A stretch of DNA of 63,781 bases, filler included, from Pelomyxa schiedti (lineage: Eukaryota; Protista; Evosea), in NCBI GenBank assembly GCA_020536535.1. It is 12 parts of 12 records of this genome, joined end to end, with 100 filler letters (N's around TTAATTAATTAA, not from the genome) between each part and the next. Parts side by side here need not be neighbours in the genome. Positions count along the whole stretch, not along the records: positions 52,869 to 55,492 come from JAHLWZ010001938.1; 11 more parts are not named here. One strand, 5' to 3'. A program made the position numbers and the translations under genes. A model generated the notes under the pieces. It was not told where the DNA came from, did no database searches, and was given only the letters and a program-made list of their open reading frames with translations. Below are positions 1 to 63,781 of this stretch, one piece after another. How positions within the stretch are numbered: position 1 is the first letter of the stretch; each line of letters begins with the position of its first letter.

Positions 1-867
1 ATTCCGGCACCACACTGTGTTTAACGCACATTCAGATAATCATGAATTACACCACGGCCAAGTGCGGACACTTCTACACATACCGTGGGTACTCACAGAC
101 CCAACTGTGCTCCAGCCCAATTGCAGCTATCACACACCCCACTCCCTCATCCCTGCTTGACTGCAATGTGCCCTCTTCACCCTGATAAATCTCACCACCG
201 TCAGTAGCCCCACCTCTTTTCCTCTCTCATGGGTTGGAAACACTTACAACCTCAGATACAAACGAACTAGAACGCAAGAAAGTAAAAATGTGTACGCCGG
301 TAACATAAGCTTTTGTTGCACAGCAACAATAAACACTCAGCTTCTTATTTATAAATGAAGTATTATTCGTGAATCCCAAGTGCACCTCAGCCTTGAGAGA
401 AGGTGTTGTTTGCCCACCCAACAATGGTGGTTATGTGATTGGGTTGTGTGAGGTCGACGTGGAATGGGTTGTTTCCTTGTAAAAACCAGCACAGAGCATA
501 ACTGCTGTAGCAGAAATTCTCCACAGATTTGTGTTTGGTTGTTGTTACATACAGGTTATCTGGTTCCCAACGGCGTTCAGTTTTGATTTTGTTTTGTTTT
601 GGTGGAAAAGGGGCGGTGCATACTTGCGATTTTGGTGTATTGCACCCAAAAATCCAGGGCAGCTGAATAGCTGCTCATGGCATTCACCAGAGGGTATAAA
701 TTCTCGTCTTTGATCCACATTATTGTTACAAAAATGGCAGGGCCTATTTCAGAGACAGTAAGATAAAATAAACTCAGCTTATTGTCATACGCCTAATGAC
801 TCGCTCTGGAATTGCTGCAATTGTTGATTCAGGAACTAGTGTTGGTGAGTATACTAAGTTAAGGGTA

Positions 868-1970
868 TTACACAGTATACACACGTCTTGGGACAACTCG
901 GCTGTCCACGATGAATTGCCGGTTTGATGAAGTACTGAGGGAGGTAATTTCCGAGACAGCTGGATGGGTCTGGCTGTGTGTGATTCGCACTGGCTTGCCT
1001 CTGGATGGTTGAAACTCGTTCAACAGTTCGGCTGGTGGCCGGGCATCAATTGGGTTCTGGACGATAGTAGGTACCGAAGAAGCCCGAGAATGAACTTGTG
1101 TATTCCTTGAGCGAATGAGCTTGAGGCCGTTCTTGTGACGTTCTCTTGCACACAAGGAGATCGGATTTGACGAGAAACTGGGAATTCCAGGGATAGTGTT
1201 CACCTGGAACACGATATGTGAGTGCAGATGGGCTCTGTAAAATGTGATTAATCAATAGGGACATCAATTGAACCAACCTTGATGAAGAGCACTTTGGAAT
1301 CAAGTTGAAAGTGAACACCTCCTTCGAATGTGAAAGGGCACCAAAACTCGAAGTGAAATCAGGAAGGCTCCACAGTGTTATTTCCACTGGTACACCATCA
1401 TCCAGGTTACACATTGTGCACAATGCCTCTGTGTTAGTTAAATATCCTAATAGAATGAATCGCAGAATGGGAGAGGAGCGTTGCGCACACTTTGTGATGA
1501 ACCACATTTTATCCAAGAACCTCTGAGAATGTGACTTGACAATTGAGTGTGTGTCAACCCTGATGATTGCCTCCACATCCCATCAACACTAAACCTCATC
1601 TACTTGTTTGGTTTTTTGTTTTTTTGTTTTTGCTGATGAGTGTTGTTCCCCAACAACTGTGAGAAATACAAAACGAACGAACAAACTAAAAAAGTGCTTA
1701 CATATTCCCAAACAAACAAGAAAAACCTTGTAAGTGTGAAACTTGTATAACACATTGGCATTTATGGCTAGATCAACAAACGACGTGGATGCACTCTCAC
1801 CAATGCTCCCTTCCTTGAGTTCGTCCATCAATAAAAGTTTGGTTCTGAGGTGTTCGTTATTGATGTTGTAGTTCTCCGGATCGAGAGGAACCTTTCCGCA
1901 ATTGCCCATATTGTGCACCATTCCATGGCAAACCAGCCAGAGATTGTGAGTTGAGGTCCCTCTGGGGTCG
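868..1970 (-). CDS. Hypothetical multi-exon protein (boundaries uncertain)
   Basis: Chain of minus-strand ORFs (1589-2071, 1046-1576, 868-1212) separated by T-rich intron-like segments. No recognisable motif, and the splice path could not be fully resolved. Confidence 0.25.
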
Positions 1971-2312
1971 TGTGAATGAGGAATGAGGATCGATGAAAGT
2001 TGTTCTTCGGGGAACAAACAACAACGAGAAAAAAAAACAACACACACAAAGTGCACCTGTCGCGAACACACACACCCCGGAGACAGTCAAAGTCAACACG
2101 TGATTAATCCCTACAATTGTGTGTGTGTTGTCAAGATCTATGCGTGTTCCCGTGCCGGCCGTCACGTTTTTTTTTTAAATAATTAATTAATACTTCCGCA
2201 GCCAAAAGCGAACACTGCCACAGGCTTGTATATATCACTGACTGTGGTTTTTTTCCCCCGCGGGATCTCCATATACATACAGACACTGCGTTATTTGTCG
2301 CTAGCGACGTGA

Positions 2313-5186
2313 ATGAGTAGGTACTTATTACACTTGGGATCGACCAGCGGTGGCTCGCCAACGCCACCGTCGCCGGCCTCCCCTTCTTCTTCATCCAGCG
2401 CGAAAAGTTCTTCCGCTGCAGCAACACAACCACCCAGTGTGACTGTTTCACTTCCCATACCAGCGCCGGCTTCGTCGTCGTCGTCGTCTTCTTCTTCTTC
2501 TTCTTCAGCGCACAGGTCATCGCCGCACCTGAGCTTCTTCAGCACATCGTCTCCTTCGATACACATTGACGGGCCTCTTCCTTCTGTGAGAAAGTCGTCG
2601 AAAGAAAAAGAGAGGAAGCTCAGGAGGGGATCGAGTGACCTGAATGAGAGAATGATGAAACCGTCGTCACCCCCATCGGCATCCCCCGAACACCACAACG
2701 CTGAGACAGCCAGTGGTGCCAGAAGAAGTGGTATTTTCCTTTTTTTTCCCCAATTCTGTCAACAACTAATAAACATCCAAAAGCACAAGTGGGAAGAGAG
2801 GATTTTGTATTTCTACGTCTACTTGGAAGGGGTGATGTTGGAAGAGTGTAAGTGTTCTCCTTCCAGTAAAATAGAATTCTACATTGGGTAATGATGATAT
2901 ACAAAACACATAACTTTAATTTGAACCTTCTGGCTTTGCTCAAAACTCCCTGATGACACTTTTACACTTGACATGATCCCCTTTTCTCCTTTCTGTTTTA
3001 TTTTTTTCCCTCCTCTTCCTGTTCTTCTTCTTCTTGGGGAAATGATTACAACATTGGTTTATTGGAGGGGAGGAGCATTGCAGATGTGATTCAAAAAGGA
3101 AAGAAAAAACCAAGCAAAGTCTATTTGCATCACTGAACCCGAAAATATATAAAGCTTAATGACCAAATGATTTTCATTTTTCTTACTACCCCCCAGTTAT
3201 CTTGTGAGACACAAAGAAACCAATCGGTTGTATGCAATGAAAGTTCTTCCCAAAGAGGAAATGATCAAACGAAACAAGGTTTGTTTTGATCTCAATGTGT
3301 AATCACTCTGTGGTTAAATCACAGCACACAAAAATACACAGATTAAACGCTGTCAAACAGAGAGGGAAATTCTGTCTCAGTCCAATCACCCATTCGTCAT
3401 GACTCTGTTTTGGTGTTTCCAGGTACTCACTTCCCTGACTGGTGTTGTAACAACATGCAATTGAACTTCCTCAGACACCGAATTGTTTATACTTTGTGAT
3501 GGAGTACTGTGCAGGAGGGGAATTCTTCCGAGCTTTGCTGAGACAGCCAAATAGGTGCCTGACAGGTAATTTTGCTTCCTCTTTTGCACTTTAAGTAAGC
3601 CCTCTTCAATTAAGAGGAAGGAGCAAGATTCTATGGAGCCGAGGTTTTGTTGGCCCTTGAATATCTCCATTACATGGGGTAATAAATTTCCTTTTCCTGA
3701 CAGTAAATAACCGCCACATCAAGGTTTATTTACCGTGACCTCAAGGTAATGGTTCCAATTTTGACTGTTTCATTCCTCACCTTTTTTTCTCCTTTCCTTT
3801 TTGGACTCTAAAATTAGCCTGAAAGTGTGTTGCACCCCCACCATCATCACGATTTTCCTTTCTTTCGTGGATATTAAAATGTCGCACAGACATCCTCTTG
3901 CACGCATCTGGACACATTGTATTGACTGATTTGTATGTTCCGGAGAAATCTTTCTGTGTGCTAACTTACACATAATGTGACAGTGATCTTTCAAAGAGTG
4001 CGGCAACCTCGACCATGAGAGTAATTTTCTTTATTTCTATTTTGGCAACTCGATTGACTGGCAGTGCAGATGATCAGCACCTGGAATGAGGATGTGCTCT
4101 CCATAAAACCCGAACTTGCAACAACTTCCTTTGTGGGAACCGAGGCCTGTTTCTCCTCCGGAGTGACCACTAAATAACCAGTACTACAGGAGTACATTGC
4201 CCCGGAAGTGATTACTGGCACAGTACAAACTGGTGCTGTGGACTGGTGGACTTTTGGTACACACCCTCATTCTTTACAATATCCCCACTAAACGATGAAA
4301 GGAATCCTGTTGTATGAAATGATGGTACCTTTGGATTTTGGTGTGGTTGCTCGTTTTGAGTAACTTTAATTCAAGTTTGGCACAACTCCGTTCCGAGGAA
4401 AAACAAGGGAAACAACATTCCGGCAGATTCTTGCTGGTGATATTGCATTCCCCGACAAACCATCTGTGTGGGACCATGAACTTGTCTGATTGAGGACTAA
4501 TTCTTCTTAGGTATCAAAGAACGCCAAGGAAATAATCAAAAAGTTGCTTGTTGGAGAGCCGGCACACCGCCTCGGTTCTCAAAACGGTGCTGCTGATTTG
4601 AGAAAGCATCCATTTTTCAAACCCGTGAAATGGCAAAGTGTGTATCAACTTTCTATCTCCACTTAGTTTTTTTTTTATTTTGCTTAACCAACTGTCAGTG
4701 ATAAGAAACCAAAAACCACCGATCGTACCCACTCTGAGGGGCCCAGATGACACAAGTTACTTTCCGGCAATGAAGGATGATGGATACATTGACCGGCTGG
4801 AATCCGGCAATACAACGAGGATCGACGAGTCCTTGTTTCAAGACTTCACCACAGGTTTGCCTGCATACCACATACATACATAAAACAACCTCCCACACAC
4901 ATCGCACTCATCAACGAACGCAGTATCACGTGGACCCTGTGCATATCAAGATGTACCGTGCTCACCAACACCATCAACACCAACAGCAACCACCACCACT
5001 CCCCATTCCACAACCTCAACGTCCGCATCAGCAACACCACCATCGTCGTCACCTTCCACACCAACCTCACCCTTGTCCTCTTCAACAACACCAACGCCAA
5101 CAACAAGAGGCTCAACAGAGCAACGTGGCGCAACAAAAACACCATCACCCGACCCACCTCAACACCGCCGTGATTCCAAGACATAA
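2313..5186 (+). CDS. AGC Ser/Thr kinase, Fpk1/Kin82/nrc-2/phototropin-like (DFD) subfamily; multi-exon
   Basis: Spliced exons give FLRLLGRGDVGRV|YLV..YAMKVL..IKRNK|IKRCQTEREIL..HPF..MEYCAGGEFF..YRDLK|PE|NILL..LTDF|DLSK..SFVGTE|EYIAPE..AVDWWTFG..TPFRGK..RLGSQNGAADLRKHPFF. Both termini are Ser/Pro/Thr-rich. TAA at 5184-5186. Confidence 0.93.
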
Positions 5187-5242
5187 ATAAGCAAGACAGA
5201 CCAAGAAACAGGGGAATGGTGAAGTCTTTCCTTTTTTAGTCA

Positions 5243-5701
5243 TCAGGAATCAGACCAGAATTTAACCTGCTTGATCAACACCAAGTTCCAATTCCCACAG
5301 TTTCTGTCGACGAGGAGCCTGACCCACTGGTAGGGCTTCGTCGACGCGTTGACTTCGACCGGGAAATGCTGCCAGGCGTTGGTGCGGCACCCGTAGATCT
5401 TTGTGAGTGTCTTCCACGGGCCTGTGGCAGAGGGCCCGACCGACACTGTGAGGTCCCTTGCGGCAACGTCGTTGTCCATTGTCATGATGGACACAATGGG
5501 CACGACGCAGGGCTCTGTCAGGTCGAACACGAGGTACTCCCCAGTTGTCTTTCCGTGCATGGACATCCAATATGTCACGGTATTGTTCTGGGAGTAATCA
5601 AGGACGCTCTCTGGTGGGTTGCCTGGCATAGAGGATGATGCAAATACACTCCCAACCTTCCTTGCCCGTGGTGGTGCGGAAGGGACTTCGTCGGTGTTCA
5701 T
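5243..5701 (-). CDS. Stand-alone galactose-binding/discoidin (F5/8-type) domain protein
   Basis: ASS..P..VLDY..W..GEYLVFDL..DLTVSVGPSATGPW..QWVRLL..VKFW. Clear paralog of the domain at 5912-6346. Confidence 0.7.
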   Translation of the reverse strand: MNTDEVPSAPPRARKVGSVFASSSMPGNPPESVLDYSQNNTVTYWMSMHGKTTGEYLVFDLTEPCVVPIVSIMTMDNDVAARDLTVSVGPSATGPWKTLTKIYGCRTNAWQHFPVEVNASTKPYQWVRLLVDRNCGNWNLVLIKQVKFWSDS

Positions 5702-5911
5702 TCGGTTGATTTCAATGGTGTTTTGATTGCCAGAAGCTTCTTCTTCGGAAGACACTTACGATCTGAGAAAATTACTGGATCAATTTCTTTTCCTTTTTTC
5801 AGCAGCACATCAGAGCGAGAGGGGCAAGGCACAACAGATTGCTCTGAAGGCCCAGCAATCTTGCGTCTTCATCGACGGCGAGTACGATGTCTTCGTGAAA
5901 AAAAAAGATTT

Positions 5912-8900
5912 TCAGTCATCCCAGAATTTAACACCTGTGACACACACAAAGTCTTGGTTCCCATAATTTGAGTCAAAGAGGAGCCTTACCCACTGGTTGG
6001 GTGTTGTCGTAGCATCCTTGATGGTGACAGGGAACCTCTGCCAGTCGTTGATCTGCTGAGCAGTGAATGTTGAGAGTGTTGTCCATGGCCCCGTAGATGA
6101 GGGCCCAACTGACACTGTGACATCCTTGGGTGACGATATTTCGTCTGTGGTCCTGAAGCACACAACAGGCACAACACAGGGCTCTGTCAGGTCAAACACG
6201 AGGTACTGCCCTCTTGTGTTGTTGCACTGGGTGGCCCAAGCTGTGGAACAGTTGTGGGAGTAATCAATGACCCTCTCAGGTGGGTAGCCTGGATGAGTGG
6301 ATGATGCCAACACACTCCCAATCTTCCTTGCCTGTGGTGGTGCCACTGTGTTGGTTGTATGTGGGGAGATGGTTTATTTGGGGAAAACAAACAACAAGAA
6401 GAACACACGTACACTTGAGTGTGAAAGGTGATCCTGACACATTCTGCCACACTTTTTGTGCTGAAGATGAGAACAGACCCTCCACAGCCAACACCACATT
6501 GTCCATCACAACCTTTGCTTCCAAATTCACAACAACGGCTGTGGATGCGGATCCCTGTTCTGCACGACCAATTGACACAACTGCAGCTGTTGGTGGTGTG
6601 ACACCAACGCGCCACTCAACATACTGAAGGCATGATTCAGAATCAACATCAGGGATTGGTTGACCACCAGTGTTCATCAACTGTGTGTCGGGTTGGGAGA
6701 CAAAGAGAAAACAAAGGGGAGGGTGAAAGAAACCTGAATTGGAAGAGACAGCTTGTTCCGAAGAAAGAGAGTGGAAGGGACATTCTCAATTCTGCATTTG
6801 CTGATGTTCACTGTTTGTGTTTGTGAGCGTTGTTGCTCCAATGTGTGTGATTGGAAGTGGAGGAAACCTTGAATGACAGTGAGAGAGAAAGGGCAACCAG
6901 ACACTGGAACCCACAGGTCTCTGTTGGGAGAAGCTGCAGTTTCAATGAACAGGTGGTGCTCTCCACCACATTGAACCGTGAACTCGACCTCATCTGGCTT
7001 GTCACACTTGGTGAATGTTAATTCACGGTTGGAACTGGAAGAAGGAGGGTGTCCAACAACAGAAGCAGGCTCACAAACCCTGAATCGGGTTTGCATCACT
7101 TCTGGTGTGATAGCACAACGTTGGGAACTTCCTCCTTTGTAATCTGAGATTACTGGTGTCCCATCAGAAAAGGATGTCTGGAAAAAAAGAGTGAATTGTT
7201 TGTTTCTTTGATTGTAATCTAGGACACACACAATGAGGTTCAACTTGAATGGAATTCCTGGAGTTCCATTCAGACAGCCAACAAGTTTGGTTTGACGAGG
7301 GTCAATCTCTGTGTTAGGATAAGATCAGATGGAGGGAGAAACAAGAGAAAAAATACCTTTTGAGACAAATGAAAATAATTCAGTGTCACCACCAATCACC
7401 AATGAGTGCTTCCCTGCACACTTGGGAATGAAGCTCACTTCGCACTTGAGGAGTGTGTCTGCAGCAGCAGTGGTTGTTGTTGTTGTTGTCGTTGTTGTTC
7501 TACTTATTTCCTTCTTCCAGCATGGTGATTGTTCAAACTGCCTTCTCATCACTGTGCAGTCAGTACCTTTTTCCAGAGGAACAACAAGAACAGTGAGACC
7601 AGCACTCATCAATGAAGGGATTTGAGTTTCAGGTGGAATTGGAGTTCCAGTTGCATCCACAAGAGAGGTGCACTCAACTGTGCATTTCCACTCCTTCCCT
7701 GCAATCTGTGCTGTGGTGCGTTGTTGCTGTTGCATCTCATCCTCCCATGGTGTCACCTTGACCTTGCTCAGTGATGCGGAAACACCTTGTGTGTGTCACA
7801 AAATTCCAGGAGGAACAAAAACTCAAACCAAAAGTGAGTGCCCCATATGAATTGATCGTTTCAGAGAGGTTCATTGTCTGTGTGAAGTTGATCTCTGATT
7901 TGCAGCATGGCTTCAGGTTAACCTGAATTCGTGTGAAACTTGAAAACTAGACACAAGAATACCGATTGGGAGTTTAATTCAGAGATGACCCGCGAGGACG
8001 AGTCAAAGGATCTGATCACACCAAAGTCATGTGAGGTGTGACTCAGTTTGGCTGCTGACTTGAGTGCAGCCTCTGCCATGCCAACGAACCTCTCAAGGTG
8101 CTCCTGTTGCATATCCATGATCCTTTCTGTTTTGTGTGATTGAGTGTGTGAGCGTGGCAGATTAGTCTGAGGACAAACTCTACACACCAGTTGAATCAGC
8201 AATGCTCATGCATTCAACGGCCAGTTGTTTGTGCCTCTTCTCAAGGAGTGCCTCCAATTTGACGAACTCTTCATCCATCGCCTTGAGTGCTTCACTGCAG
8301 TTCTGTGTTGTTTTTTTTTGCAACAAGTAGTAGTAAGTAGTAGTAGTAATAATACACACTGACGAACCTTCCTTACAGCACTTTTTGTGTCAGTGATTTT
8401 ATCAAGTGCATCTTTCACGGTTTTCACCTTCTCTTCAAGTTCTTTTGATTTGTTCGTGATGATTGCCTGTCTTCCTTTGGATGCCTCACAGATTGTGACT
8501 GTTGGGTGCACTGTCTTCAAGCTTGAGTCCTTTTTATTGGACATGTCCCAAAATTTGTTTGATTGACTTTAATAAAAACACAGTGGATGAGATTATACCT
8601 GATGGCTACCAGAGAGGACACAGAGAGAACAAACAGGAGTGTTGTCTTGTGTGCAGAACAGCTCCAATGGTCTGTTGTGATCTGGGCACTGAATGATTTT
8701 CTTGGCTGATTCGATTGGAACTGGAGTGAACTGATGAAAATGGAGTGAGACTTCAACATCCACCACTTTGGTGAAAGACGAAAAAAAAAGGAGTGAAGAC
8801 AAACTGAGTGGCCCATTGTCATGTGCATCTTTGTGTATGGCTTCACACATTGAGGCTTCCCACAAATTATAGATCCACAAAGTGAGCATGATTGTGTGGC

Positions 8901-9871
8901 CTTTTCATCGCACCATGGGCAACATCTTTCACCATCATTGTCAATACTTTGTGAATTTTGAGAATCCAGAACAATTGCAGCTTGTGGCTCTTGCTGAGGT
9001 TTATTTGGTGAGTGGAAAGTCCACACAAACAACAACAAAACAACAACCTGGAGAGTCCCAAGTCCTTTATTGTGTGGGAATTGCAGTGGATCATCGCAAA
9101 TTGGGCACTTCACTGTGAGTTGAAGCTGTGCTGGCTTGGATACAGCCCCAGACTCATTCTCCTGTCTCTGTGATTTGGTGAATTCACAAAAAGAAATAAC
9201 TCACAAAGTCCCAAGGCAAAAAAGTGAACAATACAACCGACACACACACAAACCTCATGATTCATTTTCCCTTGTGTGGCTCTAACCATCAAAGGGGACC
9301 ACAGTGGTGTGTCAGTGCACACCCTGCTTGCACAACCAGTTGCAGTGGTGGTAGTCTGACCCGGCTGCGCCGTCCCAGTAGCGGTGGTGGTGGTGGTTGT
9401 GATTGTGGTTGTACCAGGTGGTGCCTCCTGCTCCTCCCTCGTTTCCATTCCATGAATTGTTCTTGTTGCCGATGCAGCTGGCGTTTGTGTTGGGGTTCTC
9501 TCATCCACCCCCACCCCCACCGCCACCATGGCAGGGTGTTGTGCCACGAGCAGGAGGGATGAGAACGAGGCGGCGGCGCGCGCGTTGTTGGCCATCAGCC
9601 CAGCACACCCAACGCACACCCGGTGCCGCGTGCTGCCGTCGGGGTGCCCGCCTGCTGAGGTGGTGGTTGGTGTATCGGCAACACGGTGGAGCTCGACGGC
9701 GGCTACGCCAATGCTGCTGCTGCTGCTGCTGCTGGTGTCGGTGGGTGGTGAGGAAGTGGGGGGAGGGGGGGTGAGAGGGGCGAGGCACAGGCCGCACGAC
9801 GTGGACCACGACAGGCTGTCCGACACGTCGTAGTCGTACTCGGTTGTGTTGCTGTTGCTGTTGCTGTTCAT
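5912..9871 (-). CDS. TRIM-like protein: RING-like, two B-boxes, coiled coil, filamin/Ig-like repeats, C-terminal discoidin-like domain; multi-exon
   Basis: CGLC..HRVCVGC..CPIC (RING-like with long low-complexity inserts); CPWCDEKATQSCSLCGSIICGKPQC..H..GH (B-box1); CPDHNRPLELFCTQDNTPVCSLCVLSGSH (B-box2); coiled-coil exons 7950-8540; VSGCPF/VSGSPF filamin signatures; terminal beta-sandwich 5912-6346. Confidence 0.75.
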
Positions 9872-10041
9872 TTGGTCACGGCTTGTTTCTTGAAATGTCA
9901 ACGAAACGAAAAAACAGTTGCAGCCCAGTTCATTGCACTGAGGTCCAGGTTGTGGTTGCTCGCACCAAAAACATCATCAGCTAGGATTGCCGCCTGTTCC
10001 CAATCCAACCGACACTTCTTTTTCTTTTTGCTTTTCGAACC

Positions 10042-10453
10042 ATGACACCACTGACCGCTGCCGTTGTTGCGGTTTGCTATTGTGGGTTGTTGTGGTGCAG
10101 TTGTGATGCCGCCCCCGATGGCGAAGTAAATTGTGGGAACGGCGTTGCGTGCGGGTCAAACACTAATTGCGGCGCTGCCAAGGCGATAACTAGAATGCCC
10201 TTTGAAACCCAGGCTTCCACAGCCGATGCTCCAGACACTTACCTCTCCTGCCAAGGCGAAAATCGGCAAAGTTTTGTGTTCTGGAAATCCACAACATAAT
10301 CCGCGCGTTCTTCCACTCCCTTTTTTACCTCCCCCTGAGGAGCTCAGTGCGGAATGAACTAACTCAAAACAACCAGCACTCTGGTGGACGGTGCAAGGAA
10401 CTGGACAACCACTATTCGCCACAACATGTCTTGGAGATGCGGATTATGTTAGA
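10042..10453 (+). CDS. Secreted Cys-containing protein, 5' part only (cut by scaffold end)
   Basis: Signal-peptide-like MTPLTAAVVAVCYCGLLWCSCDA, followed by a downstream exon reading PALWWTVQGTGQPLFATTC. Confidence 0.5.
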
Positions 10454-10553
10454 NNNNNNNNNNNNNNNNNNNNNNNNNNNNNNNNNNNNNNNNNNNNTTA
10501 ATTAATTAANNNNNNNNNNNNNNNNNNNNNNNNNNNNNNNNNNNNNNNNNNNN
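10454..10553. other. Artificial scaffold linker (N44-TTAATTAATTAA-N44)
   Basis: The same linker occurs at 18125-18224, 25768-25867, 32755-32854, 35468-35567, 37067-37166, 46281-46380, 52769-52868, 55493-55592, 57179-57278 and 62354-62453. Plain 100-N gaps lie at 13333, 16516, 41758, 56203 and 59178. Confidence 0.99.
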
Positions 10554-10555
10554 TT

Positions 10556-11383
10556 CCGTTTGGAGCCGTCGGCGAGATTTGCATTGGCGGAATTGCGGTT
10601 GGAAAGGGATACATCAACCGAGACCAGTTGACTGCTGAGAAGTTCGTCAACGTTCCGTTCTGTTCGGGAAAGGTGTACAGAACAGGCGACTTGGGAAGGA
10701 TTCTTCACCACAACGGGGAGTTCCAGTTCGTTGGGAGGATCGACTTCCAGGTGAAACTCAACGGTTTGAGGATCGAGCTTGGTGAGATTGAGGCTGCACT
10801 CCAGAGCAACACTTGTGTTCAAGATGCGGCGGTGGTTGTGAAGACCAACCGGCAGACCGGAGCCCAGCACCTTGCCGGCTACGTTGTTCCTTCACAAGAT
10901 GCCCTTGACGAGATGGGAGTTGACATTTCCAATACCCCGGAGTGCAGTCCCGCCAATGTTCCGGGCTTGGAATCGGACCTGCAACAATTCCTAGCCCGGA
11001 AGCTGCCGCAATACATGATCCCAAGCACCCTGACCATTCTGAGTTCCATGCCCATCGGCCGGTCCGGCAAGACCAACAGGAAGGCTCTCGAGGCAATGGT
11101 TTTCGAGGGCGAACGCCAGGAAGAGCAGCTGCCGCCAACAACGGAGAACGAGAAGATGATTTACAACATCTGGAACCAGTCGTTTGGGTTCACTGGCGGG
11201 ATCCGGACCAACTTCTTCCATGCCGGTGGGAACTCCATGATCATGACCAAGGTCACGACGGTGTTGCTTTCACATGGTGTCACCATCTCAATGGAGCAGT
11301 TCTTCCAGGAACCAACCATCTTTGGTCTTGCAAGAATCGCGGACATCCAACTTCAGCATAACCGGCCACAACAAGCACCATAG
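10556..11383 (+). CDS. Non-ribosomal peptide synthetase(-like), 3' end: adenylation domain C-terminal half plus thiolation (PCP) domain
   Basis: A6 GEICIGGIAVGKGY, A7 YRTGDL, A8 GRIDFQVKLNGLRIELGEIE, A9 LPQYMIP, A10 SGKTNRKAL, and PCP NFFHAGGNSM, then stop. The 5' end is cut by the linker. Confidence 0.93.
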   Translation, partial: PFGAVGEICIGGIAVGKGYINRDQLTAEKFVNVPFCSGKVYRTGDLGRILHHNGEFQFVGRIDFQVKLNGLRIELGEIEAALQSNTCVQDAAVVVKTNRQTGAQHLAGYVVPSQDALDEMGVDISNTPECSPANVPGLESDLQQFLARKLPQYMIPSTLTILSSMPIGRSGKTNRKALEAMVFEGERQEEQLPPTTENEKMIYNIWNQSFGFTGGIRTNFFHAGGNSMIMTKVTTVLLSHGVTISMEQFFQEPTIFGLARIADIQLQHNRPQQAP

Positions 11384-11675
11384 GCACCCCATCATCCTCA
11401 CCACCAACAAATAAACCACCACCAACACTTTTCACTCATTTTTCACTGTATTAGTTAGTGACTGAACCCACCAAAAGCCAGTAAATGATTAGAAAGTTGT
11501 TATGTGAAGGAGCCAAAGTTCAAGATCGTACCCTTTTCTCGGAGGGCGCGTCACAGACGCATCCATCGAAAATTCGAAGACCCATCTACCTGCAGTGAGG
11601 CACGGTGCTAAAACACAACGAAACAAAACAAAACAAAACAAACGACGGGACGAACGACGAACCACGCGACGGATT

Positions 11676-13666
11676 ATGGGCATGCTCACCACTTCTGACA
11701 CCACACGGTCGAAATTCGTGACTTTGGGGCTGGCCGCAGCAATGCTAGTTTGCGGTTGTGGGACAACAATCACTCTGGATGTCATTGATGCCACAGAGTA
11801 CGTACTTGCACCTCTTCCGTGAACCATAAATTGATAAAAATTATAAGTGCGTTTGTGGCAGCGGTGGTACAACCAAACTCACAACAGTCGTGTGTTTCAG
11901 ATCTCCGGGATGGCAGGGTGACGTTCATTTGTTCTCACACCCTTGGATACAAACACTTTTTATGTTTATCGGTAATTGCACCACCTTTTTGTCGGATCTC
12001 ATTTTTTTTTTTTGCACAGGGGAGTCTCTGGCAGTTGGTTTCGCGCTTTATCAAATTGGAGAGCGTATGAGGTAGACACTACTCACAAAAGCCTCTATTT
12101 CTACTGTTCTCATTATTGTGTGGTGCAGGGAACAGAACAAGGCAACTTTTCAGTACGAGGTTTGACAAATACAAATAAATATACGCAAAGTCCGGTCTCT
12201 TTTCTTATCGTAAAATAAGATGGTCCAGAAACCAACGCTTTTGAATCGCGCACGTGTCATGCTGAATAATAAAATCCTGGCTCCAACATTGCTGGATTTA
12301 CTCAGCAGTGCTCTTGGATGTAAGATTCTGCCAAATCATCACCAACAAGGTCCATTTGACCACTGTTCCAGGTATAGGACTTTTATACTGTGCGGCTTCT
12401 ATTTGGCAGATGTTGCGCGGTTCAGTTGTCATTTTTGCAGCCATTATCTCTGTGATTCTGAAGCAACGCCAGCGGTCCTACCGCTGGATTGCCGTTGGAA
12501 TTACTCTGGTTGGCATAGTTGTTGCTGGCCTAACTGATATACTGAACACCGCTTTTGCTGACAGGAAACCCTCATCCTCATCATCATCGTATTTGCATTC
12601 TGTGGCTGTCAATGACCAACTCGTTCCGGAAGTATACCAGCACATATTTGGGATTGTCATCGTAATAGTTGCACAAATTCCCCGGGCATGCAAGTCAGTG
12701 CTGGAGGAAAAATATCTCAAGCTGTATCAGTTCATGCCCTCACAAATTCTCGGTTCTGAAGGAGTTTTTGGCACAGCAGCGATGTGCTTGATACTGCCAG
12801 TGTTATGTGTGATCCCCGGGAAAAATGTTTTTGAACTTCCCTTTAACAATGAATTCATTAACCATTCTAGGTGTCTCCACTGCCGTATAACACTTATGAA
12901 TGCATTGCCGATGCAGCTCTTCAGCTGTGGAACACCCCCTGGCTGTTGGGGATGGCTCTACTGTACATTACGTTTGCCTTCCTGTATGGTGTGGTGGCAC
13001 TCTACATAACGGGACGGCTATCGGCCGTAGACCGCACACTAGTAGATTCCTGCCGAACAATATTCGTTTGGGTTTGTGATTTATTCATCTACTATGTAAT
13101 CAGTAGGCAATATGGGGATCCCTGGACTTCTTTCTCTTGGCTCCAAGGTATGTTGCCTTTTTTGGTTCCCCATGCATTCTAAGTCCTATTTAAGTCTGTT
13201 CACTGGTCCTGATGATCTCCGGGACTCTTATATCCAACGCAGTTATAAAATTCCCGTGCATTGATTACGATCAGGAGCTGCCACCCACTAACTGGGCTGA
13301 ACAAAAACCACAAACATCTGACAGTGTCAGTGNNNNNNNNNNNNNNNNNNNNNNNNNNNNNNNNNNNNNNNNNNNNNNNNNNNNNNNNNNNNNNNNNNNN
13401 NNNNNNNNNNNNNNNNNNNNNNNNNNNNNNNNATGATCTCCGGGACTCTTATATCCAACGCAGTTATAAAATTCCCGTGCATTGATTACGATCAGGAGCT
13501 GCCACCCACTAACTGGGCTGAACAAAAACCACAAACATCTGACAGTGTCAGTGAGGAGCCGCTACTTACCATCAACGACCTGGAAATTCCCTCCATCACA
13601 CCCTCACCACCACCCTCCATCACACAAGGCGATGACAACAATGAACGCTACGTCGGCGATGTGTAG
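11676..13666 (+). CDS. SLC35F-type (DMT superfamily, SLC35F6-like) transporter; multi-exon
   Basis: FSHPWIQTLFMFIG|ESL, PTLLDL, ASIWQMLRGSVVIFAA, VLEEKYLK, GSEGVFG, LSAVDRTLVDSCRTIFVW, and multiple hydrophobic helices. Confidence 0.87.
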
Positions 13667-13730
13667 TAATTGTAAATATCATAACATAAACCCAAAACCC
13701 CACAACCAGCTAAGGTAAAAAGAAAATTAG

Positions 13731-13802
13731 TGGCCCCGCTCAGAATCGAACTGAGATCAAGAGAGCCAAAATCTCCCATACTAACCATTATACTACGGAG
13801 CC
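13731..13802 (-). tRNA. tRNA-Gln (UUG)
   Basis: Reverse complement GGCTCCGTAGTATAATGGTTAGTATGGGAGATTTTGGCTCTCTTGATCTCAGTTCGATTCTGAGCGGGGCCA is 72 nt, folds as a cloverleaf, and has a TTG anticodon and a GTTCGA T-loop. Confidence 0.93.
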
Positions 13803-13904
13803 TCTGCCTGTCCTTGTCTCTCAAGTTGACGGCGCCTAGAACACCTGGTAGAAGGCACAAACAGTTGGATGGGCCCTCGTTTCTGCCCGCTAGACTTCAG
13901 AAAT

Positions 13905-13994
13905 GCTCTGGTAGCTCAGTTGGTTAGAGCGCGGTACTTATAAGAACAGTATTGAGTCATGCTGAGGTCGTGGGTTCGATCCCCACCCGGAGCA
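13905..13994 (+). tRNA. tRNA-Ile (UAU) with 16-nt intron (13943-13958)
   Basis: GCTCTGG TAGCTCAGTTGGTTAGAGC GCGGTA CTTATA [intron] A TGCTG AGGTC GTGGGTTCGATCCCCAC CCGGAGC A. The intron is at the canonical 37/38 position. Confidence 0.93.
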
Positions 13995-14078
13995 GATTTT
14001 TTCTCTTGTTTCTCCCTGAAGTTCTTGGAACTTTCAAAGACTGTGTTTTTTTTTATCAGACGACTTCCCTTTGGCAAC

Positions 14079-15230
14079 ATGTCATCGTCGTGGACCGTAA
14101 CAGACGACAAAGACGCGGTCGCGGGCGTGACGGCCCGCGCGTACACGACGACGCGGGGCCAGATGGGCGCCCTGGCCGCGGCGGCCACGGTCGGGCGGTG
14201 CGGGGCGGGGAGCCCCATGGTGGCGGTCATGGGCCGCGGCCACGCCGCCTGGCTCGTCCGCTCCCTGTGGTCCGACCTCGTCCGCCCCACCCTGCGCACG
14301 TTCCTGCTCGACGTCGGCACCCGGTACTACGTAGCGGGCAGGCTCGCCGTCACCATCTCGCCCGTGCTGCTCAGCGTCGCCCCCGGCGGCCCGCGGCGGG
14401 TCCCTGGGCACCCAGTCTGGACCAGCAGACCCCAGGCCCAGCTGGACCTAAACACCCCAGTCGAGTGGGGGTCTTTCAGGGAGGTTCTGCACGTGATTAC
14501 GGGATCTCGCGACGTGCCGGTGGCCAAGATGCCAAGGGGCTCGGCTTACAAGAGTGTGGTGTGTGGACCGGGATGGGCCGTCACGGCTTCGACTATGTAC
14601 CGTGAGGGCACACCTGTGACACTGACTGTGGCTCCACTGATGGGTGAGATACTGTGGGGCGAGTGCACCCGCGCAAGCAGGGGTGCTGAGGAAGACGAGT
14701 TCCTTGGCCGCACGGCTGTTGCTGTGGAGATGCCACAGCTTGTGGGCACTGGCACTGTCCACGTGTATACTGACAAGTCGGTTGGTGGCGAGGTCATTGT
14801 CACCCAGTCAAAGGCAAACGGGGCTGTGATTGTTGTTGTTGATGTGGAGGAGACACACAACAGCAGGAGCCTGGCTGTGTTGAGCACAACCACGTGCGAG
14901 TTCCCCCTTGGCCACTCGTTTGTTTCTCTTGTTGTGATGAGGAACTGGGATCATCACTGCTCTTCCCAAGCTGTTGGATCACGCACCTTCATTGTAAACA
15001 CCCAGTTCAAGCAGTCATATCATGAAGCATTCCATGTGCAGGAACACACTGCAGTTTCCCTTTCAATCTTGCGGCATGTTGTTGATGTGTTCCATGTGTC
15101 TGACACCCTGTTCTGTGCATCCTTCCACACAAACAAGCTGCAAGAGTGGTTTAATCTCTACCACCGTGATAACCCAACCCAACCAATTGAGCTGGCACCA
15201 TCAATCAGTCACACAAGGGGAACACAGTGA
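14079..15230 (+). CDS. Uncharacterised expanded-family protein (member F1)
   Basis: Long intronless ORF with an N-terminal RGQMGALA..RCGAGSP..LWSDLVRP module followed by a beta-rich region. The 3' end may continue in another frame. Confidence 0.65.
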   Translation: MSSSWTVTDDKDAVAGVTARAYTTTRGQMGALAAAATVGRCGAGSPMVAVMGRGHAAWLVRSLWSDLVRPTLRTFLLDVGTRYYVAGRLAVTISPVLLSVAPGGPRRVPGHPVWTSRPQAQLDLNTPVEWGSFREVLHVITGSRDVPVAKMPRGSAYKSVVCGPGWAVTASTMYREGTPVTLTVAPLMGEILWGECTRASRGAEEDEFLGRTAVAVEMPQLVGTGTVHVYTDKSVGGEVIVTQSKANGAVIVVVDVEETHNSRSLAVLSTTTCEFPLGHSFVSLVVMRNWDHHCSSQAVGSRTFIVNTQFKQSYHEAFHVQEHTAVSLSILRHVVDVFHVSDTLFCASFHTNKLQEWFNLYHRDNPTQPIELAPSISHTRGTQ

Positions 15231-15584
15231 GGAAGTTCATGGCTCATTCTGGATTCATTTTTGGTGTGTTTGGCAATGAGTATCTGAGTGGAAGGTATCC
15301 ACAAAGAAAAAGAGTTATTGGGTTTTCTATTATACTTCCCCTAAAACAGTTTACACTAGCCAGCTGGAGTGTTGTCTTCCAGCCAGCAAATTGTTTGACA
15401 ACCATCACATGGTGTGGGGGCTCACACAAGGGGTTGCACCCAGCAAGTTGTGTGTCAGCCAGATCGTTTGACAGCACTTGGCATGGGAGCTTACATCTCA
15501 GATGGAAGCTGACAAATTGGGAGCAAAAAGCCTGTCACAGTCAGTCTGTGGTGGGGAGCAACTTCTTGCAACACCACACGCACC

Positions 15585-15806
15585 CAACTACAGTTGACAC
15601 AGCGACAGCCTACAGTTGACCGCCCGACAACTTGCGACGGCCTACAGTTGACCGCGTCAATTCCACGGCCGACAACTTGCGACGGCCTACAGTTGACTGT
15701 CCGACAACTTGCGACAGCCTACAGTTGACCGTGTCAAATTCCACGGCTGACACCACGACGGCCTACAGTTGACCGCCTCAATTTGCAGCGCCCAACTACT
15801 GTCGAC
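15585..15806. repeat. Irregular direct-repeat cluster (CTACAGTTGAC x6 plus 1 degenerate; CCGACAACTTGCGAC x3)
   Basis: The core 11-mer starts at 15588, 15610, 15642, 15687, 15719 and 15763, with a degenerate CTACTGTCGAC near 15796. Confidence 0.9.
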
Positions 15807-18294
15807 CAAAAGAGTGGGGTGTTTGCTTGTTGGTCAATTACTCTTTTTTTTTTGAGCAGCCAAACACAGATGAATGGAAGTGCACCAACAACAACTCACA
15901 ATGATGCTGTTAATCTCTACATCTACACATGGCAGAGAACAACAACTCACAGCTATGGTTACCTCACTACCAAGCAACTTCTTGTTATGATGATATGGAT
16001 GGTCTTTGAGCGAGACAGAGGAATACCAATGCAATTACGAAAATCACAGTTACTATTTATTTTTATTAACACAACTGTTTCAAAGACTAGCTACACCATT
16101 ATGTTTTCACAGTACTTGTTCTAATTATTCATTCCACTGCTGGTGTATTTATTAGAACCGGAAATGGCAACAATAAGTGCTACTTGCACTAACAGACAGA
16201 ATATCTAAGCTGGAAATTCCAAACCTAATTAAAGTCTGTGAGGTAAATAATAAAAAGAAAAAAAGAAGCCACAAGGTTCCGGAAATGCGGAAACGATGTG
16301 GTGTATGCTGGCACTTTTAGGATATTCTCGGCACTGAAGCGACAATGCATCTTACAAAAGGATTAGTGCGGAAATGATGGGAAGCATGCATACGACATCA
16401 GGAAATGGTTCTGACAAACATGGGAATGCTAGATATACGAATGTAAATCATCCAAAGCTATGTAAAATTATTCCAACTCTGCTTATCCAAGACTCTGCTT
16501 CGTTTGTATTTATTTNNNNNNNNNNNNNNNNNNNNNNNNNNNNNNNNNNNNNNNNNNNNNNNNNNNNNNNNNNNNNNNNNNNNNNNNNNNNNNNNNNNNN
16601 NNNNNNNNNNNNNNNACATCAGGAAATGGTTCTGACAAACATGGGAATGCTAGATATACGAATGTAAATCATCCAAAGCTATGTAAAATTATTCCAACTC
16701 TGCTTATCCAAGACTCTGCTTCGTTTGTATTTATTTGTTGTTTTATTGGTTTGTATTTGCGTTTTATTAAGCAGTTAATGCTGTTGCATGCAACATATGT
16801 GAAAATGCAAGAATGGGAAACCAGGATTTACCATAAGTCCGCCAAGAGCAAGGAAATGGCTCAAGAAATAGGTCCTATTTGAAAAGTTGAGTCGGAAGAG
16901 GAACTGGAAAAGCAAAGAGGCTGATTCGGAAAAAAAGAAGAGTGCGGAAACTATGTGGAGTACTGAAAGAGCAAAACCTGACTTCCATTTGATGGAATGG
17001 GCATTGAGGCCTCTGGAGGAAGCAGGATGAGTCCAACCAGCTGCGCCAACATACCGCAAGTGCAGAGAGCGGTCTGATGGACCTGCAGTCAGACTGCTGC
17101 TCCAAATTAGTGCGAAAATGGAGAGGACCATGTGTACAACGCTCGGCAAGTGTTATTACAACTGCGGAGGTGCTAAATATGTGCATTCAAAGCTCACTGG
17201 AAAGACCAGAACTGAAACCAAAAGGAAATCACAAAAACCAAATCGTAGCTGAACTTCCCCTTCACCCTTCAAACTCAAATGAGTAACAGCAATAAATTAA
17301 CACTTACCACTCAAATCAGCTCCCCCAGCACTCTCTCAGTGAGCTGTGTAATGTAAGGAATTATCTTACAGCAAGTGGAGCCATACCAACAACAGGATGA
17401 TGCGGTTCAAGCATGGTATTCACTCAAACTGGAAGGCCGTAATGAGGAGACAGTTTACAATCAATCTGAATGCATTTGTGAGCCACACAAAAGTCACTTT
17501 ATACATCTAGCAAAGAGTTGATTCCTATTGGGCCAAGTCAGACATAGGAATTGCAACAATCCTGGACATACCACAAGGCTTTCTGACAAAAAAGCATAGG
17601 GATCACTTTTTGAGGTGCAGGATTACCCTTATACTGTCAGCACCAGCAGTTCTTCAGCAGATCTGAACATCTGAAGAAATTGAGAAATGAACCTGGAGTA
17701 ATCTCTTCCAACCCAGTACAGTCCCAATATGATCCATTGGCATGCATGCAGGTTGGAATACAACTTTCAAGCACTTCTGTCAGCGAATCCCTGGCCATTA
17801 ATTAGTCGGCTTTTAGATAAGAGGAAACCGCATACCAACGCAAAGGAATCATCGCTACTTATGCAAGGCTTTGCGCATAATTCTGAGGCTTCAATGCAGC
17901 AGAACAACTGGTAGCACAGCTGAACTCAGCAGAGTTGTGGCAAAGCTGGGAGTTGAGTCAGGAAAACCAAAGCCGATGTTCAGCACCATGTTTATTGGGG
18001 CCAATTTCCAATCAATATTTCTACCAGGGAGAATCTAAGTTTCACCAGTTTTGCAATGCAAATTCGTGGTAAGAGAGACCCAATCAATGAAAAACGAAAC
18101 GCTGTGCACGTGGAAGCAGAACACNNNNNNNNNNNNNNNNNNNNNNNNNNNNNNNNNNNNNNNNNNNNTTAATTAATTAANNNNNNNNNNNNNNNNNNNN
18201 NNNNNNNNNNNNNNNNNNNNNNNNGCCGTTTTTTTTTTTTTTTTTTTGATTCACGACCAAACAGCATCCTCCCAATTCACTCCTCTTTCCGTGA

Positions 18295-19030
18295 TCAAAC
18301 ATTTGTAGTAGTTGATGTAGGTGATGTAAGCCGGCATGACTGAACAATAATGAACACAAGGCTGGCTGATGTTGGCAAGTCCTCTCTGTCAAATTGGTGA
18401 GAAAGTGATCCGGTGCTTGACCACACTCACAAACACAGACGCAAACACACCGATAATGGAGAGGCATCACTGAACATGAGGTCCCCCACTGTTTCCGGCA
18501 ATGCCAGCCGTCGAGAGCGGCAATTTGGAGAGAGTGCGAAATAGTTCAGCATCAATTACCGGTAATTCCTCCTGGCGGAGAGAGTGCGCAATCGCCAGCT
18601 TCACCAAACTCACCAGTTTCAAATGTCTTCTAACCGGTATTGTTGAGACTGTGGGAAATTAAAAGTGCTTTTTTAATAATTTAGAGAAATTGATTGTATC
18701 ATTTTTATGATAAATATGAAGAGAGACAAGCAAACCAGCAACTTGTGTTTGTAATCAAAGAAATATTGCTGTAATTGGGTTGTAACGCACACAAAAGTCA
18801 CTTTGTGTCGGGGGAATGCCCGAAATACTGCGGCATAAACAAACCTTTGCTGGCGTATTTGGCACTTTGGCAGTTTAAGACCTGTTAACGACATTGGTGA
18901 GCCGTATTCTCAGTTGATTAATTGTTTGTCCTAAAGTAGTTGTTGGTCATTCTAGGGCACCAACCACTACAAAGCAATCAGCCTGATTTTGGTTTCTAAA
19001 TTCAAAGTGGCAGCCAACAACTGAGGAGTT
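18295..19030. repeat. About 740-bp segment duplicated at 23927-24707 (copy 1)
   Basis: Both copies start TCAAACATTTGTAGTAGTTGATGTAGG and end CAAAGTGGCAGCCAACAAC.GAGGAGTT. They differ by substitutions and indels and include a decayed kinase C-terminal fragment. Confidence 0.9.
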
Positions 19031-19069
19031 TCGCAATAACTGGTGAACATACTTACTATCTTCTTAGCT

Positions 19070-19180
19070 CTCCTTGCGCCCCAACCCAGTCGCCTTCGTA
19101 GGTGTCGCCGTCGGCTCCCCTCATGAACCCTCGGCCGTGCCTCACACCATCCTTCATGTCGCCATTGTTGCCCACTACTT
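19070..19180 (-). pseudogene. Orphan MORN-repeat N-terminal fragment
   Basis: Translates as NGDMKDGVRHGRGFMRGADGDTYEGDWVGRK and stops shortly after, next to the duplicated segment. Confidence 0.6.
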
Positions 19181-19347
19181 TGTTTGTTGGTGTTTTAGTT
19201 GTCGCTGTTGGGGCATCAGCTGTGGGTGTTGTTGTGTCTTTTTTTTTCAGACAATAAAATCAGAGACTTGACAGTTTTAACGGAGTGAAAAGTGAGCTTC
19301 ACTCCGTGCTCACCAGAAAAGTTCGTAGACTGCTTTGCATCTGGCGA

Positions 19348-22300
19348 TCATGATGACTGATGGGATGGTGCTGCGGAACTGTTGGAGGAACCAGCAGCAC
19401 AAAGGCGTATGAAAGGGGAGAGTGATGACAACCACTGCCCGATGTTCTCAGTGACTTGGTCTTCAGTCACCGCCACTGGGGCTATTGTTGTTGCTGTCAG
19501 TTGTTGGGCTCTGGCATTGTCATGCATCGTGGCGGATATGCAGCAACTATGCAGCAGCATCGCAATCACTGTGAACGGAATTCGGTTCCTTTCTGTGGGC
19601 GACGATCAGACTGGAATATAATGGCAAAGAACACACACCAAGAATGGAGAGGCATGACTGAACAACAAGGAACATGAGGTCAGTGATTGTTGTTGGCACG
19701 GTTCCACATGGCAATAGTAGTGGGGACTCTGTGGAGTGTGTGAAATAGTTCACGGCGTCAAGGCAAGCATTCCTCCTGCTGAGGCAGTGTGCAATTGCCG
19801 ATTCCCCTGCTTCAGAACAGAGTTTCCTCACCTCTTTTGAGTTTGTATTAGTATCTCTGGTGCATTTCAGAATGGAGAAAAACCATCAACATCATGAGGT
19901 TGAAGTGTTCTCATCTGTGCCTCCAAGAAGGCTGCTTGTGAGTGGAGTGGGAGCTTGTCAAAAGTGGAATCAACAATGCCACAGTTGATTATCTCAGTAA
20001 CAAGGATTCCAAATCCCCACACATCTCCTTTTTTTTTTTTGTTTGCCGATTTTAGTGATACAGCAGACAAACCTTCAATTCCATAGTGCGTTGTGAACAT
20101 TTGTGGGGCCATGTGAATTGCAGTTCCAGGAACAATCGATTGCGGTCCACTATTCACGGTCTGCATTCCACGGGATACACCTGTTGGTTTTGCATGTCCG
20201 AAGCAATGAGTTAGAATAGGCACGTTTGGGAGAGAAAGGGCACCCTTGTGCACACCAAAGTCACAAATCTTGGGATTCCCATTCGAGTCGAAAAGAACAT
20301 TGTTGCTGCTCAGGTCCCTGTGCATGTAGTTCTGCCTGTTGTTGTGACACACAATCACACATTGTGAGAAGCTGATTCAATTAATTGAAAGGGAAAACCT
20401 ATGGAGGCCATCCATTCCATTGGCAACTCCCAATGCAATGGAAACCACTTCTTTCAGGGTCAGTCGCTGTTTGGTTGAATCAGTCCTCACATGATTCAGA
20501 AGCTGCCTGAGACTGCAACACATGAGCTCAGACACAATCTGCAGTTTCCCTGATGTTGTTGTGCACGTGCCAAGGCACTTCACAATGTTGGGGTGCCTCA
20601 ATCCACTCACAATCTGTGTTTGTTGAGTAAACTATGCAATACGGAATGGAAAGGAAAACTTCAGCTTCCAATCTGAATCTCTCAACGTTGTGTGGTGATG
20701 CAATCACATCCAACAGTGTTTTCACAGCAACTTCCCTTGATGATGGTGTGTGGATGTACTTGTAAACAGTTCCGTAACACCCGCTCCCCAGTGTGGAAAC
20801 AAGGCTCAGGTGAGACTCTGGGATTGTCATCACTGGTGTCAGTCTCACTTTCAGTTGTGCAGCAATTTCTGCATCGTGTTAAATTGGGGGCAAAATAAAA
20901 AGCAAACCAGGAGCCGAATGTGGAAGAACAAGAGATGACAGCAGAGACAAGGTTGACGAAGTGCCTGAAAGTGACATCTCTGGTGAATCATCACCTTTTC
21001 TGACAGATACACCTACCAAGGAAACAACCTGTTGGTTTTCATCCACTCCAAAACGTTTCTCCACTTCCATCTTCACAACCTTTTTTTCTGTTGTGTTGTT
21101 TGGTTGGATCATTTGGTTGTACCTTTTCAAGAGGGCACAGTGAGCAAAAGGATTCCTGAAATGTAATGTTGTGTTTTTCCAATGTGACTTCAACTTTCTT
21201 CATCTCACACTGGTTTGTTAGAATTTGGTTATCCAAGTGGTCGTTGGATTTGGCCCACATTCCATGTTGAATGTGTTGCAATGTGTGCTCTATGTCTGCA
21301 CAATGTTTAGGTGAGATTGTTGACAAACGTGTGTTTGCACACATTGCTCTTGATCTTTGAACTCCTTGGTTTGAATTTTCATCACTTGGGGCATGCATTA
21401 ACTTAAGAAACAGAGAGGGGTTTATAAGCAAACAATTTACACACATTCTTCTTGTTCATCAAGTTGGTTTTGAAGACCTTCCAGTTTGCCACTTATCTGT
21501 CTCACTTCCTTTAGCACTGCCAGTTCATGTTCCAGCATTCTGACTTTGGCCTGGAAATTTTGTGGGAAACAAAAGGAAACTGGTCATGTGCACACATCAT
21601 TTAAAATATCACCACAACCAATGTGACAGCACAGTCCTTGTTCTCCATCACTTCTTGTTTCTCAGAAGGAAGATCCTTGGAATGCCCCAGCTAATTTAAC
21701 AGAACTGTGGAAAGAAGGCCCATAAACCCTGAACGTGGCCATGCCTTTCCCACAATCACCATTCATTGTGAATGTCCCAGTGAACTCGTCACCATTTGGC
21801 CACCTCTGTGTTCCTGACACAATCACACCCATCTCCCAGACACCCTCGATTGAAGTACCATCACATGCCCACGTTTTTGTGCCTGATCCATGTTCCTTTC
21901 CCATGATCCAATCTCCCACATACCTCGTCCCATCACCCCAAATCCTGGCACCCTTCCCATGGAACACGTCATCCTTCCAACCTCCAACATAACTCCCTCC
22001 CGTGCATCCAAACAGTATACTCCCATAACCGCTCCTCTTTCCATGATCAAACTGACCATGGTACATATCACCTGTTCCATCAGGTGAGTGCCATGTTCCG
22101 CGACCATGCCACTTGTGCTCTTCCCACTCACCCTCATACACTGTTTGCATACTTCCCCTCATATCACTGCAACGTGTTCTGTCTGTTTCCACAGTTGCTG
22201 CTGCAGCACCACCGCCGCCACCATTACTCGTTCCCATGTTATTCACCACTCTCCTTTGCACACCCCACCCCTGCATCTGAGTGCCACCTGCTGCGTCATT

Positions 22301-22522
22301 CCACACCCATTCTCCATCCCATACATCGACGCCACTTTGGCTGTGGCAGGTGCCCCTCTTGCGTCGGTCGGCCCGGTACAGCCCCTCAAACCACTCGCCG
22401 TCGAACCTGCGGTACACACCCCACCCGTCCCGCTTTTCATTGCGCCACTCACCCTCGTAGGTGCTGCCAGTGTCGTACACGTAGGACCGCCGCCCATGCA
22501 AGGCTCCCTCACCCTTCATCAT
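19348..22522 (-). CDS. MORN-repeat + coiled coil + TKL-type protein kinase; multi-exon
   Basis: Many YEGEW/HG.G MORN repeats in 21662-22522. Kinase motifs: LGSGCYGTVY, VAVK, LRHPNIV, HRDLSSNNVL, KICDFG, GTAIHMAPQMF, DVWGFG. Confidence 0.88.
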
Positions 22523-22659
22523 CTCAAACTTGTTTGCTTCCCCACTGACAAACTGGGTGTGGGGAGTTTGCAAACCACCCCCACATTTGTGTGTTGAAAC
22601 TACCGAATGACAGGTTGTTGTGGGAGTGCCTTGATTTTGGTGAAGGCGGCTCAGTCACT

Positions 22660-23150
22660 ACGCCAAGCGGCGATGCGGGAGTGTGTGTGAGATAGTTCCC
22701 GGCAAGACCGGCATTCAGTGTGCAATCGCCGACTCTCCAGCTTCAGACCACAGCCTCCTCACCTCTTTTGTTTGTTGTTAGAAAAAGAAAGTGCTCCATC
22801 AAATTGGGCAATATGTTCTCATTGTAATATTATATAATGTTTTTGGGAGAAATAACATTATTATGATAAATAAAGAGAAGAAGGTAAAAAGGTCACCCAA
22901 GAAATTTACTTGCATGCAAAGGGAGCTTGTCAAGGGTGATCAGCAATATCGCCGTTGATCATCTCAGCCATGAGCATTCCAAAGCCCCACAAATCCCCAG
23001 TTGGTTGTGTGGTGTAAAAGTAAAGGAAGAATTGGACGCAGGCCGCACCCCCGATGTCGTAGTTTGCATGGCACCACAGATGTTCCAGGAACAATGGTTT
23101 GCGGACCACTCAGGGATTGCTGGTTCATTCCACGCGGGATATTCCTGTTG
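22660..23150 (-). pseudogene. Decayed copy of MORN-kinase C-terminal exons
   Basis: Nucleotide similarity to 19740-19840 and 19945-20185 (e.g. GGGAGCTTGTCAA, ATTCCAAA.CCCCACA, GTTCCAGGAACAAT..TTGCGG.CCACT), with indels. Confidence 0.7.
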
Positions 23151-23220
23151 AATATCAGAAAGAAAGTTCAAGGTCTCACCGTAAATCGACGTCGAATGAC
23201 GGTGGAATCAATCACCAGGA

Positions 23221-23926
23221 GTGGGCCAGTCCACCCCCACACCACTTCCCACCGTTACGTACTGTTGGGACGGCCTCTCTGTCTGTAACCCAGACAAGAT
23301 GACTGTTCCTCAGATCTTGCACTGGATAAGGCAGTTTCAGGAAGTTGTTGCTGCTGAAGACTGGAGCGACGAGGAGGCAATCAAAGCGTTCAGGGAGTCA
23401 GTTGCTGGAAGTGCTAGTCAATGGATCTGTCGAAATCGTGAACAGCATTGTAGAAATCCTGGACGAGTTCCAGATGGAGTACATTAGCAGAGCTGAGTTA
23501 CAAAAATACAAGCACTACTTACGCACATGCAAACAGCAGTCAGACGAGTCTGTCAGAGTCTTCACCAAGAAGCTGGCACAGGAATGGAAAACGATCGAGC
23601 CAAATGTCAACATGCTAGAGCTGATAGACCGCATCACAAATTGTCTGATACCAGAGCTTCGCGAATGGGTCGCGTCTATGGAACCAACAAGCATCAATGA
23701 GCTCATCAGGTTCACAGGGTCTAGGGAAGCTGTGCTATGTAGAAGTCATACCGACAGCAAGGGGAAAGTGTTATACATCGACGACTACAACGAGGAGGAA
23801 GCACCACGAAAGCGGCGATACAACATGAAGTGCGACACCGACGACGAGTACGACAACGATGTACCAACTCGCTCGCACCTGTGTTTCACTCATCGAGTTC
23901 CGATTCGCAAGTTCACTAGCGTGAAT
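23221..23926 (+). mobile_element. Ty3/Gypsy-type retrotransposon gag (capsid) relic; frameshifted, no pol
   Basis: WIRQFQEVVAAEDWSDEEAIKAFRESVAGSASQW, a frame change near 23430-23445, then ILDEFQMEY..LRTCKQQSDESVRVF..LIPELREWVASMEPTSINELI (major-homology-region-like QxxxESV). Confidence 0.75.
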
Positions 23927-24707
23927 TCAAACATTTGTAGTAGTTGATGTAGGTGATGTAAGCCGGCATGACTGAACAATAATGAACACAAGGTTCACCC
24001 CTGGCTGATGTTGGCAAGTCCTCTCTGTCAAATTGGTGAGAAAGTGATCCTGCGCTTGACCACACTCACAAACACAGATGCAAACACACCGATAATGGAT
24101 GCTGCTCACAGCTGTCGAGAGTGGCAATTTGTGTGAAATAGTTCACAGCATCAATTACCGGTAATTCCTCCTGGTGGAGACAGTGCACAATTGCCGGCTT
24201 CACCAAACTGAAGACTTCTAACCGGTATTAGTGCTTTTTTTAATAATGGCTTATGAATTGATCAATTTAGAGAAAATAAATATGAAGAGAGACAAGTAAA
24301 CCAGCAACTTGTGTTTGTAATCAAAGAAATATTGCTGTCACTGGGTTGAAACGCACACTAAAGTCACTACAAGACAGACTGCATCGAGTATAGAGTGATC
24401 ACATGCCAAAATAAGGTGGAAGCTTATTCCCCACTGGGGAATGCCCGAAATACTGCGACAAGCACAGAACTGGGCATATGCTGGCGTATTTGGCACTTTG
24501 GCAGTTTAAGACCTGTGTCTGTTAAAGACATTTGCGAACTGTATTCTCAGTAATATATCATCAGATAATTGATTAATTGTTCGTCCTAAAGTAGTTGTTG
24601 GTCAACACAGGTAAGTCTGGGGCACCAACTCACAAATATCTGCAAAGGAATCAGACAGATTTTGGTTCTAATTTAATTCAAAGTGGCAGCCAACAACGGA
24701 GGAGTTA
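23927..24707. repeat. About 780-bp segment duplicated at 18295-19030 (copy 2)
   Basis: See copy 1. It begins exactly where gag similarity ends. Confidence 0.9.
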
Positions 24708-24958
24708 TGGCTACTAACGTAAGCCCAGGTACTCTCTGTCAAGGTGATCCGACACTCCACGTGCTGACCCACTCGCGTCTCTTCACATCGTTGAACCGTT
24801 AACAGAAAAAAAGAATTTTATGTAAATACATCCAGAGAAGCAAGCAAACCAGCCACGCCAAGAGGGTGGGAAGAGACTGCCACGTGGTCGTCGTCACTTT
24901 GGAGATAAATCTCTGCAATAGACTTTGTCTAAAACTCAATTTTTGGCGGTGATCACTT

Positions 24959-25058
24959 GCTGGCGCTGCCAGCGATTTTTCTATCTGCTGGCGCTGCCAG
25001 CGATTTTTTTTATCTCTTGCTGGCGCTGCCAGCAATTTTTCTATCTCTTGCTGCCAGC
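24959..25058. repeat. Tandem palindromic repeat GCTGGC-GCT-GCCAGC-[A/G]ATTTTT.TATCT, x3 plus a half copy
   Basis: Copies at 24959, 24987 and 25019; half copy at 25050. Confidence 0.92.
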
Positions 25059-25501
25059 GGGGCCAACAAGAAGTGCGCACTTTCTTATGGTTGCTCGACA
25101 GCCACCACCGAACCAAAACGAGCGGGGGCGACCAGGGCAGATTTCCCACGAAAACCTCACAAAACCGTTCACCGTCACGAGGAAACACCAAATTAACAAA
25201 GAATTCTTTTTTTTTCTTGGTGGATGTGGTGAAGTTAAGCCATGCACAGCAACCGAAGGCGATGTGTAACGTACCGATAACGGGTCCGCACTACTCGAGT
25301 AGGTGAACGTACTGTAAAAATTTCGTCGAGGAACCAAGTTATGCAGAGGAGAGAAACACCAAAATTCAGAAATTAAAAACGAAACGTACACCGCAGAACG
25401 TGCTTTTTCGCCTCGTTTCCTCGCCTCGTTCCCCTCTCCCCGGTCTAATCAAACGAAAAGTTTTTTGTTACCCGAACGTGTTTTTCACCAGTAGACAATG
25501 A

Positions 25502-25767
25502 TTACGAGGAGGAGTTGGTGGAAGCAGCGGCTATGTGAATGAAAGGGCATAGGGAGGACAGCCACTGTGTGACGCTCTCAGTCACTTGGTCGTCGGTCAC
25601 AGTGCATGTACCGCGGGTTACGGTGATGTCGTGCATCACAGCTGATGCGCAACAACAATGAAGCAGCTTCACAATCACACTGAACGGAATTCGGTCTCTC
25701 TCTGGATGATTTTTAGTTTAAGCTTGGGAGTGACACACACCAATGATGGAAAGGCATGAATTGACAA
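25502..25767 (-). CDS. 3' end of another MORN-kinase paralog (cut by scaffold end)
   Basis: RDRIPFSVIVKLLHCCCASAVMHD..VTDDQVTESVTQWLSSLCPFI aligns with the tail at 19348-19610. Confidence 0.7.
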
Positions 25768-25867
25768 NNNNNNNNNNNNNNNNNNNNNNNNNNNNNNNNN
25801 NNNNNNNNNNNTTAATTAATTAANNNNNNNNNNNNNNNNNNNNNNNNNNNNNNNNNNNNNNNNNNNN

Positions 25868-26293
25868 GGGAGCTCAATGAACAACGACATGAGCACGTTC
25901 AACACCCAGAAACTCCTTCGTGAGTTCCCTGTTCCTTTGTTCTCATCTATGATGCCAGCACAACCACAACTACAACAAGCAACAGAGCGTGCAGTTGTGC
26001 CACAGAAGTCATTCCTTTCACGCGCCTTCCCTTCACTGTTTTCCTCAGCAACACTGCCACAAACGGCACCACTGTCAATTGGAGTTCCAACTCAAACAAC
26101 AACAGTTTCAGCAGTGGTGACATCAAGAGAGGAGGCCACTCAGAACAACAACGATGGTGTGGAAAACCCTTTTGCTGTGTTGGTGGGGTTGGTGATGATC
26201 AGGATGATGAACCCCGACAAGGCTGCCAGGCTCTCAGCTGCAGATGCCATCTTAGCACTCACTCCAGAATCAACATCCACTGGCAAACTCTGA
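25868..26293 (+). CDS. 3' end of SEL1-kinase paralog 1
   Basis: GSSMNNDMSTFNTQKLLREFPVPLFS..VMIRMMNPDKAARLSAADAI matches the tails of the next two genes. Confidence 0.8.
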   Translation, partial: GSSMNNDMSTFNTQKLLREFPVPLFSSMMPAQPQLQQATERAVVPQKSFLSRAFPSLFSSATLPQTAPLSIGVPTQTTTVSAVVTSREEATQNNNDGVENPFAVLVGLVMIRMMNPDKAARLSAADAILALTPESTSTGKL

Positions 26294-26479
26294 GCACGTT
26301 CGTAGCGATTAAGGAGGGCACAAAGTATTTATTTATTTTCCTTTTTCCGGAAGTCATCACTTTCACACTGTAGGTAAAGTGACAGTGCGGCTGTCACCCC
26401 ACTGTTTTTTGTGTGTTGGACAAGGCACAGTCCATCGGGACACGCAAATAAAACTCACTTCTACTAATAACTATTTCTG

Positions 26480-29231
26480 ATGGCCACAAGTCGCCCCAGT
26501 GAGGACACCAGCAGGTACATCGGGTACCTCGTTGAGCAGGCAGACACAGGCAACACCAAAGCGATGAGTGAACTGGCTGGCTGCTACCGCGACGGTACAC
26601 ACGGAGTGGCCGCGAACTTGGACGAGGCACTGCGCTGGTACCGCGCCGCACGCGATGGTGATGCCCTGTTCTGGCTTGGGCGTGTCTACTACAACGGCAG
26701 TCGCGGCAACCACCGCGACGTCGACAAGGCGGTGTCGGCGTGGGCCGTGGCTGCCGACTTGGGCCACGACTGGTCAAAGATTTGGCTCGGGTGGTGCTGC
26801 CAGCACGGCGTGGGCGTGGAGTGTGACCAACAGAGGGCCGTGGAACTCTACGCTGCTGCGATTGCCGAATGGGAGGGGCACTCGTGGTGTCTTGGCGTGT
26901 GTTATTTGCGTGGCGAGGGCGTGAAGAGGGACTGGGCCATGGCTGTGCGGCTCATCGAACAGTCTGGTAACCAGAGCGACGCACAGGGGCACCTTGGGCA
27001 GGGTTACCACAGTGATGCACAGGCATACCTTGGATGGTGTTACTTGTGGGGTGGGTGTGGCGTGGAAAGGGACGTGGCTAAGGCTGTGGAACTACTGAGT
27101 GCAGGGAGTGGTTCCAAGGCCAAGGTGTTCCTTGGGTATTGCCATGAAAGGGGTTTGGGTGTTAGCCTGGATACCAACAAGGCTCGTCAGCTCTTCAACG
27201 AGGCAGGGGATTCAGAGACACTTGGGGAACTTGGAGAGTATTGTGAAAGGGGAGACTGCGGAGCACCAACAGACAAGAGAGCTGCTGTTCGATATTACCA
27301 GATGGGTGCCGACGCTGGTGATCCAGTTTCAATGTTTCACCTTGGTGTGTGTCTCAGAGATGGTGTTGGTGTTGGTTGCAACGTGGAGCAGTCACACCAC
27401 TGGTTGGCAATGGCTGCCCAGCTTGGTCACAGGGGTGCTGCAAAGATACTCTCTTCATCAGAGAGTAGAAATGGGGAGAACAATTCTGCTGTTCAAAAAC
27501 GAGACCTGATTGTTGAAACATTGAAAAGACGAGTTGAAGCCTTGGAACAACAGCTCTTTGAGGAAAGGGCGCAGTCGAAAGAGGTGTGTCAGGTTAACTG
27601 AGAAACTAACTGAAACAAACATACACAGCAATTTGAGTCTCTTAAGAAACAGGTGGCTGAGTTGGAAAAGGAGAAAATAGAAGTTGTTCCACCACATAAC
27701 TGCCAGCTGTAACTTTAACCACACACAGGAACATCAGGCTGTTATCAATTTGGAGGTGTGCTATTTACTATTTTCCAGAATCCACTCAAGATGAACAAGG
27801 AATTCTGGGAGGACTTGACAAAGAAGAATGATGAGGTGTGTGGTGCAGCTGAAAGATAACCCCAATAAAAATGGGGGCTGCTGACAAATTTCTTTTGATA
27901 CCTTTTTTCCCCCCTGCAGCTACAGAAAGAAAATGAAAATCTGAGGGAAGAGCTCCAGGAAGAATGTGTAAAGTCCACAAGACCATAGTCTCTCTCCTTC
28001 CTTCTCACTTAATCATCTCAGACCATTTTGAACACAATGACATCCCTGATTTCCGCCAATGTTGGTGATTTTGGTGTGGAGAAACTGCTTGGCACAGGCT
28101 CAAATGCTGCCGTGTTTAAAGTGCAATTCAAAACCGCAACACCCAGTTCCACAGTCAATGCATCGTCATTCCCACCATTGACTTCACGTGGTCCAGCTTC
28201 AGATTTTGCAGCAACAAGAACAGCCACAACAGACATGGTGATGAAGATAATTTTCAACTGGGAGAACACACCACAACAGACACTGTTGCGGAGGAAATAC
28301 ATGGCTGAATGCGTTGTCCTCTCGTTGGTTCCAAATCACCCAAATGTGATCCACCCTCTTGGTGCTTTGGTCATCCCTTGGTATTTCTCTTTCAATTTAT
28401 GTACCTGTGTCAACTCAACTCACACACGAAGCCTGCCAGCTGAGTTTGTGGACAAAATACCAAGTGACAAAAAGTATTGCAGGGAGGAACTCTGCAACAA
28501 CAAGTCATTGGCCATCCTGATGCCCCATTGTGGTATCACACTGTCATCGTTCCTCGTCTCTTCCTCCTCCAGCAACATGATTACAGTCCAAGTTGTACAG
28601 AATCTGTTTGTTCAAGGACTCAAGGCAATCTCCCACATTGAGTCACATTTTGTTGTTCACAGGTTCGTTTCCATCTGTTGATGCTGCACAACAATCTAAC
28701 AAACACAAACACAGGGACATCAAGGGAGACAACATTCTTGTTGACCCAGAGACTGGCAAACTGACACTCATCGACTTTGGGGAGGCTCAGAACTGCCCAA
28801 ACATGGAGATGATGGTGACTGCCACGTCGCAGGCATGGGGCAACACAGGCACGATGCCACCAGAGCTGAGTGTGTTCCTCAAGAGGATCACGAGGGGAAC
28901 TGGTGCTGTGTTCTCATACTCAAAGTGTGACTCTTTTTCACTCGCCCTCACTTTCTGGAACGCTCTTCTGCCACCTGACCACAAGTTCATCGGGAGCTCA
29001 ATGAACTACGACATGAGCAAGTTCTGCACTCAGTCACTCTTCAGCCACTTCCCTGTCCCTTTGTTTTCATTGACAAGGCGAGCAGCGTCACCACGACAAC
29101 CAGTTGGAACAACAACATCACCATCAACATCGGAGCCAGTTCTTGAGTCAGTGATGATTAGGATGATGAACTCTGACAAATCCGCCAGAACGGGTGCTGC
29201 TGACGCCCTCAACACTCTCTCTTCTATGTGA
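26480..29231 (+). CDS. SEL1-repeat + coiled coil + PINK1-like protein kinase (paralog 2); multi-exon
   Basis: About 8 SEL1 repeats (LG.CY..G.GV..D...A). Kinase: LLGTGSNAAVF, MVMKIIFNW, HPNVI, HRDIKGDNIL, IDFG, GNTGTMPPE, YSKCD. Confidence 0.88.
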
Positions 29232-29279
29232 GGGCCGGAGTGCACGGGTGTTAACACATTCATCAAAAAAAAACAAAAG

Positions 29280-31807
29280 ATGGATGTCATCGACCTTCTT
29301 ACAGAAGACAAACTCGACGATGCCACAAAAATTGCGTTACTAGCTGAGAAGGCTAACATAGGCAACGTCAAGGCAATGTGTGCCCTGGCTCGGTGTTACC
29401 TCCGGGGTGAACATGGAGTGGCCAAGAACGTCGACGAGGCACTCCGCTGGTACACCACCGCACGTGATGGCTTTAATCTGTCCTCGGTTGGGTGGGCCTG
29501 CTACTACGGTGGTCGTGATGTGCCCAACCGCGACGTGGACAAGGCAGTGTCGGCATGGACCATGGCTGCCGGTGTGGGCTACGACGAAGCAATGGACCGG
29601 CTTGGGTGGTGCTACCAGCACGGCGTGGGCGTGGAGTGTGACCAACCGAGAGCAGTGTCACTCTACACTGCTGCGACCACCAAGCTTGCGTGGCAGCACG
29701 CATGGCGGGTTGGTGTGTGTTATCTGCGTGGCGAGGGTGCGGCGAGGGACTGGGCCACGGCTGCAGGGATCTTCCAACGGTCCGACCGGCTGGAGGCGCA
29801 GGCGTACCTTGGGTGGTGTTACTTGTGGGGGTGTGGTGTGGAAAGGGACGTGGAAAAGGCACTGAGACTGCTCCGCCGCCACGATACCGGGAGGGCAAGT
29901 CTGTTCCTCGGGTATTGTTATGACTGGGGTGTTGGTGTTGGGCGGGACACCGACAGAGCTCAGGAGTTGTTCAACAAGTTACAGAGCACGACACCAGGGC
30001 GTACAGTAAGGGGTGCAGAGGAACTTGGGGAACTTGGAGAGTATTGTGAAAGGGGAGACTGTGGAGCACCAACAGACAAGAGAGCTGCTGTTCGATATTA
30101 CCAGATGGGTGCTGAGGGTGGTGATCCTGTTTCAATGTTTCACCTTGGTGTGTGTCTCGGGGATGGTTCTGGTGTTGATTTCGATGTGGAGCAGTCACAC
30201 CACTGGTTGGTGATGGCTGCCCAGCTTGGTCACAGGGGTGCTGCAAAGACGCTCTCTTCATCCTCACTGAGCAACAGCACTGCAGTACAAGAAATCACTG
30301 TTGACACGTTGAAAAAGCGAGTTGAGGCCTTGGAGGAACAGCTCCTTGAGGTGCGTTTAAACCTATTTTTTCAAAGACGGACTTTCACTGTCTTTCTTGT
30401 TCTGCAACAAACTTAAGTTACACATAGGAACAAAGAGCTGCAGAAAAGGTGAGGACACAGCTCACAGAAGAAGCAGAAAGATACAAGGTACTTGTCCTTT
30501 CTATCTTCAGACACAACTGACTCCAAAAAAAACCTCTGACCCATGAATCAGACAATTGTGAACACAATGACATCGTTGATTTCAGCAACTATTGATGATT
30601 TTGGGGTGGTGGAACTGCTTGGAACAGGTTCCAATGCCGCTGCTTTCAAAGTGCAATACCGAACCACAACATTCAACAGCAACTGCACCACCAATGCCAC
30701 TTCAACAGCCTCTCAACCACCATCAAACAGCAACCATCAAACAACAACCAGAGACATGGTCATGAAGGTTCTTTTCAACTGGGAGAACACACCAAGGCAG
30801 ACACTGTTGAGGCAGAAATACATGGCTGAATGCGTTGCCCTCTCGTTGGTTCCAAATCACCCAAATGTGATCCACCCTCTTGGTGCTTTTGTCATCCCTT
30901 GGTATTCATATGACTTCTTGAGCAATTCAATAACTGACACGTTTTACCAGCCTGCCAGAAGAATTTGCAGATAAAATACCAAGAGAGCAAACTGTTTTTC
31001 GAGAGCTGTCCAACAACAAATCATTCGCCATCCTCATGCCTCATTGTGGCATCACTCTGTCGTCATTCCTTCTCTCTTCCTCAAGCATCCAGAACTCACT
31101 TGAGAGACTCGAAGTTGCACAGAATCTATTTGTTCAAGCACTCAAGGCCATTATCCACATTGAGTCACATTTTCTTGTTCACAGGTTTGTTCGTTCCCAC
31201 CCACTCCCTTCTCTCTTTCCCAACCCCAAAATTTTTCCACCATCCAAAACACAGGGACATCAAGGGAGACAACATTCTTGTTGACCCAGAGACTGGCAAA
31301 CTGACACTCATCGACTTTGGGGAGGCTCAGAACTGCCCAAACATGGAGATGATGGTGACTGCCACGTCGCAGGCATGGGGCAACACAGGCACAATGCCAC
31401 CAGAGCTGAGTGTGTTCCTCAAGAGGATCACGAGGGGAACTGGTGCTGTGTTCTCATACTCAAAGTGCGACTCTTTTTCACTTGCCCTCACTTTCTGGAA
31501 CGCTCTTCTGCCACCTGACCACAAGTTCATTGGTCACCATGACATGAGTGCATTCAACACCCAGTCACTCCTCAGTGACTTCCCTGTCCCCTTGTTTTCA
31601 TCATCGTCACAGCTGTTGAGGGCAGCAGCATTGCAAACACAGCCAACACCAACAACAGCAAAAAGGAGACGCCAGAACAACAGCAGCACCAGCAATAACG
31701 AACAACCAGTGCTTCTCGAGTCAGTGATGATTAGGATGATGACCCCTGACAAAGCAGCCAGGCTTGCTGCTGCTGATGCCATCCACGAACTCTCTTCGTC
31801 TCACTGA
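29280..31807 (+). CDS. SEL1-repeat + coiled coil + PINK1-like protein kinase (paralog 3); multi-exon
   Basis: Same architecture and kinase intron positions as paralog 2. Starts 48 bp after its stop. Confidence 0.88.
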
Positions 31808-32042
31808 CGGGTGCCGGCAACTCTCTGCTGCCTCCAAAAAAAAAACTGTGTCTGAGGTTCTGGTAACACAACGGTCCTTTGTACCTGTTTTCAGCCCACA
31901 AACCAGACTTGTAACTAACAACCGCAGCGTCTAACCACCTTCTCGACTTTACTAGTTGGTGGTCTCATTTGACTTGCACCCCGGTGTAAGTTCGGTTCAT
32001 TCCCAGCGATCAAAACTTCTGATCTTCAACCTTCGTTTGCGC

Positions 32043-32754
32043 ATGCATGCACCACCGACGACGAGAAGCAAATCAGATGGTGGGCATCAACACCCACGCA
32101 TGAGCGTGACGGTGCGGGCCACCGCTTCAACCCCCGGTGCTATTTCAGCTGTTTCCCAGTTCCTTGCGTTCGCGTGTGGCGCACTCCTCCTCCCTCGGTG
32201 TGCACATTGTCATTGACGTCATCGCACTTGTTTGTTGGTTTGTTGGTTTTTTGTTTTTTTGTTTTGTTTGGTTTTTGTAGTGTCTGTGGCTGATGATGTT
32301 CATCCAGGAGAGTTGGTTCTGGCACTGTTACTGGTAGATGTTGTGGAGTGGGACTGTTGTGTGGGTGCTGGTCATTGGTGGCTGAGCTTGGCAGGCGTTG
32401 GGTAGTTGGGGTGTGCAGGTGCGTGGCATTCACTCTTGCTAGCTTGGATGTGGATGCACCAAAGGTGCATGTGTTTGTGTCAGTGTCACACACTGGGGGC
32501 GTTGTGAGTGTTGGGAACTGGGTCAGCACTGATCCTGGTGGTTGGTACTGTGTCAATGGGTGCATTGGAAAGGACAGGTTCGTGGTGACAAGCCTGAGTT
32601 TAATCAATCCCTCTGTGAGGGTGGCAAACGGAGCTGGTGAGGTGCTTGGAAGTGAACTGTGGAATCCAACGCCGAGTGATGGAGGCCCTGTGTACAGTGT
32701 GCACTGCAATAGGCACTGGATTGTGGTTCATGGCACAAACCTGAGTCTGTGGAA
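32043..32754 (+). CDS. Uncharacterised expanded-family protein (F2), 3' truncated
   Basis: SAVSQFLAFA..|..ELGRRWVVG..VSVSHTGGVV..IGKDRFV..CNRHWIV. Confidence 0.65.
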
Positions 32755-34157
32755 NNNNNNNNNNNNNNNNNNNNNNNNNNNNNNNNNNNNNNNNNNNNTT
32801 AATTAATTAANNNNNNNNNNNNNNNNNNNNNNNNNNNNNNNNNNNNNNNNNNNNTGTTTGTTGTTGGGTCACATAAGTGAAGGACTGCCTTTTCGCGATC
32901 ATAATCGTCACTGGTTCCCGTGGCGGAACTTGGTTTGTCCCCTTGCATCATTGTCAGGCTCCGCAACAAAATGTTTGACTCCTCTGTCCCATAAAAGAAG
33001 CGTCACAAATTGCATTGTCTTAAACTAACAATAATCTTGTTTCACTTACTCGAGGTGCCGGTGTGGTTTCGTTTGTTTTCTTTTTTAACAGATTTTGATG
33101 ATCAAACGGGGGTGATTATCACCTGGTGTGAGGCACTGTGTCGTGCAATGCTTCGCATTTTTTCTATTGGGAAACGGAGGGGCAGGGGACAACGTGGCTA
33201 TGACGTCATCTAACAGCAGGGCGGGGGTCTGGTTTGTTTTGATCAAACGAACGAAACAGTAAGTGGTCATGAAGTTCACTTTACAATACGGTTTCTGTGT
33301 TGCCTGAGGAAGAACTTACGGTGTGATGCGTTGCCTTTCCTTTATGTTCTTTTGTTTATTATATGAAATATATGCCATAGCAGAAAGGACTGGTTAGCAC
33401 TACTTATGTTATCACATCCTAACAGGCCCTACTAGTCAGGCGGCCAGCAGAATTGCCACCAGGTGCGAGAGCGAGGGCTGCAAAGTTGTCAAAGGACTCG
33501 GGGGTATTTTCATTATATTTCTTTGTTTGCTTTTTGCCAAGTGAAACTGCACAAAAAGAGCGCATCCAAAGCGATTGCAAGTGTGTCATTCAACTTGAGG
33601 CAATTGATGTGTGTACACCTACTACAATAATCGCCGGAACTAAAGCGGTATTACTGCACAGGAGAGAGACGTCATCGTCCTGCTCGATGAGAAGGGGAAC
33701 ACACTTCTTCGCGAAAGCTACCGCACTATTAACCCAGACAAAGTTTGTGCCCTCATAAAGCGTGTGATTTCTAGTCCGCCTTCAAGCTATTAAAAGGGAG
33801 TTTAAATAAAAACGAAGGTACATCTCCAATAATGGCCGAGCTGATTTAACTCACACACAGAAAGAAATTCCGATTGGATTAGGAGGAAAGAACTCACACT
33901 CAGTGGAAGTGATGGTGAGGAACGCACAACCTCATACACCCGCAGTGATGAGTGAGGCTCAAAAGCCAACCCAGCTGATGTCTCACTCTGAGAAATTCGG
34001 TTCCCTGAGGATTCAGCATTCCCATGGCACACCACTGCTTTGTGTGAGTTCCATCCAAAGATACGAAACAAAAAAATAAGTTCTTATTGCTTGTTTTTGT
34101 CGCACGACGCAAGAGCTCCAGTGTCGATCACTTCCGATAAAATCTGGTAATCGGAAT

Positions 34158-35467
34158 ATGCAGGGAGGCGGTGCCGGGAGCGGGAGCGGGGCGCGTGGTG
34201 GGGGAGGGGGGTGGAACGGGTGGCGTGGGCGGGGTGGGGGCGGGGGCGGGGCACGCCGGGCGACTGTGATCACGGGGGGGCTGACCAACATACGGTGGGG
34301 GGGCGCGGGCGCCGGTGGTGCATCGACGGCGACGGGCGTGGGCAGGGGGCTCATGGGCGGCAGCACCCTGTCTCGGTGCCCACTGGGTGCGTGCGTGCGT
34401 GCCTTGTGTTGGTGCTGTCGCTGTGTTGTGGCGGTATTATGGGAGGAGTCGATGGAAATTTTGTTTTTTTTGTTTTTTCCCCTTCCCTTGGCTCACTTAC
34501 CAACTAAATAAATAAGAGGATGATATCGAGGACGTGGATGAGGATGAGTTTTGCTCTGTGAGGGCTTCAGCGTGGTCAAAAAAGCCATTCATGAGACCTG
34601 ATAAGCCGGCAAATGAGCCCCAGCAGAGGCTGGATGACAACCAATTCAAAGAACCTCCATTGCCACCACCCAACAACCAAAAGACTGGACACCCACTGCT
34701 TTCTCTTATCCCAAAATCTCACCAGCCTCCAGGTACACCACTACAAACACATTTGCTGGCCCACTTCCCTCCACAACCACAGCTGCAGCCACAACCGCCA
34801 CCACAACATAAGCCACTGTCACATCCACAGGCACAACCACAACTGCAATTGCAACCACATCCACATCCCCAACCGCAACTGCAACCGCAACTGCAGCCAC
34901 AGCCACAAGAAAAGCCACAACCACAACTGCAATTACAGCCACCACCAAAAACAAAACCGCAACCACAACCACAACCACGACTGCAGCCAAACCAACAACT
35001 ACAACATAAATCAGTTCAACAGCCCAACGAGGGACCAGTCAACCAACAGGTAAATGAAGAACCACTACCACAGCGACAACACCCTGGTATGCATCCACAG
35101 TCACCCCCAAAGCACCACCAACAACAAGGAACTCCAGCAATAGGAAATGTGCCCTTTACTTCAATAACACCTATCAACACTCCACCCACTAGTGGGCCGG
35201 TGCGTTCAACCACACCCATTCAGATCAATTTAAGTGAAGATGAGTCACAAGTAGCTCTCGATGTCAAAACAAAAATCCTTCCTGCACAGCAATCAGAACC
35301 CACAAAAAATCCCATCGGAGATTCAACAGCAAATGGCGTGAGTTGCGCAAGTGACACGTTCGTCATTGATGACGACCTTCTAGCATGTATTGACGAAATG
35401 GACAAGTTCGATTCTAAGCCACAATCGACTCCTCTCTCTGCCACAAGGGAACAAAAGGTGAACGCAC
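34158..35467 (+). CDS. Protein with Gly/Arg-rich N-terminus and Gln/Pro-rich disordered region, 3' truncated
   Basis: ATG at 34158 starts a Gly-rich exon, then a T-rich intron to about 34515, then a long QP-repeat ORF running into the linker. Confidence 0.55.
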
Positions 35468-35567
35468 NNNNNNNNNNNNNNNNNNNNNNNNNNNNNNNNN
35501 NNNNNNNNNNNTTAATTAATTAANNNNNNNNNNNNNNNNNNNNNNNNNNNNNNNNNNNNNNNNNNNN

Positions 35568-36412
35568 GAGGCATTCAAGCTTACAAGAGTAGTGTGGACA
35601 ACAAAACGAGAGAGTATAGAGGATGTACAACAGGCTGGAATCAAGGTGTGTGTGGTTGGAAGACCCAAATCAGGCAAAACATGCATTATGGCTCGGCTTT
35701 GTGGAGAAGACTTTGTTGATGACTATAGGCCCACTATTATTGCCAACTTCAAGAAGGTTTTGGTGCCTGTTGTTGGGAATTCCACAGTGAAGTTGATACT
35801 TTGGGGTGTGCAGCTTAAATCGTGTTATAGTGATCTAAACAACAAAAAAACACACTTAACAGGATGGGAAATAGGCCGCCGGGATGCTACTGTGTGCTTT
35901 CTGTTCAATTTATTCTTTTTTAGTTTGAACCCACCCAAAAACCAAACCCACCCACACAGTTTCCAGAATATTCAGGAACAGCTGCCATTCTCCTTGTTTA
36001 TGATATCTCTCACCCTGAGTCTCTCCGGTGTCTTTCAGACATCATTTTTGAAATACGTCGAACTTGCCAAAAGAGATGCAAGGTACAATGAGGGCCGTTT
36101 ACACTCCTTCACCAACACCCCCAGTTTCTTCTGTGCGGAAACAAGGCTGACACGTTGGAGAGCGGAACTCTGTCACTGTCATCGGAAACTGCAGTAGGCA
36201 GCAGTAGGAAAGTAAGCTATTCACAAGGCCTGGAATTTGCCAGGCACAACAACCTTGACGGGTTTGTTGAAGTATCGGCAAAGACAATGAGGAACATGGA
36301 CCAAATGTGCGCAGCTTTCGGCCGCCTTGCCCTTGAAGGTTCAAAGGCCAACAAAAAGATGCCGGTTCCAGTGCCACAACAAACTGTCTCCAAAAACGGT
36401 TTGTTGATGTGA
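35568..36412 (+). CDS. Atypical Rab/Ras-like small GTPase domain, 5' truncated; multi-exon
   Basis: KVCVVGRPKSGKT (G1), YRPTI (G2), ILLVYDIS, LCGNKAD (G4), EVSAKT (G5). Confidence 0.82.
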
Positions 36413-36428
36413 AAAAAAAAATTGATTG

Positions 36429-37066
36429 ATGATGGACGACTATCAACTGGTCACAACCAACAGGTTGTCCAGGCAACAACAACGCACAACCATTGAACCC
36501 ATAATCGACGCACGATCACAGTTCGTTGCGTTTGCGACTTCGCGGATCGTCGAGAGGTGTGGTGCTGGGAGCCCGGCCAAGTTGCTGTCCCACAATCGGG
36601 CGCTGTGCGAGTCGTTCGGCCGCGACTGGGTCGTCGGCTGCTGCAGGCAGCTCGGCACCACCCTCCGCACCGCCACCGACCATAATGGCAGGCATGCCGT
36701 CGTCCACGTGTTCATTGGCGTGAGTGCCACACTCGGCGTGGCGTCGTGCACGTGGCTGGGCGAGCTCGACCTCCCGCTTCCCAGCACCGGTGTTGCTTGC
36801 GCGATCAGGGGGCGCGTTGGCGATGACAGGTTCGTGGCAAGTGCCCCATGGGGAGCGTCGGGGGTCGTCGACGGCAAGGGCAACCTGGTGGCGATGCTGG
36901 AGGGCCTGCCGATGTCCAACCCGTTTGGGCTTTGGAGGAGCAACGGCAAGTGGCTTGTGAAGGTTGACAACTCTGAAGGCCTCGTTGTGTGGAGGATGAG
37001 AAACGGCGCGCCTGTGTCGGCCAATGGCGTTGGGGTGAAATGCACTTTGCCACAGAGCGAGATTGG
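36429..37066 (+). CDS. Uncharacterised expanded-family protein (F3), 3' truncated
   Basis: DARSQFVAFA..RCGAGSPA..FGRDWVVG..GVSATLGV..VGDDRFV..SNGKWLV..LVVWRMRNG. Confidence 0.7.
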
Positions 37067-37284
37067 NNNNNNNNNNNNNNNNNNNNNNNNNNNNNNNNNN
37101 NNNNNNNNNNTTAATTAATTAANNNNNNNNNNNNNNNNNNNNNNNNNNNNNNNNNNNNNNNNNNNNTCCTTGTTTGGCCAGTTGCCTACGACTTCCACGT
37201 GACCAACACACCACCTCCACCACACACAATTTTCCAGATGCAAAAATTGTTTCGGAATTTTTTCACGACTTTCGCAAACCACTG

Positions 37285-37799
37285 TAATCAAAACTGCCTG
37301 CCACGTTCTTGTTGCTGTCTTTGTGCACCCAGCTGCGCTGTGTGCTGATCATTACCTTCGCTGTCTCATTCTGGTAATAGTCCAGATTCGGCTCAGTCCT
37401 CAGTCTCTCCAATCCCGCTAAAGTCCGCCAGACTTCAGAGCCTCGCGAGCAAGGCTGAGTTTGTGTACTTTGTGGAAGTACACACCACAGAAGCTAACAA
37501 AACAAAAAAATTTTCCCCTTGGAAATACCAACTGCCCACCTTATCGACATGTTGCAGCAACTCAAACCTGTTAAAAACAGTGAAAAAACAATGGCTTTTT
37601 GTGTACTTCCACAAAGTACACAAACTCGGCCTTGCTCACAAGGCTCTGAAGTCTGGTGCACTTTAGCGGGATTGGAGAGACTGAGGACTGAGCCGAATCT
37701 GGACTATTACCAGAATGAGACAGCGAAGGTAATGATCAGCGCACAGCGCAGCTGGGCACACAAATACAGCAACAACAACGTGGCAGGTGGTTTTGATTA
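37285..37799. repeat. Long inverted repeat: 200-bp arms (37285-37484 and 37600-37799) with 115-bp spacer
   Basis: By hand comparison the arms are reverse complements, with about 12 mismatches and no indels. Confidence 0.95.
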
Positions 37800-38301
37800 T
37801 GTGCACACTTGTCTGAGAATCCATTTGAACATCGCGGCCTTTTAACCCAATCACCCAACCGCTCTGCGAGATTTTACACACTCCCTTTTTATCCCTTTAC
37901 ACAACAATGACGAGAACAAACAAGAGAACCCTTTACTCTCTTCACTCTCACTCGTTTTCTTCCTCTGTGGGACTTATTCTCGAGCCCACAGAAGCTAACA
38001 CTTTTCCCCTTGGTAAAACAGCCACTCCTGAAACAGGGGTGGCTGGGTGGCTGTTTTTACAGGAAAGTGATAGGGAAAAAAACAGACTCCCTTTGACCTT
38101 TGGGTGGCGATGACAGGCAACAAGCAAGGCTGAGCAGGCCACAGCAGGGGTGTGAAGACAACGCAAACGATTGGAACTGGTCCAATTGGCAACAAATGTG
38201 TCCCACAATACAAACAGGATTTATTTTGTTTGTGTGCTGTTGTGGTGCACTTTTGTTGTTTTCCCTCTGACTGTCTGGAAATTACCATTGTAATGAAGTA
38301 A

Positions 38302-39649
38302 TTAGAAACTGTTGCTGGCAAGGATTGAAGGCACCTTTGCTGTCAACTCTTTTTCAGTGGTGATGGTGGCAACTGTTGTGCCTGTGACTGTATCAACAAA
38401 TAGGACTGTGTTGTGCATCCCATGACAGTCTGGTTCTCCCCTGCGCAGAAGAAGGAACCCCGCACAACCTGCAATGGCAAGAAAACCAGGAAAGTGCCGA
38501 ATTGGCTCTGTTGGGATGTCAGCAGTGATGTCACACACATCACATCCAATCTGTGGAAGATTGGATTCTTCAATGCACAACAGCTTCTCACTCACTGCCA
38601 GTGGTCTGCCTTTCAAAATAGGAAGTGGCTCTTGATTACATCTATGATCACAGGGAGGATCTAGGTGCACCTGAACAAACCTGTGGTGGAGATACAAGGC
38701 CACAGAATGTGGGAAAAAAATGCATTCAGGGTCATCCCCTGCCAGTTCGCTGTGTTCAGGTGTTGTGGTGTACACCAGAGACCTTGAATGAAAGGTCTTT
38801 GCAGCATCAACGGTGCAAAATTGCCAGTGAAGTTGCTCTGATTTATAATCACAGAACACCAGTGACACTTCATCACCAGCTGAAATATCTCTGTTGAAGT
38901 GTGTGAAGAAGCATTTCTGGGCAGTTAGAAGGCTTGGATGTGGAACAGCAACAGCGTTCAGAACAACTTCTTCATCATCTTCACTGGGATTTCTCAGATT
39001 CCACAAGTACAGCTTCTCAAGGCCAAGGCCAATACACCACCTCTCATTGCAGATGATGGAATCAAACCCATCAGACCCAACCAGCTTCCTCCTTGTTCTT
39101 TCTTTGAAAGTGCCCCCTGAAACCGTCTGTATCCCCAATTCACTAGTTTCCCCTATTGTCAACACCCTCTTCTCGTTCTCTGGATCACCACAACCCAAGA
39201 AAACACCACACAGGAATCCACTGAAAGACACAGGAGTGCCCACCACACCCAGTGTCACTGACACATCGAAAATTATGTGAGTCTGGCACAATGCCCAGCC
39301 CACAGCCACCCTCCTCGCGCAGCAAACAACCCAATCTCTCCCAATGTGTGCGATCAACGTTGGTCCCAGCATACAACAACAGGAAGCCAAAGAAGAAGCA
39401 GTAGGATGTGTGCAACAACTCTCCCCTTTTGGTTGTTGTATGTGTGTACAGTTTTATATTCTCGGTATTAGAAAACACATGTGAGGAGAAGAGAATAAAT
39501 AAATAGGTAGGGATACCGGCAGTCGTCCCACAATTGGGTCTCCTGTTGGCGACGACACACGCAGAAGCGAGTGCGACGAATTGGTCGGTGGCACGGAGTG
39601 CCACGACGACTCTTGCGGTGTCTTCGATTACCGGAATCGAGATGTCCAT
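38302..39649 (-). CDS. Uncharacterised expanded-family protein (F4)
   Basis: RATDQFVALA..PNCG|..IGRDWVVC..DVSVTLGVV..CNERWCI..LYLWNL..FVDTVTGTTVAT. Confidence 0.7.
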
Positions 39650-39733
39650 CACTGATGAGGCTTTTTCGATGGTTTGATGTTCACGAGACAAGACTCCTTT
39701 TTTTTGGCTTTGCTGTAAAGCAGAGGCTACAAC

Positions 39734-40283
<550 letters not shown>

Positions 40284-40336
40284 CTAAGTTCACTTGCGCG
40301 AAATGATGGAGGGAGTTCACTTCGCTTGAATTGAAA

Positions 40337-41350
40337 TCAATGCCCGGTCAAGGCAGAGAGAGTGGCAACCAACACTCCTGAATTGGCATCAATGATTCCA
40401 ATCAGAGTGCTTATTGGTTGGTTTTGGGAGTCATCACTGGATTGTTTTGGGTGAAACACTTTGAGGCTGCAGTCGGACGTAGGAGAGTCCCTTTGTACTA
40501 TGGCATTATCATCAGCGATGGACAACGACCCCGTTTCACAACTCCTCTTGATATCAATGAAAAGAACACAAGGAGAATGGCCCGATTCATGGAGATGCAT
40601 TGTCAGCATGTCGCTATTGCGTTTGGAGAATCCACCACTTGCAAGACTTCCACGTTTCACGTCAAATGGAATTATGGCATGCTGCTCTTGTTGTGCTTCC
40701 CCATTGCGAACCCTCCAGGCATCAATTCCACCAGAACGAGCCAGCACAATCCACCTTGAGTTGCACTGTACAAAAAGTAAATCACTCTTCTCAACTTGTG
40801 TGAAGCTCCTCTCATGCGTGGTGTTGTCACCCTTCCAGGACGGCACACTCACTCTCACGTGCACTTTGTGGTTCCCTGTGATTGTTGTCAGGAACCTTCC
40901 CTCGCCAATGCTCCCTGAAATGTCCCTGTACCTTGGGCACACTGAGCACTGTATCCTCACCACCCCCAGAGTGAATGACATGCACACGAACACTTGGTTG
41001 CTCACAGACTCACTCACAGGCACTTTTAAACCCTCCCACCTGCACTCTCCCACAACCCATTTCCTCCCAAACTCGCTCATAAGAAGCGGACCTACCAAAC
41101 TCACAAATGATAACCCTCCTCCCTCTGCTTCATAAGAGATGGGGGTCACAACAACACCATTGCGTTTACCAAGGGAAAGTGCATGAGTTGATGAGTTCGC
41201 AGTTGCATTGTGGCAGTGCCGATGACGAGCAGCACATGGCACAACAACAAGTGCAGATGCAATTGCAATGAACTGCGATTTGGCCAACAATTTGATGACG
41301 GGCAGCAGCGCTCCTCCGTGACCGTGCCTGCCCCACAGTTGCTTTTTCAT
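40337..41350 (-). CDS. Uncharacterised expanded-family protein (F5)
   Basis: LAKSQFIAIA..FGRKWVVG..CMSFTLGVV..IGEGRFL..CNSRWIV..DAWRVRNG..IIDANSGVLVAT. Start placed at the ATG nearest the conserved module. Confidence 0.7.
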   Translation of the reverse strand: MKKQLWGRHGHGGALLPVIKLLAKSQFIAIASALVVVPCAARHRHCHNATANSSTHALSLGKRNGVVVTPISYEAEGGGLSFVSLVGPLLMSEFGRKWVVGECRWEGLKVPVSESVSNQVFVCMSFTLGVVRIQCSVCPRYRDISGSIGEGRFLTTITGNHKVHVRVSVPSWKGDNTTHERSFTQVEKSDLLFVQCNSRWIVLARSGGIDAWRVRNGEAQQEQHAIIPFDVKRGSLASGGFSKRNSDMLTMHLHESGHSPCVLFIDIKRSCETGSLSIADDNAIVQRDSPTSDCSLKVFHPKQSSDDSQNQPISTLIGIIDANSGVLVATLSALTGH

Positions 41351-41441
41351 TTTACAAAAATCGATACCGGAACCACAAGCAACAGGCCACGTGGAGAAAG
41401 GGAGTGATTTCAGCGAAGTTGATACTTTCCTCGGAACAACA

Positions 41442-43917
41442 ATGATGCGTTGCGAGCACCGACCTGGTACCCATAATGTCGACGTCGAAGATGACAACGA
41501 GCACAAACGGCGGTTGTTCGTTCCGCAACTGATGGCTCTGTGCAGGGTTGTTTGGGAGCACGTCATAATGACCCCTTGGTTCCTGCTCGAGGACGACTGG
41601 TCATTCGAGCTCAGGGCGCTGAGCGTACGCGAGTGCTGTTGGTTGATGGGCGTGGCCGAAGCCCTGTTCCCCCTGGTGCCCCTGGCCTGCCGTGTGGTCG
41701 CGACCACGACGCTGGCTGACGACGACGGGCCCGGCGTCACTCCAGAGGCGACGCACANNNNNNNNNNNNNNNNNNNNNNNNNNNNNNNNNNNNNNNNNNN
41801 NNNNNNNNNNNNNNNNNNNNNNNNNNNNNNNNNNNNNNNNNNNNNNNNNNNNNNNNNTGTTGGTTGATGGGCGTGGCCGAAGCCCTGTTCCCCCTGGTGC
41901 CCCTGGCCTGCCGTGTGGTCGCGACCACGACGCTGGCTGACGACGACGGGCCCGGCGTCACTCCAGAGGCGACGCACAGCATAATCAAGACATCGAGGTA
42001 CTTTGGACTGGAGTGCGCGGGAGTGGCCGGGAGCCAAAAGTGCGCCGAGTGGATTGTCAAGGCACACAGAGGAGGGTCAAGGGACAGCAACTACATCGAA
42101 AACAAAAAGGAGTGCCTTACTGTATTGAGGGGTCTATGCCTTGGTACGTGTGTGACTGTGGGATTCTGTTTGTTATCTCGTGATAGTGTTAATGTATTAT
42201 AAAGTAATATTCATAACTTATTTATTTTATATTAAGAATAATATTTAGTAAAGTTACCGTGGTGCTGATGGCAACAGGAGGTCACATTGGTCTAGCTCAG
42301 AAATTTGTCGATGGTACCAACAGTGTGTTCCCATCTCTGAGGTGGCCTGTGAATGACCCTGACATGCAAGATGATCTCAGAGAGATGGCTGGGGCAAAAT
42401 CACAGAGCTTGCTGCATGCCGCATGCACAGGAGGAAATCTCGAGGTTGTCAAATGGGTGATGTCAAGGTTTGGAGTGGGAAAAGCAGGCTGGGAGCTTGT
42501 GCAACCGTTTGAGGCTGCCGTGAGAAGGGGCCACCTTGATGTTGTGAAGTGGCTCGCATCTTCCACCGGTGCTGTAGATGCATGCAAGAGCGATCTTGTG
42601 CAAAAGCAGTACCGCGGGCAGATCGATCCTCAGGCATTATCATCACTGTTAGCAAGCCCAAATTTGGAGGTTGTGAAGCTCTGCATGGAGCTGTTTGGTG
42701 TACCTGAGAAAGGCAAGGGCCAGGTGTTGACCAGGATCATTCAGTGCTTCCCGTGGAATGGGAGGGAGTTTGATGAAGAATGCTGTGCATGGGTCAAGGA
42801 AACACTTGCAGTGGAGCCAGCTGATCACCCCCCATTGGGTTCCTTGCCGAATTCCGAGAGCCTGAGGTGGGTGATCAACAGTTTTTCTCTCCAACCACGA
42901 ATGTGGGATCTTTGTAATGCATGCAAAGTTGCAGAGGATGATGATTTAATCTCATGGCTTCTGAAGAGCTTCCCTCGCAGCATAGGAGGAGTTACTGGCG
43001 TCACTTTGTGTGATGCATGCAGGAACAGGAAAGATAGTGTTCCAGTGGTCAAGGCAGTTCTCTCAAAGCTAAGGGAACCCCCAAATGAGAGGCTCAAACA
43101 CATGTGCCTTGAATTTTCTCTTGCCAGCAACAACACCCACATTGCTGAGTGGCTGGAAAACACCTTCCACGTGATGGATAATGTAAATTCAGATCCAAAG
43201 ATTTCTTCTGCCAGTTTCTATGGCATCAGCACAGGCAACAAGAACTGCAAAAAAGGTGCCAAGTGGTTTCTGTCAAGGGTAAAACGGCACAACATCACTG
43301 GGAAAAGAGTCTTGTCAGCAATTGGAGCCTCTCTGAAAACCAACATCCCACTGGCATTGTTGTTGCTGAATGAATTCAATGTCTGCTCTCTCAACAAGAG
43401 CCAGGGGTATACCATTGAATCTCTCGTTGAATGGGCAAACCTCTCACAAGCCAAGCAATTCCTCTCACATTGCAACTTCTCTTCAGACTTCGTTGGATTC
43501 GGGTTGTCACTCTGCTGGCGCGTGCAATCTGGAAAGGTTGTCAGGTGGTTGATTGGGCAGTATCATCTCACTGAGGAACAAGTGAAGAGGAAGCACAACC
43601 ACCTGTTGAGCACTTTGATTGCCCACAACAAAACAGGGTGTGCCGAGTGGCTGATTCAGGAATTTCATGTGACAGTGACTGAGGTTTGTGTGTAGTGAGA
43701 TTTATTTTAAAACTGACTCTCATGAAACAAACAGTTTGAGCAGATGGCACACTCTTTGGTTCCAGTCTGGAAACCAGGAACCAAAGTTTCCACATGGAAG
43801 ATGGTTCTGCGTGTTTTCCCCGAAATCACTGCCCTGCGCGTGTTCGAGGCGTTTGCTCTGGAATCACCTCTTCACATGGAGGTAACAACGAGGGTCTCGA
43901 GGACATTATCCCCCTGA
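41442..43917 (+). CDS. Degenerate ankyrin-repeat protein; multi-exon, spans a gap
   Basis: LLHAACTGGNLEVVKWV, AAVRRGHLDVVKWL, SLASNNTHIAEWL, LIAHNKTGCAEWL. The 3' end is approximate. Confidence 0.75.
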
Positions 43918-44146
43918 TCTTGTTTGTGCATAACTTTGGTAATCCAAAGAACTGGAGCTGAACAAGGTGTTTTTTTGAAGGACAGCAACAGTGGTTCCTG
44001 ACTTGTATTCGACGACTGTGATGATGGTCTGATCAACCCAGAATGCTCACACACCATCCAGCAGGTTTCACTGTGAGCTCGAATAAATCATCCTTTTAGA
44101 TTATTTTAATAACTCCCCAGTGAGATAAGAAATTTATTTGTGTCGT

Positions 44147-46280
44147 TCAGAGGAGGAGGGCAGAGTTCAGAGCATTGAGGCAATCAAAGCAGCCTTTTTT
44201 GGTGAGGAACTCGATCACTGTGAGTCCATCCTTCTCCCTCCTTTGTCCCACCAGTGCACCCATCATCACTCTGGCTTGCTCCTTCTTCCTTGCTGCTTCT
44301 TCTGCTGTTGTTGTTTTTGTTGTTGTTATTTCCGCGGCTGTGGTTCGTGTGGTTGCTGTTGATTGTTCCTCCCTGCCCCTCACGGATTCCAAGTCAGACA
44401 ATGAAGAGGCAGCAGAATTAAGCAGAGAAACCACAGAGGTTATCACGGTGGTGTTTCTATACAGACATGCGGCCCACAACAGATTGGGGCACCGCTTGCC
44501 TGGTGATGAAGATTCGGCTGATGGTGGTGATGGTGATAGAAGAACGGCTGGGGGCACCACCCTGGCAACGGCGGTGAGGGTGTCAATGCGGTGTTGTGAG
44601 AATCGGGTGAAAGCAAAGTAGATGGAGTCCGGAGTGGCTCCGTTTGTATACTCACCCACCTTATGCTCAATTAGAATGCTGCTAAGATCATCCACCTGGG
44701 AGACCGGGTGTAAGTAAATTGGAAACAGAATGGCGAGAGGGTAAATATAATTTTTGGTTATTTTTACCGCCATAATATCTAATGTATTGAATAAAGTAAT
44801 GAATTCATTAATTTAATTAATGAGTTCATTTGGCGAATAAAAACACACCGTCACTTTTGCACCACCGGAAACGAGTTCCAAAGCCACTTCACGTTGAAGC
44901 AGGCAATCGTTCTCACTGACCGGAAGTGAAAGAACCGCTCGGATCGGAGTTTCTTTTGTGTCTGGATCTCTCAGGTTCGCGTTCCATCCTGTGGCCAACA
45001 GTGCCTTCAGAATCGGCAGCCGGAGTTGGGTAGCCATGTAGTGGACCGGGGAGTAAACATACTCACACTCTTCCATGAATTCTTCTGGGATTGGTTCCAG
45101 TTGATCGGGATGTTCAAGAATAAACTTCCCAATGGCCGCTTCAAGCTCTCCAGATTTTGTTGTGAAACCGTAAAGGCTGAAATCTTCCCCCATACCGGTG
45201 GCACCCAATGATTCAAGCAATCGGAACATCTCGTCGGATGAAGAACCGAAGAGAATTCCCTCTGGAAGCCTTCCTTCATTGAGCTTTGCAACCTTCTCCA
45301 CCACCCACATGATATTCTGGGCCACGGCATAGGGGATTATCTTGTTTGCTGCCCCTTCCTTTTGTTCTCTGCTCAGCGATACAAAGAGGTCATCGATGAG
45401 GGATTCTATCACTTCTCTTGGGGGTGGTTCTCCACGCCTGGGGGAAATGCAGGCAGTTATTATTTCGGTGTCAATTTGTGCTCCCAGGCTCTTGAAAAGG
45501 TTTATCTTCTCAAAGTACAGAGGAACAGGAAGTCTCCAAGATTCAAGAGAGCCAATAAGCAACTCGCGAAGCAAGTCGGGTGAGAGTTGGGATCGATCGG
45601 CGCGGGCAACACAAGCTCTCAGGGGTTCCGTGGTGCTGCCGTAAATATAACACCTTATCAAGTCTATCCAATCTGTGTCACTGGACGCGGCATCGAGATA
45701 GCGTTTCATTTCTGCCATGTCTATTGGCTGCTCTGGGGGAAAGCGATCCCTGATAATCATTGCCCACGGCAACGGGAAATGGTGATTGCCTTTGATCCTC
45801 ATTGCTTCGTCAAAGTCCCCTCGTCTCAGACAGTTCCGTGTGACAGTGGGTCTGTCAGAGCTCGCGGACTGAGGGCGATACTCAAACCCTCGCGATTTGA
45901 ACAGGTTCCGAACCTCAGTGCTCTGGCAGGCAACTTCTCCCATGTCTGGCAACGGGAAACCCTTGTCAATGAGAAGAGAAAGCAGCTTTTCGTTTTTGCT
46001 CCTGATTTTGAAAAAAAGAGGATTGCTGTTAGTGAACTTGGCGAAAGATTTTGTTGAACTTCTCACCGAAGCACGTTAGTATAGGAGAAGTCCTGAGGCA
46101 AGATCACTTTGGCACCTGCGTTCAAGGCAATGGTTGCAGCATCTGCATTATTTGTTGCGTACAGGCCATGGCTGAACAACTGGTCAGGGGTGCACAATGA
46201 GTTGTCCAAAAGAAATTGAGCAACAGGTCCACAGTTTGTTGCCCACCTCACCAATGTATTCTTGAAATTATCTTTGTGGT
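44147..46280 (-). CDS. Helical/ankyrin-like repeat protein, 5' truncated; multi-exon
   Basis: Long exons with SPVHYMATQLRLPILKALLATGWNANLRD..ETPI and ATIALNAGAKV. GT-AG intron at about 46002-46066. Confidence 0.65.
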
Positions 46281-47727
46281 NNNNNNNNNNNNNNNNNNNN
46301 NNNNNNNNNNNNNNNNNNNNNNNNTTAATTAATTAANNNNNNNNNNNNNNNNNNNNNNNNNNNNNNNNNNNNNNNNNNNNGCAGCAAAGTAAATGTTTCC
46401 AGCAGTGTAATGTATTTAGGCACTACTATTATAGAGAGAAATAAAAATTCATTAGTTAATTTAGCAAATAGTACAATTGGTTAATCAAGTTTAGGTGTTG
46501 CTTCTATTGGTTCACACGTGTTTATAGGTAATTCTGTAAGAATTGTTATTTGCCCTGTAAGTGCATATTACAAAAGCAGTGGCGGAACTCTTGTATAAAT
46601 TATTTTTAGGAGGGCGGAGGCTGCGGTGCCCGTGGCTGGTGTGTTTGATCACTACTCATTTTCTTGTGATGAAAACGGCCCTTAGCCGAAACCTACAGTA
46701 ACAACCCTAACGGTGCTGCGCCCAAGGTGGCTACGCCTCAATGTGACCAACTTGTGCCTCAAATCAAACAACTGGAACTCTCAAAGCCCACGAACCGTTA
46801 ATTAACCAACTGACAATTCAAATTGGTCTCTGCCATTCACCAACTGAAATGTCAGGGATTGCGTATGAGGTGAAGTGCATTGGAGAGGGACACCCTCAGT
46901 TGTTCAAGAATGTACATGGATACCACATAAGTTCCACATTGGATTCACACACGCAAATATCAATCGGTATTTCTGTAACTTTGCAGACCGAATCCCCGAA
47001 GTGGCGAAGGAGCTTGCATTTGACAAAGTGAGGAACCGGCTGCATGCTGTTTGTGGGTTGGTGCTTTGGCGTCATTCTGAGACATTGGAGCAGTTTTTGG
47101 AACCCCAAACAGCACCACCATCACCACTACACCATGGCCCATTGGCACCCGCTCTCGCGCATCTTTTCGCGAACCACACGCTTCACTTTGACCAAGGTGA
47201 ACAACATTGTCATTTCCTCTGCCTAATGGCTATTGGTGCTGGTTCTGGTGCAGATAAAGGCTGAGGATGTTGATAACCTCAGCCTTTGCCAAGGGCTGGA
47301 CTGTTGTGATAATCGTTCAGGGCCTGGACCATATCATTTTTGTAAATGTTGGGACTATCTAAATACACCCACCTGTTGCCCTCATTTGGGTTTTGTTCCA
47401 TCAGCCCAAAAAGGAGTGACTACCAAAAAGCAAGAGTCTGAGGAACAACTCAAGGAATGGGATAAGGCACAACAAAACAAAAGGAGAACGAATGTGCCCC
47501 AATCCCCAAGGATCCCAACAGTATGGGGCCTCAGTCTTTTGGGGAACTCACAGTTCAGGGTACCGAACTGAGTGCAATCAAAGAATTGTTAGGGGAATTC
47601 GGAAACGCTGGAGCTTTGGGGTGATCGTTTTGGGGTTGTACTTTTCCGGAAACAAAAAGGCAGTCGAAAAAACCAATTCGAAACAACATTTTTTTGAAAC
47701 AAACAAACCAAAGTAAACAAGATCCTC

Positions 47728-49273
<1,546 letters not shown>

Positions 49274-49439
49274 TCCCGTCTTTAAGGGCTAAAAGAAATA
49301 CATTACTTCTATTTCTTTTCTTGTTTTCGTGTGTGGTGTTTTCGGTACACAAGGAAATTTTGAAAGGGTCTTTGATAGACGATTGGGGGATGTAATTAAC
49401 TAAGCGTTTTACTTTACAAAAGAGCTCAATATAAAATGG

Positions 49440-52400
49440 TTATAGAAATAAGAAGTGCTTTCCTACGAGGGCCAGAAGGGGGTGGATGAGGAGCGCCAGT
49501 TCGTCTTGGTGTGAGCAAACAAGCTGTATGATAAGTGGGTACAGTTCCACAAGGTGCGTTTGTGTGGAGGCTGTTTCCAGTTGTGTCTGGAGAGACACAA
49601 TGTCCCCCGGCTTTTGTTGCGTGAGGAGACGCAGTGCTGTGCGTGAGTGGGTTGAAAGCGCGGGGGTGAATGAAGATGGATCGGTTTCGAGGTGCTCTAA
49701 TTCAGTGAGTACACTTGTTACTTCAAGCAGTGCAGGTCTGCGTTTGGTTAGTTTATCGAGTTGAAACTCCCCGTTTCCGGGGGCAACGTGGGTCGGATAA
49801 ACCTGTATTGAACTGAATTCGCTTTGTCTGCACTGAGGAAGTTTTGTATTACACTTTTGCATCTTGTGATGACTTGTGGGGTAAAGATATTTACAATCAT
49901 TGGGTGAGTTATAACTGGTTGAAAAATGAGCACAATCGAAAACAGGAAAAATGTTACCTGGAGTACATAACGAAAATAAAGTATGAGTACAAAATTGGGC
50001 CAACTTGGTTCGGGGTATTGGTTGTTGAGATGCTTGCATAAGAAGTTGCAGAAGTTTTTCAATTGGTCGAGAAACACTAGAATGAAAGTTACCACAACAG
50101 GTTTTTACATCGATTGAATATACTTGGGTGACTGTGTGACAACTAATGTCGTGTAATTCTGAACGAGCTCTATGTCATAAGATTCGGTTTCTACCGATTG
50201 GAGGGAAGCTTGCCCACTAAAAAGTACTCATTATGAGGTACAATGGGCTAAACCATACGGAAAGAGAAAGACTTCAACCCAATCACCGACTGCCTGCCAC
50301 ATTAGAGCTAGGGAATCTGGGGGTACACATTCTTGGGTCTCCATTACAGAGGTAGACACCGCCTCAAAGGTAGTCAGGGCCGCTTTCCACAATTGGGAAG
50401 CTGGGTATTGATGTTTGGATGACATAGCAAATCCAAGCACCTAGAATCTTTATTCGGGAACAGGCTAACTGGAATCATACTGCAGCTAGTCGGCCAAATA
50501 GAGACATTTTTACAGTGGGAGAGCTGTTTAAGAATAGGGGAGGTAGCTTCTTCATAACATAAACGGCGAGAGAGGTAAGGTAATCAACATTATACATTGG
50601 TGTTGAATAGGTTCTAGTAATTACGGTTAGAAGTGCAATAGTAGTGGGAGAGTACGGCTCAGATGAGCATCCTAGAGATAGTGCAATGATTCTACACATA
50701 GCCAAGATCCCTTCTTTTCGTACACTATCACCCCCAATTGGTCCTCTTCGTGGTTCATCCTGTTTTTCTCCAAGAGTATCACCTGCATTAGACGCGATAG
50801 ACACAAGGAGCGATGCTGTTGTATTCTGGAGTGGTGTGAGGCCGTCATCGTTCTTGTAATCTTCGAGGTTTGTAAGACATATTTCCAGCAGCAAGGATGT
50901 CATTCTGATCAGAGCAGGAGTCAAGACAAAAAGGAGATGGGAAGGATTCACTTGAGGAGGTCATCAGTTTTCAAGGATAATCCACTTTTAGAGTGTAAAG
51001 CAGAAAGACTATTTGTAATAGTTTGAAGAGGTTTTGCTTTATTGTTCCCTTGCTTTTAGGAGTTAAAGAAAGATATTATTGGTATTGAATCAATACTTGA
51101 TGCAAGTAGACGCCTTCCAGGGATGTGAGAACTTCCCAACTTAGATTCCACAATGTTTCAGGTAACTGTTCAGCAACAATTTTAGACATTGCTGTGTGTA
51201 GTTCTCGAATCGCACACTAGAAAATGCAGTTAGCCCCGTCGGTGCAACATATTAACATACATCAGCAACTTCAACACTGAACCTATCCGCAGTGGAACCG
51301 ATATGCTTTAATACAAATTCCCAGATTTCAAGGAATCGGTTAAGGTTTTTCATAGAATCAAACATAGTCTATGTGACAGTCAAAGTATACTACAATGGGA
51401 TCCAACTAACCAAAAGCACTTTCATAACACCTTCGATGCCTTGAACTATTGTCTGGTCCCATTGTTTTTGGCTACTGTCACGACTGTGATGTATCATCCT
51501 GGAACAACGTTGGCAGGCACCTGCAGACAAAAAGTCTGCGACTTACATGTGTACGGCCTTCCCTGAAGATTCACCCAGCTCTAACTGAATACCCTTTGTA
51601 TCGGCAGTATGGCTGAGATGTTGTATACTTGTCAGCAGGGGAAAAATAATCTACTATGAGTGACTGGTGTGACTAATAAGTTATCCTAGTACCTCCCACA
51701 GCACGGATTCCCATATTTGGGCAGAAAATTTGGAACCGTGCTTTGCCAAGGATTTGAAGAGTGTAGCAAGGGCCCCAGTGCGAACATCATATCTCTCCTG
51801 TGGTGGATTTAGAAGCACAGAGACATAAGAAAGGTCACCAGCAAGGCCAGCTTCTTCAATTCAAAAAATAATTGTAACCATAATGTGGGCAAATCACTTT
51901 CCCCCAGTTCAGAAGCTTCATTAGTGCGCGAGGTTGCTGTTGAAGGAACATCAACTACTTCTGCAATAGATGGTTGTGACAAGGTGGAGATTCCCTTCTG
52001 TACTGGTGTGTGCTGAGCAAGAAAGTCTGCCACGTTCCAAAGAATTTCGCCTAAGCACTGATTATGTTGTGTTTAGCTTTCAGGCTATTACTGGAGGTGA
52101 GACTGATGTTGACCTCAGCTTGCATTCCATATTGACCAACAGTGGTAATATACATTCCAAGACAGCCTTAGAATATCAGGAGCAGGAAGAGGTTACAAGT
52201 AAAACCTTTGGGTAAAAGCGGAAGAAAATCGGAACTTATCAAATGCACACTCGAAAAAGCAGTGGCAATGTATTTTTCGTTTTGCTCTGCCACAGTACCT
52301 AATATTGCCAAGACAAGTGGCCAGCCGTCATGCAATACCTGGACAGAGTTAGTGAACTTAGAGTTCATTTATTTCAAGAACCTGTCCAGAAGACTCGATT

Positions 52401-52645
52401 ATTTTGAAGAGAGATTTGAGAACAAGCTGGCAGGTATCAACATATGGGCTTCTTGTAAGATCATCAATAATCTCGAAGAAGCTGACCTATTGTGATGAGC
52501 AAAGAATACCTAGTAATGATCGCGACCTGCATGTTATAATCATTTACTGGGTTATTTGAGCACTCTGGTCCACATGGAAGGGCAAGAGCAGACAGGGCAA
52601 GAGTCACAAAACCATTTACAGTAAAGGTTCGAATACTGGGATCCT
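49440..52645 (-). CDS. MON2: MON2 homolog, C-terminal part (5' truncated); multi-exon
   Basis: GWPLVL..TAFSSVHLISSDFL; QAEVNISLTS; LWLQLF.EL; DVRTGALATLF; MIHHSRDSSQKQWDQT; HLVELYPLI. Confidence 0.85.
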
Positions 52646-52647
52646 TT

Positions 52648-52768
<121 letters not shown>

Positions 52769-53168
52769 NNNNNNNNNNNNNNNNNNNNNNNNNNNNNNNN
52801 NNNNNNNNNNNNTTAATTAATTAANNNNNNNNNNNNNNNNNNNNNNNNNNNNNNNNNNNNNNNNNNNNGGGTTTGGGTTTGGGGGTGTGTGTGTTGGGGG
52901 TTTTGCTGGACTCTCTGGTGACACGAGCGGGCTCTGACTCTCCCACGTTTGTTTTGGTTATGTTCTTTTTCAACTTATAATAATAATACCGTGGGTTTTT
53001 TGGTTGTGGGTGTTTCTGCAGTATCTATCACCTTCCGTTCTTTTTTTGTTTTGTTTTTTTTCCCGTGCAGATACAGGTGCATTTCATTGGCTACGAGCGC
53101 CGCGTTCAAGCTGCAGCAGCTGGCTGGAAGAGGAGGAGGGGGAGGAATCAACAACAGATATCAATACC

Positions 53169-53474
53169 GGACGTGACGACATTCAGTCAGTCCAAATTGG
53201 GTTTGTTGACGACAATCAGTCTCGACCCAGATTGGCCCCAGCCCACCAGTGACGACATTCAGTCAGGGTTGGGCTGGGTCATATATCGGCTGGTGGTGAC
53301 GACATTCTGTCAAACCAGTTTCTCAGTCTTCCGCGTTTCCGTGACGACATTTTGTCAGGACCGGATCACTGCCTCTCGAATCCCAGAACGTGTCACGACA
53401 TTTTGTGATGCTCTGGATTCGACTCCAGTCCAGTCAATAAAAGTTTGACGACATTTTGTCACGCTGGACTGGAG
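53169..53474 (+). ncRNA. Putative structured RNA (or ssDNA) element: array of 7 stem-loops with conserved TGAC-GACAWTYW-GTCA cap and variable lower stems
   Basis: Caps at 53174, 53207, 53250, 53297, 53342, 53393 and 53446. Each is flanked by its own complementary arms. Copy 6 has a TCAC/GTGA compensatory swap. G-T wobbles favour the + strand. The repeat and pairing are read directly; RNA status is inference. Confidence 0.6.
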
Positions 53475-54059
53475 AATTCCGTTCATTCCTCCCCCCCTCA
53501 CTCTCTCACTCTTGCTGGCTCTCTGACTCTCCGCTGACTTGGCTGTGACCTGCTTTGGCTGCGACTTGCTTTTCATTTCGTAAGAACACTCCCACTCCTC
53601 TCCAACACAGGAAACAGGTTGGAACAGGTGCTCGAGCAGCCGGCGCAGCAGGCAAGCCAGGAGGAACACTCCTGGGGGTCTCAAACCCCCAAGTAAGTGC
53701 CCATTCCCAATTAATTTCGACTCCACTGATTTCCCTTCACATACACGCGCACACATCTCTCTGGTGGACTTGAGGACCCCCCGACGGAACAAACACTCAG
53801 GTGAATTCAACTCCTCCACCAATAAACAACACTTACTTTTCCCCCAGAGAGGCTGATCATTTTTCTGGCTCTTCGCGGTTCTTGAGGCTCTTTACGTTCC
53901 GCGATGGTCTCTTGGGGTCTCTTCGGCTCTTCGGCTCTTTGGCAGTGCACCACACTCACACCCCCGTCTGTTGTATTTACCCCGTGTTTTTAAATAAAGC
54001 CACCCTTTTCTCTTGTAAAACACCGATTCTGGTTTTCTTTTTCTCAATTCCCAAGAACA

Positions 54060-55420
54060 CTACTTCATGATCATCTTCACTTGTTGAGAGAGCATGCTCG
54101 TTCTCTCTCTGATGATGTTGTCCTGTGGGAAGTTCTGAGTGGTTGGGGTGGAGGGACGAAAGAAACCAGAGCAATGTCCATGAGGCACTCTTTTGCAATT
54201 AAGCAGTCGGATCATCAAATGAAGTGGCTTCCTGGCATTTGCGTTCACTTTGCTCATCACGTGGAACCTTTCCTCAACCCAATAATCAAATACCCCAGAG
54301 CTTGCTTTCTTGGGGAGTTGCCGGTACCATCGCCACTTATCGTCAAGTGCACTCCTCAATGGTTTTGGGTTTCCTGTTCTCGCATGCCTGGATGAAGTGA
54401 AGGGATGTTGACATTGAGCCCAGTCCCGGCAGAATCCATTTCATTGACTGCATATACATGGTAAAAAGAGACAGATAGGTGATGTGTCAAGTACTTTTCC
54501 CAGAAGAGGGGCGAAATATTTCATGCCGCACACCTGGCATTGCAGTAAGAGAGAGAGCACAGCGACGAAGCTCATTCAAAGTCAAAGTCAAAGAGAGGTT
54601 GTTTTGTAGCCACTCAACCGCCTTGTCAACAGGTGCATTTTCCGGCAGCTTCTTTGGCTTGACATTGAAACACCAAAATGCAATGGCCGCCGGGTTTGTT
54701 GTCCACCCACATGTAATTCCCCCAACCAAGGATTTGACAAGGGCCAGGCTTCCACTGCACACATTGATAAAGTGGGAATCGCCGCGGCGAACTAAAGCCA
54801 CAAATGATTCTTCTTCTTCATAGGAAGCGCGTCGAAGCGGGTTGCCAAGCGGGTTTCCCAGCCACTGCGCAAGGTCACAACGTCAGGGGTGGATTTTGGT
54901 TGAGTACTCATGAACTGGTGAACAAAGTCATTCTCAACAATCTGTGTCACATTTTGTCACACCGATGCCCTCCTCCAAGGGCTTTGTCTGTTACGGATCA
55001 ACCTATGGTTTACTCACAACTGTTGGGGCAACCTGCAGTCTCTACCACTGTGGCAACTGCTTCAACATCCTCTTCACTTCTTTGCCCTCAAACCTTGGAA
55101 CTGTCTGCACCACAACAAGAACCAAGTAAAGTCAAAGTACACGGTAAAACCTCTTTGGCCAAATATTAATTACTCGTAGTAATTCATAATTAAATATCCA
55201 CTAGATTGTATCACAATCTTTGAGCATTCATTTCAGTTTGAAGAGTGTGCTCCTCAAGAAAGTCTTCTCAAACACAAATGGAGTGAGCTCAACTGTCATG
55301 AATTGCAGGAAGTTACATTTTGTTTGGTTCATCAAGAAGTTCGTGATATGCCTGAAAGAATCAAGCTTTTGCAAGAAATCATCAAATGCAAAAGTGTAAC
55401 TGCCATGGTTAACAAGGTAA
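54060..55420 (-). mobile_element. Decayed hAT-like (DUF659-type) transposase
   Basis: Fragments in the expected order across stops and frameshifts: GSYTFAFDDF..RHITNFLMN (first catalytic D region), WETRLATRFDAL, NPAAIAFWCFN, FDYWVEE..PLHLMIRLL..RERTSML (dimerisation-domain-like). Recognised by eye only. Confidence 0.5.
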
Positions 55421-55592
55421 GGTACTCTTAGTAAATGAATATGACTAAGTGATTCAGTCTCAGAAAACCACTGAGAGAGACTGTGAGACCAANNNNNNNN
55501 NNNNNNNNNNNNNNNNNNNNNNNNNNNNNNNNNNNNTTAATTAATTAANNNNNNNNNNNNNNNNNNNNNNNNNNNNNNNNNNNNNNNNNNNN

Positions 55593-56997
55593 GCACCCAG
55601 CAATATTGACTTGTTTAAAAAAAAAACTTTTTTTTTTTAAATGATAGACTCCCAATACTATGCAGTGCATGTTGTGATAGTCGTCGGGTGGTTTGTAAAC
55701 ATAGTATGAGGTCTTCAAGGTCCGCTGGCCTTGCAACTCCATGCGTACCTACAATATGATGAGATTGGGATTGTGGCAAAAAGAAAACCTGATAGAAGTT
55801 CAAGGTGCAGCTGTGTGATGCGGTGTAAAACAACGGTTCCATGCTGTAAAGCAGCCACATGCGGAAATTGAGGAAAGAAAGCCCCTAAAGACTAATTAGT
55901 GGGTTACGCAACCCTATGTAAAATACCTTGGAGATATCACTTGGAGTCACAGGCATCCCAAGTTGAACAGTTGCAAGTTCCGATAATGCCTTGGGACCGC
56001 AAGAGTTTGCCACTGCATGCCTGTAAAAAGGAGCAAACCTTAGAGGCTTTTGAGCTACAAATTTGAATTTTTTTCGAGTAAGACCAGCGTACATAAAATA
56101 TTATGTGTACTTACTTGGGTTGGAAGTGGTGGGAGAAGGACTTACGTAATTTCTCAATTGCCGCTGCCTGATACTGGATCACAAGGAAACACGCGACCCA
56201 CANNNNNNNNNNNNNNNNNNNNNNNNNNNNNNNNNNNNNNNNNNNNNNNNNNNNNNNNNNNNNNNNNNNNNNNNNNNNNNNNNNNNNNNNNNNNNNNNNN
56301 NNCTTCTCTGGGTTGTACCCCTCCAACTTCTTACCCTGCAATCCACCTCGTTACGACCCTCCATGGAGTTGCAAGGTTGAAACCCCTTCACCACCTTCAC
56401 CCCAATACTGCACCCAGCAATATCGACTTGTTTAAAAAAAAAAAACTTTTTTTTTTTAAATGATAGACTCCCAATACTATGCAGTGCATGTTGTGATAGT
56501 CGGGTGGTTTGTAAACATAGTATGAGGTCCGCTGGCCTTGCAACTCCATGCGTACCTACAATATGATGAGATTGGGATTGTGGCAAAAAGAAAACCTGAT
56601 AGAACCGATGCGGTGTAAAACAACGGTTCCATGCTGTAAAGCAGCCACATGCGGAAATTGAGGAAAGAAAGCCCCTAAAGACTAATTAGTGGGTGTACTC
56701 AACCCTATGTAAAATACCTTGGAGATATCACTTGGTGAGTGTCACAGGCATCCCAAGTTGAACAGTTGCAAGTTCCGATAATGCCTTGGGACCCCAAGAG
56801 TTTGCCACTGCATGCCTGTAAAAAGGAGCAAACCTTAGAGGCTTTTGAGCTACAAATTTGAATTTTTTTCGAGTAAGACCAGTGTACATAAAATATTATG
56901 TGTACTTACTTGGGTTGGAAGTGGTGGGAGAAGGACTTACGTAATTTCTCAATTGCCGCTGCCTGATACTGGATCACAAGGAAACACGCGACCCACA
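55593..56997. repeat. Two diverged copies of an about 600-bp unit (55593-56202 and 56411-56997) either side of a gap
   Basis: Near-identical sequence with small indels. No intact ORF. Confidence 0.85.
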
Positions 56998-57294
56998 CGT
57001 TTTTGAGAACACCTGCACCACAGTAAGCCCAAATCCTGGACTCACACCGCTAACCATCGTACACCAGTGCCACCACCGGCATAGTCGCGCCCTTGCCCCC
57101 GGTTTTTTTGATGAAAATGGTTTTTTTGGCTTCGCTTATAAAGACACTCCGCAACATTTCCTTTCCTTAAACTTTTTANNNNNNNNNNNNNNNNNNNNNN
57201 NNNNNNNNNNNNNNNNNNNNNNTTAATTAATTAANNNNNNNNNNNNNNNNNNNNNNNNNNNNNNNNNNNNNNNNNNNNCTGTTTCTTCAAACTG

Positions 57295-58066
57295 ATGATG
57301 AGTTCAACTGACGTAACACCGACGACTTGTGGGAGCAGTTCGCGTGGTGGCAGCGACCAACTGGTGAAACTGAACGTTGGTGGGAGGGTTTTCACCACAA
57401 CCAGGACAACACTCTCGATGCCCCATTGTAGGAAAGGGTACTCGTCGCCATCATTCTTCGAAGTCATGGTCTCGGGAAAATTTTCAAGCACAAAGTATGG
57501 CCCTAAAAAGAACTAAACATGTTATAAACCCAATCACTATTCTCTCCTTTTTCAACCACAGAGATGAAAATGGAGCATTATTCATTGACAGGAACGGGGA
57601 ACTGTTTGCACCCATCCTGGATTTCATGAGGACTGGAACCCTGTTTGTGCCCCCAACAGTCAACGCCGATGCGGTTTACGGCGAGGCAGAGTTTTACCAG
57701 ATTCAGCTTCCTGCGAGTCTCCCCACACAGCAACACACTCGGCGGCGGCCCCCGTTTGTGTATGACTTCACCGAATTCAATGTTACACACGACTCAAGGT
57801 GGAATGAGGAACGCAGTGCCTCTATAACACATGTGGATTGGACCTTCATAACCATGCCGACTAGCAGCGAATTGAAGGAGCTGTTCAGCAGGATGACACC
57901 AGACCTGTGCGTGGCAAATGTTGTTACATACATCGAGGCACACAGCGGCTGGAGAGTGACGACCTGGAAGGAGGAGGCAATACCGCCAGACTACAAAAAT
58001 CATTGTGGTGGCCGCAGTGTGCAGGTCTACCTCTACAACCCACAATCAGATAACAAAACATCGTAG
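57295..58066 (+). CDS. BTB/POZ (KCTD-type) domain protein; one intron
   Basis: VKLNVGGRVFTTTRTTL..FFEVMVSGKF..DENGALFIDRNGELFAPILDFMRTG..EAEFYQI. Confidence 0.92.
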
Positions 58067-58167
58067 CCCACTCTCTTGTGAGTTATGTTAACTCTTTCCC
58101 AATGTGCAATGTATTATAATACAGTAACGGTTGAGCATGCTGGAATTTGTGGTTTCACAACGTGAGC

Positions 58168-59177
58168 TCACGTGAAAAGAAGCCGGGGATTCATCCATTT
58201 TCCAGGCTCTTCCTCAGGAATTTTCTTCTTGTTCCTCAGGTGCTGGAAAGAGAGTAGTTTTAAAGAAACTTTGGATTGGGGAAAATTACGTTGTGCAGGC
58301 CAAAAAGATAAACCATCACGAAGCAGTTGCATGATCAGAGTGCTGTCACAGAGTGCACCTCCTGGGCCAAAGTCAGCCTCTGCATAATTGTCAAGCAGCA
58401 CAATGGCATCATCAAATGCCCTTTTAGCAAGACTGGTGGCCTGAACGTGTAATCTGAAAATGTGTGTTAAAGACATAATCGCATTCAAATGGGAAACCAC
58501 ATCACACATACCCAAGTATTTCATAATAAAACACACTGAAGTTGAGGGCAAGGCCAAGGCGAACTGGGTGGCATGCAGGAAGCTCCGCACTTGCAATGTC
58601 AGAGGCAATTCTGTATGCCATCATTGCAGTGTCTGTCGCCGATTTGCAACTTTCAGCACAGCCCAGTTCTGCAAGGTACCGGCAGTAATCCCCTTTCCTT
58701 CACACGCAATTAGGTGAACTTAGCAAGGTTGGCACAGAAGTGTTCAAAGAGCATTTACATTTTCAAGAAGAACACCTTTTCCTCTGGACTGACACTGTTG
58801 GGTATCAGAGTGATGTCCAATATTCCAATGACTTCATTGCAGATGGAACATATTTCAGCTTCAATCTTCTCACGGTATCTTCTGACCCACCTCAGAGTCA
58901 CTGTTTCATCACAACCTTTTGCTTTCTGCCTTTCCTTTTGGGTCGTTATTTTCGAAGAGTAGTTTCTAATTCCCCCAAACAAGAAAACCTGTTGTTCCTT
59001 TGCCGAAATAGAACGCCATGAAGCGCGCCTCGCGCCAATTGTGTTTTTATAAGCAGCACCGAGCAAGTTTCTCTCACTTGTTCCGTGAATCAAGGCAATG
59101 CCCTCACTTTGTTCCAACAACGCCATTTTCATGAAGGTTACCACATCTATGTGTGTTGAAAAGCGAAATTGCAAAGG
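58168..59177 (-). CDS. Divergent 14-3-3 protein, 5' end in gap; multi-exon
   Basis: [21 protein letters not shown]; VFFLKM|[10 protein letters not shown]; [18 protein letters not shown]; AKRAFDDAI; [13 protein letters not shown]. Confidence 0.9.
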
Positions 59178-59277
59178 NNNNNNNNNNNNNNNNNNNNNNN
59201 NNNNNNNNNNNNNNNNNNNNNNNNNNNNNNNNNNNNNNNNNNNNNNNNNNNNNNNNNNNNNNNNNNNNNNNNNNNNN

Positions 59278-60800
59278 GCTGCGGTTGGGTTGTTGTTGCT
59301 GGTAGCACTTGTGTCGGCACATCAGGCCGACTTTGATCGTTTCCTTGTGAAGTACTTCTTCTTTTCCTTCAAGGAGTGGGCCTCTTGTTTTGTTTACCGT
59401 AACGGCAATAACGAAGGTATGGCAAGCAGTACACTGGGGAGGAGTATCTCTACCGAATGAAAGTGTATCATGCAAATATCAGGAAAGCAAACGCCCTCAA
59501 CGGCAATGGCGACGCTGTATTTGGTGAAACAAAGTTCTCTGACCTCACTGACGAGGAGTACGCTTTTTTTTTTTTTTCCCCAGGTACTTGATTTCGTTTC
59601 TAACCACGATCTTTCGCCACACGAAAGGTTCAACTCACGCTACTTGATGGCGCCGACGGCGAGTGAATACCTTGCAACATCTTGTTTGATTGCTCCTGAT
59701 TACGAGCCAAAGCCGGCTGCCACTGCCCTCCGCGACGTGCCTGCTACATTTGATTGGAGGAACACAGCAGGGGTTGTATCTCCTGTTCAGGATCAAGGGA
59801 GCTGCGGGAGCTGCTGGTAAGAACAACGATATCAACTACGGCGTTTCTAAAACACAACTCCTCCCAGGGCGTTCTCCACAATCGAAGCGATAGAAGGAGC
59901 CTATGGAGTCTGGAAGCAGGCTGACTGGTCCAAAGCTGGGCTCTCCCCTCAGATGGTCGTGGATTGCAGTTTGGGACAGACATCTGAAATATACCAGGGC
60001 ACGAATACCACTGTGAAGAACACTGGCTGTGGTGGTGGATGGCCATGGACTGCTTTTGATGGTATGAAGTGATTGATTGGTACCAATGCCGACTTGACAC
60101 TTTTAATTAACCTTTAAAAAAGATATCTCCAACCAGAAGTCACCAACTTACATTGGAGGTGTTCCACTGGCGTCAGATTACCCTTACACTGGCGTGACAG
60201 GGACGTGCAAAATGCCATCAGCATCTGTCTACGGCATTTCAAGTTACACATGTGTTTCTGACCACACCTCAGTATGTATTTGTTGCCAGGCAAGTTAAGT
60301 AACACCAAGTCAATACACAACAGCAAAAAGGGGCTGATGAGACAGTGATGCAACAAACGTTGATGACTCAAGGTCCGCTTTCAATTGCCCTCAATGCCAA
60401 CTACTTTAGTGTAAGTGGCTTTCATTACTCAAGTTCAAAACTAACGCAAATCCAGCTTTACACCGGTGGTATTTTCAAATATTCCGGCTGTACTGGCACC
60501 TATTTGAACCACGCCGTACTAATTGTTGGCTGGGGAACGGATACCACCGATAACACTCCCTATTGGATTGTATATATTCCAAATCCTTCTTACTGCAACT
60601 ACACTCGCTCACATATAACAAATATAGATCAAGAACAGCTGGGGACCTTCGTGGGGTGAATCAGGATACATTGTAATATTACCCCTGCTGTTACATTTCT
60701 TCTCCACTCACTTAATCCTCCACCTCTCACTCTTCAGAGGATGCTCCGTGGCTCTGGGCTCTGTGGCCTCAATCAGGCGGTGTCATACCCTGTCATCTAA
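59278..60800 (+). CDS. Papain-family (C1A) cysteine protease with I29-type prodomain, start in gap; multi-exon
   Basis: FDWR..QDQGSCGSCW|AFS; GCGGGWP; NHAVLIVGWG; YWI|KNSWG..WGESGY. Confidence 0.95.
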
Positions 60801-60857
60801 AGAAAGATTGTCTGAAACAAAAAAGCTTGCGTTCCTTTTTCTCCATTTGCATTTTAT

Positions 60858-62353
60858 TCAAAGGTTTCCACCACCCACTTTTTCACCTCTGTTTTTCAAC
60901 TCTGTTCCTGTTGCAGTAGTACCGGTATTACTACTAGTAGTCCCTGCAATTTCCTTGTTGTTGGTATCCATTAGCACCTTATACACAGAATCACCAGGTG
61001 GCACAACATCAGGAGGCACAACAGCCTGAGAGAGATCAGGCGACCTGTAAGTCGATTCATCCCAGCCAATTGGAGCCAGCACGTTCACGTGGGGGCAGGG
61101 CACCCTCTTCAGAGGCACCAGGGGTCTCCTCCTCCTGCTGCTGCTGGTGCTGCTGGTGGTCCCGTCGGCCGCCGCCCTGGGGAGCGGCGGCGGCGGCAGC
61201 AGGGTCAGCAGGAGGTGGTCCACGTGGGCCGCGAGGGACGGGGAGCGGTGCAGCATGGGGGCCACGCGGGCCATGCCCTCCAGCTTCTCGTCGGGGGAGC
61301 AGTGGGCCGGGATCTTGGGGATGGTGTAGAACCCCGACCACGACGAGGCGGAGGAGGCCGCCGGTGGCGGGGAGGAGGCGGCGGGGCGCAGGCGGACGCC
61401 CTGCGGGTGGAAGGGCAGTATGTACTCCCCCGACTGCATGTAGACTGGCTCCCCTGGCCGCCGGTGGCCGATCAGGAAGTCCCTGTGTACCTGCGTTGTG
61501 TTGTTGGTGGGTTGTGTAATAATTACAACACACACATTATTATAATACAATGTGTGAAGAATAATTGTAAACACTGTAGTTAACCGCACTTATGTTTATA
61601 GTATATCTTCAATTTTATATTGGTTTAATGTGGGCAGTGTGAAGGGAGAGAATGTATAATATTAATATCAATATACATTATGATGGAATACATTATGATG
61701 GATGATTATTAATACTACCGGTTCACTTTCATCAGATTGTTTGGTTGTGTAGACACATAAATTGTACAGGCGTTCCAGAGAGAAAGTGGTGCTGCATCTT
61801 ATAGCATAGTACCCTGTGCGTTCTGCGCAAGTCCGGGCCAATAGGTGATCCATCATTGCAGCATGGTCACAGAATCCATGGAACCACGGTTTTTGCCAGT
61901 CGGCAAGAACGGCCTGGTTTGTTCGTTTCTATGAAATATTGGGATATTTTTACCTCGTACTTCGTCAACTTTCTCAATTCTTTTATCGTCTTGCCACTGT
62001 TCAGTGATAAGGTATACTTTGAGCCTGGCACTGTGGCCAGTGTGAGAAAAAATTTGAAATTTGTAAGAAACAGTACAATAACTCTGCTGGGACCCGATAT
62101 GTTTCAGGATTCAGGATTTTGTCTTGAAAAAGGAAACACAGGATAAGTCAAGAACAGTTAGTACATCCATACCGTGAACGTTTCCAAGGGCTTGGCAGTG
62201 GATAAGGTGCAAACTCTTGTCCAAAAGAGAAACCATATAATTCCAAGGCACAACCTTTCCTTCCAAGTCGTCTTGGTCCCAGGTATCCCTCAAATCTTCC
62301 TTGATCACTTTGCCACCACCGCTGGTTCTATCTTTGATATTTACAACAGCAGC
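60858..62353 (-). CDS. Hypothetical protein, 3' part; multi-exon
   Basis: GC-rich last exon at 60858 to about 61490, plus upstream exon-like ORFs separated by AT-rich introns. No motif recognised. Confidence 0.45.
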
Positions 62354-62453
62354 NNNNNNNNNNNNNNNNNNNNNNNNNNNNNNNNNNNNNNNNNNNNTTA
62401 ATTAATTAANNNNNNNNNNNNNNNNNNNNNNNNNNNNNNNNNNNNNNNNNNNN

Positions 62454-62910
62454 CGCGGTCGCAGAAGACAAGGCAGCGGCTGGTGAGCCCCAGGGTTGGC
62501 GACAGGCTCACGCACAGCAGCCATTTGCGGTGGTTGTCGCGCCGACCTCCCGCAACTATGGGAAGCCGGAACGCCGCACCAGCGCCCACGGGCCTGAGCA
62601 CCCAGTCCTGAGCCCAGGCCCTGAAAATAGCAGTCGACTGCGCCCACTCTCTCATCGCCGTCGCCGTTGTTGCTGTTTGTTGTGCCGCCATCGTTGTTAC
62701 TGATGATGGTGACGACGACGACGATGACGATGATGGGGGTTGTCGGACAACATGTGGTGGCGGTGGGAGCGTGGCGCACAACATTGCGAGGACTTGTGAC
62801 TTGGCCGTCGGTACAGTCGTCGACGGTACTGCGTATGTGGCGATGCGCGACGTGTCCCACCCCTCGATCGTCACGATCGCTGTTGCGGCGTCCCTGAGCA
62901 CGTGCGCCAT
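62454..62910 (-). CDS. Uncharacterised expanded-family protein (F6), 3' truncated
   Basis: TAKSQVLAMLCA..IFRAWAQDWVLRP..CVSLSPTLGL. Confidence 0.65.
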
Positions 62911-63202
62911 CGGCCTGTGTGTGTTTCCCTTAGGCTTATTGTTTTCTCCTAACTGGCATTCTTCCCACAATTAGAACTTACAGGAAGAGCGTCTGAGCCA
63001 GAACCAACTGAACACCTTGAGGTGCGAGTGCCTCATGATGATTTTCCATTGTACTAACTCCCCGTGAGTATAACAATCTTGTCACGCTCTGAGAAGACTT
63101 ATTTTTGTTCTGACCTGAAACCCCTGCAGGTGTTTTTTCTTGTCTCTCGTTCCTGTCCGAACCATTTTTCCACCAAAACCGAGATCGGACAGTCAAATAG
63201 CC

Positions 63203-63781
63203 ATGGCGGTCAAGTTCTTGCAGAAGGTGGAGTTTGATGCTCTTTGAGTACTAAGATCTTGTTCAGCACTATGTGGAACTTGTGAGCCACCCGTTGTACA
63301 GGGTTAACGCAGCACCCTCGGAGAACAACATCAAGGAGTGGTGTTGCAACATCTTTTTCCCTGGTTTGTTTGTACCCCTTCTTCATTTTTCATCATTTTT
63401 GATTGGCCGTAGACGAGTCCGAGTTCCCGGGCCTCGTGTTGCACTTCTGGATATCGTTTGACGACACGTACCCTAACTTTCCGCCCAAGGTTTGCCGTTT
63501 TCCGCCTTGACAAACGTTAAACCTTAACGCCTTCGAGGTCTCCTTGGCCCACACCTTCGAGCACACCCACGTTTTTGGGACAAAGTGCTGTTTCAGCCTC
63601 CTCTCGGAGTTTCAAGGTACTGTTTCTGTTGATTTCTGTTGTGTCACTCATAACATTTTCCAGGATGGTTTGAGGGCAGAGTACCTACGACCAGTATGTG
63701 GAACTCTGCCATAACAGTGCGGTATTTTTTGGAGGTACCTGCCTGCTTTGTGTGCGTGATTCAACCTTGCCTAGAGATTCT
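63203..63781 (+). CDS. Ubiquitin-conjugating (E2/UBC) domain protein, 3' truncated; multi-exon
   Basis: VNAAPSENNIKEW..|..GLVLHFWISFDDTYPNFPPK|VSLAHTFEHTHVFGTKCCFSLL..WNSAITV. Confidence 0.78.

What the first reader, a model, noticed from the sequence alone, without database searches (positions are those of the whole stretch)
53169..53474. Array of seven tiled stem-loops with a constant cap and seven different covarying stems: candidate new multi-aptamer RNA (or ssDNA) element
Seen: seven copies of a 4-bp stem plus 8-nt loop (TGAC-GACAWTYW-GTCA) recur at irregular 33-53 nt spacing. It looks CRISPR-like, but the unique spacers are not free sequence: each half pairs around its own cap. H1 GGAC/GTCC (53169-72/53190-93). 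H2 TTGGGTT/GACCCAG (53197-203/53224-30). H3 CCCAGCCCA/TGGGCTGGG (53237-45/53270-78). H4 GGCTGGT/ACCAGTT (53288-94/53314-20). H5 TCC/GGA, TCCG/CGGA and CAGT/ACTG (53324-53371). H6 CCAGA/TCTGG and TCGAAT/ATTCGA (53376-53422). H7 CTCCAGTCCAG/CTGGACTGGAG (53423-33/53464-74). Hairpins abut almost without gaps. In H6 the cap stem is TCAC/GTGA, a double compensatory change with the loop unchanged. Most copies have a 1-2 nt 5'-side bulge directly under the 4-bp stem. G-T pairs occur on the + strand. Established: bulge + short stem + fixed loop is the design of protein-binding hairpins (IRE, MS2 operator), and CsrB-type RNAs array such sites on variable stems. Inference: structure plus loop sequence, not primary repeat, is under selection. 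That points to a multivalent protein-binding RNA (sponge, 3'UTR control, packaging or localisation signal), a precursor processed into seven units, or ssDNA recognition sites. A + strand exon-like reading (after TGCAG at 53070) stops at the TGA inside H1, so a 3'UTR location is possible. I know of no described element with this motif.
Basis: partly seen in the sequence, partly recalled or inferred. Interest (0 to 1): 0.92.

Follow-up and report, generated by a model that had tools for sequence, protein, structure and literature searches.

The report
Seven-armed RNA wheel with identical tips
A 410-base stretch of an unidentified, probably eukaryotic genome is predicted to fold into a wheel of seven hairpins with different stems but nearly the same tip, most likely an undescribed RNA that binds several copies of one protein, although no relative or expression evidence could be found.

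Summary
Seven copies of a 16-nt cap (4-bp stem, 8-nt loop GACAWUYW) sit on seven unrelated stems 0-6 nt apart. Folding z is -7.8 on + and -4.4 on -. With caps fixed and spacers shuffled, z is -5.2 (0/300). Own-flank pairing is the best of 5040 permutations (16-nt flanks). G-U pairs number 13 on + and 4 on -. No Rfam family, paper or homologue was found; pattern hits in viral, metagenome and GTDB contigs were satellites, iterons or lone chance copies. Splice-like signals and three AATAAA, all on +, suggest a spliced eukaryotic transcript. Best reading (0.55): a multivalent protein-binding RNA acting like clustered IREs, MAT2A hairpins or coronavirus SL5, but failing their sequence tests.

The parts
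53114..53152 (+). 5' arm of the outer closing stem (purine-rich; core 53126-53152)
   Evidence: pair probabilities 0.7-1.0; duplex -51.1 kcal/mol, 0/2000 shuffles; inverted repeat I2
53153..53168 (+). 16-nt single-stranded linker into the multibranch loop
   Evidence: unpaired in MFE and centroid
53169..53193 (+). Hairpin H1; cap 53174-53189; 1-nt G bulge under the cap
53197..53230 (+). Hairpin H2; cap 53207-53222 (3-bp cap stem, one loop change)
53233..53281 (+). Hairpin H3; cap 53250-53265
53288..53320 (+). Hairpin H4; cap 53297-53312
53324..53371 (+). Hairpin H5; cap 53342-53357
53376..53422 (+). Hairpin H6; cap 53393-53408 with one compensated pair (G-C to C-G)
53423..53474 (+). Hairpin H7; cap 53446-53461; AATAAA at 53436-53441 in its 5' arm
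   Evidence: (I11)
53481..53525 (+). 3' arm of the outer closing stem (pyrimidine-rich)
53540..53691 (+). Second structured region (long hairpin 53540-53659 plus two small hairpins), no cap motif; uncertain whether part of the same RNA; no strand preference
   Evidence: z -2.4, 4/200 shuffles
53077..53610 (+). Candidate GT-AG intron that would contain the whole wheel (consensus match only)
   Evidence: donor 7/9 match at 53077; pyrimidine-rich acceptor at 53610; untested by reads
53693..53847 (+). Candidate GT-AG intron downstream (GTAAGT donor, branch-like site, pyrimidine tract)
   Evidence: untested by reads
53993..53998 (+). Candidate poly(A) signal ending the + strand unit
   Evidence: three AATAAA on +, none on -

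Best explanation
The stretch is transcribed on the + strand as part of a spliced RNA (pre-mRNA or long non-coding RNA) and folds into one ~410-nt domain: a long closing stem carries seven hairpins. Each stem only has to pair, so its sequence is free. Each tip (bulge, 4-bp stem, loop starting GACA-U) is read by one copy of the same protein. Seven tips on one scaffold give avid, cooperative binding, so the RNA senses or soaks up that protein. Binding most likely decides the fate of the host RNA, by controlling splicing of the intron around the domain, use of the AAUAAA in H7, or stability and export. Shown: motif, excess folding, own-flank pairing, closing stem, strand bias. Inferred: transcription, folding in the cell, a protein ligand, the regulatory output.
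For: z -7.8 for the array and -8.2 with the closing stem. The excess remains with caps fixed (z -5.2), and own-flank pairing is best of 5040 at 16-nt flanks. Stems share no sequence while 10 of the 16 cap positions are invariant in all seven. One compensated cap pair. G-U pairs 13 on + vs 4 on -. Splice-like and AATAAA signals on +. Precedents for clustered loop-defined hairpins read by one protein: five IREs in TFRC (PMC4931119), six MAT2A hairpins controlling intron detention and stability (PMC10578476).
Against: One locus only: no homologue in any collection. No ligand identified. Compensation inside the cap is a single event (71/500 shuffles). The H7 cap is only 33% formed in the prediction. 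The host gene is unresolved and the splice sites are consensus matches only.
Confidence: 0.55

Rival explanations
1. It is the cis-acting packaging, export or replication signal of a mobile element or virus-derived sequence. Its capsid, Gag-like or reverse-transcriptase protein (encoded elsewhere) recognises the repeated tips, as proposed for repetitive structural motifs of RNA viruses.
For: The layout (closing stem, multiway junction, repeated apical loops) matches coronavirus SL5 (PMC10927501, PMC8206606). A decayed, CpG-depleted, transposon-like ORF lies about 550 nt away. The cap region keeps its CpGs.
Against: No Gag, capsid or RT similarity in any of the main ORF pieces. No terminal repeats or target-site duplication seen. 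A primer-binding-site look-alike at 52917 is not preceded by a CA LTR end (read from the sequence). No paired caps in viral contigs (the two looser hits do not fold alike).
Confidence: 0.17
2. The tips are substrates, not just binding sites. A loop-specific nuclease or modifying enzyme acts on each tip, either releasing seven small RNAs from the precursor or marking the RNA as METTL16 marks the MAT2A hairpins.
For: A constant loop on interchangeable stems is also the design of enzyme substrates (MAT2A hp1-6). Hairpins abut with 0-6 nt linkers.
Against: The loop is not UACAGARAA. Stems are too short for Dicer-type precursors (own knowledge). The variable arms pair with each other, so they have no free guide sequence. 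No Rfam match.
Confidence: 0.13
3. It works as single-stranded DNA or as a cruciform: an array of hairpins recognised by a HUH-type nuclease, transposase or replication protein.
For: The DNA fold is also significant (z -6.0). A decayed transposase-like ORF is nearby. The cap is an inverted repeat with an 8-nt spacer.
Against: G-U/G-T pairs are strongly biased to one strand. With DNA parameters several caps refold into another register. No HUH/Rep gene in the piece. Double-stranded binding sites would not need unique paired flanks or the two-sided change in H6.
Confidence: 0.08
4. It has no function as a structure: tandem duplication of a short palindrome followed by template switching made the local inverted repeats, or the repeat is a protein-coding motif.
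For: Loop ends change in order along the array (CA, CA, CA, CT, TT, TT, TT), which fits serial duplication. Five of seven caps share a frame, and one + frame is open for 153 codons. The 5' closing arm falls inside the weak TMEM161-like match.
Against: Template switching does not keep an unpaired, asymmetric loop fixed while stems diverge completely. Synonymous third positions of the would-be codons are invariant, and H3 and H7 are in other frames. The 153-aa ORF has no family hit. Stems hold G-U pairs and bulges rather than perfect copies.
Confidence: 0.07

Closest known systems
Coronavirus SL5 / repetitive structural motifs (PMC10927501, PMC8206606)
   Same: Closing stem leading into a multiway junction whose arms carry a repeated apical loop; proposed multivalent protein recognition.
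   Different: SL5 is a four-way junction with 2-3 UUYYGU hexaloops in a viral 5' region. This is a predicted eight-way junction with seven 8-nt GACAWUYW loops in cellular-looking DNA with no viral gene.
TFRC 3'UTR cluster of five iron-responsive elements (PMC4931119)
   Same: Several bulge + short upper stem + fixed loop hairpins on variable lower stems.
   Different: IRE: bulged C, 5-bp upper stem, CAGWGH loop. Here: mostly G or U below a 4-bp stem and a different 8-nt loop, tiled without gaps inside a closing stem.
MAT2A 3'UTR hairpins hp1-6 read by METTL16 (PMC10578476)
   Same: Six or seven hairpins sharing one motif; possible link to splicing of a nearby intron.
   Different: Motif there is UACAGARAA. 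No SAM synthetase similarity was found in this piece.
CsrB/RsmZ-type sponge RNAs (own knowledge)
   Same: Many copies of one loop motif on variable stems that titrate a protein.
   Different: Bacterial, GGA loops, ending in an intrinsic terminator. Here: no GGA loop, no excess of promoter or terminator sites, no Rfam hit.
HIV-1 RRE / HTLV-1 RexRE (PMC12789967 for function; shape from own knowledge)
   Same: A large structured RNA element that binds a protein and controls export or processing; RexRE is also tied to polyadenylation.
   Different: No repeated identical caps there, and no retroviral gene or LTR here.
CRISPR arrays and TIGR arrays (own knowledge)
   Same: Short constant units alternating with unique sequence.
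   Different: Here the unique parts pair around their own constant unit, spacing varies 33-53 nt, and no Cas or Nop-domain gene was found in the piece.

Membership tests
Any Rfam 15 family | Covariance-model match at gathering score | tested here: not met
   Only hit is mir-308, 19.2 bits vs GA 60, E 1.1, outside the array
Iron-responsive element | CAGWGH loop with a bulged C five pairs below | tested here: not met
   Loop GACAWUYW on a 4-bp stem; definition from PMC4931119
MAT2A/METTL16 hairpins | UACAGARAA in each hairpin | tested here: not met
   Absent from all seven caps; definition from PMC10578476
Coronavirus SL5 repetitive structural motif | UUYYGU hexaloops in a viral RNA genome | tested here: not met
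   Different loop; no viral-family hit
CsrB/RsmZ sponge | GGA in apical loops; bacterial small RNA | tested here: not met
   No GGA in loops; no Rfam hit
CRISPR array | Constant repeat length with unpaired spacers of near-constant length | tested here: not met
   Spacers of 17-37 nt that pair around their own cap
CRISPR array | cas genes nearby | tested here: inconclusive
   None in the 2.6-kb piece, but the piece is short
hAT/MITE subterminal repeats or MITE | Terminal inverted repeats with target-site duplication; repeats with unpaired flanks | tested here: not met
   Outer inverted repeat frays with bulges and G-U pairs and shows no duplication; flanks pair
LTR-element packaging or export signal | Lies in an element with LTRs, primer-binding site and gag/pol, or is a many-copy non-autonomous partner | tested here: inconclusive
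   No gag/pol hit and no long direct repeat in the piece; copy number in the genome could not be tested
Multivalent protein-binding RNA (functional class) | Repeated loop motif on independently pairing stems of one strand | tested here: met
Multivalent protein-binding RNA (functional class) | Is transcribed | not testable with these tools
Multivalent protein-binding RNA (functional class) | A protein binds the loops | not testable with these tools
   Needs pull-down or CLIP

The most novel reading that the evidence does not exclude
A natural heptavalent RNA scaffold of a eukaryote: a single eight-way junction, possibly released from an intron as a stable RNA, that displays seven copies of an undescribed protein-binding tip to nucleate or titrate a multi-protein complex. 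It would define a new class of structured non-coding RNA together with a new RNA-protein recognition pair.
Probability: 0.3. Interest if true: 0.9.

Novelty: new variant of a known kind. Interest (0 to 1): 0.74.

Why it matters
Natural RNAs that array one loop on several interchangeable stems are few (IRE clusters, MAT2A hairpins, CsrB, viral packaging motifs), and each pointed to a specific protein and control circuit. This one has an unrecorded loop, seven copies, and a closed multiway layout larger than the precedents I checked. The seven natural variants already outline what the partner needs (bulge, 4-bp stem, GACA-U), so a pull-down with loop mutants is straightforward. A compact tip that works on any stem could also serve as a new tag for RNA imaging or tethering, as MS2 and PP7 hairpins do. 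All this depends on the region being transcribed, which is not shown.

Tried and rejected
Rfam, ARAGORN, promoter/terminator scan and TRF found nothing for the array. Two-cap pattern scans gave 0 hits in viral and GTDB contigs with strict patterns and 4 in metagenomes, which were minisatellite-like repeats in animal-looking contigs and plasmid iterons. A looser pattern gave 33 loci; none folds as strongly or carries a comparable array, and the three read in full are ordinary tandem repeats or iteron-like. The 46 single-cap viral hits are isolated copies. blastn against phages and plasmids found nothing significant. A covariance model of the unit finds only the seven copies in the piece. Protein context: no relative of any ORF piece searched; the single phmmer hit P0001 is a bacterial TPR-repeat protein and is taken as spurious. 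The hAT-like reading of the decayed - strand ORF is by eye only and no tool confirmed it. The TMEM161 match (E 6e-5, 22.3 bits, below the 27-bit cut-off) is a weak lead without Atlas support. Kissing-loop or guide partners of the loops inside the piece were no better than short chance duplexes. SECIS, box C/D, Sm site, hammerhead and telomerase template were rejected by inspection of motifs (own knowledge).

Full report
Scope and limits. I worked on piece 52869-55492 only. It did not name any place as human-like and told me to go on with other tools. I do not take the piece for human, but I had no way to test that. Candidate exons were searched one by one by reference; the joined spliced model and a read-through of the decayed ORF were left out.

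The observation. A search for the 16-nt cap with up to three mismatches gives exactly seven copies, all on +, against 0.13 expected. A covariance model built from them finds the same seven in the piece; the next hit scores 9.6 bits, E 0.1. The array folds at -132.9 kcal/mol on + (z -7.8) and -120.9 on - (z -4.4). Because the caps are partly self-complementary, I kept them in place and shuffled only the spacers: z stayed at -5.2, 0 of 300. To avoid choosing boundaries from the fold, I took fixed-length flanks and asked whether each left flank pairs best with its own right flank. The true assignment ranked 51st, 20th and 1st of 5040 for 8-, 12- and 16-nt flanks. The stems share no sequence with each other, while 10 of the 16 cap positions are invariant.

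H2 has a 3-bp cap stem. The H6 change is one compensated pair and is not significant by itself (71 of 500 shuffles). In H4-H7 the first loop bases can add G-U and A-U pairs, where H1-H3 have G.A and A.C, so the tip may be a short loop on an extended, partly non-canonical stem. The H7 cap is only about 33% formed in the full prediction. The loop ends change in order along the array (CA, CA, CA, CT, TT, TT, TT), which fits serial duplication followed by replacement of the stems (inference).

The seven hairpins are enclosed by a long stem, 53114-53152 with 53481-53525. Its duplex energy, -51.1 kcal/mol, beats 2000 composition-preserving shuffles of the arms and all 2346 other pairs of 60-nt windows in the piece. 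The element is therefore predicted as one ~410-nt domain with an eight-way junction (z -8.2). Confident pairs include 13 G-U on + against 4 on -, which points to the + strand and to RNA. A DNA fold is also significant (z -6.0) but changes the register of several caps. A second, weaker structured region follows at 53540-53691 (z -2.4). The rest of the piece folds no better than shuffles, apart from a marginal hairpin near the left edge.

Context. Between 52869 and 54100 the + strand has donor-like sites at 53077, 53693 and 53801, acceptor-like sites at 53070, 53610, 53847 and 53945, and AATAAA at 53436 (inside H7), 53821 and 53993. The - strand has a few splice-like sites too but no AATAAA. These are consensus matches, not proof. 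They allow the wheel to be an exon (53071-53692) or to lie in an intron (53077-53610). The + frame over 52998-53186 gives an ungapped Pfam TMEM161 match (E 6e-5, 22.3 bits, cut-off 27) that persists in sub-pieces, but it derives from T-rich sequence, downstream candidate exons give no such match, and the Atlas does not support it. I treat it as a weak lead. From about 54060 to the edge, the - strand holds a reading frame broken by stops and frameshifts and depleted of CpG (observed/expected 0.16-0.68). By eye it resembles a hAT transposase, but Pfam, PDB, phmmer over 1.84 billion proteins and two word searches did not confirm it.

Relatives. None were found. Strict two-cap patterns gave nothing in viral or GTDB contigs. 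Hits in metagenomes and with looser patterns were minisatellites, iterons or chance pairs, none with unique self-pairing flanks where read. Single-cap hits were isolated. These collections hold little eukaryotic genome sequence, so the blank says little about how widespread the element is. It does mean that covariation between species, the usual proof of an RNA structure, is missing; the internal evidence from seven paralogous units stands in for it.

How it most likely works. Free stems with a fixed tip mean that something reads the tip while the stems only present it. The simplest reader is a protein that binds each tip, with seven sites on one scaffold giving avidity and a threshold response (inference). 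Precedents are the five IREs of TFRC (PMC4931119), the six MAT2A hairpins that control intron detention and stability through METTL16 (PMC10578476), and coronavirus SL5 with its repeated apical loops (PMC10927501, PMC8206606). Given the splice-like sites on both sides and the AAUAAA in H7, the likeliest output is control of processing or fate of the host RNA, or titration of the protein. I put this at 0.55. Rivals are a packaging or export signal of a mobile or virus-derived element (0.17), enzyme-substrate tips or a processed precursor (0.13), an ssDNA recognition array (0.08) and no structural function (0.07).

Comparison and verdict. It works like clustered protein-binding hairpins but is not a member of any family I tested: no Rfam match, and it lacks the defining loops of IRE, MAT2A, SL5 and CsrB, and the spacer and gene features of CRISPR. 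No paper in the searched library mentions the motif in this role. I rate it a new variant of a known kind, with a 0.3 chance that it is a new class of scaffold RNA. Interest 0.74: the feature is statistically solid and unusual, but it rests on one locus with no expression data, no homologue and no known partner.

Noticed in passing
window 54063-55492, - strand: Reading frame broken by several stops and frameshifts, CpG-depleted; spacing of a few motifs resembles a hAT transposase by eye, but no tool confirmed it.
   Followed up: partly
window 52998-53186, + strand: Ungapped Pfam TMEM161 (PF10268) match below the cut-off (E 6e-5); it overlaps the 5' arm of the closing stem and H1, and may be a chance product of T-rich sequence.
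   Followed up: partly
window 53436-53441: AATAAA inside the 5' arm of hairpin H7; cleavage downstream of it would remove the 3' arm of the closing stem.
   Followed up: no
window 54937-54967, + strand: A degenerate eighth cap-like sequence (12 nt identical to H7; 9.6 bits, E 0.1) inside the decayed ORF; probably chance.
   Followed up: partly
window 52903-52943 and 53510-53532: Short direct similarity (12 nt exact plus a nearby 13-14 nt near-match) between upstream sequence and the 3' arm of the closing stem; could allow an alternative pairing or be low-complexity chance.
   Followed up: no
window 52917-52932: Looks like a tRNA primer-binding site (starts TGG) but is not preceded by a CA LTR end; untested against tRNAs.
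   Followed up: no
window 52942-52995: Isolated long hairpin upstream of the element (weak mir-308 model hit, E 1.1, not significant).
   Followed up: partly
window 53693 (+) and 53836 (-): GTAAGT donor-like sites face each other on opposite strands at the two ends of the same candidate intron.
   Followed up: no
L071 1-1290 (Cetobacterium MAG contig): Tandem array of about 24 non-coding 53-55 nt repeats with a palindromic core at a contig end; unrelated to the finding.
   Followed up: no
L003 330-420 and L072 7620-7740: Iteron-like 21-23 nt repeats (in L003 beside a plasmid rep-like gene) share the ACGACA start of the cap; coincidental.
   Followed up: partly
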